In this document: positions 1-64,000 of the stretch, piece after piece | Position numbering within the stretch: position 1 is the first letter of the stretch | Layout: every line of letters starts with the position of its first letter | Source: Hypanus sabinus | Taxonomy: Eukaryota | NCBI RefSeq assembly: GCF_030144855.1 | Contig: NC_082708.1 | Coordinates: 127,286,001 to 127,350,000 of the forward strand | Reading direction: 5' to 3' | DNA length: 64,000 nt | Made by a program: the position numbers and the translations under genes | The notes under the pieces: model-generated | Databases searched by the model: none | Told to the model about the DNA's origin: nothing | Seen by the model: only the letters and a program-made list of their open reading frames with translations

Positions 1-275
1 GCCTGAGGCTCCTGATATAGTGTAGATAACTTGTTCATCATAATTTAGATTCCACAACCTACAGACTCACATTCAAAGTCTCTATAACTCATATTCTCAA
101 TATTATTTATTTTTCTGTATTTGCACATTAATCTTTTTCCACATTGGTTGTTTGTCAGTTTTTGCTAATGTATCATATTTCATTAATTTTATTGTATTTC
201 TTTATTTTCCTGTAAATGCCTGCAAAAATGAATTTCAGGGTAGTATAAGGTGGCATATTTGTACTTTTGAGTTTC
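1..275 (+). mobile_element. Rex1/Babar-type LINE 3' UTR fragment
   Basis: Matches the reverse complement of the LINE 3' ends at 20449-20760 and 30172-30500 (…aaaatgaatttcagggtagtata…gtacttttga). Confidence 0.75.
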
Positions 276-339
276 AGGTACAACATAATCCAAATGTATA
301 GAACATTCTACAGCAATATGCTCAAATACTTCTGACACT

Positions 340-2227
340 AATCAGAAATGGTAAGCATATGTACTCCTACAAATAGTAGCCAAGATGTGGGGTTGAGATT
401 ACAAATGGAGCTGGAAAAGACATGTAATAAGGGTAATGTCACATTTGTAATGGGGGACTTCAATATGCAAGGGGATTGGGAAAATCAGGTTGGTATTGGA
501 TCACAAGAGAAAGAATTTGTTGAATGCCTACTAGATGGTTTTTTAGAGCAGCTTGTGTTTGAGCCTACTCTGGGAAAGGCTGTCTTAATAACCCAGATCT
601 TATTAGGGAGCTTAATGTAAAGGAACCCTTAGGAGAGTGTGATCATAATATGATTGAATTCATACTGCACTGTTAGAGGGAGAAGCATAAGTCACGTATA
701 TCAGTATCACAATGAAATAAAGAAAATTACAGAGGCATGAGAGAGGAGCTTGCCCAGGTAGATTGGAGAAGGATAGGGGTGGGGATGATGGCAGAACAGA
801 GGTAGCTGAAGTTTCTGGGAATAGTTCATAAGACACAAGATACATATGTCACACAGAAGAAGCAGCTCTCAAATGGCAGGGCTACACAACCATAGCTGAC
901 AAGGGATGTTAAAGACTGTGTAAAAGCCAATGAAAAGGCATATTGTAACAAAAGTAATTGGGAAGTTGGATGATTGGGAAGCTTTTAAAAATCAACAAAA
1001 GGCAACTAAAAAGCCATAAGAAGGGAAAAGATGAAATATGAGGGCAAACTAGCCAATAATATAAAGCAGGACACTAATTTTTTTTCAGTTATATAAGACA
1101 GAAGAGTTGATATTGAACCACTGGAAAATGACGCTGGTGAGGTAGTAATGTGGGACAAAGAAATGTCAGATGAACTTAATGGGTACTTTGCATCAGTGTT
1201 CACTGTGGAGGACATTAGCAGTGTGCCAGAGATCCATGAGTGTCAGGGAGCAGAAGAAAGTGCCATTGCTATCACAAAGGAAAAAAGTGTTAGGCAAACT
1301 CTGAAAAGTCACCTGGGCCAGATGGACTACATCCCAGAGTCCTGAGAGAGGTTGCTGAAGAGAGAATGGATGTATTGGTCATGATCTTTCAAGAATCACT
1401 TGACTTTGGCATGGCCCCTGAGGACTGGAAATGTCACAACACTCTTTAAAAAGGGAGGGAAGTGAAAGAAAGGAAATTATAGGCTAGTTAGCCTAACAAT
1501 GGTTGGGAAAGTGTTAGGGTCTATGATTAAGGATGAGGTTTCAGAGTACTTGGAGACTAATGATAATATGTAAGTCAAAGTGAGCATGGTTACTGTAAAG
1601 GGAAATCTTGCCTGACAAATCTGTTAAGAGTTCTTCGAGCAAGTAACAAGCAGAATGGACAAAGGAAAGGCAGTGAATGTCATTTACTTGGATTTTCAGA
1701 AGGCATTTGATAAGGTGCCACACATGAGGCTGCTTAACAAGGTAAAATCCTGTGGCATTACAGGAAAGATACAGGCATGGATAGAGGAAAGGCTAACAGG
1801 TAGGAATAAAAGAGGTCTTTCCTGGTTGGCTGCCAGTGACTAGTGGTGTTCCTCAGGGGTCAGTATTGGGACTGCTACTTTTCACATTGTCAAAGATTTG
1901 GATAATGGAATTGATGGCTTTGTCGCAAAGTTTGTGGATGATACAAAGTTACAAAGTGGAGGGGTAGGTCATGCTGAGGAAGCAGCAAGACTTAGATTGG
2001 AAGAATGGGCAAAAAGTGGCAGATGGCATACAGTGTTGAGAAATGTATGATAATGCATTTTGGTACAAACGGACAATGGTGCAGACTATTGTCTAACTGG
2101 GGAGAATGTGCAAACATCAGAGGTACAGAGGAACTTACGAGTCCTCATGCAAGACTCCCAGAAGCATACTTTACAGGTTGAGTCTGTGGTAAAGAAGGCA
2201 AATGCAATGTTGGAATTTATTTCTAAG
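340..2227 (+). pseudogene. CR1 LINE ORF2 relic (APE endonuclease + reverse transcriptase), frameshifted
   Basis: Peptides VMGDFNMQGDW..EFVECLLDGFLEQLVFEPT, LNGYFASVFTVED, IYLDFQKAFDKVPH and nucleotide gtggtgttcctcaggggtcagta (SGVPQGSV). Confidence 0.93.
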
Positions 2228-2489
2228 ACCACTCCACCATAATAAGGTTCTTTCCTGCAACCATAACAAAGCTCATCTCTGACATTTCCAGTTTCCAGTT
2301 CAATTTGGCTGTACACCCTAGACAGTTCTTGGTATAAAGACGCAGATCCTCTGACCAAAATTCCCAATTACTTCATGTGATCAGACAGTGAAAAGGGCAA
2401 AGAATTGTTCATCATTCACACCAGGGAATGAATAATTCCATATTCTATTTATCCTCCACCATCTCTCCAAATTAAAATTAGCTTTTTTT

Positions 2490-2590
2490 TCTTTTTCATA
2501 AAAGGTCTTTAACCTGAAATGAAAATTCTATTTCTCCTTCTTCAGATGCTGTCTGACCTACTGAGTGTTTCCAGAATTTTCTATTTTAAT
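2490..2590 (+). mobile_element. Penelope-like element terminal fragment
   Basis: cagatgctgtctgacctactgagtgtttccag matches the ends of the GIY-YIG Penelope copies in this window. Confidence 0.6.
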
Positions 2591-3104
2591 GCCAAGAAAT
2601 GTGGCCTTAGTATTGAATCTGCTGCTTGGGAATTTCACCTTTCTTATAACCTGATCTTTGGCTAAGAAATTGATACATCTGCTAAACTTGACAAAGAGGA
2701 GAGGGCAGCCCTGTGTATTTACAGACTTGGTCAAGAAGCTTCCTATTTCTCATTCATTAATGAAAACTGTGCTGCTGATCACTGTGTAAAGCAATCATGT
2801 TCTCTTGGGGATTTCGTCTGCAAACCCCATTTTGAAGGCCACATTGATCATTTATATATGCATTATTCTGTTGAAGGTCAACCTTGGTTAACACTAACTA
2901 AGCAAATATCAACACTAGTATCCTAGATGAAAGCAATCATATCCCTAATAAATGCAATGTTTTCAGACACCTTTTGCCCCAGTAGAGCACAAGCTTGAGC
3001 CAGGTGTATCACCGGCTCGAAACAAAACTTGCAATCAAAATTTAACAATGACATGTGTCACCAAATCCTTACATTTCTCAGTGGTGCAATTGGATCAGGC
3101 GACT

Positions 3105-3200
3105 TTTCAGGCCAAAACGTAGGCTCTAGGACCAAAATATTAACTGTCCATTCCTCTCTATAGGTGCTGCCTGATTTGCTGAGTTCTTCCAACACTGTGG
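3105..3200 (+). mobile_element. Penelope-like element terminal fragment
   Basis: ggtgctgcctgatttgctgagttcttccaacact terminal motif. Confidence 0.6.
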
Positions 3201-4739
3201 ACCCTGAGGACAATATTTCCCTGTATCTGCCTGTACTGCTACTGTAACAGGAAATTATCTCTGTGATCACAATTTACATACATGTATTGAAGCCTTACAA
3301 TGCTTACAAACCTTACTGCAAGGAGACCATAAAAATAACAAATGAGGAAAAGAGCCATGGAATTAGAAGGTAATAAATCATGTTTAATTGCACAGTGAAA
3401 TTAGTTGAACTTCTCCATGTTCGAATGCACAAATTGCACATTGGTTAAGGAACTCGTCAATATGTCAATACAGATTGTTTCTAACAGGTTCATTAAGACC
3501 TTTATTTACATATTTAAATTATGATTGTGCCACAGCCTATCCATATCAACCCAGTCCTTTTTACAAAACAACTTAGATGTGTAATCATTAGTTCATAATG
3601 AAAAATTCAGTTTCTTGTGTTAGGGCTAAAATTAATTGAAAAATATAAGATATAACCAACTTCCAGCTGTACTTTAAACATGACAAATTTAAAATTGATT
3701 TTAAAGGCTAATCCATATGCTGCATCAGGATTTGAGCTTGCCCTAATAGAATTCCTAATCAAAATACAGCTGAAGACAATTACCATGCTCTGCTGAAAAT
3801 GAAATTGTTCCATTTATCACATTATCCTTGTTAAGCAAAACCTATTGGTGATGCTTTAATGAGTAATTAAACTGAGGATTTGTGCCTTCATTAATTATTC
3901 ATCTTATTTTATTTTCTATGATTTTTTATCCTTTTCCTTTCTTCAGACAAAATTACTTAATATTGTATTGCAATTATATTTTTCAGCTTGCTGAAATTAT
4001 AAGAAAGTGACCTTGAGAATATTCTGTATAAGTTAGATGAAGCTTAGTGTAATGACATGAATGTCATTCATTAAATGATCACACATGCTGAAAAACTACA
4101 TTAATTTCAAATATCAATAACTTAGCGGGGAGGAATGGTATTCATGGCAACACAAGTGACAGATGTAAAAGTGTTTTGATTGGGGTGACAGTCAGGCACA
4201 GTCATGGCAATTAAAGGGAGAACAGTAGGTGGAGTAATTAAAAAGACTGCTCATTAGGGAAGCCATCTTGTAAAGAATGACCAATGTATCAAAGTACGTA
4301 ACCTTTTCTCTTAATATTGATTTTAGTCTGGCCTTTTACAAAGCTTTTAGTTATGAAGAAACAAAATTTGGTGTGCAAAAGAATGTCTCCAGCAAATTGT
4401 ACAGGAAAAATGGAACAAAGGAAGCTGGAATGAATGTTATTTTAATCCTGATATATTTCTTTAAAATGCTGCAATACTTCGCTGAAGAAGTACTTTGCAA
4501 AATGGAGACTGAATCTTGGAATGTAGTTTATGTCACTGTTAGATTAAGGGCTATGATCAAAGAAAAGATAGCAGGAGTGACTTAGCATTTTCATGTAAGG
4601 ATGTTTATTCATGCATTAGAAAATCAAAACTTACAACAATTAGAAAAAATAGTGGAAAAAAAAAACTAGTACTTGCCTAAAGATATCTACCAGAAAACAT
4701 AATGACGGCTCCATATTTTGTGGAGTGTGAACTTCTCTT

Positions 4740-5112
4740 CTCTCTCTCTCTCCCTCTCTCCTCCCCATGCTGCTCCTCCTCCTTCCTTTTCTTCCACGTT
4801 TACTCTCCTCTTCTATCAGATTCCATCTTCTTCAGCCATTTACCTTTCTCACCTATCACCTCCAGCTTCTCAATTCATCCCTTGCCCCACCCACCTGCCT
4901 TCACCTATCACCTTCCAGCTTTAGTCCTACCCTTCCCTCCACCTTCTTTGCTCACTTCTTTTCCCCTTCTTTTCTCATGCTGATAAAGGGTCTCAGCGCA
5001 AAATATTACCTGTTTATTCCTCTCACTAGATGCGGCCTGACCTGTTAAGTTCCTTCCAGCACTTTGAATGTGTTACTCTAGATTTCCAGCATCTGCAGAA
5101 TCTCTTGTATTT
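4740..5112 (+). mobile_element. Penelope-like element 3' end (pyrimidine-rich tract + decayed hammerhead + terminal motif)
   Basis: Homologous to the reverse complement of 24062-24420, 39682-40100 and 46925-47330. Confidence 0.8.
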
Positions 5113-5685
5113 ATGAGTAACTTGATACCGTCAGGTCACAGATCATTTTCCCATTTAGTGAGATTAAAATTACTTTATTTTTGTCTAACTATTGGTACTT
5201 TGTGGAAGCTCACTGGACTTCCAGCATGGCAATGCTCAGGATTGAAAGGCCTGAAGACAGAGTACTGTTGTTGTGGGAGACATAAGCAGCCTCCTGTCTG
5301 ATCTATCTACCTGTATTGATACTTTTAGTGAACTATAGTCCTCAACTCCAAGGTCACTCTGCACATCAATGCTCCAAAGATCCCTGCCATTTATTTTTTA
5401 GGATTTTATTTTCAGAATTTGACTTCCTACAGTACAATACGCATTTTTTTCTGGCCTAAGTATCATTTTTCAGTTGCCATTGGTTCTCCCAACTTCTCAG
5501 CTGATTTATGTCCCATTGTATCCTTAGGAAACTACTCCATCTACTAACACCACAAATTCTCATGTCATCTGAACACTTACTAATCTCCAACATTTACATC
5601 CACATCCAAGCCATAAGTACACTGTATATTATAAACAGAGAGGGTCCCGACACCAGTTCCTGCAGTACCCAATTGCGCCACTGGT

Positions 5686-6799
5686 GGCTGCTTAGTAAGA
5701 TCAGAGCCAATGGAATTACAGGGAAGTTACTAGCATGGGTGGAGCATTGGCTGATCAGCAGAAAACAGGGAGTGGGAATAAAGGGATCCTATTCTGGCTG
5801 GCTGCCAGTTACCAGTGGAGATCCATAGGGGTCGATGTTGGGACTGCTGCTTTCTACAATGTATGTCAATGATTTGGACTATCGGATTAATGGATTTGTG
5901 ACTAAATTTGCTGATAATATGAAGATAGGTGGAGGAACAGGTAGTGTTGAGGAAACAGAGAGCCAGCAGAGAGACTTAGATAGTTTAGGGAAATGAGCAA
6001 AGAAGTGGCAATTGAAATACAATGTTTGAAAGTGTATGGTCATGCACTTTGGTGGAACAAATAAATGGGCATACTATTATTTAGATGGAGAGAGAATTCA
6101 AAACGGAGAGATGCAAAGGGACTTTGGGGTCCTTGTGCAGGATACCGTAAAGGTTAACCTTCAGGTTGAGTCAGTTGTGCAGACAGCGAATGCAATGCTG
6201 GCACTTTTTTTCTAGAGGTATAGAAGATAAGAGCAGGGACATGATGTTGAGGCTCTATAATGCACTCATGAGACCACACTTGGAGTATTGTGTGCAGTTG
6301 TAAACAGTTTTGGGCTCCTTATTTTAGAAAGGATATACTGACATTGGAGAAGATTCATGAGAATGATTCCAGGAATGAAAGGGTTACTGTATGAGGAACG
6401 TCTGGCAGCTCTTGAGCTATATTCCCTGGAATTCAGGAGAATGAGGGGGGATCTCGTAGAAACATTCTGAATATTAAAAGACCTGAATAGATTAGATATG
6501 GCAAAGTTATTTCCCATGGTAGGGGAGTCTAGGACAAGTGGCCACAACTTCAGAGTTGAAGGGCGTCCATTTTGAACACCGATGCGGAGAAATTACTTTA
6601 GACAGAGAGTGGTAAATCTGTGGAATTTGTTGTCACGAGCAGCTGTGGAGGCCAAGCCACTGAGTGTATTTAAGGCAGAGATAGATAGGTTCTTGATTAG
6701 CCAGGGCATCAAAGGATATGGGTGAAGGTAGGGGAGTTGGGGTGACTGGAAGAATTGGATCAGCCATGGCCTACTTCTGCTCTTATATCTTAAGTCTCC
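5686..6799 (+). mobile_element. 5'-truncated CR1 LINE (RT C-terminus + 3' UTR)
   Basis: LLSKIRANGITGKLLAWVEHWL..GSYSGWLPVTSG; aaatttgctgataat (KFAD-like); CR1 tail tggcctacttctgctcttatatctt. Confidence 0.93.
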
Positions 6800-6830
6800 T
6801 GTCACCAACCCAGTTTTAGATTTAATTAGC

Positions 6831-7069
6831 TGTATGTATTTAATATTTCAGTAATAGTTGAATAAACATGTATACATATTGTTTGATTAAGTATTCTTGT
6901 TCATTTAAATAATATATTGAGAGTTACATGTATAATTGCATATGTTATCACACTACTGCGTGATGTATGCATGCCTTGCTTAAAGTAAACACGAAGCTAG
7001 ACCCACATTCCATGACTCCCATGTCTTCCTTTGAATTAGTTTAATGTTTTGCAGTTACAAAACATAACA
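6831..7069 (+). mobile_element. Solo LTR (Gypsy-like)
   Basis: TGTATG…CATAACA termini, AGTAAA signal, near-perfect 5-bp TSD TTAGC/TCAGC; interrupts a continuous CR1 fragment. Confidence 0.65.
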
Positions 7070-7449
7070 TCAGCCGGGTAACCTTGGATCCTATGTGCTT
7101 TAACCTTCTGAATCAGCCCACAATGTGAGATCTTATTATATGCCAATGCCTATTGCCCTGCGTTCATCAACCTTCTAAGTTTTTATTCCCCAAACACTCA
7201 AATTAGTGAGGCAAAACCATGCTGACTATCCCTGATCAGCCCCTATCCCTGACCATATGATCACAGTAAACATTCCATTTCTCTCTACTTTGTCCTGAGA
7301 TATTCTATCATATTTCTCTATTCTGATGAGAGAAAATCCAACTGGAAAATTTACTCTCACATTCATATTTCCTCGTATCAAGTAGACTACTAATTTATAT
7401 GTGCTGTGCAACTTGAATCAACATCCATGAAATTTTTGGAACCCAAACT

Positions 7450-7772
7450 AACACTAGAGATTCTGCAAATGCTGGAAATCCAGAGCAACACACATAGAGT
7501 GCTGGAGGAACTCAGCAGGTCAGGCACCATCTAAGGGAATGAATCAACAGTTGTCATTTTGAGCCATAAACCTTCTTTGTTAAGTAAGAGGCCAAAAGAC
7601 TGCAGATTATGGAATCTGGAGCATATAAAAAGCACACTTCTGGTGGAACTCAGTGGGCCCGGCAGCATCTATGGAGGCAAAGGGATGTCAATGTTTCAGG
7701 TTGAGTCCATGGGTCAAGACTGAGTTTGGATGCAGGATCTCAACCCCAAACATTGCCATCCCTTTACTTCCA
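7450..7772. mobile_element. Two Penelope terminal fragments; the second (7595-7772) is palindromic
   Basis: gctggaggaactcagcaggtcaggca motif; arms tggaggcaaagggatgtcaatgtttcaggttgag / ctcaaccccaaacattgccatccctttacttcca. Confidence 0.75.
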
Positions 7773-8129
7773 AAAGTGGTAAATCACCACTATTACATAA
7801 GGTAGTTTTATTTAGTGGAAAATTGTTTAAAATCACGTAAATTGGAATTGCAAAAGCTTTCATCTTTATATGTCAACCAATATTCCTCTGAGTGTAATTT
7901 TCTATTCATTAGCAAAGTGTTCCACCTCATATATACTGACACTAAATTCTATCTGCCATTCATTTGTTCATTCTGTCATTCATAACAAATGGTTTTACAT
8001 AGGATAGGGTGGATAATCCAAGACCCAGCTCACCACCCACACCAACTGGCTTAGTCTGATATGGTCTTTTACCATTTGAGGAGGGCCAAAAGAGCTGGTT
8101 ATGTAGTGAAGCCATAGGTGACTAATCCT

Positions 8130-8290
8130 GATGTACTGCTGTGTGGAATGGTTGTTTGTCAGTCTTTGCTTATTGATAGTTTTGCTTAAATTGAATGAAT
8201 TATCTTATTTTCCTATAGATGCACGCAATAAAATGAATCTCAATATATGGTAACATGTAGGCACTTTGATCATAAATTTTACTTTGACAG
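8130..8290 (+). mobile_element. Rex1/Babar LINE 3' UTR fragment
   Basis: aaaatgaatctcaatatatggtaacatgtaggcactttgatcataaattttactttga tail shared with other copies. Confidence 0.7.
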
Positions 8291-10559
8291 CACTTGCTGC
8301 TATCAGTCAGAGATATTTAAAGGATATCTAATTAATCAAATAAAATATTTGGGAAGGCATAGCAACCCTGCAACTTTATGTACAAGTGCATGGGAATTAA
8401 CAGGGCTGTACAGCTGTGCAGGTGACTGTAAAGTAAGAGACAGTTTGTATGGCACAATTTCAATAACTTGCAAAGTTTATAGTAACTTTGGTAATGCTGA
8501 CATGTAGGTGCTGCCCGTTTACACAACATGGCAAAGGGTCAAATTGTTTCAACAACAGAGAGCAGGTGTTGGGAAGTTTAGGAGAATTATTTTGCCAGCT
8601 AAAATGTACCCTACTGTGAATGTGTGATTCTGCTGAGCAACCTCACGCTCAAAACCTCATGCGCCCTGTTGTAACTACTCAAGCTGTGTTTAATCACCTG
8701 GAATGCAACTCAAAGTTAGCACTTTGTATTAAAAATTGAACCAAACAGTTGACACAGATACCAGGTTGGAAAGAGGAAGAAAGTGTGAAATACTGTTTGT
8801 TCAGGCTACAAGGGAAGAGGAGTGCAAAATTTAATGTCAGATCAAAGCAGAAGCAACAATTTCTTTTGCTTAAAAGACAAAATGTTCAACAGGAAGGTTA
8901 GTGCGATCAGGGTGAACAGATTGTTCACCAGAGATGTTGGCAGATGGACTGCTGAGATGGGGCTGTGGATTTGAGTGACCTGGTCATTCTCTGAAAATCA
9001 TGTAGCACTGAGATTGTGAGTTGTGGCAAGTGTCTCATAGCACCCGCAGTTACATGAAGGTAAAAGTCATCATAATTTCAGGTAAAGTTATCTCACTCAT
9101 GATAAGGAAGTCTGTTTTGATGTAATTTACAAATCTAGGATAATCTTTAATTAGATGACAGGGACAGGAACCGATACGATAGAGCACTAGCACTTTCTTT
9201 TCATGAAGAGACCAGTTGATACAAAAAATGCCCTAACGTCAGCACTGCTGACAAATCCAGTGCAGGTGATGTCACCACCTTCTCACGAAAACACAAGTGC
9301 ACAAAATCTTTCCTCAGTGAGAACAGAGTCTGGGTGAACTCTCAATCTGAGCTCAACAAACTGAAATATTTGGCAGATTGGCAGTGGTATCAATAATGAT
9401 CGAAAGGCCATGAATTTGAACATTGCTCCCTCCACAGAGGGAGTCGTCCAGGCCTGAGAATCTGGCTGAAAATCATTCTGCAGTATGCCACAGATTTACT
9501 TATTAAAGGTTTTGAAGAATTGAACCTGTTGTGTTTAACAACCAATGGCTGTTGGGGAGATCCAGGTATGTTCTTGTTTCTCTAAGCTCTATAAAGAAAT
9601 AGGGTTTTTGATTCTTCCCTTCTCAGGCCTATGATGGCCAGATTGAATCTTACAGCCAACAGCAATTGCAACTGAGCAAACCATTGAATGAGTCACTTAG
9701 CAGTCAAAATATACAACAAACACTCCCTTTTAGTTTGAATTCTGTCTGAGAAATCATGAAGGGGGTCTAAGTTCTGGATTTGCCTGTGATGAGACCACAC
9801 ACCTCCTCTGTGGCTATTCCATTCACACCAACATTAGGGTATCAATATTGCCATATGCCATATTATGACTGTACAATAATGGTCATTTTCTGGATCTTGG
9901 AGCACCAACTCAAGGTGCTCAATGGGGTACAACATTTGGCATCATGCTTTGCATGTCTGAGCTTTGGAAAACAGCAGGGTGCACAGGCAAAGACCAAAAA
10001 CAAAAATGCCTGTTTCATTTTGCAATTGTCAGATTATATCTGAGAATGTCGGCTAATATGATTTATTCTAGGTAAAATTAAAGTTGGATTACATAATACT
10101 GAAAAATAGAGCACTAAATGATCTAATCATCATGGGATCCAATTTCAGGATCCTTAAGATATTGTAATAATTAATACCACATAGATTTAGATAGACTAGG
10201 TTTCTGTTCCATGTCTACAATTTTCAAAATTACTAAAATTACACCTCTTTTAATATTGTCTACATAAGTAGGCAATAACCCATTCAAATCACTGATGCAT
10301 TATCTGTCCTGCATAAAAAGATTATAGAAACCAAATTAAGAAGCAGCCTTTACATCTGAGAAACTGGATCATGTTTCAATGGGTCTTTAAGTGCTAATCA
10401 AGTAAAATCAGCAATTGATAGTCCTCCATGATTGGAGACATCATTATGGTCATGGCTAGTGGGTCAGGAACCACTAGGTATGATATGAAGAATGGTGCAG
10501 CATCCATAATGGTGTTGGTGCTACCCTCCAATGTCCTTTTGATGTAAGACAAGCCGGAT

Positions 10560-12000
10560 TGCTTTCACCTGTGGACTACTGGGTTTGTTCTTGCTGACAA
10601 CATCCATAGATTCGGACTAGGGCTACATTATACTGTATGTTGTTGACCTGTTGAGATAGTAGGCAAATTGGAGTGTATCCAAGTCACTTCTCAGGCAGGA
10701 GTTGATATGTTCCATCACCAACCTCTCAAAGTACTTCATCACAGTTAATGTAAGTGCTACTGGGCAATAGTCAATGAGAGAGGCTACCACATTCTTCATA
10801 TGTACCAGCATAATTGAAGGCTGCTTAAAGCAGGTGGGTAGCTCAGACTGCTGAAACAAGATGGAAAAAGATATCAGTGAACATCCAACCAGTTAATCAG
10901 CACAGATCTTTAGTACTTGGCCAAGTACCCCATCTAGACCAGATGCTGTCTGTGGTTCACCCTCCTGAAGGATACCATCACATCGGCCTCAGAGGTAGGT
11001 GGCACGGCACATGGCAGTAGCAGCCTTTTGGATCTGGTGCTACTTTAATTTAGTTTTAAAATTTAATTTTAAGGCACAATTAGGGTTTAGGGCAATGGAT
11101 AACAGAGTGACTATCTAACATCTCCAGATACTGCTGCAATACAGATATCTCCCAAAAACAAACCTTCATGAAAATCTGCTGGTTAGATTGCGCAATCTCG
11201 GCTTGCTGAAGGAATCGGGCCTGCAGTCCTCAGAGTCGCCTTATGCTGGTGCTAGAGTTGGGGACATCGTAAGCGGTGTGCAAGGAAGTGGAGGCGAGGC
11301 GAGTGGGCAGGAGTCCGTGCCAGGAAAAAAGTAAGCCCTAGCCAGCCGGCTCTCCCGTCCATTCTGCTCTCCAATGTCTGCTTGCTGAGGGAATCGGGCC
11401 TGCAGTGCTCAGAGTCGCCTGATGCTAGTGGCCGGAGGTGGGGACGTCGTAAGTGGTGTGTGAGTTAGTGGAAGCGAGGAGAACGGGCCAGGAGTCAGTG
11501 CCAGGAAAAAAGTAAGCCCTGGCCGGCCGCTCTCCCATGGACATTAAATTGGACTACATCTGTGGCAACAAAATACTCGGCGGGAGTACAGAAACAGACA
11601 GAATCCCGGACGCCGCCATTCAGCTGATTATTTATGTAACAGATTTTCCCCCAAGCCATCGGACTACCAAATTACTGTCCTCTACTATGCCTATTGTCTT
11701 GTTTATTATTTATTGTAATGCCTGCACTGTTCTGTGTTACTTCATGCAGTCCTGGGTCTGTAGTCTAGTGTAGTTTTTGTGTTGGTTTACATAGTTCAGT
11801 GTAGTTTTTGTGTTGTTCATGTAGCACCATGGTCCTGAAAAACATTGTCTCATTTTTACTGTGTACTGTGTCAGCAGTTATGATCGAAATGACAATAAAA
11901 AGTGACTTGACTTGATTTGATTTAAATCACAGGATTACCAGGGACTATCGGAGTTTGTAATGATTCCTGCAAGTTTTGAGGGTCAAAGCAAGCATAAAAT
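10560..12000 (-). mobile_element. Rex1/Babar RT fragment (10560-10993 and ~11924-12000), split by an insertion
   Basis: ORF 10623-10859: PTCFKQPSI..DYCPVALTLTVMKYFERLVMEHINSCL..LQFAY. Confidence 0.88.
10994..11923 (+). mobile_element. Internally deleted non-autonomous Rex1/Babar element with 179-bp internal tandem duplication
   Basis: 5' endonuclease-start remnant ([18 protein letters not shown]) fused to a 3' UTR with AATAAA and (GACTT)n tail; duplicated units 11201-11356 and 11380-11536. Confidence 0.8.
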
Positions 12001-13744
12001 ATGAACTACTGGGGAAGAACCTACTCCTACAGAGTTTTCAGAGATAGCATATCCTACTCGGATGTCACAAATGAACTATGTGTTCACAGATTGATGTTTT
12101 CAGAGGCAGGCGGTGAGACATACAGTACAACATTTTCAGTGAGACTTCCAGCCACTGCTCTCTCTGTGGAGACTGAGGATCATTTGAAGTGGCCAAAGCG
12201 AGAATGCACTATGATTCCAACTGTGAAATTAAAGTCAGTCTAGACCAATATAACATATTGTAAAACAACTGTCCAGTGCTATTTTAGTGAAACAATCATA
12301 CCAGCAGGAAATTTACATGACTACTAGTAAGAACTTCAAGTGCTTCAACCTTATGAAATTCCCATGCTAGCTATTCTTTATTGCATTGGAGAAATAATCC
12401 AGCTACTTCATTGTTAAAGCAGTGATCCCATCCACTGATTATTGTGAGGAACACCATGAATCTATGATTGTGTCTGCTAGCAATGCAAGCAGACAAAGGT
12501 TTCTCTCAAGAGCCTATAAGGTCTCCCTCCCCTTTACAACTCAGACCATTTCACCAACTGGAAATTGTTCCACTTCCACTATGTACGGCTTATGGTTCAC
12601 AAGAATTATCCCAAGTTTCTCGGAAATACGTATGGCTCACCCTGAGGGAGACTGCATTGACAGGTATTTTCCTTGCCAACAATGTTTGAGGTTATAGATG
12701 TTGGAAATGTAGAGGAGGCTTGATGCGAAAACAGAGCAGCAGAGGCAATTTAGTGGTGAGCAATAATTTTAAGAATAACTACTAAATAATAAGCTACCAG
12801 GGGCCATGAGACAAGAGAGAACAGGTACTAAACTCAACAGGCAACAAGGTAACTGAAGGCTGGGAAGAACTGGTTGAGGCTGAGGATGAGAGTGGGTTTA
12901 AATAGGTTGCAGGTGGTGAGTTGGAAATGAATGGCTGGTGATACCTGGTAGTTAGGTGGTGACTGGGAGGTGCCTGTCTGCACAGGCCTGACAGGAACCT
13001 CTTCCTACAGCCAGCACCGATGGCCCAGGGTAATCCAGGACCAATTCCTCAATGAGAAACAGATCAAAAATGAAACCTGACAGTATCCCAGAACTCCCTT
13101 CCAAGCTGTACCCTTCTCAGTCAACTGTACACCCCACCCACAAAGACATTTATCCACCAACCTGCAGACTATGTACACTTCCACCATCCTAGGTTCTGGA
13201 TGTACAGGTCAGCTGGATTGAGCAGGACATGGAAAGCAGGCTTGAGGCAGGATGGATGAAAAGTAGGTGTGATCCTGAGGTCCGGTGACAGCTGGAGATC
13301 GTAAGTGACTGCATTTGTGCAATAGGTAATCTTGAAAGAACCAATGAACCAGGGCAAGAGCTTGTGGGGTTCTGTTCACAGGGGAAGATCTTGGATGGAC
13401 AGCCAGATATGATCCTCAGACCAGAGTGATTAGGTTGGGCACTGCTGGCACATGTCCTGGCAGCAGAAGGCACAGTTGCCCATTAGAATGGGCCTCCATG
13501 TCCTCTGCTAAGCATTTCCACAGCAGCAAACCAGGCTCCTGGTAGATAGGACCTCCACTGCTGGTTCCTCTGTGGGGAACAATGGGGTTGATATCCATGA
13601 AGCACTTCAAAGGATGACATATCCGTAGCAGAAGAGGTGTGTAAAGCTTGGCCCAGAGTAGATACTACTTCCATGTTAGAGGTGGCGAAGCATTGCAGAA
13701 ACTTTTCCACTTGCTGCTTGGCTCATTATGACTGACAGCTGGTC

Positions 13745-15912
13745 TGCTGGTACACCAAGCCTGAAAAATGTGAATTCCATAAAGAGCAGGTGTCGTTTTT
13801 GAGCTGTATACTTACCCCATCCAGTGTTGAAATGGACCCCAGTAAAGTTCAGGCAGTTGCAGAGTGGCCCAAATCATCTACAGTCAACCAGGTATGGCGC
13901 TTCATGGGGTTTGCAAACTTTAATCACTGCATAATCCAGAATTTCAGCTCTCTCACGGCTCCAATTAACACACTCACCTCGGCAGGATTCCATTGGACGG
14001 ACGATGCCGACCAAGCATTTTCCGAGCTGAAGGGATGTTTCACCTCTGCCCCGCTGTTGCAACACCCAGACCCATCTCAGCCAATCAATGTCAAAGTGGA
14101 GGAATCCGATGTTGGCATTGGAGCTGTCCTCTCTCTGTGCTCATCTGTGGATAGCCGGCTGCCCCCTTATGCTTTTCTTTCCCATCGCTTGACTCCAGCC
14201 GAGAGGATTGATGACGTTGGGAACCGAGTGCTTCGGGCTGTCAAGGAGGCCCTGGCGGAATGGCGACACTGGCTGGAGGGGGCAGAGCATCCATTCTTGG
14301 TCTGGACAGAACCTCTCCTGTATTCAGGATGCTAAGAGACTCAACTCTCATCAAGCCCGGTGGGCTCTCTTCTTCACATGGTTCAATTTTGTCTCCATTT
14401 ATTGTCCAGGCAGCAAGAATACAAAGGCTGAAGCTCTCTTCTGGCAGTTCAACAGATCTGAGGACAATGCTGATCCAGACCCCATTGTTCCTCACTCGTG
14501 TATCGCTGCTCCAGTGATCTGGGGAATAGAGGCAGAGGTGAGGGCCGCCCAACAATCAGATCCAGGCCTGGATGGGGAACCTCCCAACCAGCTGTTTGTC
14601 CCTGCTGCGGCGCTTTCCAAAGTGTTGGAATGGGGTCACTTCTCCCATCTGGCTGGATATCCGGGAATTCAATGTACTCAGAAGTTTATAAGGAGACAAT
14701 TTTGGTGGTCATCTATGTCCCAGGATGCCCACGACTTTGTATCTGCCTGTCCCACCTGCGCTCAGAACAAGTCATCACATCAGCGTCCTGCAGGTCTGTA
14801 ATGTCCACGGCCTGTACCCCACTGCCCCTGGTCCCACCTCTCAGTAGATTTCATCACTGGTCTGCCCCCGTCTAATGGAAACGCCACCATTTTGATCGTT
14901 GCGGATCGATTTTCCAAGGCTGCCCACTTCATCGCCCTCCCCAAGCTCCCATTGGCTCGTGAGACTGCCACACTCATGGTTCAACATGTGTTCAGGCTCC
15001 ATGGCTTTCCTCAAGACATACTGTCTGATCATGAACCACAGTACACTTCCCGTTTTTGGAAGGCTTTCTGCTCTCTTGTAGGAGCCACGTCCAGCCTTTT
15101 GTCTGGCTTCCATCCCCAATCTAATGGCCAGACTGAGAGGGTGAAACAGGAGTTGGGAGACAACTCTGTGCTGCCTTGCCTCTTCCAACCCCCACATGCT
15201 GGAGCTCCCAATTGGTTTGGGCAGAGATCGCCCACAATAACCTCCAGTCGTCTCCACCAGTATGTCTCTCTTTGAATGCCAGAAGGGATTCCAGCCCCTG
15301 CTCTTCCCTGATCAGGAGATCAACGTAGGAGTTCCTGCTACTGAACAGCTGATCCAGCACTACAAGCGCTCCTGGAGACGAGCCGAGGATTCTCTGCTGC
15401 GTGCCCAGAAACAGCATTCCCGGCAGACTGTTCGGCTCCGTCGACAGATAGGGCCATTCAAGCCAGGAGAGGGGATCTGGTTGGCATCAAGTGATCTTCC
15501 CCTGAAAGTCGAGAACCGGAAATTGGCACCGCGCTACGTGGGACCGTTTGTAGTGGAAAAGGCTGTCAAGAAGGTGTCGTATAGATTGCATCTACCAACA
15601 TCACTGAAGATCCACCCAGTATTCCATGTTTCCTAGCTCAAGCCGGTTATTACCTCTCCCCTGGCCCCAGTCAGTCCACCTTCCCCTCCTCCCTGCCTGG
15701 TAGAAGGTTCCCTTGTCTATGCAATGCAGCACCTCCTGGCATCTCGCTGGGAATGTGGTAAGGTCCAGTACTTTGTGGACTGGGAATGGCATGGCCCGGA
15801 AGAATGTACTTGGATCCCAGCAAAGGATATCTGGGACAAGTCGCTGATCTGGGTCTTCCAGCAGACACGGATCCATAGCGCCTCAGGGGCTGTGCCTAGA
15901 GAGGGGGTTCCC
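13745..15912 (+). pseudogene. pol: Chromovirus (V-clade/Sushi-like) Gypsy pol relic: RT C-terminus, RNase H, integrase, GPY/F module, chromodomain
   Basis: KPEKCEFH..MDPSKVQAVAEWP, DVGIGAVLS, HLAGYPG..CPTC (HHCC), [51 protein letters not shown]; several frameshifts. Confidence 0.95.
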
Positions 15913-16328
15913 TGTCACAACCATAGCGCAGTAGATACAGCAATTACATTTGCAATTACAATTTGCAGCTAATTATTATTTAATCCTGATAGTATTGAAC
16001 TCCATAGTTGATGCCATAGTGCTTGTCGAGACTTGGACAGAGCATAGCAACACTTTGCTGCTGTTTTGCATTCAGCCTTCCCTGAGATATTAGACTTTCA
16101 AGTCAGCTGACTCTGAAGACTAGCCATATTCGATTAAAGTTTAGCTGTTCTTTTCATCTGCAGTGTAGGCTTCATTTTCCTTTTGTGAGTTTTAGTTAAT
16201 GGCCCTGTTTGGCCTAGCGCATATTGTTTTATTTTCCCTTTAACACTGTTTGTATTAAAGTCTGTGAACTGTCGACCTGCTTCAGTGTCACTCACTCTGC
16301 ACTTGGGACATATCCAAACCTGGTAACA
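15913..16328 (+). repeat. 3' LTR of the plus-strand Gypsy
   Basis: Polypurine tract agagaggggg just upstream; TGTCAC…GTAACA termini; ATTAAA signal near 16255. Confidence 0.85.
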
Positions 16329-17500
16329 AATACAGCACTTCAGTCCTGCATTCTTCACCCTTATGAGTTTTGCTCTGTGGTATGACTACATTCTTTACTC
16401 TGTCTGCATTTGAACCCAGTCACTGGCTTGTCCTTCCTAACATTTATGTTGCAGCCATTATCCTCTTGTAAACCTGCTAGCTCATCTTCAGCTCTATCAT
16501 CCTGATTCTCATACCCCTGCTATATTAGTTAACCACTCCGAACAGCTCTACCAAACCTGCCCACAAGGGTAATAGTCCCCCTCGGATTCAAGAACATACC
16601 TGCTGCAGAAGATGTTCCAATGGTCCAGAAATCTGAATCTCTGCCCCTGCTCCAACTCTTCAGCTATACATTAATCCATCACCTCATTCCATTCCTATCC
16701 GTATTGTCACGTGGCTCAGGCAGCTATACCGAGATTAAGGTCCTGCTTCTCAACTTCCTTCCTAACTCCCTGTATTCTGTTTTCAGGACCTCTTCCATTT
16801 TTCAACCTGTATCTTGGTACCAATATATACCATTGCTTCTGGCTGCTCACCCTCCCTTTTAGGATATCGTGCACGCATTCAGAAACATAGCAAACACTGG
16901 CACCTAGGACACAAACTACCATCTGTGTTTCCTTTTCTCATCCACAGAATCGCCTATCTTTCCCCCTGACTATAGAGACCCCTATTACTGCTGCCATCCT
17001 CTTAGTTTCCTATCCTTCTGAGCTACAGGGCCAGACTGAATATGTCAGAGGCACGGACATTGTTGCTTCCCGAGGTGGGTTGACACCCCCCCCCCCCCCA
17101 CAATAGTACTCAAAATTGAGTACTTATTGTTGAGGGGGACAGCCACAGGGGTGCTTTCCACTATTTGACATTCTCCCTTCCTACTCTTGACAGTCACTCA
17201 TTAATGTCTCTTGTAGCCTTGGGGTGACTACTTTCCTATAGCTCCTCTCCATCACTTCTTCACTTTCCCTAACAAACTGAAGGTCATTGAGCTGCCGCTC
17301 AAGTGCCCTAACACAGTCTCTAAGGAGCTGCATCTTGGTGCACCTAGTGCAGATGTGGCTATTGGAGAGGCTGGTAGTCTCCTGGATGTCTGACACCCAG
17401 AACAGAAGCATGGCTCTGCAGACATACCCCTTATTCTCTCAAGAGTTGATTAAAAAAAAAGAATCTCCTTTGTTGCATGTGCACATTACTCCTATCAGTG
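16329..17500 (-). pseudogene. CR1 ORF1 relic (zinc-finger/leucine zipper + SGNH esterase)
   Basis: HICTRCTKMQLLRDCVRALERQL..VMERSYRKVVTP; the esterase part is homologous to 18170-18496. Confidence 0.85.
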
Positions 17501-17579
17501 ACTCCTGGTGAAAAACTTCCTGCACGGGAATGCTTCTGTTGCCCTGCACAGTACTCCAATCAATGACTCCCATCAAAAA

Positions 17580-18548
17580 ACTTCCTGCTTTTTAGTCCTT
17601 TTACAGCATGGGAATCACAGTCAAGACGTGGAAAGTTAAAACCACCTACTATAATAACCTTATGTTTCTCACAACATTCTGTGATCCCTCTACAAGTTTG
17701 TTCCTCTAAATCCCATGGACTATTAAATCTATAATGTAGACCTATTAATGTGGTCATTCCTTTCTTATTCCTCAGTTCCACCCATAAAACATCACCAGGC
17801 AAATTCTCCAGTCTATCCTGACTGAGCATTGCTGTGACATTTTCCCTGACTTGTAACACCACTCCTCCTCCTTTAATCTCTCCTGCTCTGTTGCATCTAA
17901 AACAACAGAACTTCGGAATATAGAGCTGCCAGTCCTGCCCCTCCTGCAATTCAGTCTCAGTAATGGCCACAAGATCATAATTCCAGGTGTTGATTCATAC
18001 CCTGAGCTCATCTGCCTTTCATACAATACTTACTGCATTGAATTATACAGAGCTCAGGACACTAGTCACACTGTGCTCAACTTTTTGATTCCTGAGGGAT
18101 TAACAACTTCTGTCTCCACAACCTTTCCACTTCCTGATCCAGTATTCTGGTTCCCCTCCCCCTGCAACTCTAGTTTAAACCCACCTGTGTAACACTAGCA
18201 AACCTTCTGCTGGGTTTTAATCCCTCTCCATCTTTTCTATACAGGTCCCAGTTCCCCTGGAAGACAGCCCAATGATCCGAGAATGTGACATCATCCCTCC
18301 TACACCAACTCCTTAGCCATGTGTTAAACTGTATGATCTTCCTATTTCTGGCCTCACTAACACCCGGCACTGGTAGCAGATCTGTGATCACTACCCTGGA
18401 GGTCCTGTCCTTTAGCTTAGCACCTAACTCCCTGAACTCACTTTGCAGAACCTCGTCAATATTCCTACCTATGTCATTGGTATCTACATGGACCATGACA
18501 TCTGGCTGGTCATCCTTCCACTTAATTATGTTGAGGACTCGATCTAAT
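17580..18548 (-). pseudogene. Second CR1 5' relic (ORF1 SGNH esterase + ORF2 endonuclease)
   Basis: VHVDTNDIG..RVVITDLLPVP..WLRSWCRR..DLYRKDG; AITETELQ..KGGGVVLQV..VIIVGGFNFP. Confidence 0.92.
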
Positions 18549-19619
18549 GAGTGAACAAGGGCTGTGGATGAGAGATAGGCTTAAATAGGCTGCAGGGGAT
18601 GAGCTGGAAATGAGTGGGAGGTGATTCCTGTTAGCTGGGTGGGGGCTGGGAGGCATCTACCTGTGTAGACCTGACAATAGCTCCAGGGAGTTAAGGGGTT
18701 CTCATAAGAGCGCCCTCTAACAATAACATTTGAATACAGATCCATCAGAAGCCACACATGGACTTGGGTATTTAAGTTGTTTTCTACAACATATATATTT
18801 TTGCCAATGAACGACTGTACAAAAAAGCACACTTTGCATAGAAGCACACTTTTAGTTTTCCACTCTCCCAGTGCAAACAGTGGTGTGCAGGTAACTATGT
18901 ATAAAATGTCTTTCACTATTTCTCCATTTTATGGAGATTGGTGTTCCTGGGGAAAATTTAATTCACTTTCTGCCAGGGTCTTTCTTGCTCCACCCTCCCC
19001 CCCCACCCCCAATTCCCAACTCGGTCCGTAATACTGAATGGTCTGTATGGGAGGCAACATATTGACTGGAGCTTGGAATGTACATTTAAAGTGGGAACTG
19101 AATCTTCAAATTTCATCCATCCTCTGTCTTTTCCATGGCAGCCAAATTGTGCATACTTTTGCTTGATTGACATTGTAAGCATAAATTTGGTAAAATCCTG
19201 TGAAGCATCAGAATGTTATAAGTATTTCTTAATCTCTTTCTAATATGCTATTCTTCTCCCTTAATCTATTTATTTTTTCCTCAGAACTAAAGTGCCTGGA
19301 TTTTGAGGCATTGTCGGCATTTCCCTGCATAACTGTTGACATCTTCTCACATAACTGTAATCCTCTTTGGGTCTTAAACACAAATGCAGAAGTTGCAGAG
19401 TCAAAACCAATGATTAAACTGTTTTTCCCCCTATATCAATTGTGACACATTTGGAACAGTGCACAGGAATGAGATATTCCACAGCTGCTTATAGTGGGGA
19501 ATCAACATGAACACCTGAACAAAGTTGGACTTAAACAAAAGCCACCTTCCTCATTCACTTCAATGCCAGATATACCACACGTATCCACATGCCCATCAGC
19601 CTACTGTTTCCTGTAAGTA

Positions 19620-19930
19620 AGGTAGCAAAGTGATTTAGCCAGAAATGTGAACCACTAATCCAGGGAAATGAATTTATGTCAGCAAGGTAACTTATGTTTA
19701 GTTAATTAAAATGTGAAAATCCAAAGAAATAATCGAGTCACAGTAACTGTAGCCATGGAACTATTGTATTGTGGTAAATACCCATCTGATTCATGAGTGC
19801 CCTTCATGAAAGAAAATCTATTCTTACCCTTTCAGGCTTTTATGTTGCTCTGGACCCACAAATATACTTGATTCTTAATTGTCTTTGTGGTTCATGGGCA
19901 ATTAGGAATGATAGAGGCTGTCATGTCTAA
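19620..19930 (+). mobile_element. Highly diverged chondrichthyan SINE-like repeat
   Basis: Resembles, from memory, a shark SINE body (…aaatacccatctgattca…aaatcta…ttaccc…gacccaca…gggcaattagg). No second copy in the window to confirm. Confidence 0.4.
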
Positions 19931-20448
19931 AAACCATTTCTCTTGAAAGAATCCACTTAAACAAACGGATCCCTCTGGAACGGAATGCAAATGAATCCCT
20001 TTAACAAAACTGGTCCCTCTTGGACAGAAATCATATTTGACTTCACCTTTAATGAGCACCATTCCTTTAAGACCACATTGATAATCAGCTGCAACTTGTG
20101 CCTGTGACTCTTGAAATTACAGTTTGCATGATTGTAGTAATTCTGTTGAAGACTGTAGTCATTATAAGGAAATAAAAGCACATATTTCAGCTACAACCAA
20201 TAATGAGTTAAACTGGAGTGCTTTATTTGCACATCTTTATTCTAGCACAATCCAACTTTTAACCAGTTATTCAAAGTAAACACAGAAATTGATAGAAGTG
20301 TACAAAGGGCTGAATATCATATCTGGATAATATAACAAAACTTATGAGATTGGTTAATTCACTACAAGAATAGATTTGTTGGGAATAGGTGAGAATGCAA
20401 AATCCATTCATTTTCAGAGTGGAATTTCAACTTAACTCATTGCACCTG

Positions 20449-21357
20449 AAAGTTCAAAGTACAGTTATTATCAAAGTTCATATATGTCACTATACAACCC
20501 TGAGATAATTTTCTTGTGAGCAATCAAAATAAATACAAAAAACAGATCAGAATTAATGAAAGACTGCACCCAACAGAACTGACAACCAATCTCTGAAATG
20601 CAAAAAGAAAGAGAAAATAATAAATACAAAAATAAATAAATAGACACATAGATTAATAGGTAAATAGATAGATAGATAAGCAATAAATATGAAGAATATG
20701 AGATGAAGAATCCTTGAAAGTTCATCCATCGGATGTGGAAACAGTAGAGTTGTGGGTCAGGTGATGTTGAGAGAAGTTAACCTCACTGATTCAGGAGCCT
20801 GATAGTTGAAGGATAATAACTGTTCCTGAACTTGGTGATGTGTGTCCTGAGGTTCTCGTACCTTTTTCCTGATGGCAGCAATGAGGAGAGAGCATGTCCT
20901 AGATGGTAGCGGTCTTTGATGATGGTTGCTGCTTTCCTGCATCAGTAATCCATGTAGTTGTGCTTGATGTTGGGGAGGGCTCTACTTGAGATGGGCTGGG
21001 CTGTATCCATTAATTATTGTAGGGTCTTCTGTTCAAGGGCATTGGTGTTTCCATACCAGGCCCTGATGTAATCAGTCAATGTAATCTCCACAAAACCTTT
21101 ATAGAAGTTTGTCAAAGATTTAGATGCCGTGCTGAACCTTTGCAAACTTCAAAGGAAGTAGAAGTTTTCTTCATAATGGCACTAACATGCTGGACCCATG
21201 ACAGATCCTCTGAAATGATAACACTGAGAAATTTAAAGTTGCTGACCCTCTCCACCTCTGATCCCCCATTGAGGTCCAGCTCACAGAACTCTAGTTTGCT
21301 CCTCCTGAAGTCAATAATCAGCTCCTTGGTCTTGCTGACATTGAGTGAGAGGATGTG
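20449..21357 (-). mobile_element. Rex1/Babar LINE 3' end
   Basis: RT C-terminal remnants, 3' UTR and (ACTTTG)n tail. Confidence 0.88.
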
Positions 21358-21928
21358 ACATCACCAAGAAGAGGAGGGTTCCTGTGCTGAGAAAGCTTAC
21401 ATACTGTAAAGATATTGAAACCTGGTCACGACACAACAGAATGTGCCTCAGATATTCTTTCACCACATGCAAGTAATTGTGATGTAAGCTGGAGGAATAC
21501 TATCTAATAAATAAACCAATTAATAGCAGTTTGGGTTGCACTTAACAGACTTCATGTTTCTGTCTATTTCTTGTCCATTCCTCTTTCCCTTTGCATTTCA
21601 GTGTAAGTAAATAGAATGTATAATGACATACATTTTATGACCAAAAATAACATGATCAACTTGAATCTAATGATATAGCCTGCTTTGCTTTTCTTGCCAT
21701 TAGATTTCTTGGGCTTTGCGGACATTTTTGCAACCTCTCAAGCGCTTGATGCAAGTCTAGATAGACCATGACCTGGAAGTGTACAGGAAGATGCCTGATA
21801 GACTATAATATTTTTGCTCAGGTTGGAAGTCCTGATCTTCAATATTCATTTTTTAAATGAGAGAAGCCTGGGCTGGCATATTGAAGGTGATGATGAATTT
21901 TATTATTGACATCTGTCTTTGCTGAGAC

Positions 21929-22572
21929 ATGATGATAATGATAGCATCCATCTGTCTTGAAGAACAATGGAGTGATTATGGCACTGGGGAGTGACCTTTC
22001 CAGGGTACAAGCCTGGGTGGAAGGTATGGAGATTCTGGGATGCCCAGTCATCAAGATCCCCTTCTCAGTCTCACTGGTGTAGTCCAAAGGAAAGTGAAGC
22101 AATACGTTTGGCACCAACTTGGCAGCAGGAGCAGCTGGAAGGATATTCAGTAACCTTCAGCTGCCTTCAAAGCTCCACCCCGGATTTGCAGTCTGGGTTT
22201 GCTCCTGGACCCATCAGCTCTCCTGAAGCTGCCAACAAGGCAGTGGGCTATTTACCCCATAGCTGGGAATCTGATTCACAAGCACCAGGGCATGTCCACT
22301 TACCAGTGGGCCCGTGTGCTACGTGTGTAAGGGCCCGACTATCTCCCCGTCTCTGTAGTTCAGACTGAGTCTGAAAGGAGCTCCGTTTCCATGTGTCACC
22401 AGTGAGGAAGCACTACATGAGGCTTGCTGTTGGAGAGGCTATGTACTGGCAGGGAGAGATTTATACATTCAATTCTCCTTTTTGCAAGACTGTTAGCCAG
22501 TGATGGAAGGTGAAAATGAGAGCGACAAGCACTACCCACTACACTACCACACTAGATGCATCACAACAACCG
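21929..22572 (-). mobile_element. Non-autonomous bipartite RTE-derived element (5'UTR-like body + short 3' end, (CAT)n tail)
   Basis: Tail ctccattgttcttcaagacagatggatgctatcattatcatcat on minus; no RT coding; 21997-22115 aligns with the SINE body at 32026-32152. Confidence 0.65.
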
Positions 22573-23057
22573 TTTGAGAGATAACCTTTGTGATCATGTA
22601 AATGACTCTGTTTTTCCAGGGTTTCATTGAGGACCTTCATTGTTGGGAGATGACAATGTGATGTGGAAGCAGATTGATAGAGGATCTTTGTTCAATGAAT
22701 GGTCAGTGTTAGCTTCACAATTTTTTACACTTCAGTGAACAAGTTAATGAATACTTGGAGGTATGCCTCCAAATGTGTATCCACAGCAGCCTGATGAGTA
22801 GAGCAATTTCCCATTGGATCTCAAATTTAGTTGCACTCTAGTTAGCAACTTGTTGGAGATGAGTTGTAACACAACAGTGAGAAAGACTGAAAAATAAATT
22901 TGGGGTGATAATATATCCTAGTTTGCAGCATATTCAGTCCAAAAGAAAAGGTCATTCTTCATGTACTATACTAGATGGTTCTCTGATGGTGAAAAGTATT
23001 ATACTCTCAAATGTGAGTCTGGAAAGGCCACAATGTCCCTATAATGTTGTTCCTTAG

Positions 23058-23338
23058 GGCACCATGGTAGCATAGTGGTTATCTCAACACTATTACAGCC
23101 CAGGGCATTGGAGTTTAGAGTTCAATTCCGACACTGTTTCTAAGAACTTTGTTCTTTCTCCCCATGACCACATGTGTTTCCTCCCACAGTCCAAAGATGT
23201 ACCAATTAGTAGGTTAATTGGTTATTGCAAGATGTCCTGTGATTAGGCCAAAGTTAAGTAGATGGGTTTCTGGGTGGTGTGGTTTATTGAGCCAGACTTT
23301 TCCACACTGTATATTAAATAAAAATAAATAAATTAATA
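23058..23338 (+). mobile_element. HE1-like V-SINE
   Basis: tRNA-like head (tggtagcatagtgg…gttcaattcc), V-domain ttcctcccacagtccaaagatgt, (TAAA)n tail. Confidence 0.85.
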
Positions 23339-24061
23339 GATATCCATTATTCTTCCAATGAACAGCTTCCACATTATAATTCAAGAAGCATCTTTAATCA
23401 CTGGAGAATGCAGTTGATGAAAACCCTAATGATGGATTTACCTCTACAAAAAGTAAAGAGTCACCACAATCAGATTTGTTTCCTTTCTGGAATACACTGT
23501 TGATGCCTTTGATGTTTCTTAGTTTGCACTCCTCTTCCCAAATACGGAAAGGAGGGTGTAATTTTTTATCTGAAGTCCCTCTGGCTAAACTTAAGAACAA
23601 CAATGATCTGATTTGCTTCGAAGATCTTACTTTTTCATGGTTGACTTATGATCTTTCCAGCTTCATGTTATTCTGAGGTAGTGGCAAGGCTGAAATGAAT
23701 ATTTTCTTGTGGGATTGTGTCAAAGACATTCAAATCAAAGACAGAGTGATAATTGAGGAGTTCTGCAAAATCCTCTTTCTATGGTGAAACAACACTGAAA
23801 TATTTGGACCATAGATGTTGTCTATGGTGAAGAATCTGTACATGTCATGTTCTTCAGCAAGTTGCTGCATCTCCTGTGTTCTTTCTGCCCACTATCTGCA
23901 ATAGAGATGCACAATAAAGCCAGTGTGCTTGCATATCAATATTGTGAGAGTTGCAAGTGTTAGTATTTGCATAATAAATGAAAACATACAGGCGGTACAC
24001 TCTCTTCATAACAAATCATCAAATTATGACTCTATGTTAAGTAGAGAGATGGTAATCAGAA

Positions 24062-25215
24062 GCACAAGAGAACCTGCAGATGAATGGAAATTCAGAGTTA
24101 CACATACAAAATACTGGAGGAACTGAGCAGGTCAGGTAGCATCTATAGAAATGAATAAACAGTCTAAGTTTTGAGCTGAGACCCTTCAGCAGAACTGGAA
24201 AAGAAAGAGGAAGAATGTGGTGGAGGGGGGGGGGAGGAGTACAAGTTAAAAGTTGATTGATGAAGCCAGGGGGGTGTGGGAGGGTGGATGAAGTGAGAAA
24301 TTGAGAAGTAATAGGTGGAAAAGGCAAAGGGCTGAAGAGGAAGGAATCTCAAAGTAGAGGAGAGAGGATGACGGGGGAAAGGGAAGGAAGAAGGGCACCA
24401 GAGTGAGAAATGGAAGGGGGAGGAGGATAAATGACCAGAAATTTGAGAAATCGATGTTCATACCATCAGACCAGAGGCTAGCCAAACGGAATATGAGGTG
24501 TTGCTCCTTCATTCTGATAGTGGCCTTACTGGGCAGCTGAAGAGGTCATGGATCAACATGTCAGAATGGGGGTAGGGACTGCAGTTAAAATAGTTGGCCA
24601 CCAGGAAATCCTGCTTGTTGGAGCAAAGGTGCTTGACAAAGTGGTCACCAAATCTACATTGGGTTTCACCAGTGTCGTGAAGGCCGGATCAGGAGCACTG
24701 TATAAAGGAGACAACCCCAACAGATTCACAGGTGAAGTGTTGCCTCACCTGAAAGGACTGTTTGGGGCCCTGAATGGAGGTGAGGGAGGAGGTGAATGGG
24801 CAGGTGTAACACTTTGTCTCCTTACGGGGATACGTGCCGGGTGAGAGATTAGTAGGGAAGGATGAATGGACAAGGGAATTACTGAGGGAGAAATCCTTCT
24901 GGAAACTGGAGAGTGAGGGAGAGGTAAAAATGGTAGGATCCTGTTGAACATGACAGAAGTTACGGAGAGCAATGCGTTGGATCCGTAGGCTGATAGCACG
25001 GGAAGTGAGAAGAAGAGGAACTCTATCCCTGTTAAGGTGGCAACAGATGGGGTGAGGGCAGATGTAAGGGAAATGGAAGATATGTGGGTGAGGGTGACAA
25101 TTATGGTGGAAGAAGAGAAACCATGCTCTTTGAAGAAGAATGATATCTCTGATGTTCTGGAACGGAGAGCCTCATCCTGACAACAGATGTGGTAGAGATG
25201 AAGGAACTGAGAGGA
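24062..25215 (-). mobile_element. Penelope-like element (GIY-YIG endonuclease + 3' terminus)
   Basis: Minus strand TIQGPKQSFQVRQHFTCESVGVV..YTGETQCRFGDHFVKHL. Confidence 0.9.
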
Positions 25216-25289
25216 ACACTAAGTGGACGGGTGAGTTTGTGGGGGAATAAACACAAGTGGTGTAGTTACGTGAAATTGGAAAATTCAGT

Positions 25290-25650
25290 GACACAAGTGG
25301 AATTTCCTATCTGGATGGTGTACTGAGCTTTATAAACAGGATTTCAGAGTGCAAAAGCAAATAACTTAATGAACCTTTATAAAAATACTAGCTTGACCTC
25401 AATTGGAATAGTATGACCAGTAGTGGTTACCCAGCCTTATGAAATTGGAGAAGGTTTTGGATAGAGTGTAAAAAAAAACTTACCACAATGGATCCCGGAC
25501 TTCAGTTACCTAATTAGATTGATGAAGCTACAGTTATTCCCTTTGCTTGAGGATATGATAGAGTTATTTAAAAGCATGAATTTTAGAGAAAGTGTGTAGA
25601 GAGAACTGTTGCCACTGATGGAAGATTCAGAAACTAAGGGACAAAGCAAG
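25290..25650 (+). mobile_element. Old CR1 3' fragment
   Basis: cctttataaaaatactag…cctcaattggaatagt and gatatgatagagttatttaaaa motifs. Confidence 0.6.
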
Positions 25651-26381
25651 AGAGCCAACACATTTGCATTATTCACATGGCCCAGGTGGTGCATAGACTC
25701 CATACACCTTCCATGTTCCCCAGATGAGTTTGTGCTCTTCTGCACCAAGCAGAAAGTTAGAGAGGCAAGATCTGGCTATGGCTGTCAAAATTGATGGCTT
25801 CTACTGACTGCTGAGAAAGTCAAAGTATTATAGTAAGAGTTACGTGTGGGGGGTTTCTTCTTCAGCTCTCTCCCCGATCCGTGATGATCTGATTTCAGTG
25901 AAAGAACTGAAGCAAAGGAGATTGAAAATAGATGAGGGGGGCTTCCCTTATTCAATAAAGGAACCATTAGTACATTATGGAGAAACCATTAAAAATCTCA
26001 GGGTGACAGTACAATGTAACAAGAATATAATACATCCACCTTCAGGGTTATTCCTTTTACAGAGTGGAAATTATCTGTGCCTTGAAGTGAGTTTATGGGA
26101 TTTGTTTCATAAACCTTGATGTTCAGATATTTTCTTCCTCAGAATTGGCTTACATTTCTTTTTCATCCATTAATGATCTTCTAAGCTAATTGCCACAGTA
26201 ACATTAATATTAAAATCAATGCACTTAGTCCTTTCTAATGTTGTTTGCAATTATGTTCATTATGTCCTACCCTGCTGGTTTCCATTTTCAATATTGGTTT
26301 TGAATTTTCCATGACTGAGAACTCAGAGGGATCAAAGTGCAGATGTTGTTATTGTTTCTGCTCTCAGGATGTGCCTCCGTA

Positions 26382-27145
26382 CAAGGGGTGATACATAAGA
26401 TTGTGGCCTAAGGTAGAAGGAGTCAATTTTAGAAAACCTAGCACATTTATTTTTCAACATAGTCCCCTCCTACATTTATACAGTCCAGTGTTCGTGGAGC
26501 ATACAGATCTTGGACCTTCAGAAAGTGTCCACTGCAGGGGTGATTGATAGGTTCGTGGTCTAAGGTAGAAGGAGATGTGTTATTAACTTCAAACTTTCTG
26601 TATAAGAACTCAAAGAGTTGACCTGCATGTGTAGTATGTGTAGGCCTCTGTTAGTCTCAATAGACCACTGATTTGCACCTTGGAAAGTTTCCAGGGCACA
26701 AGCCTGGGAAGGGTTTTTTTTAATGGAAAACCAGCAGTTGCTCAAGCTGCAAATCTCCCCTCTCCACGCCACCGATGTTGTCCAAGGGAAGGGTGTCATT
26801 GCAGAGCAATGTGTGGTTAAGTGCCTTGCTCAAGTACACACACACAGCCTAAGCCAAGGCTCGAACTAGTGACCTTCAGATCACTAGACAAATGCCTTAA
26901 CCACTTGGCCATGTGCCAACATGCATGTAACTAGAGCTGTGTAACTCACCTCCTTCTACCTTAGGCCACAAACTTATCAATCACCCATCTGTGGACACTT
27001 TCTGGAGGTCCAAGATCTGTATGCTCCATGACCGCTGGACTAAGTGTATAAATGTAGGAGGGGACTATGTTGAAAAATAAATGTGCTAGGTCTTCTAAAA
27101 TTGACTCCTTCTACCTTGAGCTATAAACTTATCAATCACCCCTCA
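26382..27145. mobile_element. Mariner-derived palindromic MITE with ~200-bp arms and four TIR motifs
   Basis: TA TSD at both ends; TIR (c)GAGGGGTGATTGATAAGTTYGTGGCCTAAGGTAGAAGGAG at 26382, ~26536, ~26985 (rc) and 27145 (rc); each arm carries the transposase C-terminal codons (..KCINVGGDYVEK*). Confidence 0.92.
26631..26921 (-). mobile_element. tRNA-derived CORE-type SINE with RTE-like 3' part, inserted in the MITE
   Basis: A box TGGCCAAGTGG, B box AGTTCGAGCC, CORE-like cttgagcaaggcacttaacc; probable TSD TGCATGT. Confidence 0.88.
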
Positions 27146-27619
27146 TATATTAGGGCAGAGATTTATTCTATCAGCTCCTCTAACACTACCATAACTAGCT
27201 GGGTATATATGCTCTCATATCTTCTGTATGAAGGACCTTTTGAGTGCAGCAACTACACCGGATGATCAGAAAGGTTTTCGAGAATGGTGGTGAGTTTGGT
27301 CAGTATAGGTGGAGATTATTCCTTTTTTTCCAAATTTTGATGAATGCTTTTGGTGAGGTGGCTTAATCATCATTCCCTGGGTAGGGTCCAAAAGCACATA
27401 AGTCAATCAAGATTTGACCATGAAATCCCTAAGTTTGGTGAGTTGATCTAATAGCAGCATTCAAAGTAATTTGGAAATAGGATTACTGGATTTGACATGA
27501 TGGTACTGGTGAAACATGACAATGTATTGCAGACAGCTTACAAAATTTGAAATATACTTCTGCACTACTCTCACTATGATTTGTGTCTGTAATTTCCCTT
27601 TAAGCAACATAATTTTGAA

Positions 27620-29360
27620 CCAACTTAATGAACTAGCAATTTCACGACCTTCTGAAGTGCTGAGCAGATTTAACTATCAATCATGCAGGTATGGCACCTT
27701 TAAGCAGACTAAGGAACATCACCATGGCCAAAAGAGAGGGAGGAGGGGAGGACTCCAAGCCAGACTGAAGTGCTGGGGAATGTATCTTCCTCACCCAACA
27801 TCTTGTTAGCAAATGTACAATTGCTGGAGAACAGTTCTGACTACTTGAGGGAAAGATTATTGTATTGGAGGAAAATGAGGACTTGCTATGTTCTGTGTTC
27901 CACAGAGACATAGCTCACTCTGGACACAATGGATACATTGGTAAAACCTGAGGGCTTCTTAATTCACCAGATGGACTGGATTGCTGATTTGGAGAAGGCA
28001 AAAGGTGTTTCATGATAAGCTCTTTGCGTGCTCAAACATATTGGTCTTGTCACACTCTTTGTCCCCTGAACTGGAAAATCTAATGATTAAATGCAACTAG
28101 TCTACTAACCATGAGAGTTCTCCTCTGAGATCCTGACCATGGGTTATATACCACCTAAGGCTGATGTTAAGCAGGCACTCAATGTATTGATCAGCAAATA
28201 AGAAACATCCTACTCCAATGCATTGTTAAGGACTCCATCAGGCTTGCTTGAAGAAATAGCTACCCAATTATCATCAGCATGTCATCTTCAGCACCAGGGG
28301 TCCCAACAAACTTGACCACTGCTATACTGCTATTAAAAATGCCTGGCGTTCCATGCCTAGAACTGCATTTCGGGATATCTGATCACTTAGCTGTCCTCCT
28401 ACTAGGACAGAGGCTGCATACAGGCAGAGGCTAAAGAGCAAAGCTCTAGAGATAAGGACAACAAAGAGGTGGTGATGGGAGGAAGATCAGTGGCTACAGG
28501 ATTGCTTCAAGTCAGTGGACTGGCCGTGTTCAAGGTCTTATCATAAGATCTGAATGATTGCACCACAGTTGTCACAGACTTTGTAAAAACAGTCATAGAT
28601 GAGTGCGTACCCACAAAATAATTCAGAGTCTTCCCTAACCTGAAGCCCTGGATGAACCATGATATCTGCAATCTGCTGAGGGCTAGATCAGTGGCATTCG
28701 GGTCTGACAACCAAGTTAAACACAAGAGGTCCAGGTACAATCTCTGGAAAGCCATCTCACATGTGAAGTGGCAATTCTGGACCAAAGTTGACTCTCTGAT
28801 GAATTTTCGACAGCTGTAGCAAGGCTTGAATGCTATCATCTCCCACAAAGTGATATCAAGTGACAATAAGGCTTCACTCTCAGATGAGCTCAATGCCTTT
28901 TATGGTCTCTTTGACCATCAAAGTATGCAAGCACCTTCACGAACTCCCATGGCCCCCAAAGTCCCTATGATTTAAGTCTCTGAGACCAGCCATCAAAAGC
29001 ATCAGACCTAGATGGGGTAAGTAGCTGAGTACTAAAGACCTGTGTTGATCAAGTGGCTGGAGTGTTCACCAACATTTTTAACCTCTTGCTTCTGCAGTAT
29101 GTGTTACCAACCTGCTTCAAGAAGGCTTTAATCATACCAGAGCCTAAGAAAAAAGTGGTAAAGTGTCTCAATGACTATCATCCTGTAGCAGTTACACCCA
29201 CAGTGATGAAGCCCTTTGAGAAGTTGGTGATGAAACATTTCAACTCCTGCCTAGAAAGTGACTTGGTTTAACACCAATTTGCCTATGGTCACAATAGGTC
29301 AACAGCAGATGCCACTTCTTTGGCTCTTCACTCAAATCTGGAACATCTAGATGGCATCCA
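27620..29360 (+). pseudogene. Rex1/Babar LINE relic (endonuclease + RT N-terminal half)
   Basis: KRGRRGGLQARLK; FPNLKPWMN; [46 protein letters not shown]. Confidence 0.9.
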
Positions 29361-29580
29361 AGATCAACGATTCTACATTCCAAGGAATAAAGACTCAGGT
29401 TGGCCAAAGCTCAGGGCCTCAATCATAGTAACAGCCTCATAATTAATTCTGATTTTTTGAAATATCCTATCTACATTGTCATCAACTCCTTCAGATTCTA
29501 CCACTCAGTTGCATTCAAAAGGAATGAGTCATTTGACCACAGTTAGCCTAAAAGCCCAATCTTCTTCGGGAGGTTCAGTT

Positions 29581-29710
29581 CAGATAATTGTGTCACCCAT
29601 ACAGATGATTGTGTCTTCAATATGACCATAGTGTCATCATACAGATCAACATATCATCCATACACATCATTGTGGCAAACAATAGATTATTGTGTCATCA
29701 GTACAGATCA
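29581..29710. repeat. Degenerate ~20-bp minisatellite within a V-SINE remnant (~29480-29765, minus)
   Basis: Recurrent unit like (a)cagatgattgtgtcatccat; the flank gtcacagagagaatctgcaaactgcacacaga is the rc of the V-domain. Confidence 0.6.
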
Positions 29711-30171
29711 CCCACACCGTCACAGAGAGAATCTGCAAACTGCACACAGATAACACCTGAAGTCACACAAATTACTCTTTTATCCTAATGGAGTTTGCAT
29801 TATCTCAAATGGATATTTTCAGTGGACAGCATTGTCTCTTTGGTTAGATCCCGAAGCCTACCCACTATCTTCCTCATTCCAGTCATCAACCACAGCTGCT
29901 CAGCACAGATACAGCAAAAGTTACACATACCTGTACACTAGTGGAAAAATGCAATTGGAGATGAAGATGAGATGTTTTTACTTGTGTACATTACAGGCAC
30001 TATGCCTGGCAACATGTGTTTACCAGGAAGGGTTTGCCTTTAAGGGATGGCACCTTTCTCTTATTGCTGTATTGCAATTTGTTGGGAAATGTATGAAACT
30101 GGGTGAAATCCTATCAGGAACCACACAAGATCCGTTTAATGTCTGTTCCAGGTATCAATTACCCTAAAACG

Positions 30172-30700
30172 ATTTCAATGTTCAAAGTAAATTTATAATC
30201 AAAGTACATACATGTCACAGTATACCACCAGAGATTCATTTTCTTGTGGGCATTCACACTAGAGATAAAGAAATACAATAGAATCAATGAAAAGACAGTC
30301 ACAAGAAGGATGGACAAACAACCAATGTGCAAAAACAAAAAAGAAAAAATAGTAATAAACAAATAAGCAATAAATATTGAGAACATGAGATTATAGAGTC
30401 CTTGAGAGTGAGTTCATAAGTTCTGCAATCAGTTCAGTGTTGGGGGGAGTGCAGCTGAGTGAAGTTATACCCTTTGGTGCAAGAGCCTGATGTTGAGGGG
30501 TAATAACTGTTCCTGAACCTGATAGTGTGGGATCTGAAGCTTCTGTACCTGATAGCAGCAGCAAGAAGAGAGAATGGCCTGGATGGTAGGCTTCCAGTGA
30601 CAACGCTCTTTGTAGATGTGCTCATTAGTGGGGAGAGCTTTACCCATGACTGGCCTAAGCTATATACATTCTGTTCATCAATTTTGCAATTTCTTTTGCC
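30172..30700 (-). mobile_element. Rex1/Babar LINE 3' end
   Basis: HPGHSLFLLLLSG / RYRSFRSHTIRFRNSYYP; 3' UTR with (ACTTTG)-type tail. Confidence 0.88.
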
Positions 30701-31741
30701 AGGATTTGACATTAGCATTACAAACAGCAATGCTTTATCACACCAATGATAAGGGTAATTCAATTTCTAGGAATTGTTGCTTTAAAGTTAATTCAAGATC
30801 TCAGCTTTCAATCAACATTTAAAAACCTTTTCTTTTCTCTCTTTTCCCATGTTTACTAAAGACATTTAAATCTCATATCAAAGACACAGTTCGGAACAGA
30901 GGAGGAGGGTGTGTTGTGAGGTCATTTACCTCAGCTGTTCATAATTGTATTATAAACAGTTGGGAGAGATTGAAAATTGTTTATGAATATCAGCAATCTC
31001 CTGATGTTCACTCACTGCCAATGATTCGTTATGACTCAGAGATAGCTTGCGCAGTAAATTTAGTTTGTTTTGATTCAGTAGAATTTAATAGGTGCATTAA
31101 GAGCAGTATAATGTAGGTGAAAGGCCAACAAAGCTGCTCGCAGGACAGAACCTGATTGTGTATTGTATGAACCACAGTACCTAAATTGTCCTTTGTTCAG
31201 TGGTCTATTGCCAGAAAATTAACAGCACACTACAGATGATAACAATTTTGCAGCTCGTACAAAATTGACTGCCCAGAAAGTAAATTAAGAATTGAATCAG
31301 ATTTTTTTTATCTACACGTACGACCATCTAAGATCGACTTCATCTTCAAGCTATCTTTATAGCTATTATTGTGCACATGTTTAAATTACCTAGAAAATAA
31401 GGCCAGATGGAAACTACAATGCAAGGTCATGGAGAGGACAGAGTGAGTCAAATGGATTTGCCCTTTCCTTTTGGTGCATGTAATAAGCTGTAACATTCAT
31501 TGCCTTTTTCTATTAGATTGAATTTACCTGCTAAGCAATATAATATAGATTTCTGAGTAACTTAATTGAAACATCACAATTTGACAATTCCTGCCATTGT
31601 ATTCCTGTTGAATCATATTTATATATAGTATTTCACACCATTCTTTTTCCAAAAGTGAACTGCATGCACGTTAAATAAAGCCAGAGGTGATCTCCTTGAG
31701 TTGGATGGTTTGCGTCAGTGTAAAAAGAAATCACTCCAAGA

Positions 31742-31803
31742 CAGGGGCCATGGACCAACAGCATTAAACAAGGGGTCTGTGGACCCCAGGTTGAGAACCC
31801 CTG
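31742..31803. mobile_element. Tiny hAT/Charlie-type MITE remnant
   Basis: CAGGGG…GGTTGAGAACCCCTG termini; 8-bp flanks CTCCAAGA/ATCTAAGA (6/8 match). Confidence 0.6.
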
Positions 31804-31995
31804 ATCTAAGAAGAAAGGAATTGTGCATCTAAACCTCTTCCTCACCAGCTTTAATTCTTGCAATGTTATTGTACTTATAAAATAATATGATTTTATCATT
31901 ATTATTTAAAAAACAAAGAGTCCAAGCATTGACCTGACATTGCTTAATTCATGCATATTCAATGGAAAACACAGCTTCATTTTTCCCCAGAGAAT

Positions 31996-32284
31996 GTATG
32001 TATGTATGTAGTGCGCCTTGGAAAGTTTCGAGGGTGCAAGCCTGGGCAAGGTTGTATGGACAACCGGCAGTTGCCCAAGCTGCAAGTTTCCCCTCTCCAC
32101 GCCACCGATGTTGTCCAAGAGAAGGGCACTAGGACCCATACAGCTTGGCACCGGTGTTGTTGCAGAGCAATGTGTTGTTAAGTGCCTTGCTCAAGGACAC
32201 ACACACCGCCTCAGCCAAGGCTCGAACTAGTGACCTTCAAATCTCTAGACGAACACCTTAACCACTTGGCCATGTGCCAACACA
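31996..32284 (-). mobile_element. Full-length CORE-type tRNA SINE with RTE-like 3' part
   Basis: Same family as 26631-26921; (ATAC)n tail; perfect 9-bp TSD CCAGAGAAT. Confidence 0.92.
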
Positions 32285-32956
32285 CCAGAGAATACAATAT
32301 GGACACCTATTGGATATTAAACATTTGGAATACACAAGGGTACAAATGCTCATTTTGGTTAAATTTTCCATCAATGGACAAAGTATTTTGCTTATGAAGA
32401 AGAAAACATAGTGAAAACCCTTTTAAAAGTTACTGTTTGATTTTTGGAGGTTCTGCACCCTTCTTTACTGGGGCTATTCTGGTTTTCATATCTAATAACA
32501 ACATTCCAACCCCTTACACTCTTAACTGTCCATCTGAGAGCCCAGTTCCTAGGTAAGTATGTTGTTTATTGCTGAGGTGTTTGAAACAGGAAATGGATCC
32601 TTGTAGATTCTTTTAAACTGTTGCGTTTATTCTCTCTAAGAATCTCTTTCATCTTCAATAAATGAAAAATACATCAACTCATCCTAGAATGCTATTTCAA
32701 GTTTAAAACATTGAAGTGAAGTATTATTGCAAAATATAGACAAGAAAAGGAATAGTACTTATGTATTCTGTTCTTGTATTTGAAAACCTGCCTTAAAAGT
32801 AATTAAAAGGTCATGAGGCAGAAACTCACTGGTGTTGGACTCATTAGATTCACTAGTGTGACTCACACATAAATTTTGCTTATAATTTCAGAAGCTACAA
32901 ATTATTTGTGTTGATTAAAGGCATGAATAAATATCTTAAAAGAGAGGTTGCATTGC

Positions 32957-34500
32957 AAATCAGAATCAGAACCAGAATCTGGTTTAATATCTGGCATAAG
33001 TCATGAAATATGTCATTCCATGGTAGCAGTACATTGTAATACATAGTAAAAACTATAAATTACAATAAAATAGATATTAAACATAATTAAATAAGTAGTG
33101 CAAAAAGGGAACAAATCATTTTAAAAGACAGTGAAGTAGTGTACATGGGTTCATTGTCCATTCCGAAATCGGATGGTGGTGGGAAAAAGCTGTTCCTGAA
33201 ATGTTGGTTTGCTGGCTTCAGGCTCCTGTTCCTCCTCGTTGATGGTAGCAATGAGAAGAAGGCATATCTGAGGTGATGGAACTCCTTATGACAGATGCCA
33301 CTTTTTTGAGGTATTGCCTTTTGAAGATGTCTTTGATGCTGAAGAGCTGCTGAATTTGCAAATTTCTGCAACCTTTTACAATCCTGTGCAAAGGCCCCCT
33401 TGTACCAATGAGAGATGTAACAAGTTGCAAAGAGACTTTGGTGACATATCAAGCATCTTCAAATTCCTAATGAAATATAGCCACTGTCCTATCTTCTTTG
33501 TAATTGCATTAATATGTTGGGCCCAGAAAAATTTTCAGAACTTGAAAATGTTGATCCCTCGATGAGGACTGGTATGTGTTCTCTTAACTTCCGCTTCCAA
33601 AAATATGCAATGAATTCCTTGCTTTTGTTGACACTGAGTGCAAGGCTATTGTTTCAACACCACTCAACCAGCTGATCTATTTCACTCCTCTACACCTCAT
33701 CATGATCTGAATTTCAGCTAACAATAGTTGTGTTATCGTCAAATTTATAGATGGTGTTTAAGCTGTGCTTAGCCACACAGCCATGGGTGTAAAGAAAGTA
33801 GAGCAGTGGGCTAAGCACGCATCCTTGGGGTGAACCAGTGTTGACTGTCAGCAAGGAGAAGATGTAATTTCTGAACTACACTGGTTGTGGTCTCCCAATG
33901 AGGAAATCAAGGATCCAGTTGCAGCCAGAGGTAGAGAGGCCCAAGTTTTGAAGATTGTCGATTGATACTGAGGGTATAATGGTGTTGAATGCTGAGCTGA
34001 ATTCAATAAACAACAGCCTGATGTAGAGATTGTTATTGTCCAGATGATCCAAGGCCAAGTGGAGAGCCAGTGAGATTGCATCCACTGTAGGCCTATTGTG
34101 GTGATAGGCAATTTGCAGTGGGTCCTAGTACTTGCTTAAGCAGGAATTGATTCTGGCCATGACCAACCTCTCAAAGCAATTCATCACAATAGATGTGAGT
34201 GCAACTGGGTGATAATCATTGAGTCATCTCATTCAACTCTTTCTTGTGTACTGGTATTATTGTCACCCTTTTGAAACAGATGGAAACTTTGGAGTGCAGC
34301 AGTGAGCAATTGAAGATATCCTTGAACACTCCTGTCAGTTGGTTGGCACAGGTTTTCAGTGCCCTATAGGTATACTATCAGGGCTTGATGCCTTGCATGG
34401 GTTCAACCTTTGAAATATGTCCTGAAGCTGGCCTCCAGGACAGAGATTACCGGGTGACCAGATGCTGCAGGGATTTGCAAGGTGTAGTTTTGTTCTCCCA
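32957..34500 (-). pseudogene. Rex1/Babar LINE relic (RT to 3' tail)
   Basis: [47 protein letters not shown]; (GATTCT)n tail. Confidence 0.92.
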
Positions 34501-36665
34501 GGTATCCATCTGAGCTATAAAGTACATGGAATGTCAGGAGCTCAGAAATTTATGGAGGCCACTTTGACCTTCATCTGCACAGAAAGCAGTCCAATCATAC
34601 CAGGCTGGAGCTTTGCTCAAAGTGAGTATCAAAACAGAGTGACAACATTCTTTCAGAATGTTAGTAACTGGATCCTGGATGATAGTGCTGGATTGGGTCC
34701 TTAGTCAATTCCTATAGGATTAACAGTCCTGCCTAGCACACTTCTCTTCCATCTCCATTGGTCTTTTATGGCAAGGCAACAGTCACTTTGAGTAAAGTCC
34801 TCCTTCTCCTGGCTATGCTGCCGAACCCGACTGGTTATTTAGCCATCTCTTATGTGGGTACCAGTGCATTTTTGACTTGATTTCTTGTTATATGTATTTA
34901 ATTCTGACTGCTGAGCAAGTGGTGGTGCCAGGAGTTTCAGTGTGGTCAGCTTCCTCCGAACAGTGGCATTGCAATCACAGTGGTCTGTAAGTCTGCCACA
35001 TGCCATGAAGGCAGTCATGTAATGGAGGGAGAGGGCGAAGATGATGATTTCTTCAGGGGTTTCCTGAGATTGCTCTTCCTACCTTAGCTTTTCAATGCAG
35101 CGATGTCTGAGTGCCCTTGCTTCACAAAGCGAGCCTTTTGTAAATATCCCAGTATCACAGTCCTTATCTTTGATAACAAAGGCTCTTTACTGTCTGTAGC
35201 AGATCACAACATTGGTGTACAGTATATTTTGTAGAATATAAATGTATCATGAAGGTCCACTGAAGATTTTTAAACCAGAGTGAACACCATTACTATCTCG
35301 TACAGAGAGAATAGAAGGCTAAGTGAATACCAAGACTTGTTTGCATTACAGACAACCACAGAGCTCTGAATGCTCCAGCACCGTCCTGGCATCTCTGTCA
35401 AATTCAATGGATCGCCACAGGCAGCATGCCAATTGACAGGTCTATGCTTGGTTTCCTGACAGGTGGAATGAACTTTTCATTCTTTGCTAATCTTTTTTAT
35501 TGCTTTTATTTTTAACCAGGCTCTCACATTACGTGCAACAAAGGCTACCCCTTTCAGACGTTGGCTCATGAATTCAGTCCTGAAGCTGAGCCCAGCTGTA
35601 GCAGTAGCCCATAACAAGGGAAATATCACAGCTCATAAACACCCTCTTTTGCTGGCTGAATGATCGCAACGAGTCAAATAACTTTTCAACAGGTATTTAC
35701 ATCTGTGGCTATCAGATAGTTGCTCCAAAAATGTTGGCATTGTGAGAGACCAATACAACAGCATATAGTGCAGCACAAAGAGGAGGAGGAAAGTGAAGAG
35801 GAGGGACGGGTAGAATGGTATCAATCACTGCTGCTTTTGTGTATCGGAGATCTATGAAAGTAAAGCCATGCCTGAACCATTTCCTGTTCCTCAATCAACC
35901 AACAATTTCACAGTCCTTTACGACCAATCACAATCCTTCAAATCATATTGCAGGTCCTGACCTCTATCACTACTAAAATAACAGCTAATGCAAAATACTG
36001 AACAAGAATCAATTTTATCTGGATATGCATGTATCTAATAGTTACTACTAATTATGGGCCATCATTGTACGAGCCCTTAGTTTGTGGACTTTATTAACAA
36101 ACTAAATATGGCAAGAGGGCTTTTCCTTAACACCACAGTTTGGGCAAAGTTGAGTAAACTACTGTGTGGAACACAGAAGGCCATGATGGAGGGTTTTGAA
36201 CAGCAGTAACTCCAAAGAAACAGCTGCAGACTGCAGCATTTCAGTGTTAATCTGCAATCTGATTTCGCCAACTGTGTGGCCCCAGTTTGCTATTATCCTG
36301 AGAGAGGACAAGATGTGGCCTCTCAGTGATACCAAAACCTTTACCTTGGATGTAGATAATAAGTGACGATGAAACTCTGGGTCTCCAGTTTTGCATTTCT
36401 CTGGCACAAGAATGAAAATAAGTTAAATGGTTCTTCAGCGAAGCAAGCCCTCTTCTTGGAGATACAGCAATATGTCCATGTCTTTAACATGTTAAGTGAA
36501 AGGGAGAGAGCAGCTTTACCTTTTCACAATGATGAGAACGCAAAGAAAAGTGCAGCAATTGAAAATGCTCAAATTTTTAACACAATTCATGTGGAATTAT
36601 AAAGAGGAAAGGTTAGGTTGATCATGGAGTATGAGGGGTGATTGATAAGTTCATGGCCTAAGGTA

Positions 36666-37398
36666 CAGACAGACTTTATTGATCCCGAGGGAAATTGGGT
36701 TTCGTTACAGTGCACCAAACAAGAATAGTGTAGAAATATAGCAATCTAAAACCATAAATAATTAAATAATAGTAGGTAAATAATGCCAAGTGGAAATTAG
36801 TCCAGGACCAGCCTATTGACTCAGGGTGTCTGACACCCCAAGGGAGGTGTTGTAAAGTTTGATGGCCACAGGCAGGAATGACTTCCTATGACGCTCAGTG
36901 TTGTATCTCGATGGAATGAGTCTCTGGCTGAACGTACTCCTGTGCCTAACCAGTGCATTATGGAGTGGATGGGACATTGTCCAAGATGGCATGCAACTTG
37001 GACAGCATCCTCTTTTCAGACACCACCGTCAGAGAGTCCAATTCCACCCCCACAACATCACTGGCCTTACAAATGAATTTGTTGATTCAGTAGGTGTCTG
37101 CTACCCTCAGCCTGCTGCCCCAGCACACAACAGCAAACATGATAGCACTGGCCACCACAGACTCGTAGAACATCCTCAGCATCGTCCGGCAGATGTTAAA
37201 GGACCTCAGTTTCATCAGGAAGTAGAGAAGGCTCTGACCCTTCTTGTAGACAGCCTCAGTGTTCTTTGACCAGTCCAGTTTATTGTCACTTCGTACCCCC
37301 AGGTATTTGTAATCCTCCACCATGTCCACACTGACCTCTTGGATGGAAACAGGGGTCACTGGTACCTTAGCCCTCCTCAGGTCCACCACCAGCTCCTT
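36666..37398 (-). mobile_element. Rex1/Babar LINE 3' end inserted in the mariner TIR
   Basis: KELVVDLRR..YKYLGV..KLDWSKNTEAVYKKGQSLLYFL..FYESVVASAIMFAVVCWGS; AATAAA + (GTCT)n tail. Confidence 0.92.
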
Positions 37399-37427
37399 AG
37401 GAGTCAGTTTTAGAAAACCTAGCACAT

Positions 37428-37538
37428 TTATTTTTCACCCTCCCCCAGTGTTGCCACCATGTCTTCGTGGACCTCCTTGGGTGATAAGCCCTTGAGACCG
37501 AGGTAGTGGATGACTGCACGAAGGCCGATGTTGTCCAT
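37428..37538 (-). pseudogene. Mariner transposase N-terminus fused in frame to its last codons (36-aa mini-ORF)
   Basis: MDNIGLRAVIHYLGLKGLSPKEVHEDMVATLGEG+EK*, cf. mariner first-HTH start MxxxxxRAVIxFLxxKGxxPxEIHxxMxxxLG. Confidence 0.85.
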
Positions 37539-38679
37539 TTTCTCAGACAGTGCTTACCTGCAATCTTCAATGATCTGAAACAGAAATATCACAAAAGTTA
37601 TTAACTTCAAACTTTCTGCACAATCACTCAAAGAGTTGAACTGCATGTGCATGTAACGAGAGCTGTATAACTCATCTCCTTCTACCTTAGGCCACGAACT
37701 TATTAATCACCCCTGCTGTGGTCCACTTTCTGGAGGTCCAAGATGCCGACTTCTACAAAGAAGGGATCCATATGCTCCACGACTGCTGGACTAGGTGTGT
37801 AAATGTAGGAGGGGACTATGCTGAAGAATAAATGTGCTAGGTTTTCTAAAATTGACTCCTCCTACCTTAGACCACAAACTTATCAATCACCCCTCGTACA
37901 TTGATATATGCAGGCACAATATTGTGGGCTGAAGGGTACATACTACACTGTACTATTCTACATTCTATGTACTGTTCTATGAAAAAGATGAGAGATGATG
38001 AAAGCCTGCAAGATATCTTTTCCATTGTTGCTTCTTGCAGTGATCTTTTCTCAGTGCAAGAGATGTCTTGGTAGTTTTCTTTAATTCCACAGAAAATGTG
38101 TAGGCAGGTTGTAATTGACCTGAGAGTGTTTGCTGTCAAGCGAATTACATATCTGATGGAAACAATAACAGGAATGGATTCTGAATGCTCCTGGGTAAAA
38201 AGTTTTCAAGGAAGTGTAGGAAAGGAAGGAAAGGAGAGGCATTGTAATAATGATAAATTGCAGCATCTGGGAGAGAAGATATCCTAGAACAATCTAGAAT
38301 AAGATCAGTCAAGTTAGAATTTGGAAGAGGTATAATCAAACCGGTGTCTGATGCCAAATAGTGAGAGGAATATTAAGGAGTATATTTACAAGGGAACTGC
38401 AGAAATGTGCAGAAGATTATTACTAATAATGATGGACTTCAATTGCACAAACATAGATTAAAATAAAGGGAAGATAATTCTGGTGAGTTGAGTAAATCTT
38501 TATTGATTAGTATTTCTGGTCCAGCTAGAAAGGTAACATTGCTGGAAATGGCTCTGCAAAAGAACTAGACTAACCAGTGCAAGTATCAATGGGGGGAGAG
38601 GGGGGAATCCAGGAAATGTTAATCATGATGTTATAATATAAAGAGTTTGAATGCCCTCCTTGTGGAACAGGTGAGTTAT

Positions 38680-38845
38680 TTTTTCTGGATGCTCCAGTTT
38701 CCTCCCACAGTCCAAAGATGCACAAGTTAGTAGGTTATTTGGTCACTGTAAATTGTCCCGTGGTTGGGCTAAGGCTGCTGGGTGGTGTGGCTCAATGTAG
38801 CAGAAGGGCCTATTCCATGCTGTATCTCTTAAATAAATTAATTAA
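38680..38845 (+). mobile_element. HE1-like V-SINE, 5'-truncated
   Basis: tgctccagtttcctcccacagtccaaagatg…cctattccatgctgtatctcttaaataaa. Confidence 0.85.
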
Positions 38846-38994
38846 TATGTGAGGGCCATTCTGATTAAATTTCAGATGGGAAGTTAAAGGTGAATTAAGA
38901 GAAAAAGAGTGCATGAAATAAGACCAGAAGCAAACAAAAATAGGGCACTCTAAAATATTCCATAAATATGTGAATAGTAAAAGGAAATTTAAAA

Positions 38995-39192
38995 AACACT
39001 GATGCTGGAAATCTGAAATTTTAAAAAAAGAAAATGCTGCAAACACTCAGCAAGCCAGGCAGCATCTAGAGTAAGGGAAACCAACATTAACATTCAGACC
39101 TGATAAAGGATCCTGGACCTGAAACTTTAACTTTATTTCTTGTTCTGCAGATGTTGCCTGTCCTGCTGAATGTTTTCAGCATTTTCTGCTTT
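38995..39192. mobile_element. Palindromic Penelope-terminus unit
   Basis: agaaaatgctgcaaacactcagcaagccaggcagcatct is inverted to agatgttgcctgtcctgctgaatgttttcagcattttct; central ctgataaagg…cctgaaac. Confidence 0.8.
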
Positions 39193-39681
39193 ATGGAAGA
39201 GTTTGTAAGAAGACAGGCGGAGGTGGTCAGAGAGCAAACAGCTGATTTATTTACAGAGGGAGAGGGCAAGGCTGACATAGTAGAGGAGCACTACCTTGGT
39301 CTGCACAAGAGAGAAGACGTTGCTGAAAGCGCAGCGCATGAAGCTGACAAAAGATGAACCACAGATTAATAACAGATAAAATGGAAAAACTGAAAAGACC
39401 AGCTTCACTGAATAATCTCCTAGTCCAGAGCAGATGATGAGAAATAGGCTAAATATTGTAGAAATCCTGGCCTCATCTTCCAAATACCTAAAGATTCTAA
39501 GTGATGCCTTATAAATGGAAAAATGAAAATATTACACACTTGTACAAAAATCTTTGGTGTCAGGATTAACTCAAGAGCACAGAACAGCCACTTTGAAGTT
39601 CTAGAAATAATGAAGAGGTGTATACATTGAAAACATCTAGATAAATGTGGAGTTATTAGAGAAAGCCAGCAAACATTGGTT

Positions 39682-41410
39682 AAACATAAGGGATTCTGCA
39701 GATGCTGGAAATCCAGTGCAACACATGGAAAATACTGGAGGACCTCAGCAGGTGGAGCAGAATAAGCAATGTCATTTTGGGGTGAGACATTATCAGGACT
39801 GGAAAGGAAGAGGGAAGAAGCCAGATAAGAAGGTCGGGGGAGGGGAAGGAGGATAAGCTCATAGTTGAGAGGTGAAACCAGGTGAAAGGGAAGGGGGCAG
39901 GAGATGAAATGAGAAGGGGGTGGTGATAGCTGGAAGAGATCATAAACTGTAGAAAAGGGCATCTGATGGGACTGGAGAGTCAATAATGGGAGAAGGGGAA
40001 GGAGGAAGGGTACCAGCTGGAACTGATGAGCAGGTGAGGAAAAGGGAAGGGATGAGAAGGGAACCAGAATGGGGAATTGAAACAGAGTAAAGAGGAGAGG
40101 CTTGAAATTACTGGAAGTTGGAGAAATCAATGGTCTCGTTCTCAGGTTGGAGGCTGTGCAGATAGAACATGAGGTGTTGCTCTTCCAACCTGAAAGCAGC
40201 CTCATTGAGGCAGTAGAGGAAGCCATGGACAGACATGCCGGCATGGGAATGCAAGGTAGAATTATAATGAGAGTCCATGGGGAAATTACGCCTGTTGTGG
40301 CAGATGGAGTGAGGATGCTCATTGAGATGGTCCCACTATCTATGTCATGTCTTACCAACATAGAGTAGACCACACCAGGGTAGAGTAGACAACACTGACA
40401 GACACGGGTGAAGTGCTGCCTCATCTGTTTGACGCCCCAAATAATGGTGAAGGAAGAGGTAAAGGGGCAGGTGCAACATCTGTCTTTCATGCAGGGAAAA
40501 GGGCTAGGAGGGAGATAACTGGGGAGGGATAAGTGGACAGGGAGGTCACAGAGACAGGGATTCCTCTGGAAAATGGAGATTGGTAGGGAAGGGCAGAAAA
40601 GATGTGCTTAGTGGTAAGCTCCCTTTGAAAATGGTGGAAGTTGCAGAGAGTAATGTGCATAGGCTCATGGGTAGTAGGTAAGGAGAAGGTGAACTTTATC
40701 TCTGTTATGGTGACAGGAAGATGAGGTGAGGGTGGGTATCCAGAAAATGGAGGATACGTGGGTGAGGGCAGTATCAAAGGTAGAGGAACGGAAACCATTT
40801 TTTTTTAGGAAGCAGAACATTTTAAATTTTCTGGGATGGAAAGCCTCATTTTGAACAGATGCAGCAGACATGGAGGAACTAAGAAAAGGGAATAATATTT
40901 TTACAAGTGACAGGTTGGGAAAGAGGTGTAGTCCAGATAGCTGTGAGAATCAGCAGGTTTATAAAAAGCATCTGTAGATCAAGACAGGGAAGAGAGTTGT
41001 CACAGATGAATGAAATAAATTTAAGGGCAGGATGGAAGTTGGAGGCAAAGCTGATGAAATTTATAAACTGAGCAAGGATGCAGAAGCAGCTCCATTGCAG
41101 TCATTAATGTAGTGCAGAAAAAAGATGGGGGGCATTACTAGTGTAGGCTTGAAACATGGATTGTTTCATGTAGCTGATGAAAAGGCAGGCATAGCTGCAG
41201 CCCATGAGAGTGCCCATGGCGACACCTTGGAGTTGGAGAAAATGATAGGAGCTGACTGAGAAATTGTTGAGTGTTAGGACCAGTTCCACCAGAAGGAAGA
41301 AGATGGTGGTGGAGGGGAACTAGTTAGGTCTGTTGTCTAGAAAGAGCTTTAAGGAAATTAAACAGAGAATTTTAAGGCCTTCTTAATGGGGCTGGGCATC
41401 CATAGACTAC
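39682..41410 (-). pseudogene. Penelope-like element relic (RT + GIY-YIG + terminus)
   Basis: ELVLTLNNFS..HFLQLQGVAMGTLMGCSYACLF; CCTCPFTSSFTII..KQMRQHFT. Confidence 0.92.
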
Positions 41411-41429
41411 ATATGTCAAAAGGCAAATC

Positions 41430-42090
41430 TTTGAATTAAATTGAATTGAATTGACTTTATTTCTTACATCCTTCACATACATGAGGAGTAAAAATCATTA
41501 CGTTACGTCCGAGTCTAAATGTGTAATGTGCAATCATGGTAATTTATAATAAATAGAATGGTCAATGTAACATAGAAATGCACTCAAATCAGCATAAGAT
41601 AATCAGATCTGATGGCCTGAAGGAAGAAGCTGTCCCAGAGCCTGTTGGTCCTGGCTTTTATACTGCGGTACCGTCTCCCGGATGGTAACAGCTGGAATAG
41701 ATTGTGGTTGGGGTGACTCAGGTCCCCAATGATCCTTCAGGCCCCTTTCTCATACCTGTCTTTGTGAATGTCATGAATCATGGGAAGTTCACAACTACAG
41801 ATGCGTAGGGCTGTCCGCACATCTCTTCTGCAGAATCCTGCAGAAGAGAGGTACAGTTCTCATACCAGATAGTAGTGCAGCTAGTCAGGATGCTCTCAAT
41901 TGTGCCCCTATAGAAAATTCATAGAATCTGGGGCCCATACCAAACTTCCTGAACCATCTGAGGTGAAAGAGGCGCTGTTGTGCACAGACCACATGAAGTC
42001 CTTGGTGATGTGGATGCCGAGGAACTTAAAGCTGTTTACCTCTCAACCCCAGATCCATTGATGTCAATAGGGGTTACCCGTCTCTATTCT
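41430..42090 (-). mobile_element. Rex1/Babar LINE 3' end
   Basis: Minus-strand FKFLGIHITKDFMW..QQRLFHLR; (CAATT)n tail. Confidence 0.85.
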
Positions 42091-42129
42091 TTGCTTTGCC
42101 TTACATGATAAGTTCTTTTCCCCTTTCTT

Positions 42130-42700
42130 CAAATAACAGAATTCATCGATAAAGGAAATTCAGTAATGAAGCTATGTATGGACTTCCCAAAGCCCTCTGA
42201 TATGGTATGATTTAAAAAGGTTTGTCATCATGATTCACAGACATTTTAGAAAAGGTTCTGTAGCAGCATGGATAGAAAATTGGATAAATAACTGTAAGCA
42301 GACATTAAAAGTGAAAGATTTTTCTATTGACTGCAGCAAAGCATACAGCAGAATTCTCCTGGAGTTGCTAATAGAACCATTTGTTTTTCTAATGTACATT
42401 AATGATGCGCAGGAAACTTGCTCAGATTTGTAGATAGACAGTGAACTGTGAAGATGATATTACTAGACATCAAGCATATACAGATTTATTAGTCAAATGG
42501 ATGGAAATATTGCAGATGCAATTCATTTCTAAGAAATGTGAAATATAAATTTTAGAAAAAGTATGAGAAAAAAGGCAGTAAATAAGAGGAGACCATTCTA
42601 AAAGGAGTACAAGGTTGGAGAAATCTGGTAATAAATGCACACATTTCTTTGAAGGTGGCAGCTCAGATTGACAAATTACAAATTACTTGAAGAATATATG
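42130..42700 (+). mobile_element. Old CR1 RT fragment
   Basis: MYMDFPKAS; AAWIENWINN..LIEPFVFLMYIND. Confidence 0.75.
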
Positions 42701-42782
42701 ATAGCCATAAGGCCATAAAGTATTGAAGCAGAATTAGGCCATTTGGCCTATGGAGTCTGATCCATCATTCGATCATGACTAA

Positions 42783-43665
42783 TTCAGAGATTCTAAGTAC
42801 ATTTATTATCAAATAATGTGTAAATTATAGACCTTAAGATTTGTTTGCTTGCAGGCAGCCTCAAAGCAAGAAACCTGATTAATCTAATTTAAAAAAGCAA
42901 TGACCATAACCGCAGTACTGAGAAAGAAAAAAAAACACCCACACACATCATGCAAACAACAAGAGCAAACGATAGCATTCCGAATCAAACTGAGTCCTTA
43001 GGTTTGCTCCCCTGGACAGCCAGAGTAGGCCCAAGCCTCGATCTCAGTTCATCATATCAGCTCGGCAAAAACACCATGAAACTCACAGAGACCACAGCTG
43101 CCAAAGCAGTTCACTGCTTTGGCGGCATGGAGAAAGGAATAAACATCATGAGAGAGTGCGCAACATCAGCCTGACCCTCACCTCCAGTCCTGACACTCAG
43201 GCTTTTCAGTCTATCTGGACCGACGTTTGAATTGTCCAAGCACTGGGTGGTGCCTTACTCTGGAACCTGGATCCTGGCACAGTGACTCACCTGGACCCCA
43301 CAGCCCAAAGCCTGGCTCAGCACCTGCATCAATCCATCCTCACAACTGAGTCAGGTGGACAGGCATCGAAACACTTCCACATCGACACCCTCTTCAAATC
43401 GTTCACTCCTGCAGTGATTGCAATACCAACTCTGTCTGCAACCCTGTTTGAACACATTGCGCTTCAATTTTGCGATACACCAACATGGCTCGTCCTTTGA
43501 ATCAGCTTCACCTCCACTTGCTTCTTCATTGTTTGTGGTGATAGATGATCACGATTTTCTTCAGAAAAAGAGTTACTAGTGATGTTTTAGTTGTATTTTT
43601 TGCATTCTGAACTACCAGTAAACTGATACACATTTTCAGCAGCATTAACTTAAACTAGAAGATAT
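42783..43665 (-). mobile_element. Non-autonomous SINE-like element with Rex1/Babar 3' UTR and non-coding body
   Basis: Rex-type 3' end (aataaatgtactt) at 42790-42990; ~650-bp unrelated body; interrupts a CR1 3' UTR. Confidence 0.6.
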
Positions 43666-44361
43666 TTTATTATGGCTCATTTTATAATTTCATAATTCAT
43701 TATCCCTCACAACCCCATTTTCCTGCCTTCTCCCCATAATCTTTGCACACTTGCTAATCAGGAAAAAATCAACCTCTGCTTTAAATATACCCGATAACTT
43801 GGCCTCCACAGCCATCTTTGGCAATGAATTCCATAGATTCACCACCTCGTGGCTAAAGAAATTTCTCGTTATCTCTGATCTAAAGGGACATCTTTCTATT
43901 CTGAGGCTGTCTTTGACAATTCACCTTCCAAAATACTCCCATAAACTGCAGCCATTGCTGTTCTTCCATCATCCCTGCTAGCGTCCCCTTCCAAGGAGCA
44001 TTGGCCATCTCCTCTCGCATGCCTCTGTAATTCCCCTTACTCAACAGTAGTACTGATATGTCTGATGTTAGCTTCTCCTTCTCAAATTGTTGAGTGAATT
44101 CAGTCATATTATAATCACTGTCTCCTAAGGTTTCCAAGCTCTCCAATTAAATCTGGTTCATTACACAATACTCAAACTGGAATTGTCTTTTTTCCCTAGT
44201 TGGTTTAAACCACAAGCTACTCTAAATGCTATATCATAATTATTCTATAAATACTTCCTCTTGGTATCCAGCATCTACCTGATTTTCCTAATCTACCTGC
44301 ATATTGAAATCATCCCATGACTATCATAACTACCCTTTTTACATGCCTTTTATATCTTCAG

Positions 44362-44528
44362 TTTAAATATTTACCCATATCCTCACAACTGTTTGGATGT
44401 TTGTTTATAATGCCAATCAATGTCTTTTTACCCTTGCATTTTTTTAAATATTTACCCATATCCTCACAACTGTTTGGATGTTTGTTTATAATGCCAATCA
44501 GTGTCTTTTTACCCTTGCATTTTTTTAA
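44362..44528. repeat. 81-bp tandem duplication (2 copies, 1 mismatch)
   Basis: Units start at 44362 and 44443; TTTAA microhomology at the junctions. Confidence 0.95.
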
Positions 44529-44661
44529 CTCTACCCTGGAAAGGATTCTACAACTTCTGACCCTATGTGACTTCTTTTTAAGGATTTGATTTCATTTCTA
44601 ACAATAACTTTTCTAAGACGTTGTACCTCCCTACCCTGGTACTTAGTTTAAAGACCTATCC

Positions 44662-44840
44662 TTGAGGCCCTCCATTGGTCAGGGGTGAACCATGGATAAT
44701 GTGTCCCAGCTCTCTAAGTGATACACAAGGTAGGGCAGCATGGTGCGGAGAGCAAGCTGTGGCTCACGTAGCAGACTCCCCTTCTCCACACGGCTGATGA
44801 ATCCGGAGGAATGGCAGACACTGATACAGTTTGGTGTCAT
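44662..44840 (-). mobile_element. RTE-related SINE/non-autonomous 3' fragment
   Basis: ctcccttctccacacggctgatgaatcc…gatacagtttggtg resembles the module at 32026-32152 and 21997-22115. Confidence 0.6.
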
Positions 44841-45299
44841 ATCAAAACAGTTCTCTCCTTCCCCAGTACTGGTGCCAGTTCCCACAAACTCTAACCCATA
44901 TCTCCTATATTTTGTAGATAATATAGACGATCAGAGAAAATGTGATAAAAATTGGTTTACTTGTCACCTCATCAGTTGGGATTTGAAACAGTATGCTAGG
45001 GGTAGCCATGTCAATTGTATCACACAAAAGAGAGTTCAATGAATACCTGAAAGAACTTGAGTGAAAGTCTAGGTGGATAACATTGCTCTCACATGTAACT
45101 GATACAGCCTGGACAGGTCAAGTGATTAGCATTCTGTGATTTTATGAAGCTGCCTGCAATCCTTCTCTATGAAAAAATTGAGATTATTAATGACGTCCTT
45201 TTTACCCACTTGAGGAGTTGGAGCTGGAAGTTAGGGTAAGAAGAGGCCGATTTGGAGTGAGGAGCAGGGTAAAGAAGGGATTGCATTTATTTCTGTGTC

Positions 45300-45602
45300 T
45301 TATTTATTTATTTGTTTGTCCATTTGTTTGTTTATTTAGCGATGCTGTGCAGAGTAGACCTTTCTGGCCCTTTCCCCATGTCGTCCGAGTAACCCCACAA
45401 CCCCTGTTAACTCAAAGTTAGTCACAGGACTATTTACAATGACAAATTAACCTACCCAGTACGTCTTTGGACTGTGGGAGGAAAGAAGAGCACCCAGGGA
45501 AAATCCATGCGTTCCACAGGGAGAACGTACAAAACTCCTCACAGAACGATGATGGAACTGAACTTCGAATTGCAGAATGCCCGGCTACATTACTGTGGCG
45601 CT
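45300..45602 (-). mobile_element. HE1-like V-SINE
   Basis: acgtctttggactgtgggaggaaa…ggagaacgtacaaaactcc (rc V-domain); (TAAA)n tail. Confidence 0.85.
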
Positions 45603-46924
45603 TCCAAGGTGACCATTATTTAGAAGGCAAAATTGATGACCTGCACAATAAAACATCATGCCTTCTTCTAGAATATGTGATTGCTGATCACTATTCTTCG
45701 TACAGTAAGGGAGTGACTGTCTTTGCTGCCCATAAATAGCTCAGGGTTCAGCTGTGGAGTATGGAATGCCTTGTGATTGGGGTATAATCCTGTACTTTCA
45801 GTTTATTAGATCCATTCTGCTTTTCCTAGAAAAAGGAATTGAATTCTTGTCTCCTTAATGGGAAGCATCCATGACATCCCACACACAACAGTCTGTGAAA
45901 TTTGGTCTAAATCAGGCATTTATACTGACAAGAGATGTTCACACTGATACAAGCTTGGAGCTGTCCTTTTCAATTCCTGTCTTTAGAATAACTTTTCCTC
46001 CTTCAATGGCTGTTTGGTTAGATTTAGAAACAGGGCACCATGCACTCTAATGCAGATAATTTTGCCTCGTAATTAGCTATTCTTGCTTTCCAACCTTCTC
46101 CTGCTCTGGTCATGCTGTGGATTGATGGGGCTCCCTCTTCAAGCATTGCTGAAGTCCGACAGCTCACGGATCGCAGTACTCATCTAGGTTTGTCTCATAG
46201 GCTCCATGAGCATTTTCCTGGCCCATGAAATGAAATCTGCTCACGTGCGAAAAGCTTCCCAACCAAACCTGCATGTGACTGATTATCCCTTTAAATATCT
46301 TATGGCATATTCATTTCACTTCTTAAGATCCGCTGTAAATCTGTATTGAAGGCTAATTATGGTTCTGTGATTCGGATACCTGGAGAAGCAGCCATTTGAG
46401 TAATAGATCTGCTCTGATATAACTCATGTGCACGTTACTTGTTCTAAGCGTAGCTGAGCCACATCCAAGGAGAAAAATTAATCTAAGGTTGAGAAACTTG
46501 CTATGAAGACTATAAAGTTTTGATCACATTTTGCATGCAATTTTATGCTCCCATTTATTTGAGACATCAATATATTACACATGGCAAGTGATTTAAATTC
46601 TGCACTACAGCCCTTTAAATATTGGAATAGCTCAGGAGCTTGAACCTGCCTGTAGGAAACACTGCATTTCAGAGCAGGAATAGAAGAAGTTGCAGAGCAC
46701 AGTCGACTCTATGTAGTATATCCTGGGCACATTCCTCACCACGTTTATAGGATCCATATGTGGTGCTGCTGCAAGGAGGCAACATCTATCATCAAGGTTC
46801 ATCATCATCCAGGCAAAGCCATATTTTCACAGCTACCATCAGGTGTAGATGCCTGAAATTCTGCACCATTAGGTTCAAGAACAGTTACTTTCAGTTTTTA
46901 AACCTGCCATCACAAAGCTAATCA

Positions 46925-47960
46925 CAAACAAGACAAGATGCTGGAAATCCAAGCAACATTCACAATATGCTGGAGGAAGTCAGCAGGCCAGGCAGCATCT
47001 GTGGACAGAAGTACAGTCAAGAATTGGGGTTGAAACCCTTCATCAAGACTGGAAAAACAAGATGGGAGTCAGAGTAAGAAAGTGGGGTGGGGGGGGGGAG
47101 TGGAGGAAGAACCACAAGGCGATGGGTGAAACTGTGAGGGGGATGGGTGAAGTAAAGAGCTGGGAAGCTGATTGGTGAAAGTAATACAGGGCTGGAGAAG
47201 GGGATAGACAGGATAGATTACCCTGAAAGATAGAAAAGGGGGAGGAGCACCAGAAGAAGTTGATAGGCAGGGAAGGCGAGGGAGGGAAATGGGAATGGGG
47301 AATGGTGAAGGAAGGAGGGAAAAGGGCATTACCAGAAATTCGAGAGATTGATGTTCATGCCATCAGGTTGGAGGCTACCCAGATGGAATATAAGGTGTTG
47401 CTCTTCCAACCTGACTGTGGCCTCATTGGGACAGTAGAGGAGGCCATGGAATGACATATAGGAATGGGAAGTGGAATTAAAATGGATGGACACTGGGAGA
47501 TCCTACTTTTCTGGGTGGACAGAACATAGGTGAAGAGATTTCCCAATCTGTTTTGGGTCGCATCAACATACAGGAGGCAACACCAGGGGCACCAGATACA
47601 GTAGATGACCCCAACAAACTCACAGGTGAAGTGTCACCTCCCCTGGAAGGACTGTTTGGGACCCTGAATTGTAGAGAGGGAGGAGGTGTAGGGGCAAGTG
47701 TAGAACTTGTTCCACTTGCAAGGGTAAGTATCAGAAGGGAGATCAGTGGCAAGGGATGAATGGACAAGGGAGTTTGGTAGGGAGTGATCCCTACAGAAAG
47801 CAGAAAGTGGGGGGGGGGAGGGAAAGATTTGCTTGGTGGTGGGGTGGTGGGATCCCACTGGAGATGGGGGAAGTTACGGAGAATTATGTGCTGGATGTGG
47901 AGGCTGGGGGGAGTGTTAGCTAAGGACAAGAGGAACCCTATCCCTAGTGGGGAGGCAGTA
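46925..47960 (-). mobile_element. Penelope-like element 3' part (GIY-YIG)
   Basis: TYPCKWNKFYTCPYTSSLSTIQGPKQSFQ; terminal motif at 46930-47055. Confidence 0.9.
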
Positions 47961-48814
47961 AGAAGAGTGGATGCTAATCACTACAGCTCACCAACAATTT
48001 GATCACTTTGAACACTTTGTGCCAAAATAATTTTCTTTTTTCTTATAATAGTTGTGTTGGTAGCTCTTTTGTGAATACTGCTTATATGACGCTATGTGTC
48101 TGTAATGCTGCTGCAGGTAAGCTTTTCATTGCACCTGTGTACTTGTGCTATGACAATCAACTTGACTTTGACTTCGAAGATGTAGATTATTTCTAGTTAG
48201 ATGGTATACACCTGTCACTATATGGACATTGCAACCTATGAAAGCAAGGCAATTATATGCAACATAACGTCAGGCTTGAACAGGCAGGAATCTCCCAGTC
48301 TCCACCCAACTAACAGGAGACAGTTGCCTCTCATTTTCAACTCATCACCTGCAGCCTATTTAAACCCAGCTCTCATCCATAATCCTTGTTCACTCATATG
48401 AACTAGACAGCCTCAACCTGTTACCTAAGGTGGTTGGTACTTGTTTCATGGCCCCTTGTGGCTTATAATTTTGCAGTTTATTAATAAACTTATCCTCACC
48501 ACTGAATCATCTCCACTGCTCTGCTTTTGGGTCAATTTATTGATAGGATGAGTGAATCAATGATTGCCCCAGCAGAGCATACTTCGGTAATGCTTCACTA
48601 CCTCTAACCCTTTGAAAGGGAAGAAGTACCTCCTCTGGGATGAGCAAAGTACACACCTCCCCTGCCACAGACATTTCACCTTCAAAGTGCTTCATCAATA
48701 CCAAACCCTATTGTTCCCCATGAAGAAGCTAATAGAAGAAGTTTGGTTCACCATGGCCCTATATCACCACTGCCAAAAAATCTTGGAAGTGGACATGGAG
48801 GGACATCCTAGCTG

Positions 48815-50603
48815 CCAACATCATGGAGGTCATTCTGACAGGCCGCATCACCGTCTGGTATTGGGAGGGGGGACCGAAAGAAGCTGCAGAGGGTTGTAAA
48901 TCTAGTCAGCTCCATCTTGGGTACTAGCCTACCAAATACCCAGGACATCTTCGGGGTGCGGTGTCTCAGAAAGGCCGCGTCCATTATTAAGAACCTCCAG
49001 CATCTAGGGCATACCCTTTTGTCACTGTTACCATCAGGTAGGAGGTACAGCAGCCTGAAGGTACACTCTCAGTGACAGAGGAACAGCTTCTTCTCCTCTG
49101 CCATCCAATTCCTAAATGAACATTGAAACTTTGGACACTACCTCACTTTTTAATTATACATTATTTCAGTTTTTTTGCAAGATTTTTAATCTATTCAATA
49201 TATGTATACTGTAATTGGTTTACTTATTTATTTATTATTATTATTTATTTTATTTATTTTGTTTTTTTCTTCTAGATTTAAATCTCTACTCGGTTATTAA
49301 ACAATCTCTATGGATTTGGATGCAGTTTCGGAGTTTTTAAAATTTTAAACAATTTAAGTTGGCTAGTTTTTTATATCAAAACTTTTCATTTAAATCTTCA
49401 ATAACTGACCCCATTTTTCTCCTATGGAGAAATAAAGGGATCCGTTCTTTTACAGATTTATTTTGTGATGGTCGATTGATGACTTTTGAAGAATTAATTA
49501 ACAAATACTCTCTCGCTCATACACATTTTTTTGAAGTATTTTCAGGTTAGACATTTTTTACAACAATATTTACCTAAGTTTCCATATTTACAAGAATCTG
49601 ATTTGTTAGATACCATTTTGAAGTTGAATCCTTTAGTGAGAAGTTCCATTAGCAGAATTTATAATTTATTTTTGTTAAGATTGGGAGAGAGAACTTAATA
49701 TGACCTTTGTTAATGGCTTCAAATTTTGAAAAATTTCCTAGTACAGACAACTACTGTGATAGATGTAAAACTGAAGTAGCTACTTTGTCACATATGTTCT
49801 GGTCATGTTCTTCATTAAAATTGTTTTGGAAATCTTTATTTTCTACAATTTCTAAAGCTCTGAAAATTAATTTACAACCTAACAGATTGACTGTTCTATT
49901 TGGAACAGTTCCACATCATATTCAGGGTATTTCATCTTCAGATCAACATGTAATTGCATTTATTACACTACTGGCAAGAAAGGCTATTCTATTAAAATGG
50001 AAAGGTATCTCTTCCCCTACGTCAATTGAATGGTTTTCTCAAGTAATGTTATGACTCAGTTTGGAAAAAATTGGAAGTAGAACTTTTGAACCCTGATTTG
50101 ATTTTGAGAGAAGATGGGGTTCTTTTGCTAAATATTACCATTTAATTTGAATTATTCTATATGTTTTCCTTCCAATTTTATTTAATTAAAAAAACATGAA
50201 TTGGCAGTTTATGACTCTTTTTCTTTATATACTTAGATGATGGTTAAACATATTACTTCCTAATGGTTGATTCCTAATGGGTTTTTATTCCTTTTTTTTT
50301 GTAGTTAGTGTGTTCTTTTTTCTTAGTTAGATGGGGTTCTTTTTGTTTCCTTCTTTTTCCTATATATAATTTTTTTCCATTTTTATATATTATGATCAGC
50401 TTTTTTTTCTTCAGCTCTATTAATTGTACACATATTAATTTTTTGAAGTTTTGTATTATTCTATAGCTGCAGAAGATTATGTACCAATAAAAAGATTTTA
50501 AAAATGAAAAGGTTATGTATTGCATTGAACTGTTGCTGCTAAGTTAAATACATTTCATGACACATGCCAGTAATAATAAACCTGATTCTGATTCTGATTC
50601 TGA
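48815..50603 (+). mobile_element. Rex1/Babar 3' end nested in the Gypsy, itself split by an L1
   Basis: ILTGRITVWY…LLPSGRRYSSLK; 3' UTR resumes at 50511 and ends in (GATTCT)n. Confidence 0.88.
49279..50510 (+). pseudogene. L1-clade LINE ORF2 3' relic with T-rich 3' UTR
   Basis: CDRCKTEVATLSHMFWSC (CCHC), ARKAILLKWK; AATAAA at 50486 plus A-rich tail. Confidence 0.92.
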
Positions 50604-52208
50604 CACCAGACCAGCTGCCATCTGTGCCCAGCCAGAACTCTCTGGCCTGGTGAATTGGGTCTGGCTGCACATCCGAGATCTGCCCTGCATACCAACTCCT
50701 GCAAGCTCTCATCTCAGTTCATTGGTACCTTTAAGATCATGTATTTCAACCAACTAGTTACTACTGTCTCCAGCTGTCATCATCCCTCAGGATCACAGCT
50801 ACTTTCCATGCATCCTGTCTCAAGACCACTGTCCATGGACCACTTATCCCACCTGGGCCTGCACCTCCATAGCCAATGATAGTGGAAGGTGGTCTAGTGT
50901 ACAACTTTTACAGGTTGATGGATTCATGACATTGTGGATAGTGTATGCAGTACCTGGTCAATTGGCCTGGTGGAGATGTCTTTGGTGCTGTCCAGTTACA
51001 TCTTGGATCGATTGCTCATCAAGGAGTCCCACCGGACCTATCTGGTTCATCCTGGGCTGTCAAGGCTAGCCATAAGGGGTGGGGTCCTGTCAGGCCTGCA
51101 TAGGCAGGCACCTCCCAGTCTCCACCCATCTAACATGAGTATCTGCTATTCATTTCCAACTCAGCCTATTTAAACACTGCTCTCATTTATAATTACTTTT
51201 CACTCCTATGAACCAGCCAGCCTCAATCAGTTGCTCCTAGCCTTAAGTTACTATGTTGCCTGTGGTGTTAGTACCTGTTCTCTCTTGCTTTGTGGCCCTC
51301 ATGGCTCATTAATTTGCAGTTTATTACTGACGTTCTCATTCACCTCTAAATCAACTCCATCTTGGCTCTTGGGTCAAGATCTCTCTACATTTCCTGACAC
51401 ATAACCATGAACTATCAAAGCAATTTCAGAGCTATAATCAGATACTCTCACATATAATTGAAGCATATTCTGTCTCAAGTTCCCACTTATGAGCTTGATT
51501 TTATTCTGTGCAAAGTTTCCTTCTCTGGAGTTGATCTCCCATTTATAAAACTTGCTCACACAAAAACTGCACAGTAAAAACAGAAAATGTATTTAGTTAC
51601 AGGGGCTGAGGGTCCCAAATCTATCAGCTAAATGCTTAACATTTCCAGATGTGATGTGATCAAACTGTCATCTAGAGTTGCTAACCCTGGTAAACTGGCA
51701 AAATGATGCAGCCACAGCATGCAGTTTGAACTCTATGCATCCTGAAATTTAAGAAAGAGAAAGTCTTGCTGGAATTGCAAGACCACACACAAAGATGTGA
51801 GAGTTGAGCTATGATCTATCAAATGGGCTGAAAGAGGTCTTCAGGTCAAATCTGATGACTATTTCTGATGTTCTCATGTCACAGAAAAAAAATTAGATTT
51901 TTGAATTTACACTTAATATGAACAAAATAGATTATAATTAGATATCTTTTTTGTTGGTGAAAAATGGAGAACCTGAAATGCAAGCCTTGGGAATAGATGG
52001 CACCAGCTTTTCAAAACTTAAATGGACAGGTCCTTGAAAATAACAATTAAATCATTCATCTGTATATTTCATAGCCATGCCTTAAGCCAGTGCAGGATAG
52101 TTTATTTGTGCCTCATGTAGACATGATGGAATCGTAAGTTACCAAGATATTTGACAAAGTTCTTATATGGTACATTCATCATAAAAGTAAAAACCCATGG
52201 GATCCAAG

Positions 52209-52890
52209 TGTAACCTCCTCACCAGGCTCATATACAAGTTTGGCTCACTAGCTATCACTGCAATTTGACTCAGAAGGCCACCTTTCATAGACAATATACA
52301 TCTAGGTTCAGTCTGATCTGGAGTTCAACCAAAGAGGAAAGTTGGGATGTTCTGCATAAGGAACATTGATTAGAGTGAATGCTGTGTAAATACTGCCAAT
52401 ACACAATTAATGGTCATCAAGAAATAACAGATCATACACCAGCATAAAATTATAAAGAAAGTATATTTATCAATTTTCAAACAGTTAACAAAAAAAAAAA
52501 GAAAATAGTGAATAACTTTGCTGTTTACAATTAAACTAGTCCAACGTGCACATAAATGTTGGGGCTCATTTCTGGAGTATTCAGGTGTATGACTTCACTC
52601 ATCAGCTGAATTCTCACCACCAACCACAGGTAAAACCTCCCTTCTTTCATCTTTCATCTCGCTAATCACTCCTTGCATTAGGGTTTCCCCTTCAGATAAA
52701 ATCCTCCAGACATCTCTTCCCTGGTGCTCTCCTCTCTGTACCAGTCAAAAAGGCAAAACAGAGGCAAATGAAATTCTAACAAGTATAATGTAGCTTAATT
52801 GTTAAATGCAAACAAGACATGAGAATAAACAATAAATGGTTGGGTATGGAAAAGTGTAGTATTAACCATCCCTACAGGTAACTGTACACA
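52209..52890. mobile_element. Possible solo LTR inserted in an old CR1 fragment (52120-53070)
   Basis: CR1 RT sequence stops at ..gggatccaag then TGTAAC begins, and CR1 resumes near 52900. No TSD found. Confidence 0.35.
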
Positions 52891-54924
52891 TAAATACCAT
52901 ATTTAAAAAAGCATATGGATTACTTGATGAACAAAGCATGGAAGATAGGAGTGGAGAATTATGCTGGAACTCAATAAAATGCAAGTTAAGTTACATCTTG
53001 AGTACTGTGTACCATCCTGGTTATCACATGACAGGATTTGATGGTCAAAAAAGGTCTCCTTTAGTGTTATAAATTTGCATAACATCACAATTCTATCTTC
53101 AGGCGATTGAGCCAGGAAATTACATCAAAATGAGCCAAGCATACCCTTGTTGTTTTAACTGTGAAGAAAACACAGTGCCATTTGATTTTCTATAATCTAA
53201 ACTGGGTGACTCTATTCACCCACCAGAAAGATTTTAACATTCTGTATGTGCATCAGTTATCTGCATCTGCTTTATCTTTTTGCACTTTTATTTTCTAGCT
53301 TCAGGCTCCCAATGAATATCACTGGAAATCAAAAACAGGGAGCTTCTGAATCAATCCTTGTTATTAACTTATTAATTGGAGAGGATGGGAGAATGCACCA
53401 CAGATAAGGCATCCCTTCAGATTCATCATGCCATTGTTCACTCCTGGTTGTAGCTTCTGTTGCCTTTTAGTGTTTAAATTCCTAGATTCCTTCAGTGAAA
53501 AATTGATATATAAATATTGGAGCAGACAGTTCCCTTGCTGAAATTCCAAAAGATCTGACAGTGAAACAGACACCTCAGGCACATACTCATAACCTTTCCC
53601 TACAAGTCAGAAGAAGACAACATACAAGGGTGCCTCAGACAAGCTGCCATTGCAACCATTTTCAAGATTGCAGATAAATCCAATTGTAGTAACCCCTACC
53701 ACAGAGACATTCCTGACATAAGGAAGGACATTACAAGCGTCCTTCTGGACCATCTCCCCCTTGTGACCAATGAGTAGCTCCTTGTGTAGTCCATTCACCT
53801 AGAAATGCAACATACATCATCTTAACCATGCAACAAATACCCGAGAAATGCAAATAACAGCAAGACATTATGTGTCCTTTATTTCCTTTCTAAAGACTGT
53901 TTTAGTCTATTGAGAGCAGGTGCAGAGAATTCTTTTCAAATATGATTGCTATTCAATGTCCACCTCCGTTGTACATCAGCTACGTGATTGTGTACAAGCT
54001 TTCTTTTCTACCAATGGTCAACACAGACTAATGCAGATCAGACATGGCTGTGTTATCATGCAACACATCTTAATATAAAAAAACCACCCGTGTTCAGTTT
54101 TGGATTAAACAATGGGATGAAATCCAAATGCATCTCAGATCTCAATGATCAACTACACCAATGAAATAATTTTGCCGTCTATTGAGACATTGAATGAGCA
54201 TTTTATACATTCTATGTATAATATCTGTTCCTAAGATGTCTGTCCTGAAATGCTGTTGCATCTGACCGAGAGTAAAAGAGGCTTTATGTTTTGTGGAAAT
54301 GCAACATTTCAATTTATGGAGACATAACAGATTCTGAAACAGTATTTAATGTATCACTCATTTGTAACCATAAACTGAGCAACGCTCAAAAAGGGTAAAT
54401 TAACCATTTGAGATCTCAGGCTGCACATCGTAGCATGTGGGCTGTGTTAACCCTCCAGGAAGAGCGAATCAGTTTAAATTGTATCAATTTTTTCCTATTT
54501 GCTTGGTTTCCTTGTTTTAATTTAATTAGCCTGAAGGTCCAGAAAGGGATATCATATCTTTGCCTTGTGGATGAATAAACTGAAATCTGAATACTTAAAC
54601 CAGCTTGCATTCTAAGAAACACATACCATAATGGGAAATTTTATATAAGTCTGAGTGAGCTGTGATTAATGACAATTATTTGAAGTTTCTCCTGCTTCAC
54701 CAATTTTCCATTGATCTCTGCCAAAATCATGGTAGCATATTGGGAAATCCCAATGAAATGTCCAAAAAATGGTTTAGCCACTTCTGAAACAACAATAATG
54801 TTTAATCTTTTAACAGTAATTCCACTATGTAATATGTCTGGCTAATATATTCAGCCTCTCCAAAATGGTGATTTTTTTCTTGATGTTACATTTCACTGAC
54901 TTTGACAGCAGTCAGAACTTATTC

Positions 54925-54973
54925 AACTCTGCCATGGATGGTCCCAAGCCTTCTGCATAAGGAGGAGGGATGG
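54925..54973 (+). ncRNA. Twister ribozyme (P1-type), 3' cleavage product, partly decayed
   Basis: AA-CTCT-GCC…GG-TCCCAAGC-C…GGAG-GA-GGG: P2 CUCU/GGAG, L4 UCCCAAGC, CCC/GGG pseudoknot. P4 degenerate; 5' P1 strand absent. Confidence 0.8.
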
Positions 54974-55191
54974 ACATGGGGCCAGCAACCCCATCCCATA
55001 AAAAACCCAGATCTACAGAAATACCAACAGAATCTCTAAAGGCCTCTTGCCTGTGAGAGGATCACCAAGGAAATGGGCTACACCTGGGGACAGTCTTGAA
55101 AGACTGGACCAGGACAGAGGACCAACGAGCTACTATCAGCAGCCCATATCCCAGTAGGCATGATGGGCATAACTACAGTAACTAACTAACT
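54925..55191 (+). mobile_element. Non-autonomous RTE-type retroposon (5' leader + last RT-ORF codons + (TAAC)n tail)
   Basis: Perfect TSD AGAACTTATTC(A) at 54914 and 55192; 3' part translates MGYTWGQS*KTGPG / LERLDQDRG (RTE C-terminus WxxLERLAQDR). Confidence 0.88.
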
Positions 55192-56539
55192 AGAACTTAT
55201 TCACAGATAAGCAATTCATTCTGATCGGGATTGAGTGCTGTGCAATTTGATATGAATAAAAGAATGCACATTCTTCAGCTTTTAAAACACGCACATACAA
55301 TTTTTTTCATAGAAAGCATCTAGTAAAAAAATAACAGAATCATAATACTTATTGCTCTGAATAATTAGATCATCTCAAAACATAGGGAAAATTATTGTCT
55401 TTGCCACTTTGTGAGATAGATCAAACATCCTTATCATAATCCATCTGATTTTCATTTCTTCGAAATCTAATCAATTTTTACAAGTCTGTGCAATTTTTTC
55501 CCTTCAGATTATACTGCTCAGAAATTTACTACATGCAGTCCAACTTTGACCAAATTAACATTTACTTTTAACTTCTTTGCAACATTTTTTTTTGTGATTT
55601 TCATTTTGATTGTTCCATGCAACGGTCCTGGATGCGCTCAGGAAGCTGAAATGCTTACAAAAGGCAAGATGTTAAATTGGGAAAGCCTGAAGCATTGCTT
55701 GACCTTTGCTTTTCCACTGCTGAAGAAGTAAACTTGCATTTAAAGTATCAATGCTTCCAACATTGCAAACCCCCTTGAAAGCTTTACAATGATAAAACGT
55801 GAAGCTGACAAAGTGCGCCTGTCTGCAGATTGAACACAAAAAGGCTACAGTTCAGGGTTTTCTAAGGCTCTAACAAATGCAATGAAAGCCTCCAGTGTTG
55901 TTGTTTAGAGCCTTAATTTTCCATAAAAATGTCCATCTCTTGTCCCACTACAATGTCTTCCATTACATTTTACATTTTATTCCTTTTGTTAAATATAAAA
56001 TTTTCAAACACAAATTTCTCTCAGATTTTGAATGACCGGATTTAGTTTGTTAAAAACATATCACAAGGTATAAACACTGTGATAAAAGTTGCAAATGGAT
56101 TGTTCTCTGGTACTATTGTTACAGCTGGGACATATCATTTAACATAATAGGCCCCTCTGCTTTCTTAAGGTTTCTGTTACATCTTGGACTTGAAGAGAAG
56201 GTTTGAACGGTTGGTTATATGCATGAAAATTGATCAGGTTTGACACAATAGAGACATAATTCACTTAGATATCTTCAAAGGAACAGCAGAGTGCTTTCCT
56301 ATTTAAAATTTGCTTAACAAATGATTTTCCATATTTTACTAGTGATTTAGCACCCGTCAGAAAATCTTCTAATTTAAGTGGATTTTTATTCACTCCAGCA
56401 TCTTCTTTAACAGTGAAAAAGAATCCCCCAAATGATACAAACATAGAATTCTCATGCTAATCTCACTGGTCTGAAAGTAATGCTTCTTACTTATTCATAG
56501 AGCGGTGAAGTAGCACGAGACCTCTTTGCACTGAAACTG

Positions 56540-56750
56540 TGCCATCTAAAGAGCCGACACCCTTTGTCCTCATTGAGATCCATGAGTACCTACAACCTCG
56601 TACATGTGCATCCAGTGTTTTGCCAAAGATCATTGTCACTCTCAATTTCATAGCGTCGGGAGTATTTCAGGTGCCTCCTTGTTCCTGCCACATCTCAGTT
56701 TGCTGCTTACTGCTGCGTTCAGGAGGATACCCATGACTAAGGGGTAGAAG
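56540..56750 (+). pseudogene. PIF/Harbinger (HARBI1-like) transposase relic
   Basis: EIHEYLQPRTCASSVLPKIIVTLNFIASGVFQ, then after a frameshift SQFAAYCCVQEDT; cf. ALNFYASGSFQ..ISQ..xCIxEVT. Confidence 0.7.
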
Positions 56751-56784
56751 ATTTATTTGAACTCTTTGTTTCTCGCTGCAGCTC

Positions 56785-56930
56785 CTAAGTACAAGTCAAG
56801 TTTATTGCCATATGCACAAGTACAAGTACAGTATGCAGAGGTGCAATGAAAAACTTACTTGCACATAGCATCTGATGCAAAACATCCACAAGATAAACAT
56901 AAACCATACATAAATTATACAAGTTATGCA
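56785..56930 (-). mobile_element. Rex1/Babar 3' UTR fragment
   Basis: caagtcaagtttattgccat…ggtgcaatgaaaaacttacttgc; rc of the 47975-48175 copy. Confidence 0.7.
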
Positions 56931-57799
56931 AAAAAGAACTCATTTTGAAGAAGAGAATGTCCACTATAGTGCCCTCCTCAAATAGCAAAAATTCAAATTT
57001 GTGCTGTAGTATTATTCAACGTTACATGGCAGGAGCACTTGGCCTATGCCTGAAGGGTCTCTGTGGACTTTGTACCAAAAGCATGTCTCCTACAAGAACT
57101 GTTCTTCACATGCTTATCAAAGCCCTCTCACCCCATCATAACATCACTCACCTCCCCAACCCTCCACCTCCTCCATCATTACAGAAGCTACTCATTCAAT
57201 AACAATTCTCCCTAGCAGCTGGAATAGTGATGTATATATTGTGTTATGTACCTTTAAGAAATGGCTGAAAAGATTGCGTTGTTCTGCTACAAAATGAGGA
57301 TTATGGGACCATGCAGCATATCAATAGGGAATTTTATTGTGAATGTCATTTTCAAAACAGTATCATGTAGGGAAACCTCTCTGCACTGCTCTGTGGAACC
57401 TGAAACGGAAGTTCTTTTATTCACAAGCACTAAAGATAGTATACACACTTTGTTTTAATTGCAAAAAAAATGGTCTTGAGAAATACCAAGGCCATAATTT
57501 CTGTTAATATCATGGAATTTAATGGGATTATGTAGAACAATAAGGTACAGGACCCTGAAGACCACGTGCAAAAATCATAATGAGCTTTTTGCCCTTCATC
57601 ATCTGGTTTTTGAGCAGTCTGTGAATCCATGAACACTGTCGTATTATTTCTTTTTATTGAGATTTGTATTAATTTTATCTGATTCTGATTCTGATTTTCG
57701 AGTGATCTCTGACCTCTACAAGCCCAGTGCCCTAGGCTGACTCCCCAACCATTTTACAGCTGCTTTGTCTTTTGAAACTATGGGGAATTATGGTTGAAA

Positions 57800-58020
57800 A
57801 CATGAGAAAATCTGTAGATGCTGGATATCCAAGGCAAAACACAAAATTTTGGAGGAACTGAGCAGGTCAGGCAGCATCTATAGAAATGAATAAACAGCTG
57901 ACATTTCAGGCTGAGACCCTTCTTTAGGAGGGTCCTGAAGAAAAGTCTCTGCCTGAAACGTCTACTGTTTATTCATTTCCATAGATGCTGCTGACCTGCT
58001 GAGCTCCATCATCATGTTGT
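57800..58020. mobile_element. Palindromic Penelope-terminus unit (~80-bp arms) with hammerhead motifs on both strands
   Basis: ctgagcaggtcaggcagcatctatagaaatgaataaacag…tttcaggctgagac is inverted to gtctctgcctgaaa…ctgtttattcatttccatagatgctgctgacctgctgag. Confidence 0.9.
57931..57967 (+). ncRNA. Minimal type I hammerhead ribozyme motif (best-preserved copy)
   Basis: CTGAAGA (57935-41), stem II region, GAAAC (57955-59), GTC cleavage triplet (57960-62); stems partly mismatched. Confidence 0.6.
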
Positions 58021-59486
58021 GGAAACTTTGGGTATTTCTGCTTACTCATTTGCATCACAACACAAATACTTTAACCTCTGATTGTGCTGCTTGTATAATG
58101 TTCCCCATTTCTAAGCACAGCTGCCCAGAGCTATTTTGCCTCAAACTTAATCAATGTCCAGTCAATCCAATTTGTTCATCCTGATAAAGGTGGCCTGAAA
58201 CATGTTGCGATTGTGGCTTAATTGACAGTGGAGGTGTCATAATCACCATTCTCCAAGGAGCCAATAATTGTGAAGAAGTTGATGGGAGACCAGTAATATT
58301 TATTCCATTAACACTTTACATCAGCATTTTATTTAGCACAGTTTAAAATCAAGTAGTTAAAGATTTATCTTAGCTTGTGAAGAAATCTCGATGTTCCTGT
58401 TTTGGCTCCAAAGAAATTAAATCTTTTATCAGTGAATCATACATTTTAACATCTGTTTGCAAAATGCAGAAAATTCACATGCCTTTGGATCATTAGTACA
58501 TATCTCAAGATTACAGTTTTATGTCATCCCTTTGCATAGTTTAGTGTCAGAAGATACATATCTTATCTTTGAAGCATTTATTCTGAAGTTGCAAAAATGC
58601 CTTTTGAATGTGGTTCTTGACAAATTAGTTGGGAACTTGGTAGCATCACATCCTGCCTTGGAGAAGGAAGAAACAGATGAATTTAATTCTCCAATAAAAG
58701 ATTATGCATGGCTCACACACTGTAGGGGGTTTGTTAATATTACAATTGTGCCAAAGTGTTACAGTTTCAATAGCGAAGAAATTTCAGTTGATAAATGTCA
58801 CACCCTTTCAATAAAACATATGGTCCTGTGCATGATCTCCAGGATAGTGTTGGTCTAAATAGAAAAGAACAGAGAAAAAATTATTGCAAGAACACTTCCT
58901 TGATCAAAGAAAGCACTTTCAAGCCAAAGAGAAAGGAAGAATTGCTGGACAATTGATTGTTGGAAGTGGGCAATGGAATGGGCCACATGAAACAATTCAG
59001 GACCAGTGATAGTATCAATGTTTAGATAGTTATACCAATTGGCATGGAGAAACCTAGGGTAAAAGGTCTTGAAATGAATGAGAGTTAACTGCATGGAAGT
59101 GAAAACAGATCTGTGCAACACAAGTTGGAGTCAGAGACTGGCTGGCTAATCCATTAAAAAGAAGAAGCCTGGTCTTGATTCATTCCACATACAGTTCTAC
59201 ATGGTGAGAAGGTGAACTTACGAAGTAAGGGCATCTTGGTAATATAAGAGAAAAGCCAGAAAAATAAAGCAGAAGTGAGCACTTGTCAGAGTCAGTGTGA
59301 AAATACATGTGAGAACAAGGCTAAATATAGTAGAGTACTGGAGAAATAAAAGAGGATATTAGAAAGCAAAGGTGGTATGTGACAAGAAAGTAGCAGACAA
59401 GTGAGAGTATCTAAATTGTAAGTGAGTGGCTTAATTAGACAAACAAAGGAGAATTATATAAGGAAGCAGAGGTACGGCAGAGCTGA

Positions 59487-59790
59487 TAGATAGATAGAAC
59501 ATAGAACACGGAACAGTAGGACACTAGACAGGCTATTCATTTCTAAATGTTGTGCCAATCTTGATGCAAATTTATACTAAATGTCCTCCTCCTGTTTATT
59601 ATCCATATCTCTCCATTCCCTTCATATTGATGTGTCTATCTGAAAGCCTCTTAAACCCCACCAAAATGCCATCCACAACTACCCCTGTAAACCATTCTAT
59701 GCATATATCACTCTCTGCATAAAAAACTTGCCCCTCACATTACCCTTAAACTTTCCCCCTCTAACTTTAAAAGTGTGTCATCTGGTTGAG
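59487..59790 (-). mobile_element. CR1 3' end
   Basis: atagaacatagaaca tail; aaaaaacttgcccctcacat…aaactttccccctct. Confidence 0.8.
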
Positions 59791-60223
59791 ATAGTCACTT
59801 TCCAGGGCCAAGAGGCATATTGCTAAACGCAGCTTTCTAGCACAGCAAAATGATCTTTCCAAAGGGTCTGAGTTGTTGGTGATAAAGTTAAACTTTAAAC
59901 AAATGTCCCTTGCTCAGATTTTTGTTGTGAAAGAGAACCAGTCCCCAGTCTTATTGTGAATTACAAGCTGCAATCAGTTTGAAGTTGGAGGCACAGCTTT
60001 GTAAAGTGAAGTGACCAAGAACCAAATGTAAGACAATGGGGTTTTATCATTTAGTACATCAAACATGGTTATAAATTGGGATGCTTGTGTGCTCAGAGGG
60101 TCAGCTCTCCTAACATTGAGAGTGCATGTTATGGATCTTTGACGCTAGAATCTTTTAAGACCATCTGTTATAGTTACTTTGTCCCAGCCAAGTTATCTGG
60201 AAAACATCACATGCAAATCATAT

Positions 60224-60439
60224 TGATGCACCATCAATAACTCACTCTGAGACGTAAAGGCGAGATATCGGCTTTTATTGACTGGAAGAAGGAACCAGCA
60301 GTGAGTGACCATCATACTACATCCTGGAGACTGAGGCCGAGCATCAGGCCTCGATCGCCTTTATACAGGGGCCTGTGGGAGGAGCCACAGGAGCAGTCAG
60401 CAGGGGGCGTGTCCAGACAGGCACACGTAGTTCACCACA
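60224..60439 (-). repeat. 3' LTR (216 bp) of a young Gypsy
   Basis: TGTGGTG…GCATCA termini, TATAAA at ~60360-65 and AATAAA at ~60273-78 on minus, PPT aaagggggggtgaa adjacent (60440-53). Confidence 0.93.
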
Positions 60440-60517
60440 TTCACCCCCCCTTTGTTTAAAAGAGTCCCCATGTGGCGAAGTTTCTTACAGGTCAAGTCTA
60501 TCAGGTGGTCGAATCTG

Positions 60518-62900
60518 TCACTGCGATCTACGTAGCACCAGCTGTGATTGCACAGATGCCGGCGACATTGGTGATTGCACAGGAGACAGAGGTTGTGCTG
60601 GTTCCAGCCCACTAGGCGCCAGTGATCCCTCACGCATGTGCAAGGTGCCTGGTATATATGCGTACGAAACGCCCGGTATATAAGTGTCGTGAGGAGTCTG
60701 TGTAGGGCCTGGTGAGCGCGGTGTCACCTCGGGTACAGGGTTCATAGTTACCGGAGAGAGTTCAGGGTAGTGGTCTGCTGCACCTACGGGTGCCAGGTTG
60801 CGGATGGAGACCGTGTCCTCCCGCCCATCACGTAAGACCACGTAGGCATACTGGGAGTTCGCATGTAGAAGGTGAACCCTCTCGACCAGCGGGGAGTATT
60901 TATTACTCCTCACATGTTTCTGGAGCAGCACTGGCCCCGGGGACATCAGCCAAACTGGTAGGGTGGTCCCAGTGGCAGACTTCCTGGGAAAAGAGAATAG
61001 GCGTTTGTGAGGGGTGGCATTGGTGGATGTACATAACAGAGAGCGGATAGAGTGGAGTGCCTCAGGGAGGACCTCCTGCCATCGAGAGACCGGCTACCCT
61101 TTTGACTTAAGGGCTAAAAGTGTGGCCTTCCACACCGTGGCATTCTCCCGCTCCACCTGTCCATTACCCCGGGGATTATAACTCGTGGTCCAACTAGTAG
61201 CAATGCCCCTAGCTAGCAGGTACTGGCACAGCTCGTCACTCATAAAGGAGGACCCTCTATCACTGTGGATATAGCAGGGATACCCGAACAGAGTGAAGAG
61301 CTGGCGCAGGGCTTTTATGACAGACGTGGTAGTGGTGTCGGGGCAGGGAATGGCAAAGGGGAACCGTGAGTACTCGTTGATAACATTGAGAAAATAGACA
61401 TTGCAGTCGGTGGAGGGAAGGGGGCCCTTAAAGTCAACACTCAGTCGCTCAAAAGGGCGGGTGCCCTTGATAAGTTGTGCCGTGTCAGGACAGTAGAAGT
61501 GCGGTTTGCACTCAGCGCAAATTTGGCAGTCCCTGGTCATCGTCCTGATGTCCTCCAGGGAGTACGGCAGGTTCCAGGCTTTCACGAAATGGTAAAATCG
61601 GGTGACCCCTGGATGGCAAAGTTGTGCATGAAGGGCGTATAGCTGGTCGAGCTGTGCGCTAGCACACGTACCCCGGGATAGGGCATCAGGGGGCTCATTG
61701 AGTCTGCAAGGCCGGTACAGGATGTCATAGTTGTAGGTGGAGAGTTCTATTCTCCACCGCAAAATCTTATCATTTTTGATTTTGCCCCGCTGTTGGTTGC
61801 TGAACATGAACGCAACCGAGCGCTGGTCGGTCAGCAAGGTGAACCTTTTGCCGGCGAAATAGTGTCTCCAGTGCCTAACAGCCTCCACTATGGCCTGGGC
61901 TTCTTTCTCCACCACAGAGTGCCGAATTTCAGAGCCTTGGAGGGTACGAGAAAAGAATGCTACTGGCCTGCCTTCCTGATTGAGGGTAGCAGCCAGAGCG
62001 AAATCGGAGGCATCACACTCCACTTGGAAGGGAATGGTCTCGTCCACCGCATGCATCGTTGCTTTGGCAATGTCCCCTTTAATGCAGCTGAAGGCCGCGC
62101 AAGCCTCGGCAGAGAGGGGAAAAGTGGTAGACTTGACCAGGGGGCGGGCCTTGTTTGCGTAATGGGGGACCCATTGGGCGTAATAGGAAAAAAAACCCAG
62201 GCACCGTCTGAGGGCTTTGAGAGTGGTGGGAAGAGGGAGTTCTAACAGGGGGCGCATACGGTCGGGATCAGGGCCAATGACCCCGTTTTCCATGACATAC
62301 CCAAGGATAGCAAGGCGGGTGGTTCCGAACACACACTTGTCCCTGTTATAAGTAAGGTTCAGAGCTGCGGCCACTTGGAGAAATCGTTGGAGGTTGGCAT
62401 CGTGATCTGGCCAGTTGTGACCACAGACGGTGATGTTATCCAGATAGGGAAATGTGGCCTGCAGTTGGTACTGGTCCATTATCCGGTCCATTTCCTTCTG
62501 GAAGACAGAGACACCATTCGTGACACCGAAAGGGACGCGCAGGAAGTGATAGAGCCTGCCGCCTGCCTCGAAGGAGGTGTAGGGGCGGTCCTCTGGGTGG
62601 ATGGGGAGCTGGTGATAAGCAGATTTCAGATCTATTGTCGAGTACACCTTGTACTGAGCTATCTGGTTGACCATATCCGCGATGCGGGGTAGGGGGTACG
62701 CGTCAAGCTGCGTGAACCTATTGATGGTTTGACTATACTCCACCACCATCCTATTTTTCTGCCCAGTCCGAACAACAACCACCTGGGCCCTCCAAGGGCT
62801 TGTGCTTGGCTCAATGATCCCCTCCCTGAGCAGCCGCTGCACCTCTGACTGAATGAAGGCCCTGACCCCGCGCTGTACCTCCTGCTTTTAGTTGCCACAG
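60518..62900 (-). pseudogene. pol: Gypsy (Mag-like clade) pol: RT, RNase H, integrase; one in-frame TAG at 61094-96 and a 1-nt frameshift near 62868
   Basis: 582-aa ORF: STSPW, IDLKSAYHQ, PFGV, YLDN, CDASD..EKEAQAI..TDQ, H-H-CxxC, SVD/HSD/VER. ORF 60518-60946 is in frame across the stop. Confidence 0.96.
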
Positions 62901-62915
62901 ATTTACAGTCGGGGG

Positions 62916-64000
62916 TCAGGTTGGTGAACAGCGGTGGGGGTTGGACCTTGAGGGTGGAGAGACTGCAAGTGGTGTCGGTAGCGCAGCTGTCGGCATGGTG
63001 CTGGATGGGACGTGTGGGCCCGTGTGTGTGTGTGTGGTCAGTAGTGATGAAGTCCCACAGAACTGAGGATTCCTGACAGTGAGTGGTGGGAGGGGCCCAT
63101 CATATACCATAGTCACACTTTCGAGATGACTCTGGAAGTCCAGCCCCAGTAGCACAGGTGCGCACAGTTTAGGCATGACCAGTGGCGCAAAGTTCCGATA
63201 TTCTGTGCCTTGCACCACCAATGTTGCTACACGACCCACCCGGATGTCTGCGGAATGCGACCCAGAAGCCAAATTGATCCTCCGACTTACCGGCCGTGTT
63301 GCGAGTCCACAGCGTTGCACTGTGTCCAGGTGAATAAAACTCTCAGTGCTGCCCGTGTCAAACAGGCAGCTAGTCCTGTGTCCTTCCACCAGGATGTCCA
63401 TCATTGACCTTGCGAGCTGGTGTGGGGCGCTTTGGTCGAGGGTTACGGTGGCCAGAGTTGAGCCATCAGGGTACCAGGTAAGCATCGGAGGGTCGGGGGT
63501 GGGGCATGCTGACGCCGACAAAGATGGCCGCCCACATCTGGGCATGCAAGATGGCGGCCCCCATGTCTCACCTGCAGCACTGCACTCCGCTCGTAGTTTA
63601 GACTTACAGACCTTGGCGAAATGGCCCCGCTTTCCACAGCTGGAGCAGGTCGCTTCTCGCGCCCAGCTGCATTTTTGGGGGTGCTTTCTGAGTCCACAGA
63701 AGTAACAAAGCACGGGCTTCTGATGGGCCGCAGCTGTGGTCGGGTTCGGGGAGCTCGTGGAATCGCGACTGGCAGCGGCGTTGGTGAATTCGCTCCCGGG
63801 AGCCGGCGGTGGTGGGGTCTGAGGTGTCCATGGAACCGGCGGGGAATCGCGCGACTGGACAGCGTCAGCGTTGTGCAGCGCAGCTTCCAGCATGTCGGCC
63901 ATCTCAATCGCCAAGCGTAAGGTAAGATCGGCTTTTTCCAGCAGCCGCTGGCGCACTTACACTGACCTCAGTCCTGTCACAAAGGCGCCTCGTACTAGCA
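62916..64000 (-). pseudogene. gag: Gypsy (Mag-like) gag C-terminus + aspartic protease; continues beyond the window
   Basis: Double knuckle CYFCG..H..C..CSSCGKRGHFAKVC; LFDTGS; VLLGLDF. Confidence 0.94.

Follow-up and report, generated by a model that had tools for sequence, protein, structure and literature searches.

The question raised by this locus is whether a short insert in the genome of a ray is a retroposon whose 5' end is the cleavage site of a twister ribozyme, and from which kind of element it descends. In this study, a window of 64,000 nucleotides (the whole stretch of DNA that was analysed) was investigated; its host is a batoid ray, and hence a cartilaginous fish as originally supposed, and all parts of the insert described below lie on the + strand. 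We consider it likely that the insert is an old, inactive and non-autonomous deletion derivative of a Perere-3-like RTE retrotransposon, headed by the cleavage site of a type-P1 twister.

The insert occupies positions 54925-55191 and is bracketed by the perfect 11-bp target-site duplication AGAACTTATTC, found at 54914-54924, where it ends exactly at the 5' boundary of the family, and at 55192-55202. Its sequence is as described in the original prediction, and its length is 267 bp. With one more nucleotide included, AGAACTTATTC(A) is read at 54914-54925 and again at 55192-55203, which had left the start ambiguous by one nucleotide; since the relatives and the family consensus all start with AA, the duplication is 11 bp long and the element begins at A54925. 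The insert opens with AACTCTGCC and closes with AGTAACTAACTAACT; between them lie GGTCCCAAGCC (54940-54950) and GGAGGAGGG (54961-54969). The resulting order is AA-CUCU-GCC...GGUCCCAAGC...GGAG-GAGGG and finally RTE codons and (TAAC)3. The duplication by itself is statistically unremarkable. Direct repeats of at least 11 bp at 100-600 bp spacing number 35 in the window, and block shuffles of the window yielded 6-31 matching 11-mers; the AGAACTTATTC repeat becomes significant because its inner edges match the independently defined 5' end of the family and the microsatellite tail. The insertion is also present at the orthologous locus in other genomes (A, B, D and E), and no contig skipping 54925-55191, as an empty site would, was found among the contigs of related genomes. 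None of the RNA runs on record contains the stretch. In presumptive RNA contigs, family heads were seen embedded inside longer contigs, an arrangement that is uninformative on cleavage or ends.

The compact, P3-less twister-like head covers 54925-54973, as delimited by Rfam twister-P1, by our model R1 and by identity to the heads of the foreign loci L033 and L122. In E-value mode, cmscan reported twister-P1 (RF03160) at 54920-54973 with 25.6 bits (E 0.0029), and its alignment places the scissile bond between C54924 and A54925, with A54925-A54926 on the 3' side. P2 pairs 54927-54930 with 54961-54964 (CUCU/GGAG, three Watson-Crick pairs and one G-U), GCC lies at 54931-54933, the loop GGUCCCAAGC at 54940-54949 and GAGGG at 54965-54969, and the nominal 3' strand of P1 is AUGG at 54970-54973. 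The twister core is in register throughout, from the AA 3' of the scissile bond through GCC, the GGUCCCAAGC loop and the A-rich joining strand to GAGGG. By inspection, the pseudoknot partners are intact, CCC standing opposite the GGG of GAGGG in T1, and GC opposite GC in T2; among the relatives, the P2, T1 and T2 segments were fixed by the search pattern. The A-rich joining strand amounts to only AA in this copy. The decay of P4 noticed earlier is borne out, as its pairs are broken in both the cmscan and the R1 alignments; P4 is CGG/CCG in L033, in L122 and in the family consensus obtained from contig loose ends, which also has UUGG after GAGGG. The flank UAUU forms no clean P1 with AUGG, cmscan giving a non-standard pair and no more than two of four positions pairing by inspection. 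Because P4 is destroyed, this copy would no longer be able to cleave.

The curated gathering threshold of RF03160 is 67.2 bits, and no Rfam match at gathering score was obtained in the whole window. The expectation that the twister covariance model would recognise the head thus stood only in part, the score falling below gathering and the identity being settled by homology to foreign heads. The score of this copy is low because P4 is decayed and P1 and P3 are absent. Compact intact heads of the same lineage reach only 37-50 bits, so the threshold penalises the missing P3 and P1 and not the core; it is an unfair membership test here, since the intact compact heads of 20 foreign loci also escape it. 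Model R1, for which only 15 foreign heads were used, matched 54925-55011 from end to end with 78.4 bits (E 2.7e-19), only the P4 pairs being broken, and blastn showed 82% identity of the head to L033 over 100 nt and 78% to L122 from the snail Littorina saxatilis. Among the relatives, the head of L121 from Schistosoma mekongi scores 72.7 bits and that of L001 68.1 bits, both above the RF03160 gathering threshold. The same head stands at the 5' end of full-length APE+RT elements in S. mekongi and L. saxatilis, the target-site duplications of L121 and L122 adjoin the AA, and the ORFs of about 1000 aa downstream of the heads carry APE, RT and DUF6451 domains. R1, blastn and the Rfam scores of the relatives therefore agree with the claimed twister identity: the head shares its descent with the genuine twister-P1 ribozymes found at the 5' ends of RTE elements, and both this homology and the anatomy of the insert are evident. 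It is hardly credible that the likeness arose by chance in a low-complexity, purine-rich stretch. The RF03160 score below gathering would fit such an origin, and about 0.9 chance occurrences of GGTCCCAAGCC, one mismatch allowed, are expected per window, but the blastn identities, the R1 homology, which runs end to end over 88 nt to the heads of full-length RTEs, and the scores of the relatives, which grade continuously up to 72.7 bits, refute it. No further copies of the element were detected in the 64-kb window; a second match of R1 at 30870-30951 (18.8 bits) was rejected as a copy and taken as chance, as the GGUCCCAAGC loop is missing from it.

The element had been proposed to begin with the A directly 3' of the scissile bond, and for the family this holds. 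Contigs of related rays put the family edge at 54925, where 24-31 contigs per genome begin matching, and the sequences upstream of it are mutually unrelated (agreement 0.39-0.41). AA precedes the head in 94 of the 102 unique metagenome heads, and in five independent metagenome repeat families pairwise identity, 0.2-0.3 before the AA, rises there to about 1.0. Together with the schistosome and snail elements defined by target-site duplications, these data place the family 5' boundary exactly at the scissile bond. We regard it as very improbable that the AA end is instead a fixed transcription start set by an internal promoter, with the twister serving translation or RNA stability. Though the cleaved Perere-3 twister does support downstream translation (Liu 2021, PMC8501958), the boundary equals the scissile bond in many families with differing heads, with and without P3, the schistosome Perere-3 twisters cleave in vitro and in vivo with the site mapped by 5' RACE (PMC8501958), and a head of the Pol III type is absent from the Rfam results.

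The rest of the parent RTE 5' UTR follows at 54999-55066 and aligns with the leaders of L033 and L122. Within it are an A run, the motif CTACAGAAA..CAACAGAA and a CCTGTGAGAGGA motif, which stands before the start codon in relatives, and the longer contigs of relatives lose their match at about 55046-55061. Positions 55067-55185 hold what is left of the RTE ORF, its last ~40 codons, with the residues ..TKEMGYTWGQ..LERLDQDRG..PYPSRHDGHNYSN* and with a frameshift and stops in the remnant. This reading of the 3' part, including the (TAAC)n tail, is upheld by tblastn against RTE proteins, by 82% identity of the ORF end to positions 3702-3750 of L122 and by comparison of the 3' ends of L026, L121 and L122. 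The tail, (TAAC)3T, was read directly at 55179-55191, the terminal stop TAA (55183-55185) falling within its repeat, and relatives have tails of (TAAG)n, (TGAT)n, (AAG)n or (GAT)n. Of the single APE and reverse transcriptase ORF, only these last ~40 codons are retained; the element is a deletion derivative and not an autonomous member. As for a full-length autonomous partner in rays, no elasmobranch-labelled protein occurs in the best 120 matches to the related RTE ORFs.

Both the head part (54925 to about 55066) and the tail part (about 55067 to 55191) align to full-length relatives, and the element joins the 5' UTR of a parent RTE to the last ~40 codons, which makes it internally deleted and not a true SINE. 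The description as SINE-like was apt in that the 3' end is shared with the partner LINE, a SINE-type feature, but there is no Pol III head, so 'short internally deleted element' is the better term; Rfam (E up to 10) and ARAGORN found no tRNA, 5S or 7SL head, in accordance with the tRNA-less start originally described. A one-off, dead-on-arrival product might have the same appearance, if a full-length twister-headed RTE RNA was internally deleted, for example by template switching in reverse transcription, and the matching contigs belong to RTEs that are full-length or truncated in other ways. Most contigs do match the head alone (to about 55061) or the tail alone (from about 55073), with many different joints among them and no complete second short copy readable. 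However, a few contigs hint at amplification of the short form: paralogous ones, about 80-85% identical, span the joint of head and tail in two other ray genomes (X6 record 20, corresponding to 54925-55092, and X8 record 31, corresponding to 54986-55122), and other short twister-headed elements of 107-573 bp, flanked by target-site duplications, recur in unrelated organisms, which makes a one-off origin unlikely.

If the insert is a mobilised derivative of a Perere-3-like RTE, as we prefer to read it, it would combine the 5' UTR of its parent with about the last 125 nt, and the 5' end of the parent would be a compact P3-less type-P1 twister ribozyme. We infer that the element, without a promoter of its own, would be transcribed within a longer host or read-through RNA, and that the twister would cut where the flank meets the first A, giving an RNA that starts 5'-AA-CUCC. 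An RTE endonuclease/reverse transcriptase, acting in trans, would recognise the last codons and the (TAAC)n tail and copy the RNA to its extreme 5' end by target-primed reverse transcription, generating the 11-bp duplication.

In the original prediction this was a promoter-less, ribozyme-processed system; its occurrence in a ray and its miniature form stand, but the novelty claimed for it is overstated, because the mechanism has already been published for S. mansoni Perere-3, the 5' end of which is defined by twister cleavage (Liu 2021, NAR, PMC8501958). The supplementary lists of that study also cover vertebrate hits (PMC8501958). Common to Perere-3 and the ray element are the type-P1 twister at the extreme 5' end, the target-site duplication adjoining the AA of the cleavage site, P2 of the CUCC/GGAG kind followed by GAGGG-UUGG, a tetranucleotide-repeat tail and the RTE protein lineage, in which schistosome, snail and fish copies share 60-74% aa identity. 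The ray element differs in its vertebrate host, in a head without P3 and with a longer joining strand from P4 to P2, in the lack of an ORF (267 bp against about 3.2 kb), in its (TAAC)n tail, as compared with (GTAA)n, and in that its cleavage is predicted only. The variants assayed were P3-bearing schistosome twisters (PMC8501958), and self-cleavage of the compact P3-less head is predicted. The ray element extends the one published link between twisters and retrotransposition from a single flatworm to a vertebrate, as well as to a compact P3-less head and to ORF-less miniature derivatives. Our data suggest that RTEs with twister heads occur widely among aquatic animals, and the 60-74% aa identity across phyla suggests possible horizontal transfer. 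Many eukaryotic twister matches without assigned function may be the 5' ends of such elements. In genome annotation, most such heads are missed by the Rfam gathering score.

Comparable derivatives are headed by other ribozymes. The SIDEs are short internally deleted R2 elements whose 5' ribozyme is HDV-like (Eickbush and Eickbush 2012, summarised in PMC6765202), and they likewise keep the 5' self-cleaving ribozyme and the 3' end of the parent LINE, have lost the ORF and are presumably mobilised in trans. The ray element, by contrast, has a twister and not an HDV-like ribozyme, an RTE and not an R2 parent, insertion that is not site-specific and transcription that is not from rDNA. HDV-like ribozymes also head RTE, baggins and L1Tc/NARTc elements (Ruminski et al. 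2011; Sanchez-Luque et al. 2011; both cited in PMC6765202), which share the promoter-less condition, the cutting of the 5' end from a co-transcript by a terminal ribozyme, and non-autonomous partners. The cut made by an HDV-like ribozyme lies at the 5' edge of the ribozyme itself, and nothing upstream is required, whereas the type-P1 twister nominally requires an upstream P1 strand that is lost at each transposition.

The activity of any copy had been expected to depend on the host flank, which our data render doubtful. Directly after GAGGG lies a conserved hairpin (54971-54998), with an outer stem of U71-G72-G73 and C96-C97-A98, an inner stem of 54976-54981 and 54989-54994 and the loop CCAGCAA, occupying nucleotides counted by Rfam as the P1 3' strand. 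It covaries across 25-26 heads and is found in the R1 alignment, in the MFE fold of relatives and after the head of L121 from S. mekongi, and no enrichment of P1 complementarity was seen in the flanks of 90 related copies. Its support comes from covariation and not from thermodynamic folding, which on its own falls short of significance (z -0.9 to -1.8). The covarying hairpin on the P1 3' strand is a possible answer to the problem of a ribozyme that loses its upstream strand at each jump, and it may make cleavage independent of the flank. The rice Osa-1-4 twister and a P1-less mini-twister, compact and without P3 like the ray head, can cleave with little or no P1 (ref 79 of PMC8501958). To our knowledge, these lie outside retrotransposons and have no downstream hairpin on the P1 3' strand. 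We put forward, as a tentative and rather doubtful possibility, that the RTE-borne twisters form a distinct variant in which UUGG, placed in P1 by Rfam and by Liu 2021, does not serve to pair with an unpredictable upstream flank but builds the base of the downstream hairpin, followed by U-AAAA, as a surrogate for P1. If true, cleavage would be independent of the insertion site despite the loss of the upstream helix strand at every jump, which would explain how the twister lineage could travel with RTEs through flatworms, molluscs, amphioxus and fishes, rays among them, and how it could give rise to miniature head-plus-tail parasites. At the loach RTE locus L120 the hairpin is present and no recognisable twister was found with it.

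Re-reading of the region confirmed the insert and the flanking duplication that had been described from the sequence. An insert of 267 bp (54925-55191, + strand) lies between two copies of the target-site duplication (TSD) AGAACTTATTC (54914-54924 and 55192-55202); it opens with AACTCTGCC, carries GGTCCCAAGCC at 54940-54950 and GGAGGAGGG at 54961-54969, and ends at its 3' terminus with AGTAACTAACTAACT. Since direct repeats of 11-12 bp at such spacing occur in 35 cases in the window, and shuffles yielded 6-31 matching 11-mers, the duplication carries weight only because of the position of its edges. No second copy of the element was detected within the window. The window also harbors a Gypsy-type LTR retrotransposon ORF with protease, RT, RNase H and integrase (61094-63956, - strand; pol 93% identical to Hypanus sabinus proteins) and a Gypsy-type RNase H/integrase fragment (13790-14801, + strand), the Gypsy-type pol ORF being 87-93% identical to Hypanus sabinus proteins, 84% to Mobula and 77-79% to catsharks. 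These identities support the cartilaginous-fish host named in the original prediction and narrow it to a batoid.

No match was obtained when the whole window was scanned against Rfam at the gathering threshold. A permissive scan of 54800-55300 gave one meaningful match, to twister-P1 (RF03160) at 54920-54973 on the + strand, with 25.6 bits and E 0.0029, which is below the gathering score of 67.2 bits; the same scan revealed no tRNA, 5S, 7SL or HDV-like match around the element, in agreement with the described lack of a tRNA head. In this alignment the U^AA of the model falls on C54924^A54925-A54926. Of the helices, P2 pairs (CUCU/GGAG), the P3 stem is missing, P4 has shrunk to a weak reading of three pairs around a long loop, and most of P1 is unpaired. 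A covariance model derived from 15 compact heads, all foreign and none of them the window copy, was run on the 64-kb window and matched the head end to end (model positions 1-88 at 54925-55011, 78.4 bits, E 2.7e-19), with only the P4 pairs broken, as the proposed decay of P4 had it. This model also gave a weak match at 30870-30951 (+; 18.8 bits, E about 0.003) with GGAGGAGGG and a hairpin; as a second head it was rejected as probably a chance match, lacking the GGUCCCAAGC loop.

Contigs of four, and then five, organisms were compared with the region at 80% likeness, and hundreds of them (441-784 per DNA run) matched the element. The best-supported loose ends of these contigs are internal, arising from indels in the window copy. 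The family head can be read from their consensus: P2 is followed by (G/A)CC-AUGGA-CGG-UCCCAAGC-CCGG-CUGUGA, and then AAGGAGGAGGG-U-UGG-G, so that P4 (CGG/CCG) and the UUGG 3' of GAGGG are restored in the family. The sole loose end of low agreement lies before 54925, where 24-31 contigs per genome carry AT-rich, mutually unrelated upstream sequences (agreement 0.39-0.41), which places the 5' boundary of the family at the A directly 3' of the scissile bond, just where the original prediction had put it. Both insertion junctions are bridged by contigs of 96-99% identity at the same locus in four related rays, indicating that the insertion is older than their divergence.

The same boundary was observed outside the rays. 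A pattern scan of metagenome contigs (CTCC-N-CC, gap, GGTCCCAAGCCCGG, gap, GGAGGAGGG) disclosed 119 loci, in which AA precedes 94 of the 102 unique heads, while the base 5' of AA is not conserved (T in 43/90). Five independent repeat families of 5-9 members each have 5' ends that are sharp at AA, with pairwise identity of about 1.0 from AA on and 0.2-0.3 immediately upstream. On RF03160, scores are 59-68 bits for heads that have a P3 stem and 37-50 bits for compact heads that lack it. Many heads run directly into an RTE-type ORF, an open frame some 1000 aa long with the domains Exo_endo_phos, RVT_1 and DUF6451; the first 100 nt of the window element are 82% identical to the head and leader of L033, one of these ORF-bearing loci.

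Though Rfam and Liu et al. 2021 assign the UUGG after GAGGG to the 3' strand of P1, in the collected heads it pairs instead with sequence farther downstream, at the base of a conserved hairpin. The outer stem of this hairpin has three to four pairs and is separated by a single-nucleotide bulge or a small internal loop from an inner stem of five to six pairs, which is capped by a CCAGCAA-like loop; GUAAAA follows. Across 25 sequences, pairing holds in 87.9% of cells, compared with 45-64% when partners were slid; 6/10 pairs changed on both sides (for example, outer stem G-C to U-A in 5-7 sequences), and no shuffle reached this covariation. RNAalifold predicted the same helices independently, and the hairpin is the MFE structure in single-sequence folds of three relatives, where the energies alone are not significant. 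It had been asked whether the flanks restore P1; across 90 copies, the flanks were not enriched in complementarity to UUGG. The hairpin is intact in the window copy (54971-54998, +), is the most conserved family part in the ray contigs, and was encountered in schistosome, snail and ray alike (alignments A1 and A2, loci L001-L122). We hypothesize that it stands in for P1.

The element comprises the whole leader of its parent (54925 to about 55066: twister, hairpin, A run, the CTACAGAAA..CAACAGAA motif and a CCTG-GAGAGGA motif, the latter lying just 5' of the annotated start codon in Schistosoma mekongi L121 and Littorina saxatilis L122) and the last ~40 codons of the RTE ORF (about 55067-55185; ..TKEMGYTWGQ, LERLDQDRG, ..PYPSRHDGHN.., stop), translated comparisons with RTE relatives agreeing with the reported RTE codons at the 3' end. 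The ORF remnant now holds frameshifts and stops and, as in the relatives, terminates at a stop located within the tail repeat. Contigs of longer relatives cease matching at about 55046-55061 or begin at about 55073, thereby bracketing a deletion junction, which is crossed by two paralogous contigs, about 16% diverged, from two other ray genomes (X6 record 20; X8 record 31). Judged from these sequences, the window copy is best described as a short internally deleted element, an RTE/twister counterpart of the R2 SIDEs. The term SINE-like suits it less well, since it has no Pol III head. TSD-flanked twister-headed elements of just 107, 306, 503 and 573 bp, each with a microsatellite tail, were also noticed (L065, L041, L096 and L048) in metagenome-borne animal DNA from unrelated organisms, and the twister-headed RTE lineage seems to generate miniature derivatives as a general by-product.

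Proteins 60-74% identical to one metagenome ORF were found in Schistosoma species, Littorina saxatilis, Batillaria attramentaria, amphioxus and several fishes, the carriers including lungfish, reedfish, loaches and a goby as well as littorinid and other snails; such identity across phyla suggests that aquatic animals and their parasites may have exchanged these elements horizontally. The S. mekongi head scores 72.7 bits on RF03160, above gathering, in a 3.2 kb element whose TSD TAAACAACCACT adjoins AA. The compact L. saxatilis head (40.4 bits), with the same layout as the ray consensus, tops a 3.18-kb element with a (TGAT)n tail, and its TSD ACGCAAAAGAAC likewise adjoins AA; nt 1-81 of the window element are 78% identical to this locus, and nt 149-198 are 82% identical to its positions 3702-3750, about 100 nt before its ORF end. 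A loach RTE of the same protein lineage (L120, Paramisgurnus dabryanus; 1240-1420, 4380-4520) keeps the leader hairpin and has a (GAT)n tail; no twister was recognisable in it, with no Rfam match at E 0.01. Three eukaryotic retrotransposon proteins (P0001, P0060 and P0130) have been filed under the names of bacterial MAGs (Cetobacterium sp., Kangiellaceae, Rhizobiales); they probably stem from host DNA that was binned with these MAGs.

With reference to the literature, S. mansoni Perere-3 carries twister variants at its 5' end that are co-transcribed with the element and cleave in vitro and in reporters, its TSDs adjoin the AA of the cleavage site, and (GTAA)n closes the element; it was also proposed that the 5' strand of P1 comes from the TSD, and unspecified twister-like matches in vertebrate genomes were mentioned (Liu et al. 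2021, PMC8501958). The claimed novelty of a twister-defined 5' end is thus lessened by this 2021 work, which in the literature searched is the sole one tying twister to retrotransposons and is not extended by later citing papers; no description of vertebrate twister-headed RTEs, ORF-less derivatives or the leader hairpin was found there. The kind of system is already known, and the ray element adds some new features. Because the window element matches the Perere-3 scheme point for point, we adopted this scheme for it. The element would first be transcribed by read-through; cleavage, which we infer for the compact P3-less head, would then leave 5'-AA, and an RTE enzyme acting in trans would carry out full-length target-primed reverse transcription. 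Twisters that lack P3 can cleave, as can some that also lack P1, a point for which Liu et al. 2021 cite earlier work (their ref 79). What the present sequences show is the anatomy of the element and, by comparison among relatives, the position of its 5' boundary. The structural and evolutionary core of the original interpretation is supported.

Other twisters among the metagenome loci are arranged differently. L101 contains two direct repeats of about 430-600 bp (343-773 and 2508-2940), 88-94% identical and 2166 bp apart, each with two minus-strand twisters 272-274 nt apart (400-454, 672-726, 2565-2619 and 2839-2893) that share the conserved upstream flank ACAACATCCAGTAA; this layout looks retrozyme-like or tandem and unlike a head at the 5' terminus, and L015, L019, L070, L075, L094, L102, L114 and L115 are related to it. 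In a further twister family (L004, L012, L058, L060, L087, L095 and L107), the upstream flank is A-rich and conserved and P1 is genuine (AGUUA/UAACU); this family therefore does not lie at an insertion boundary, implying a genomic context unlike that of the RTE heads.
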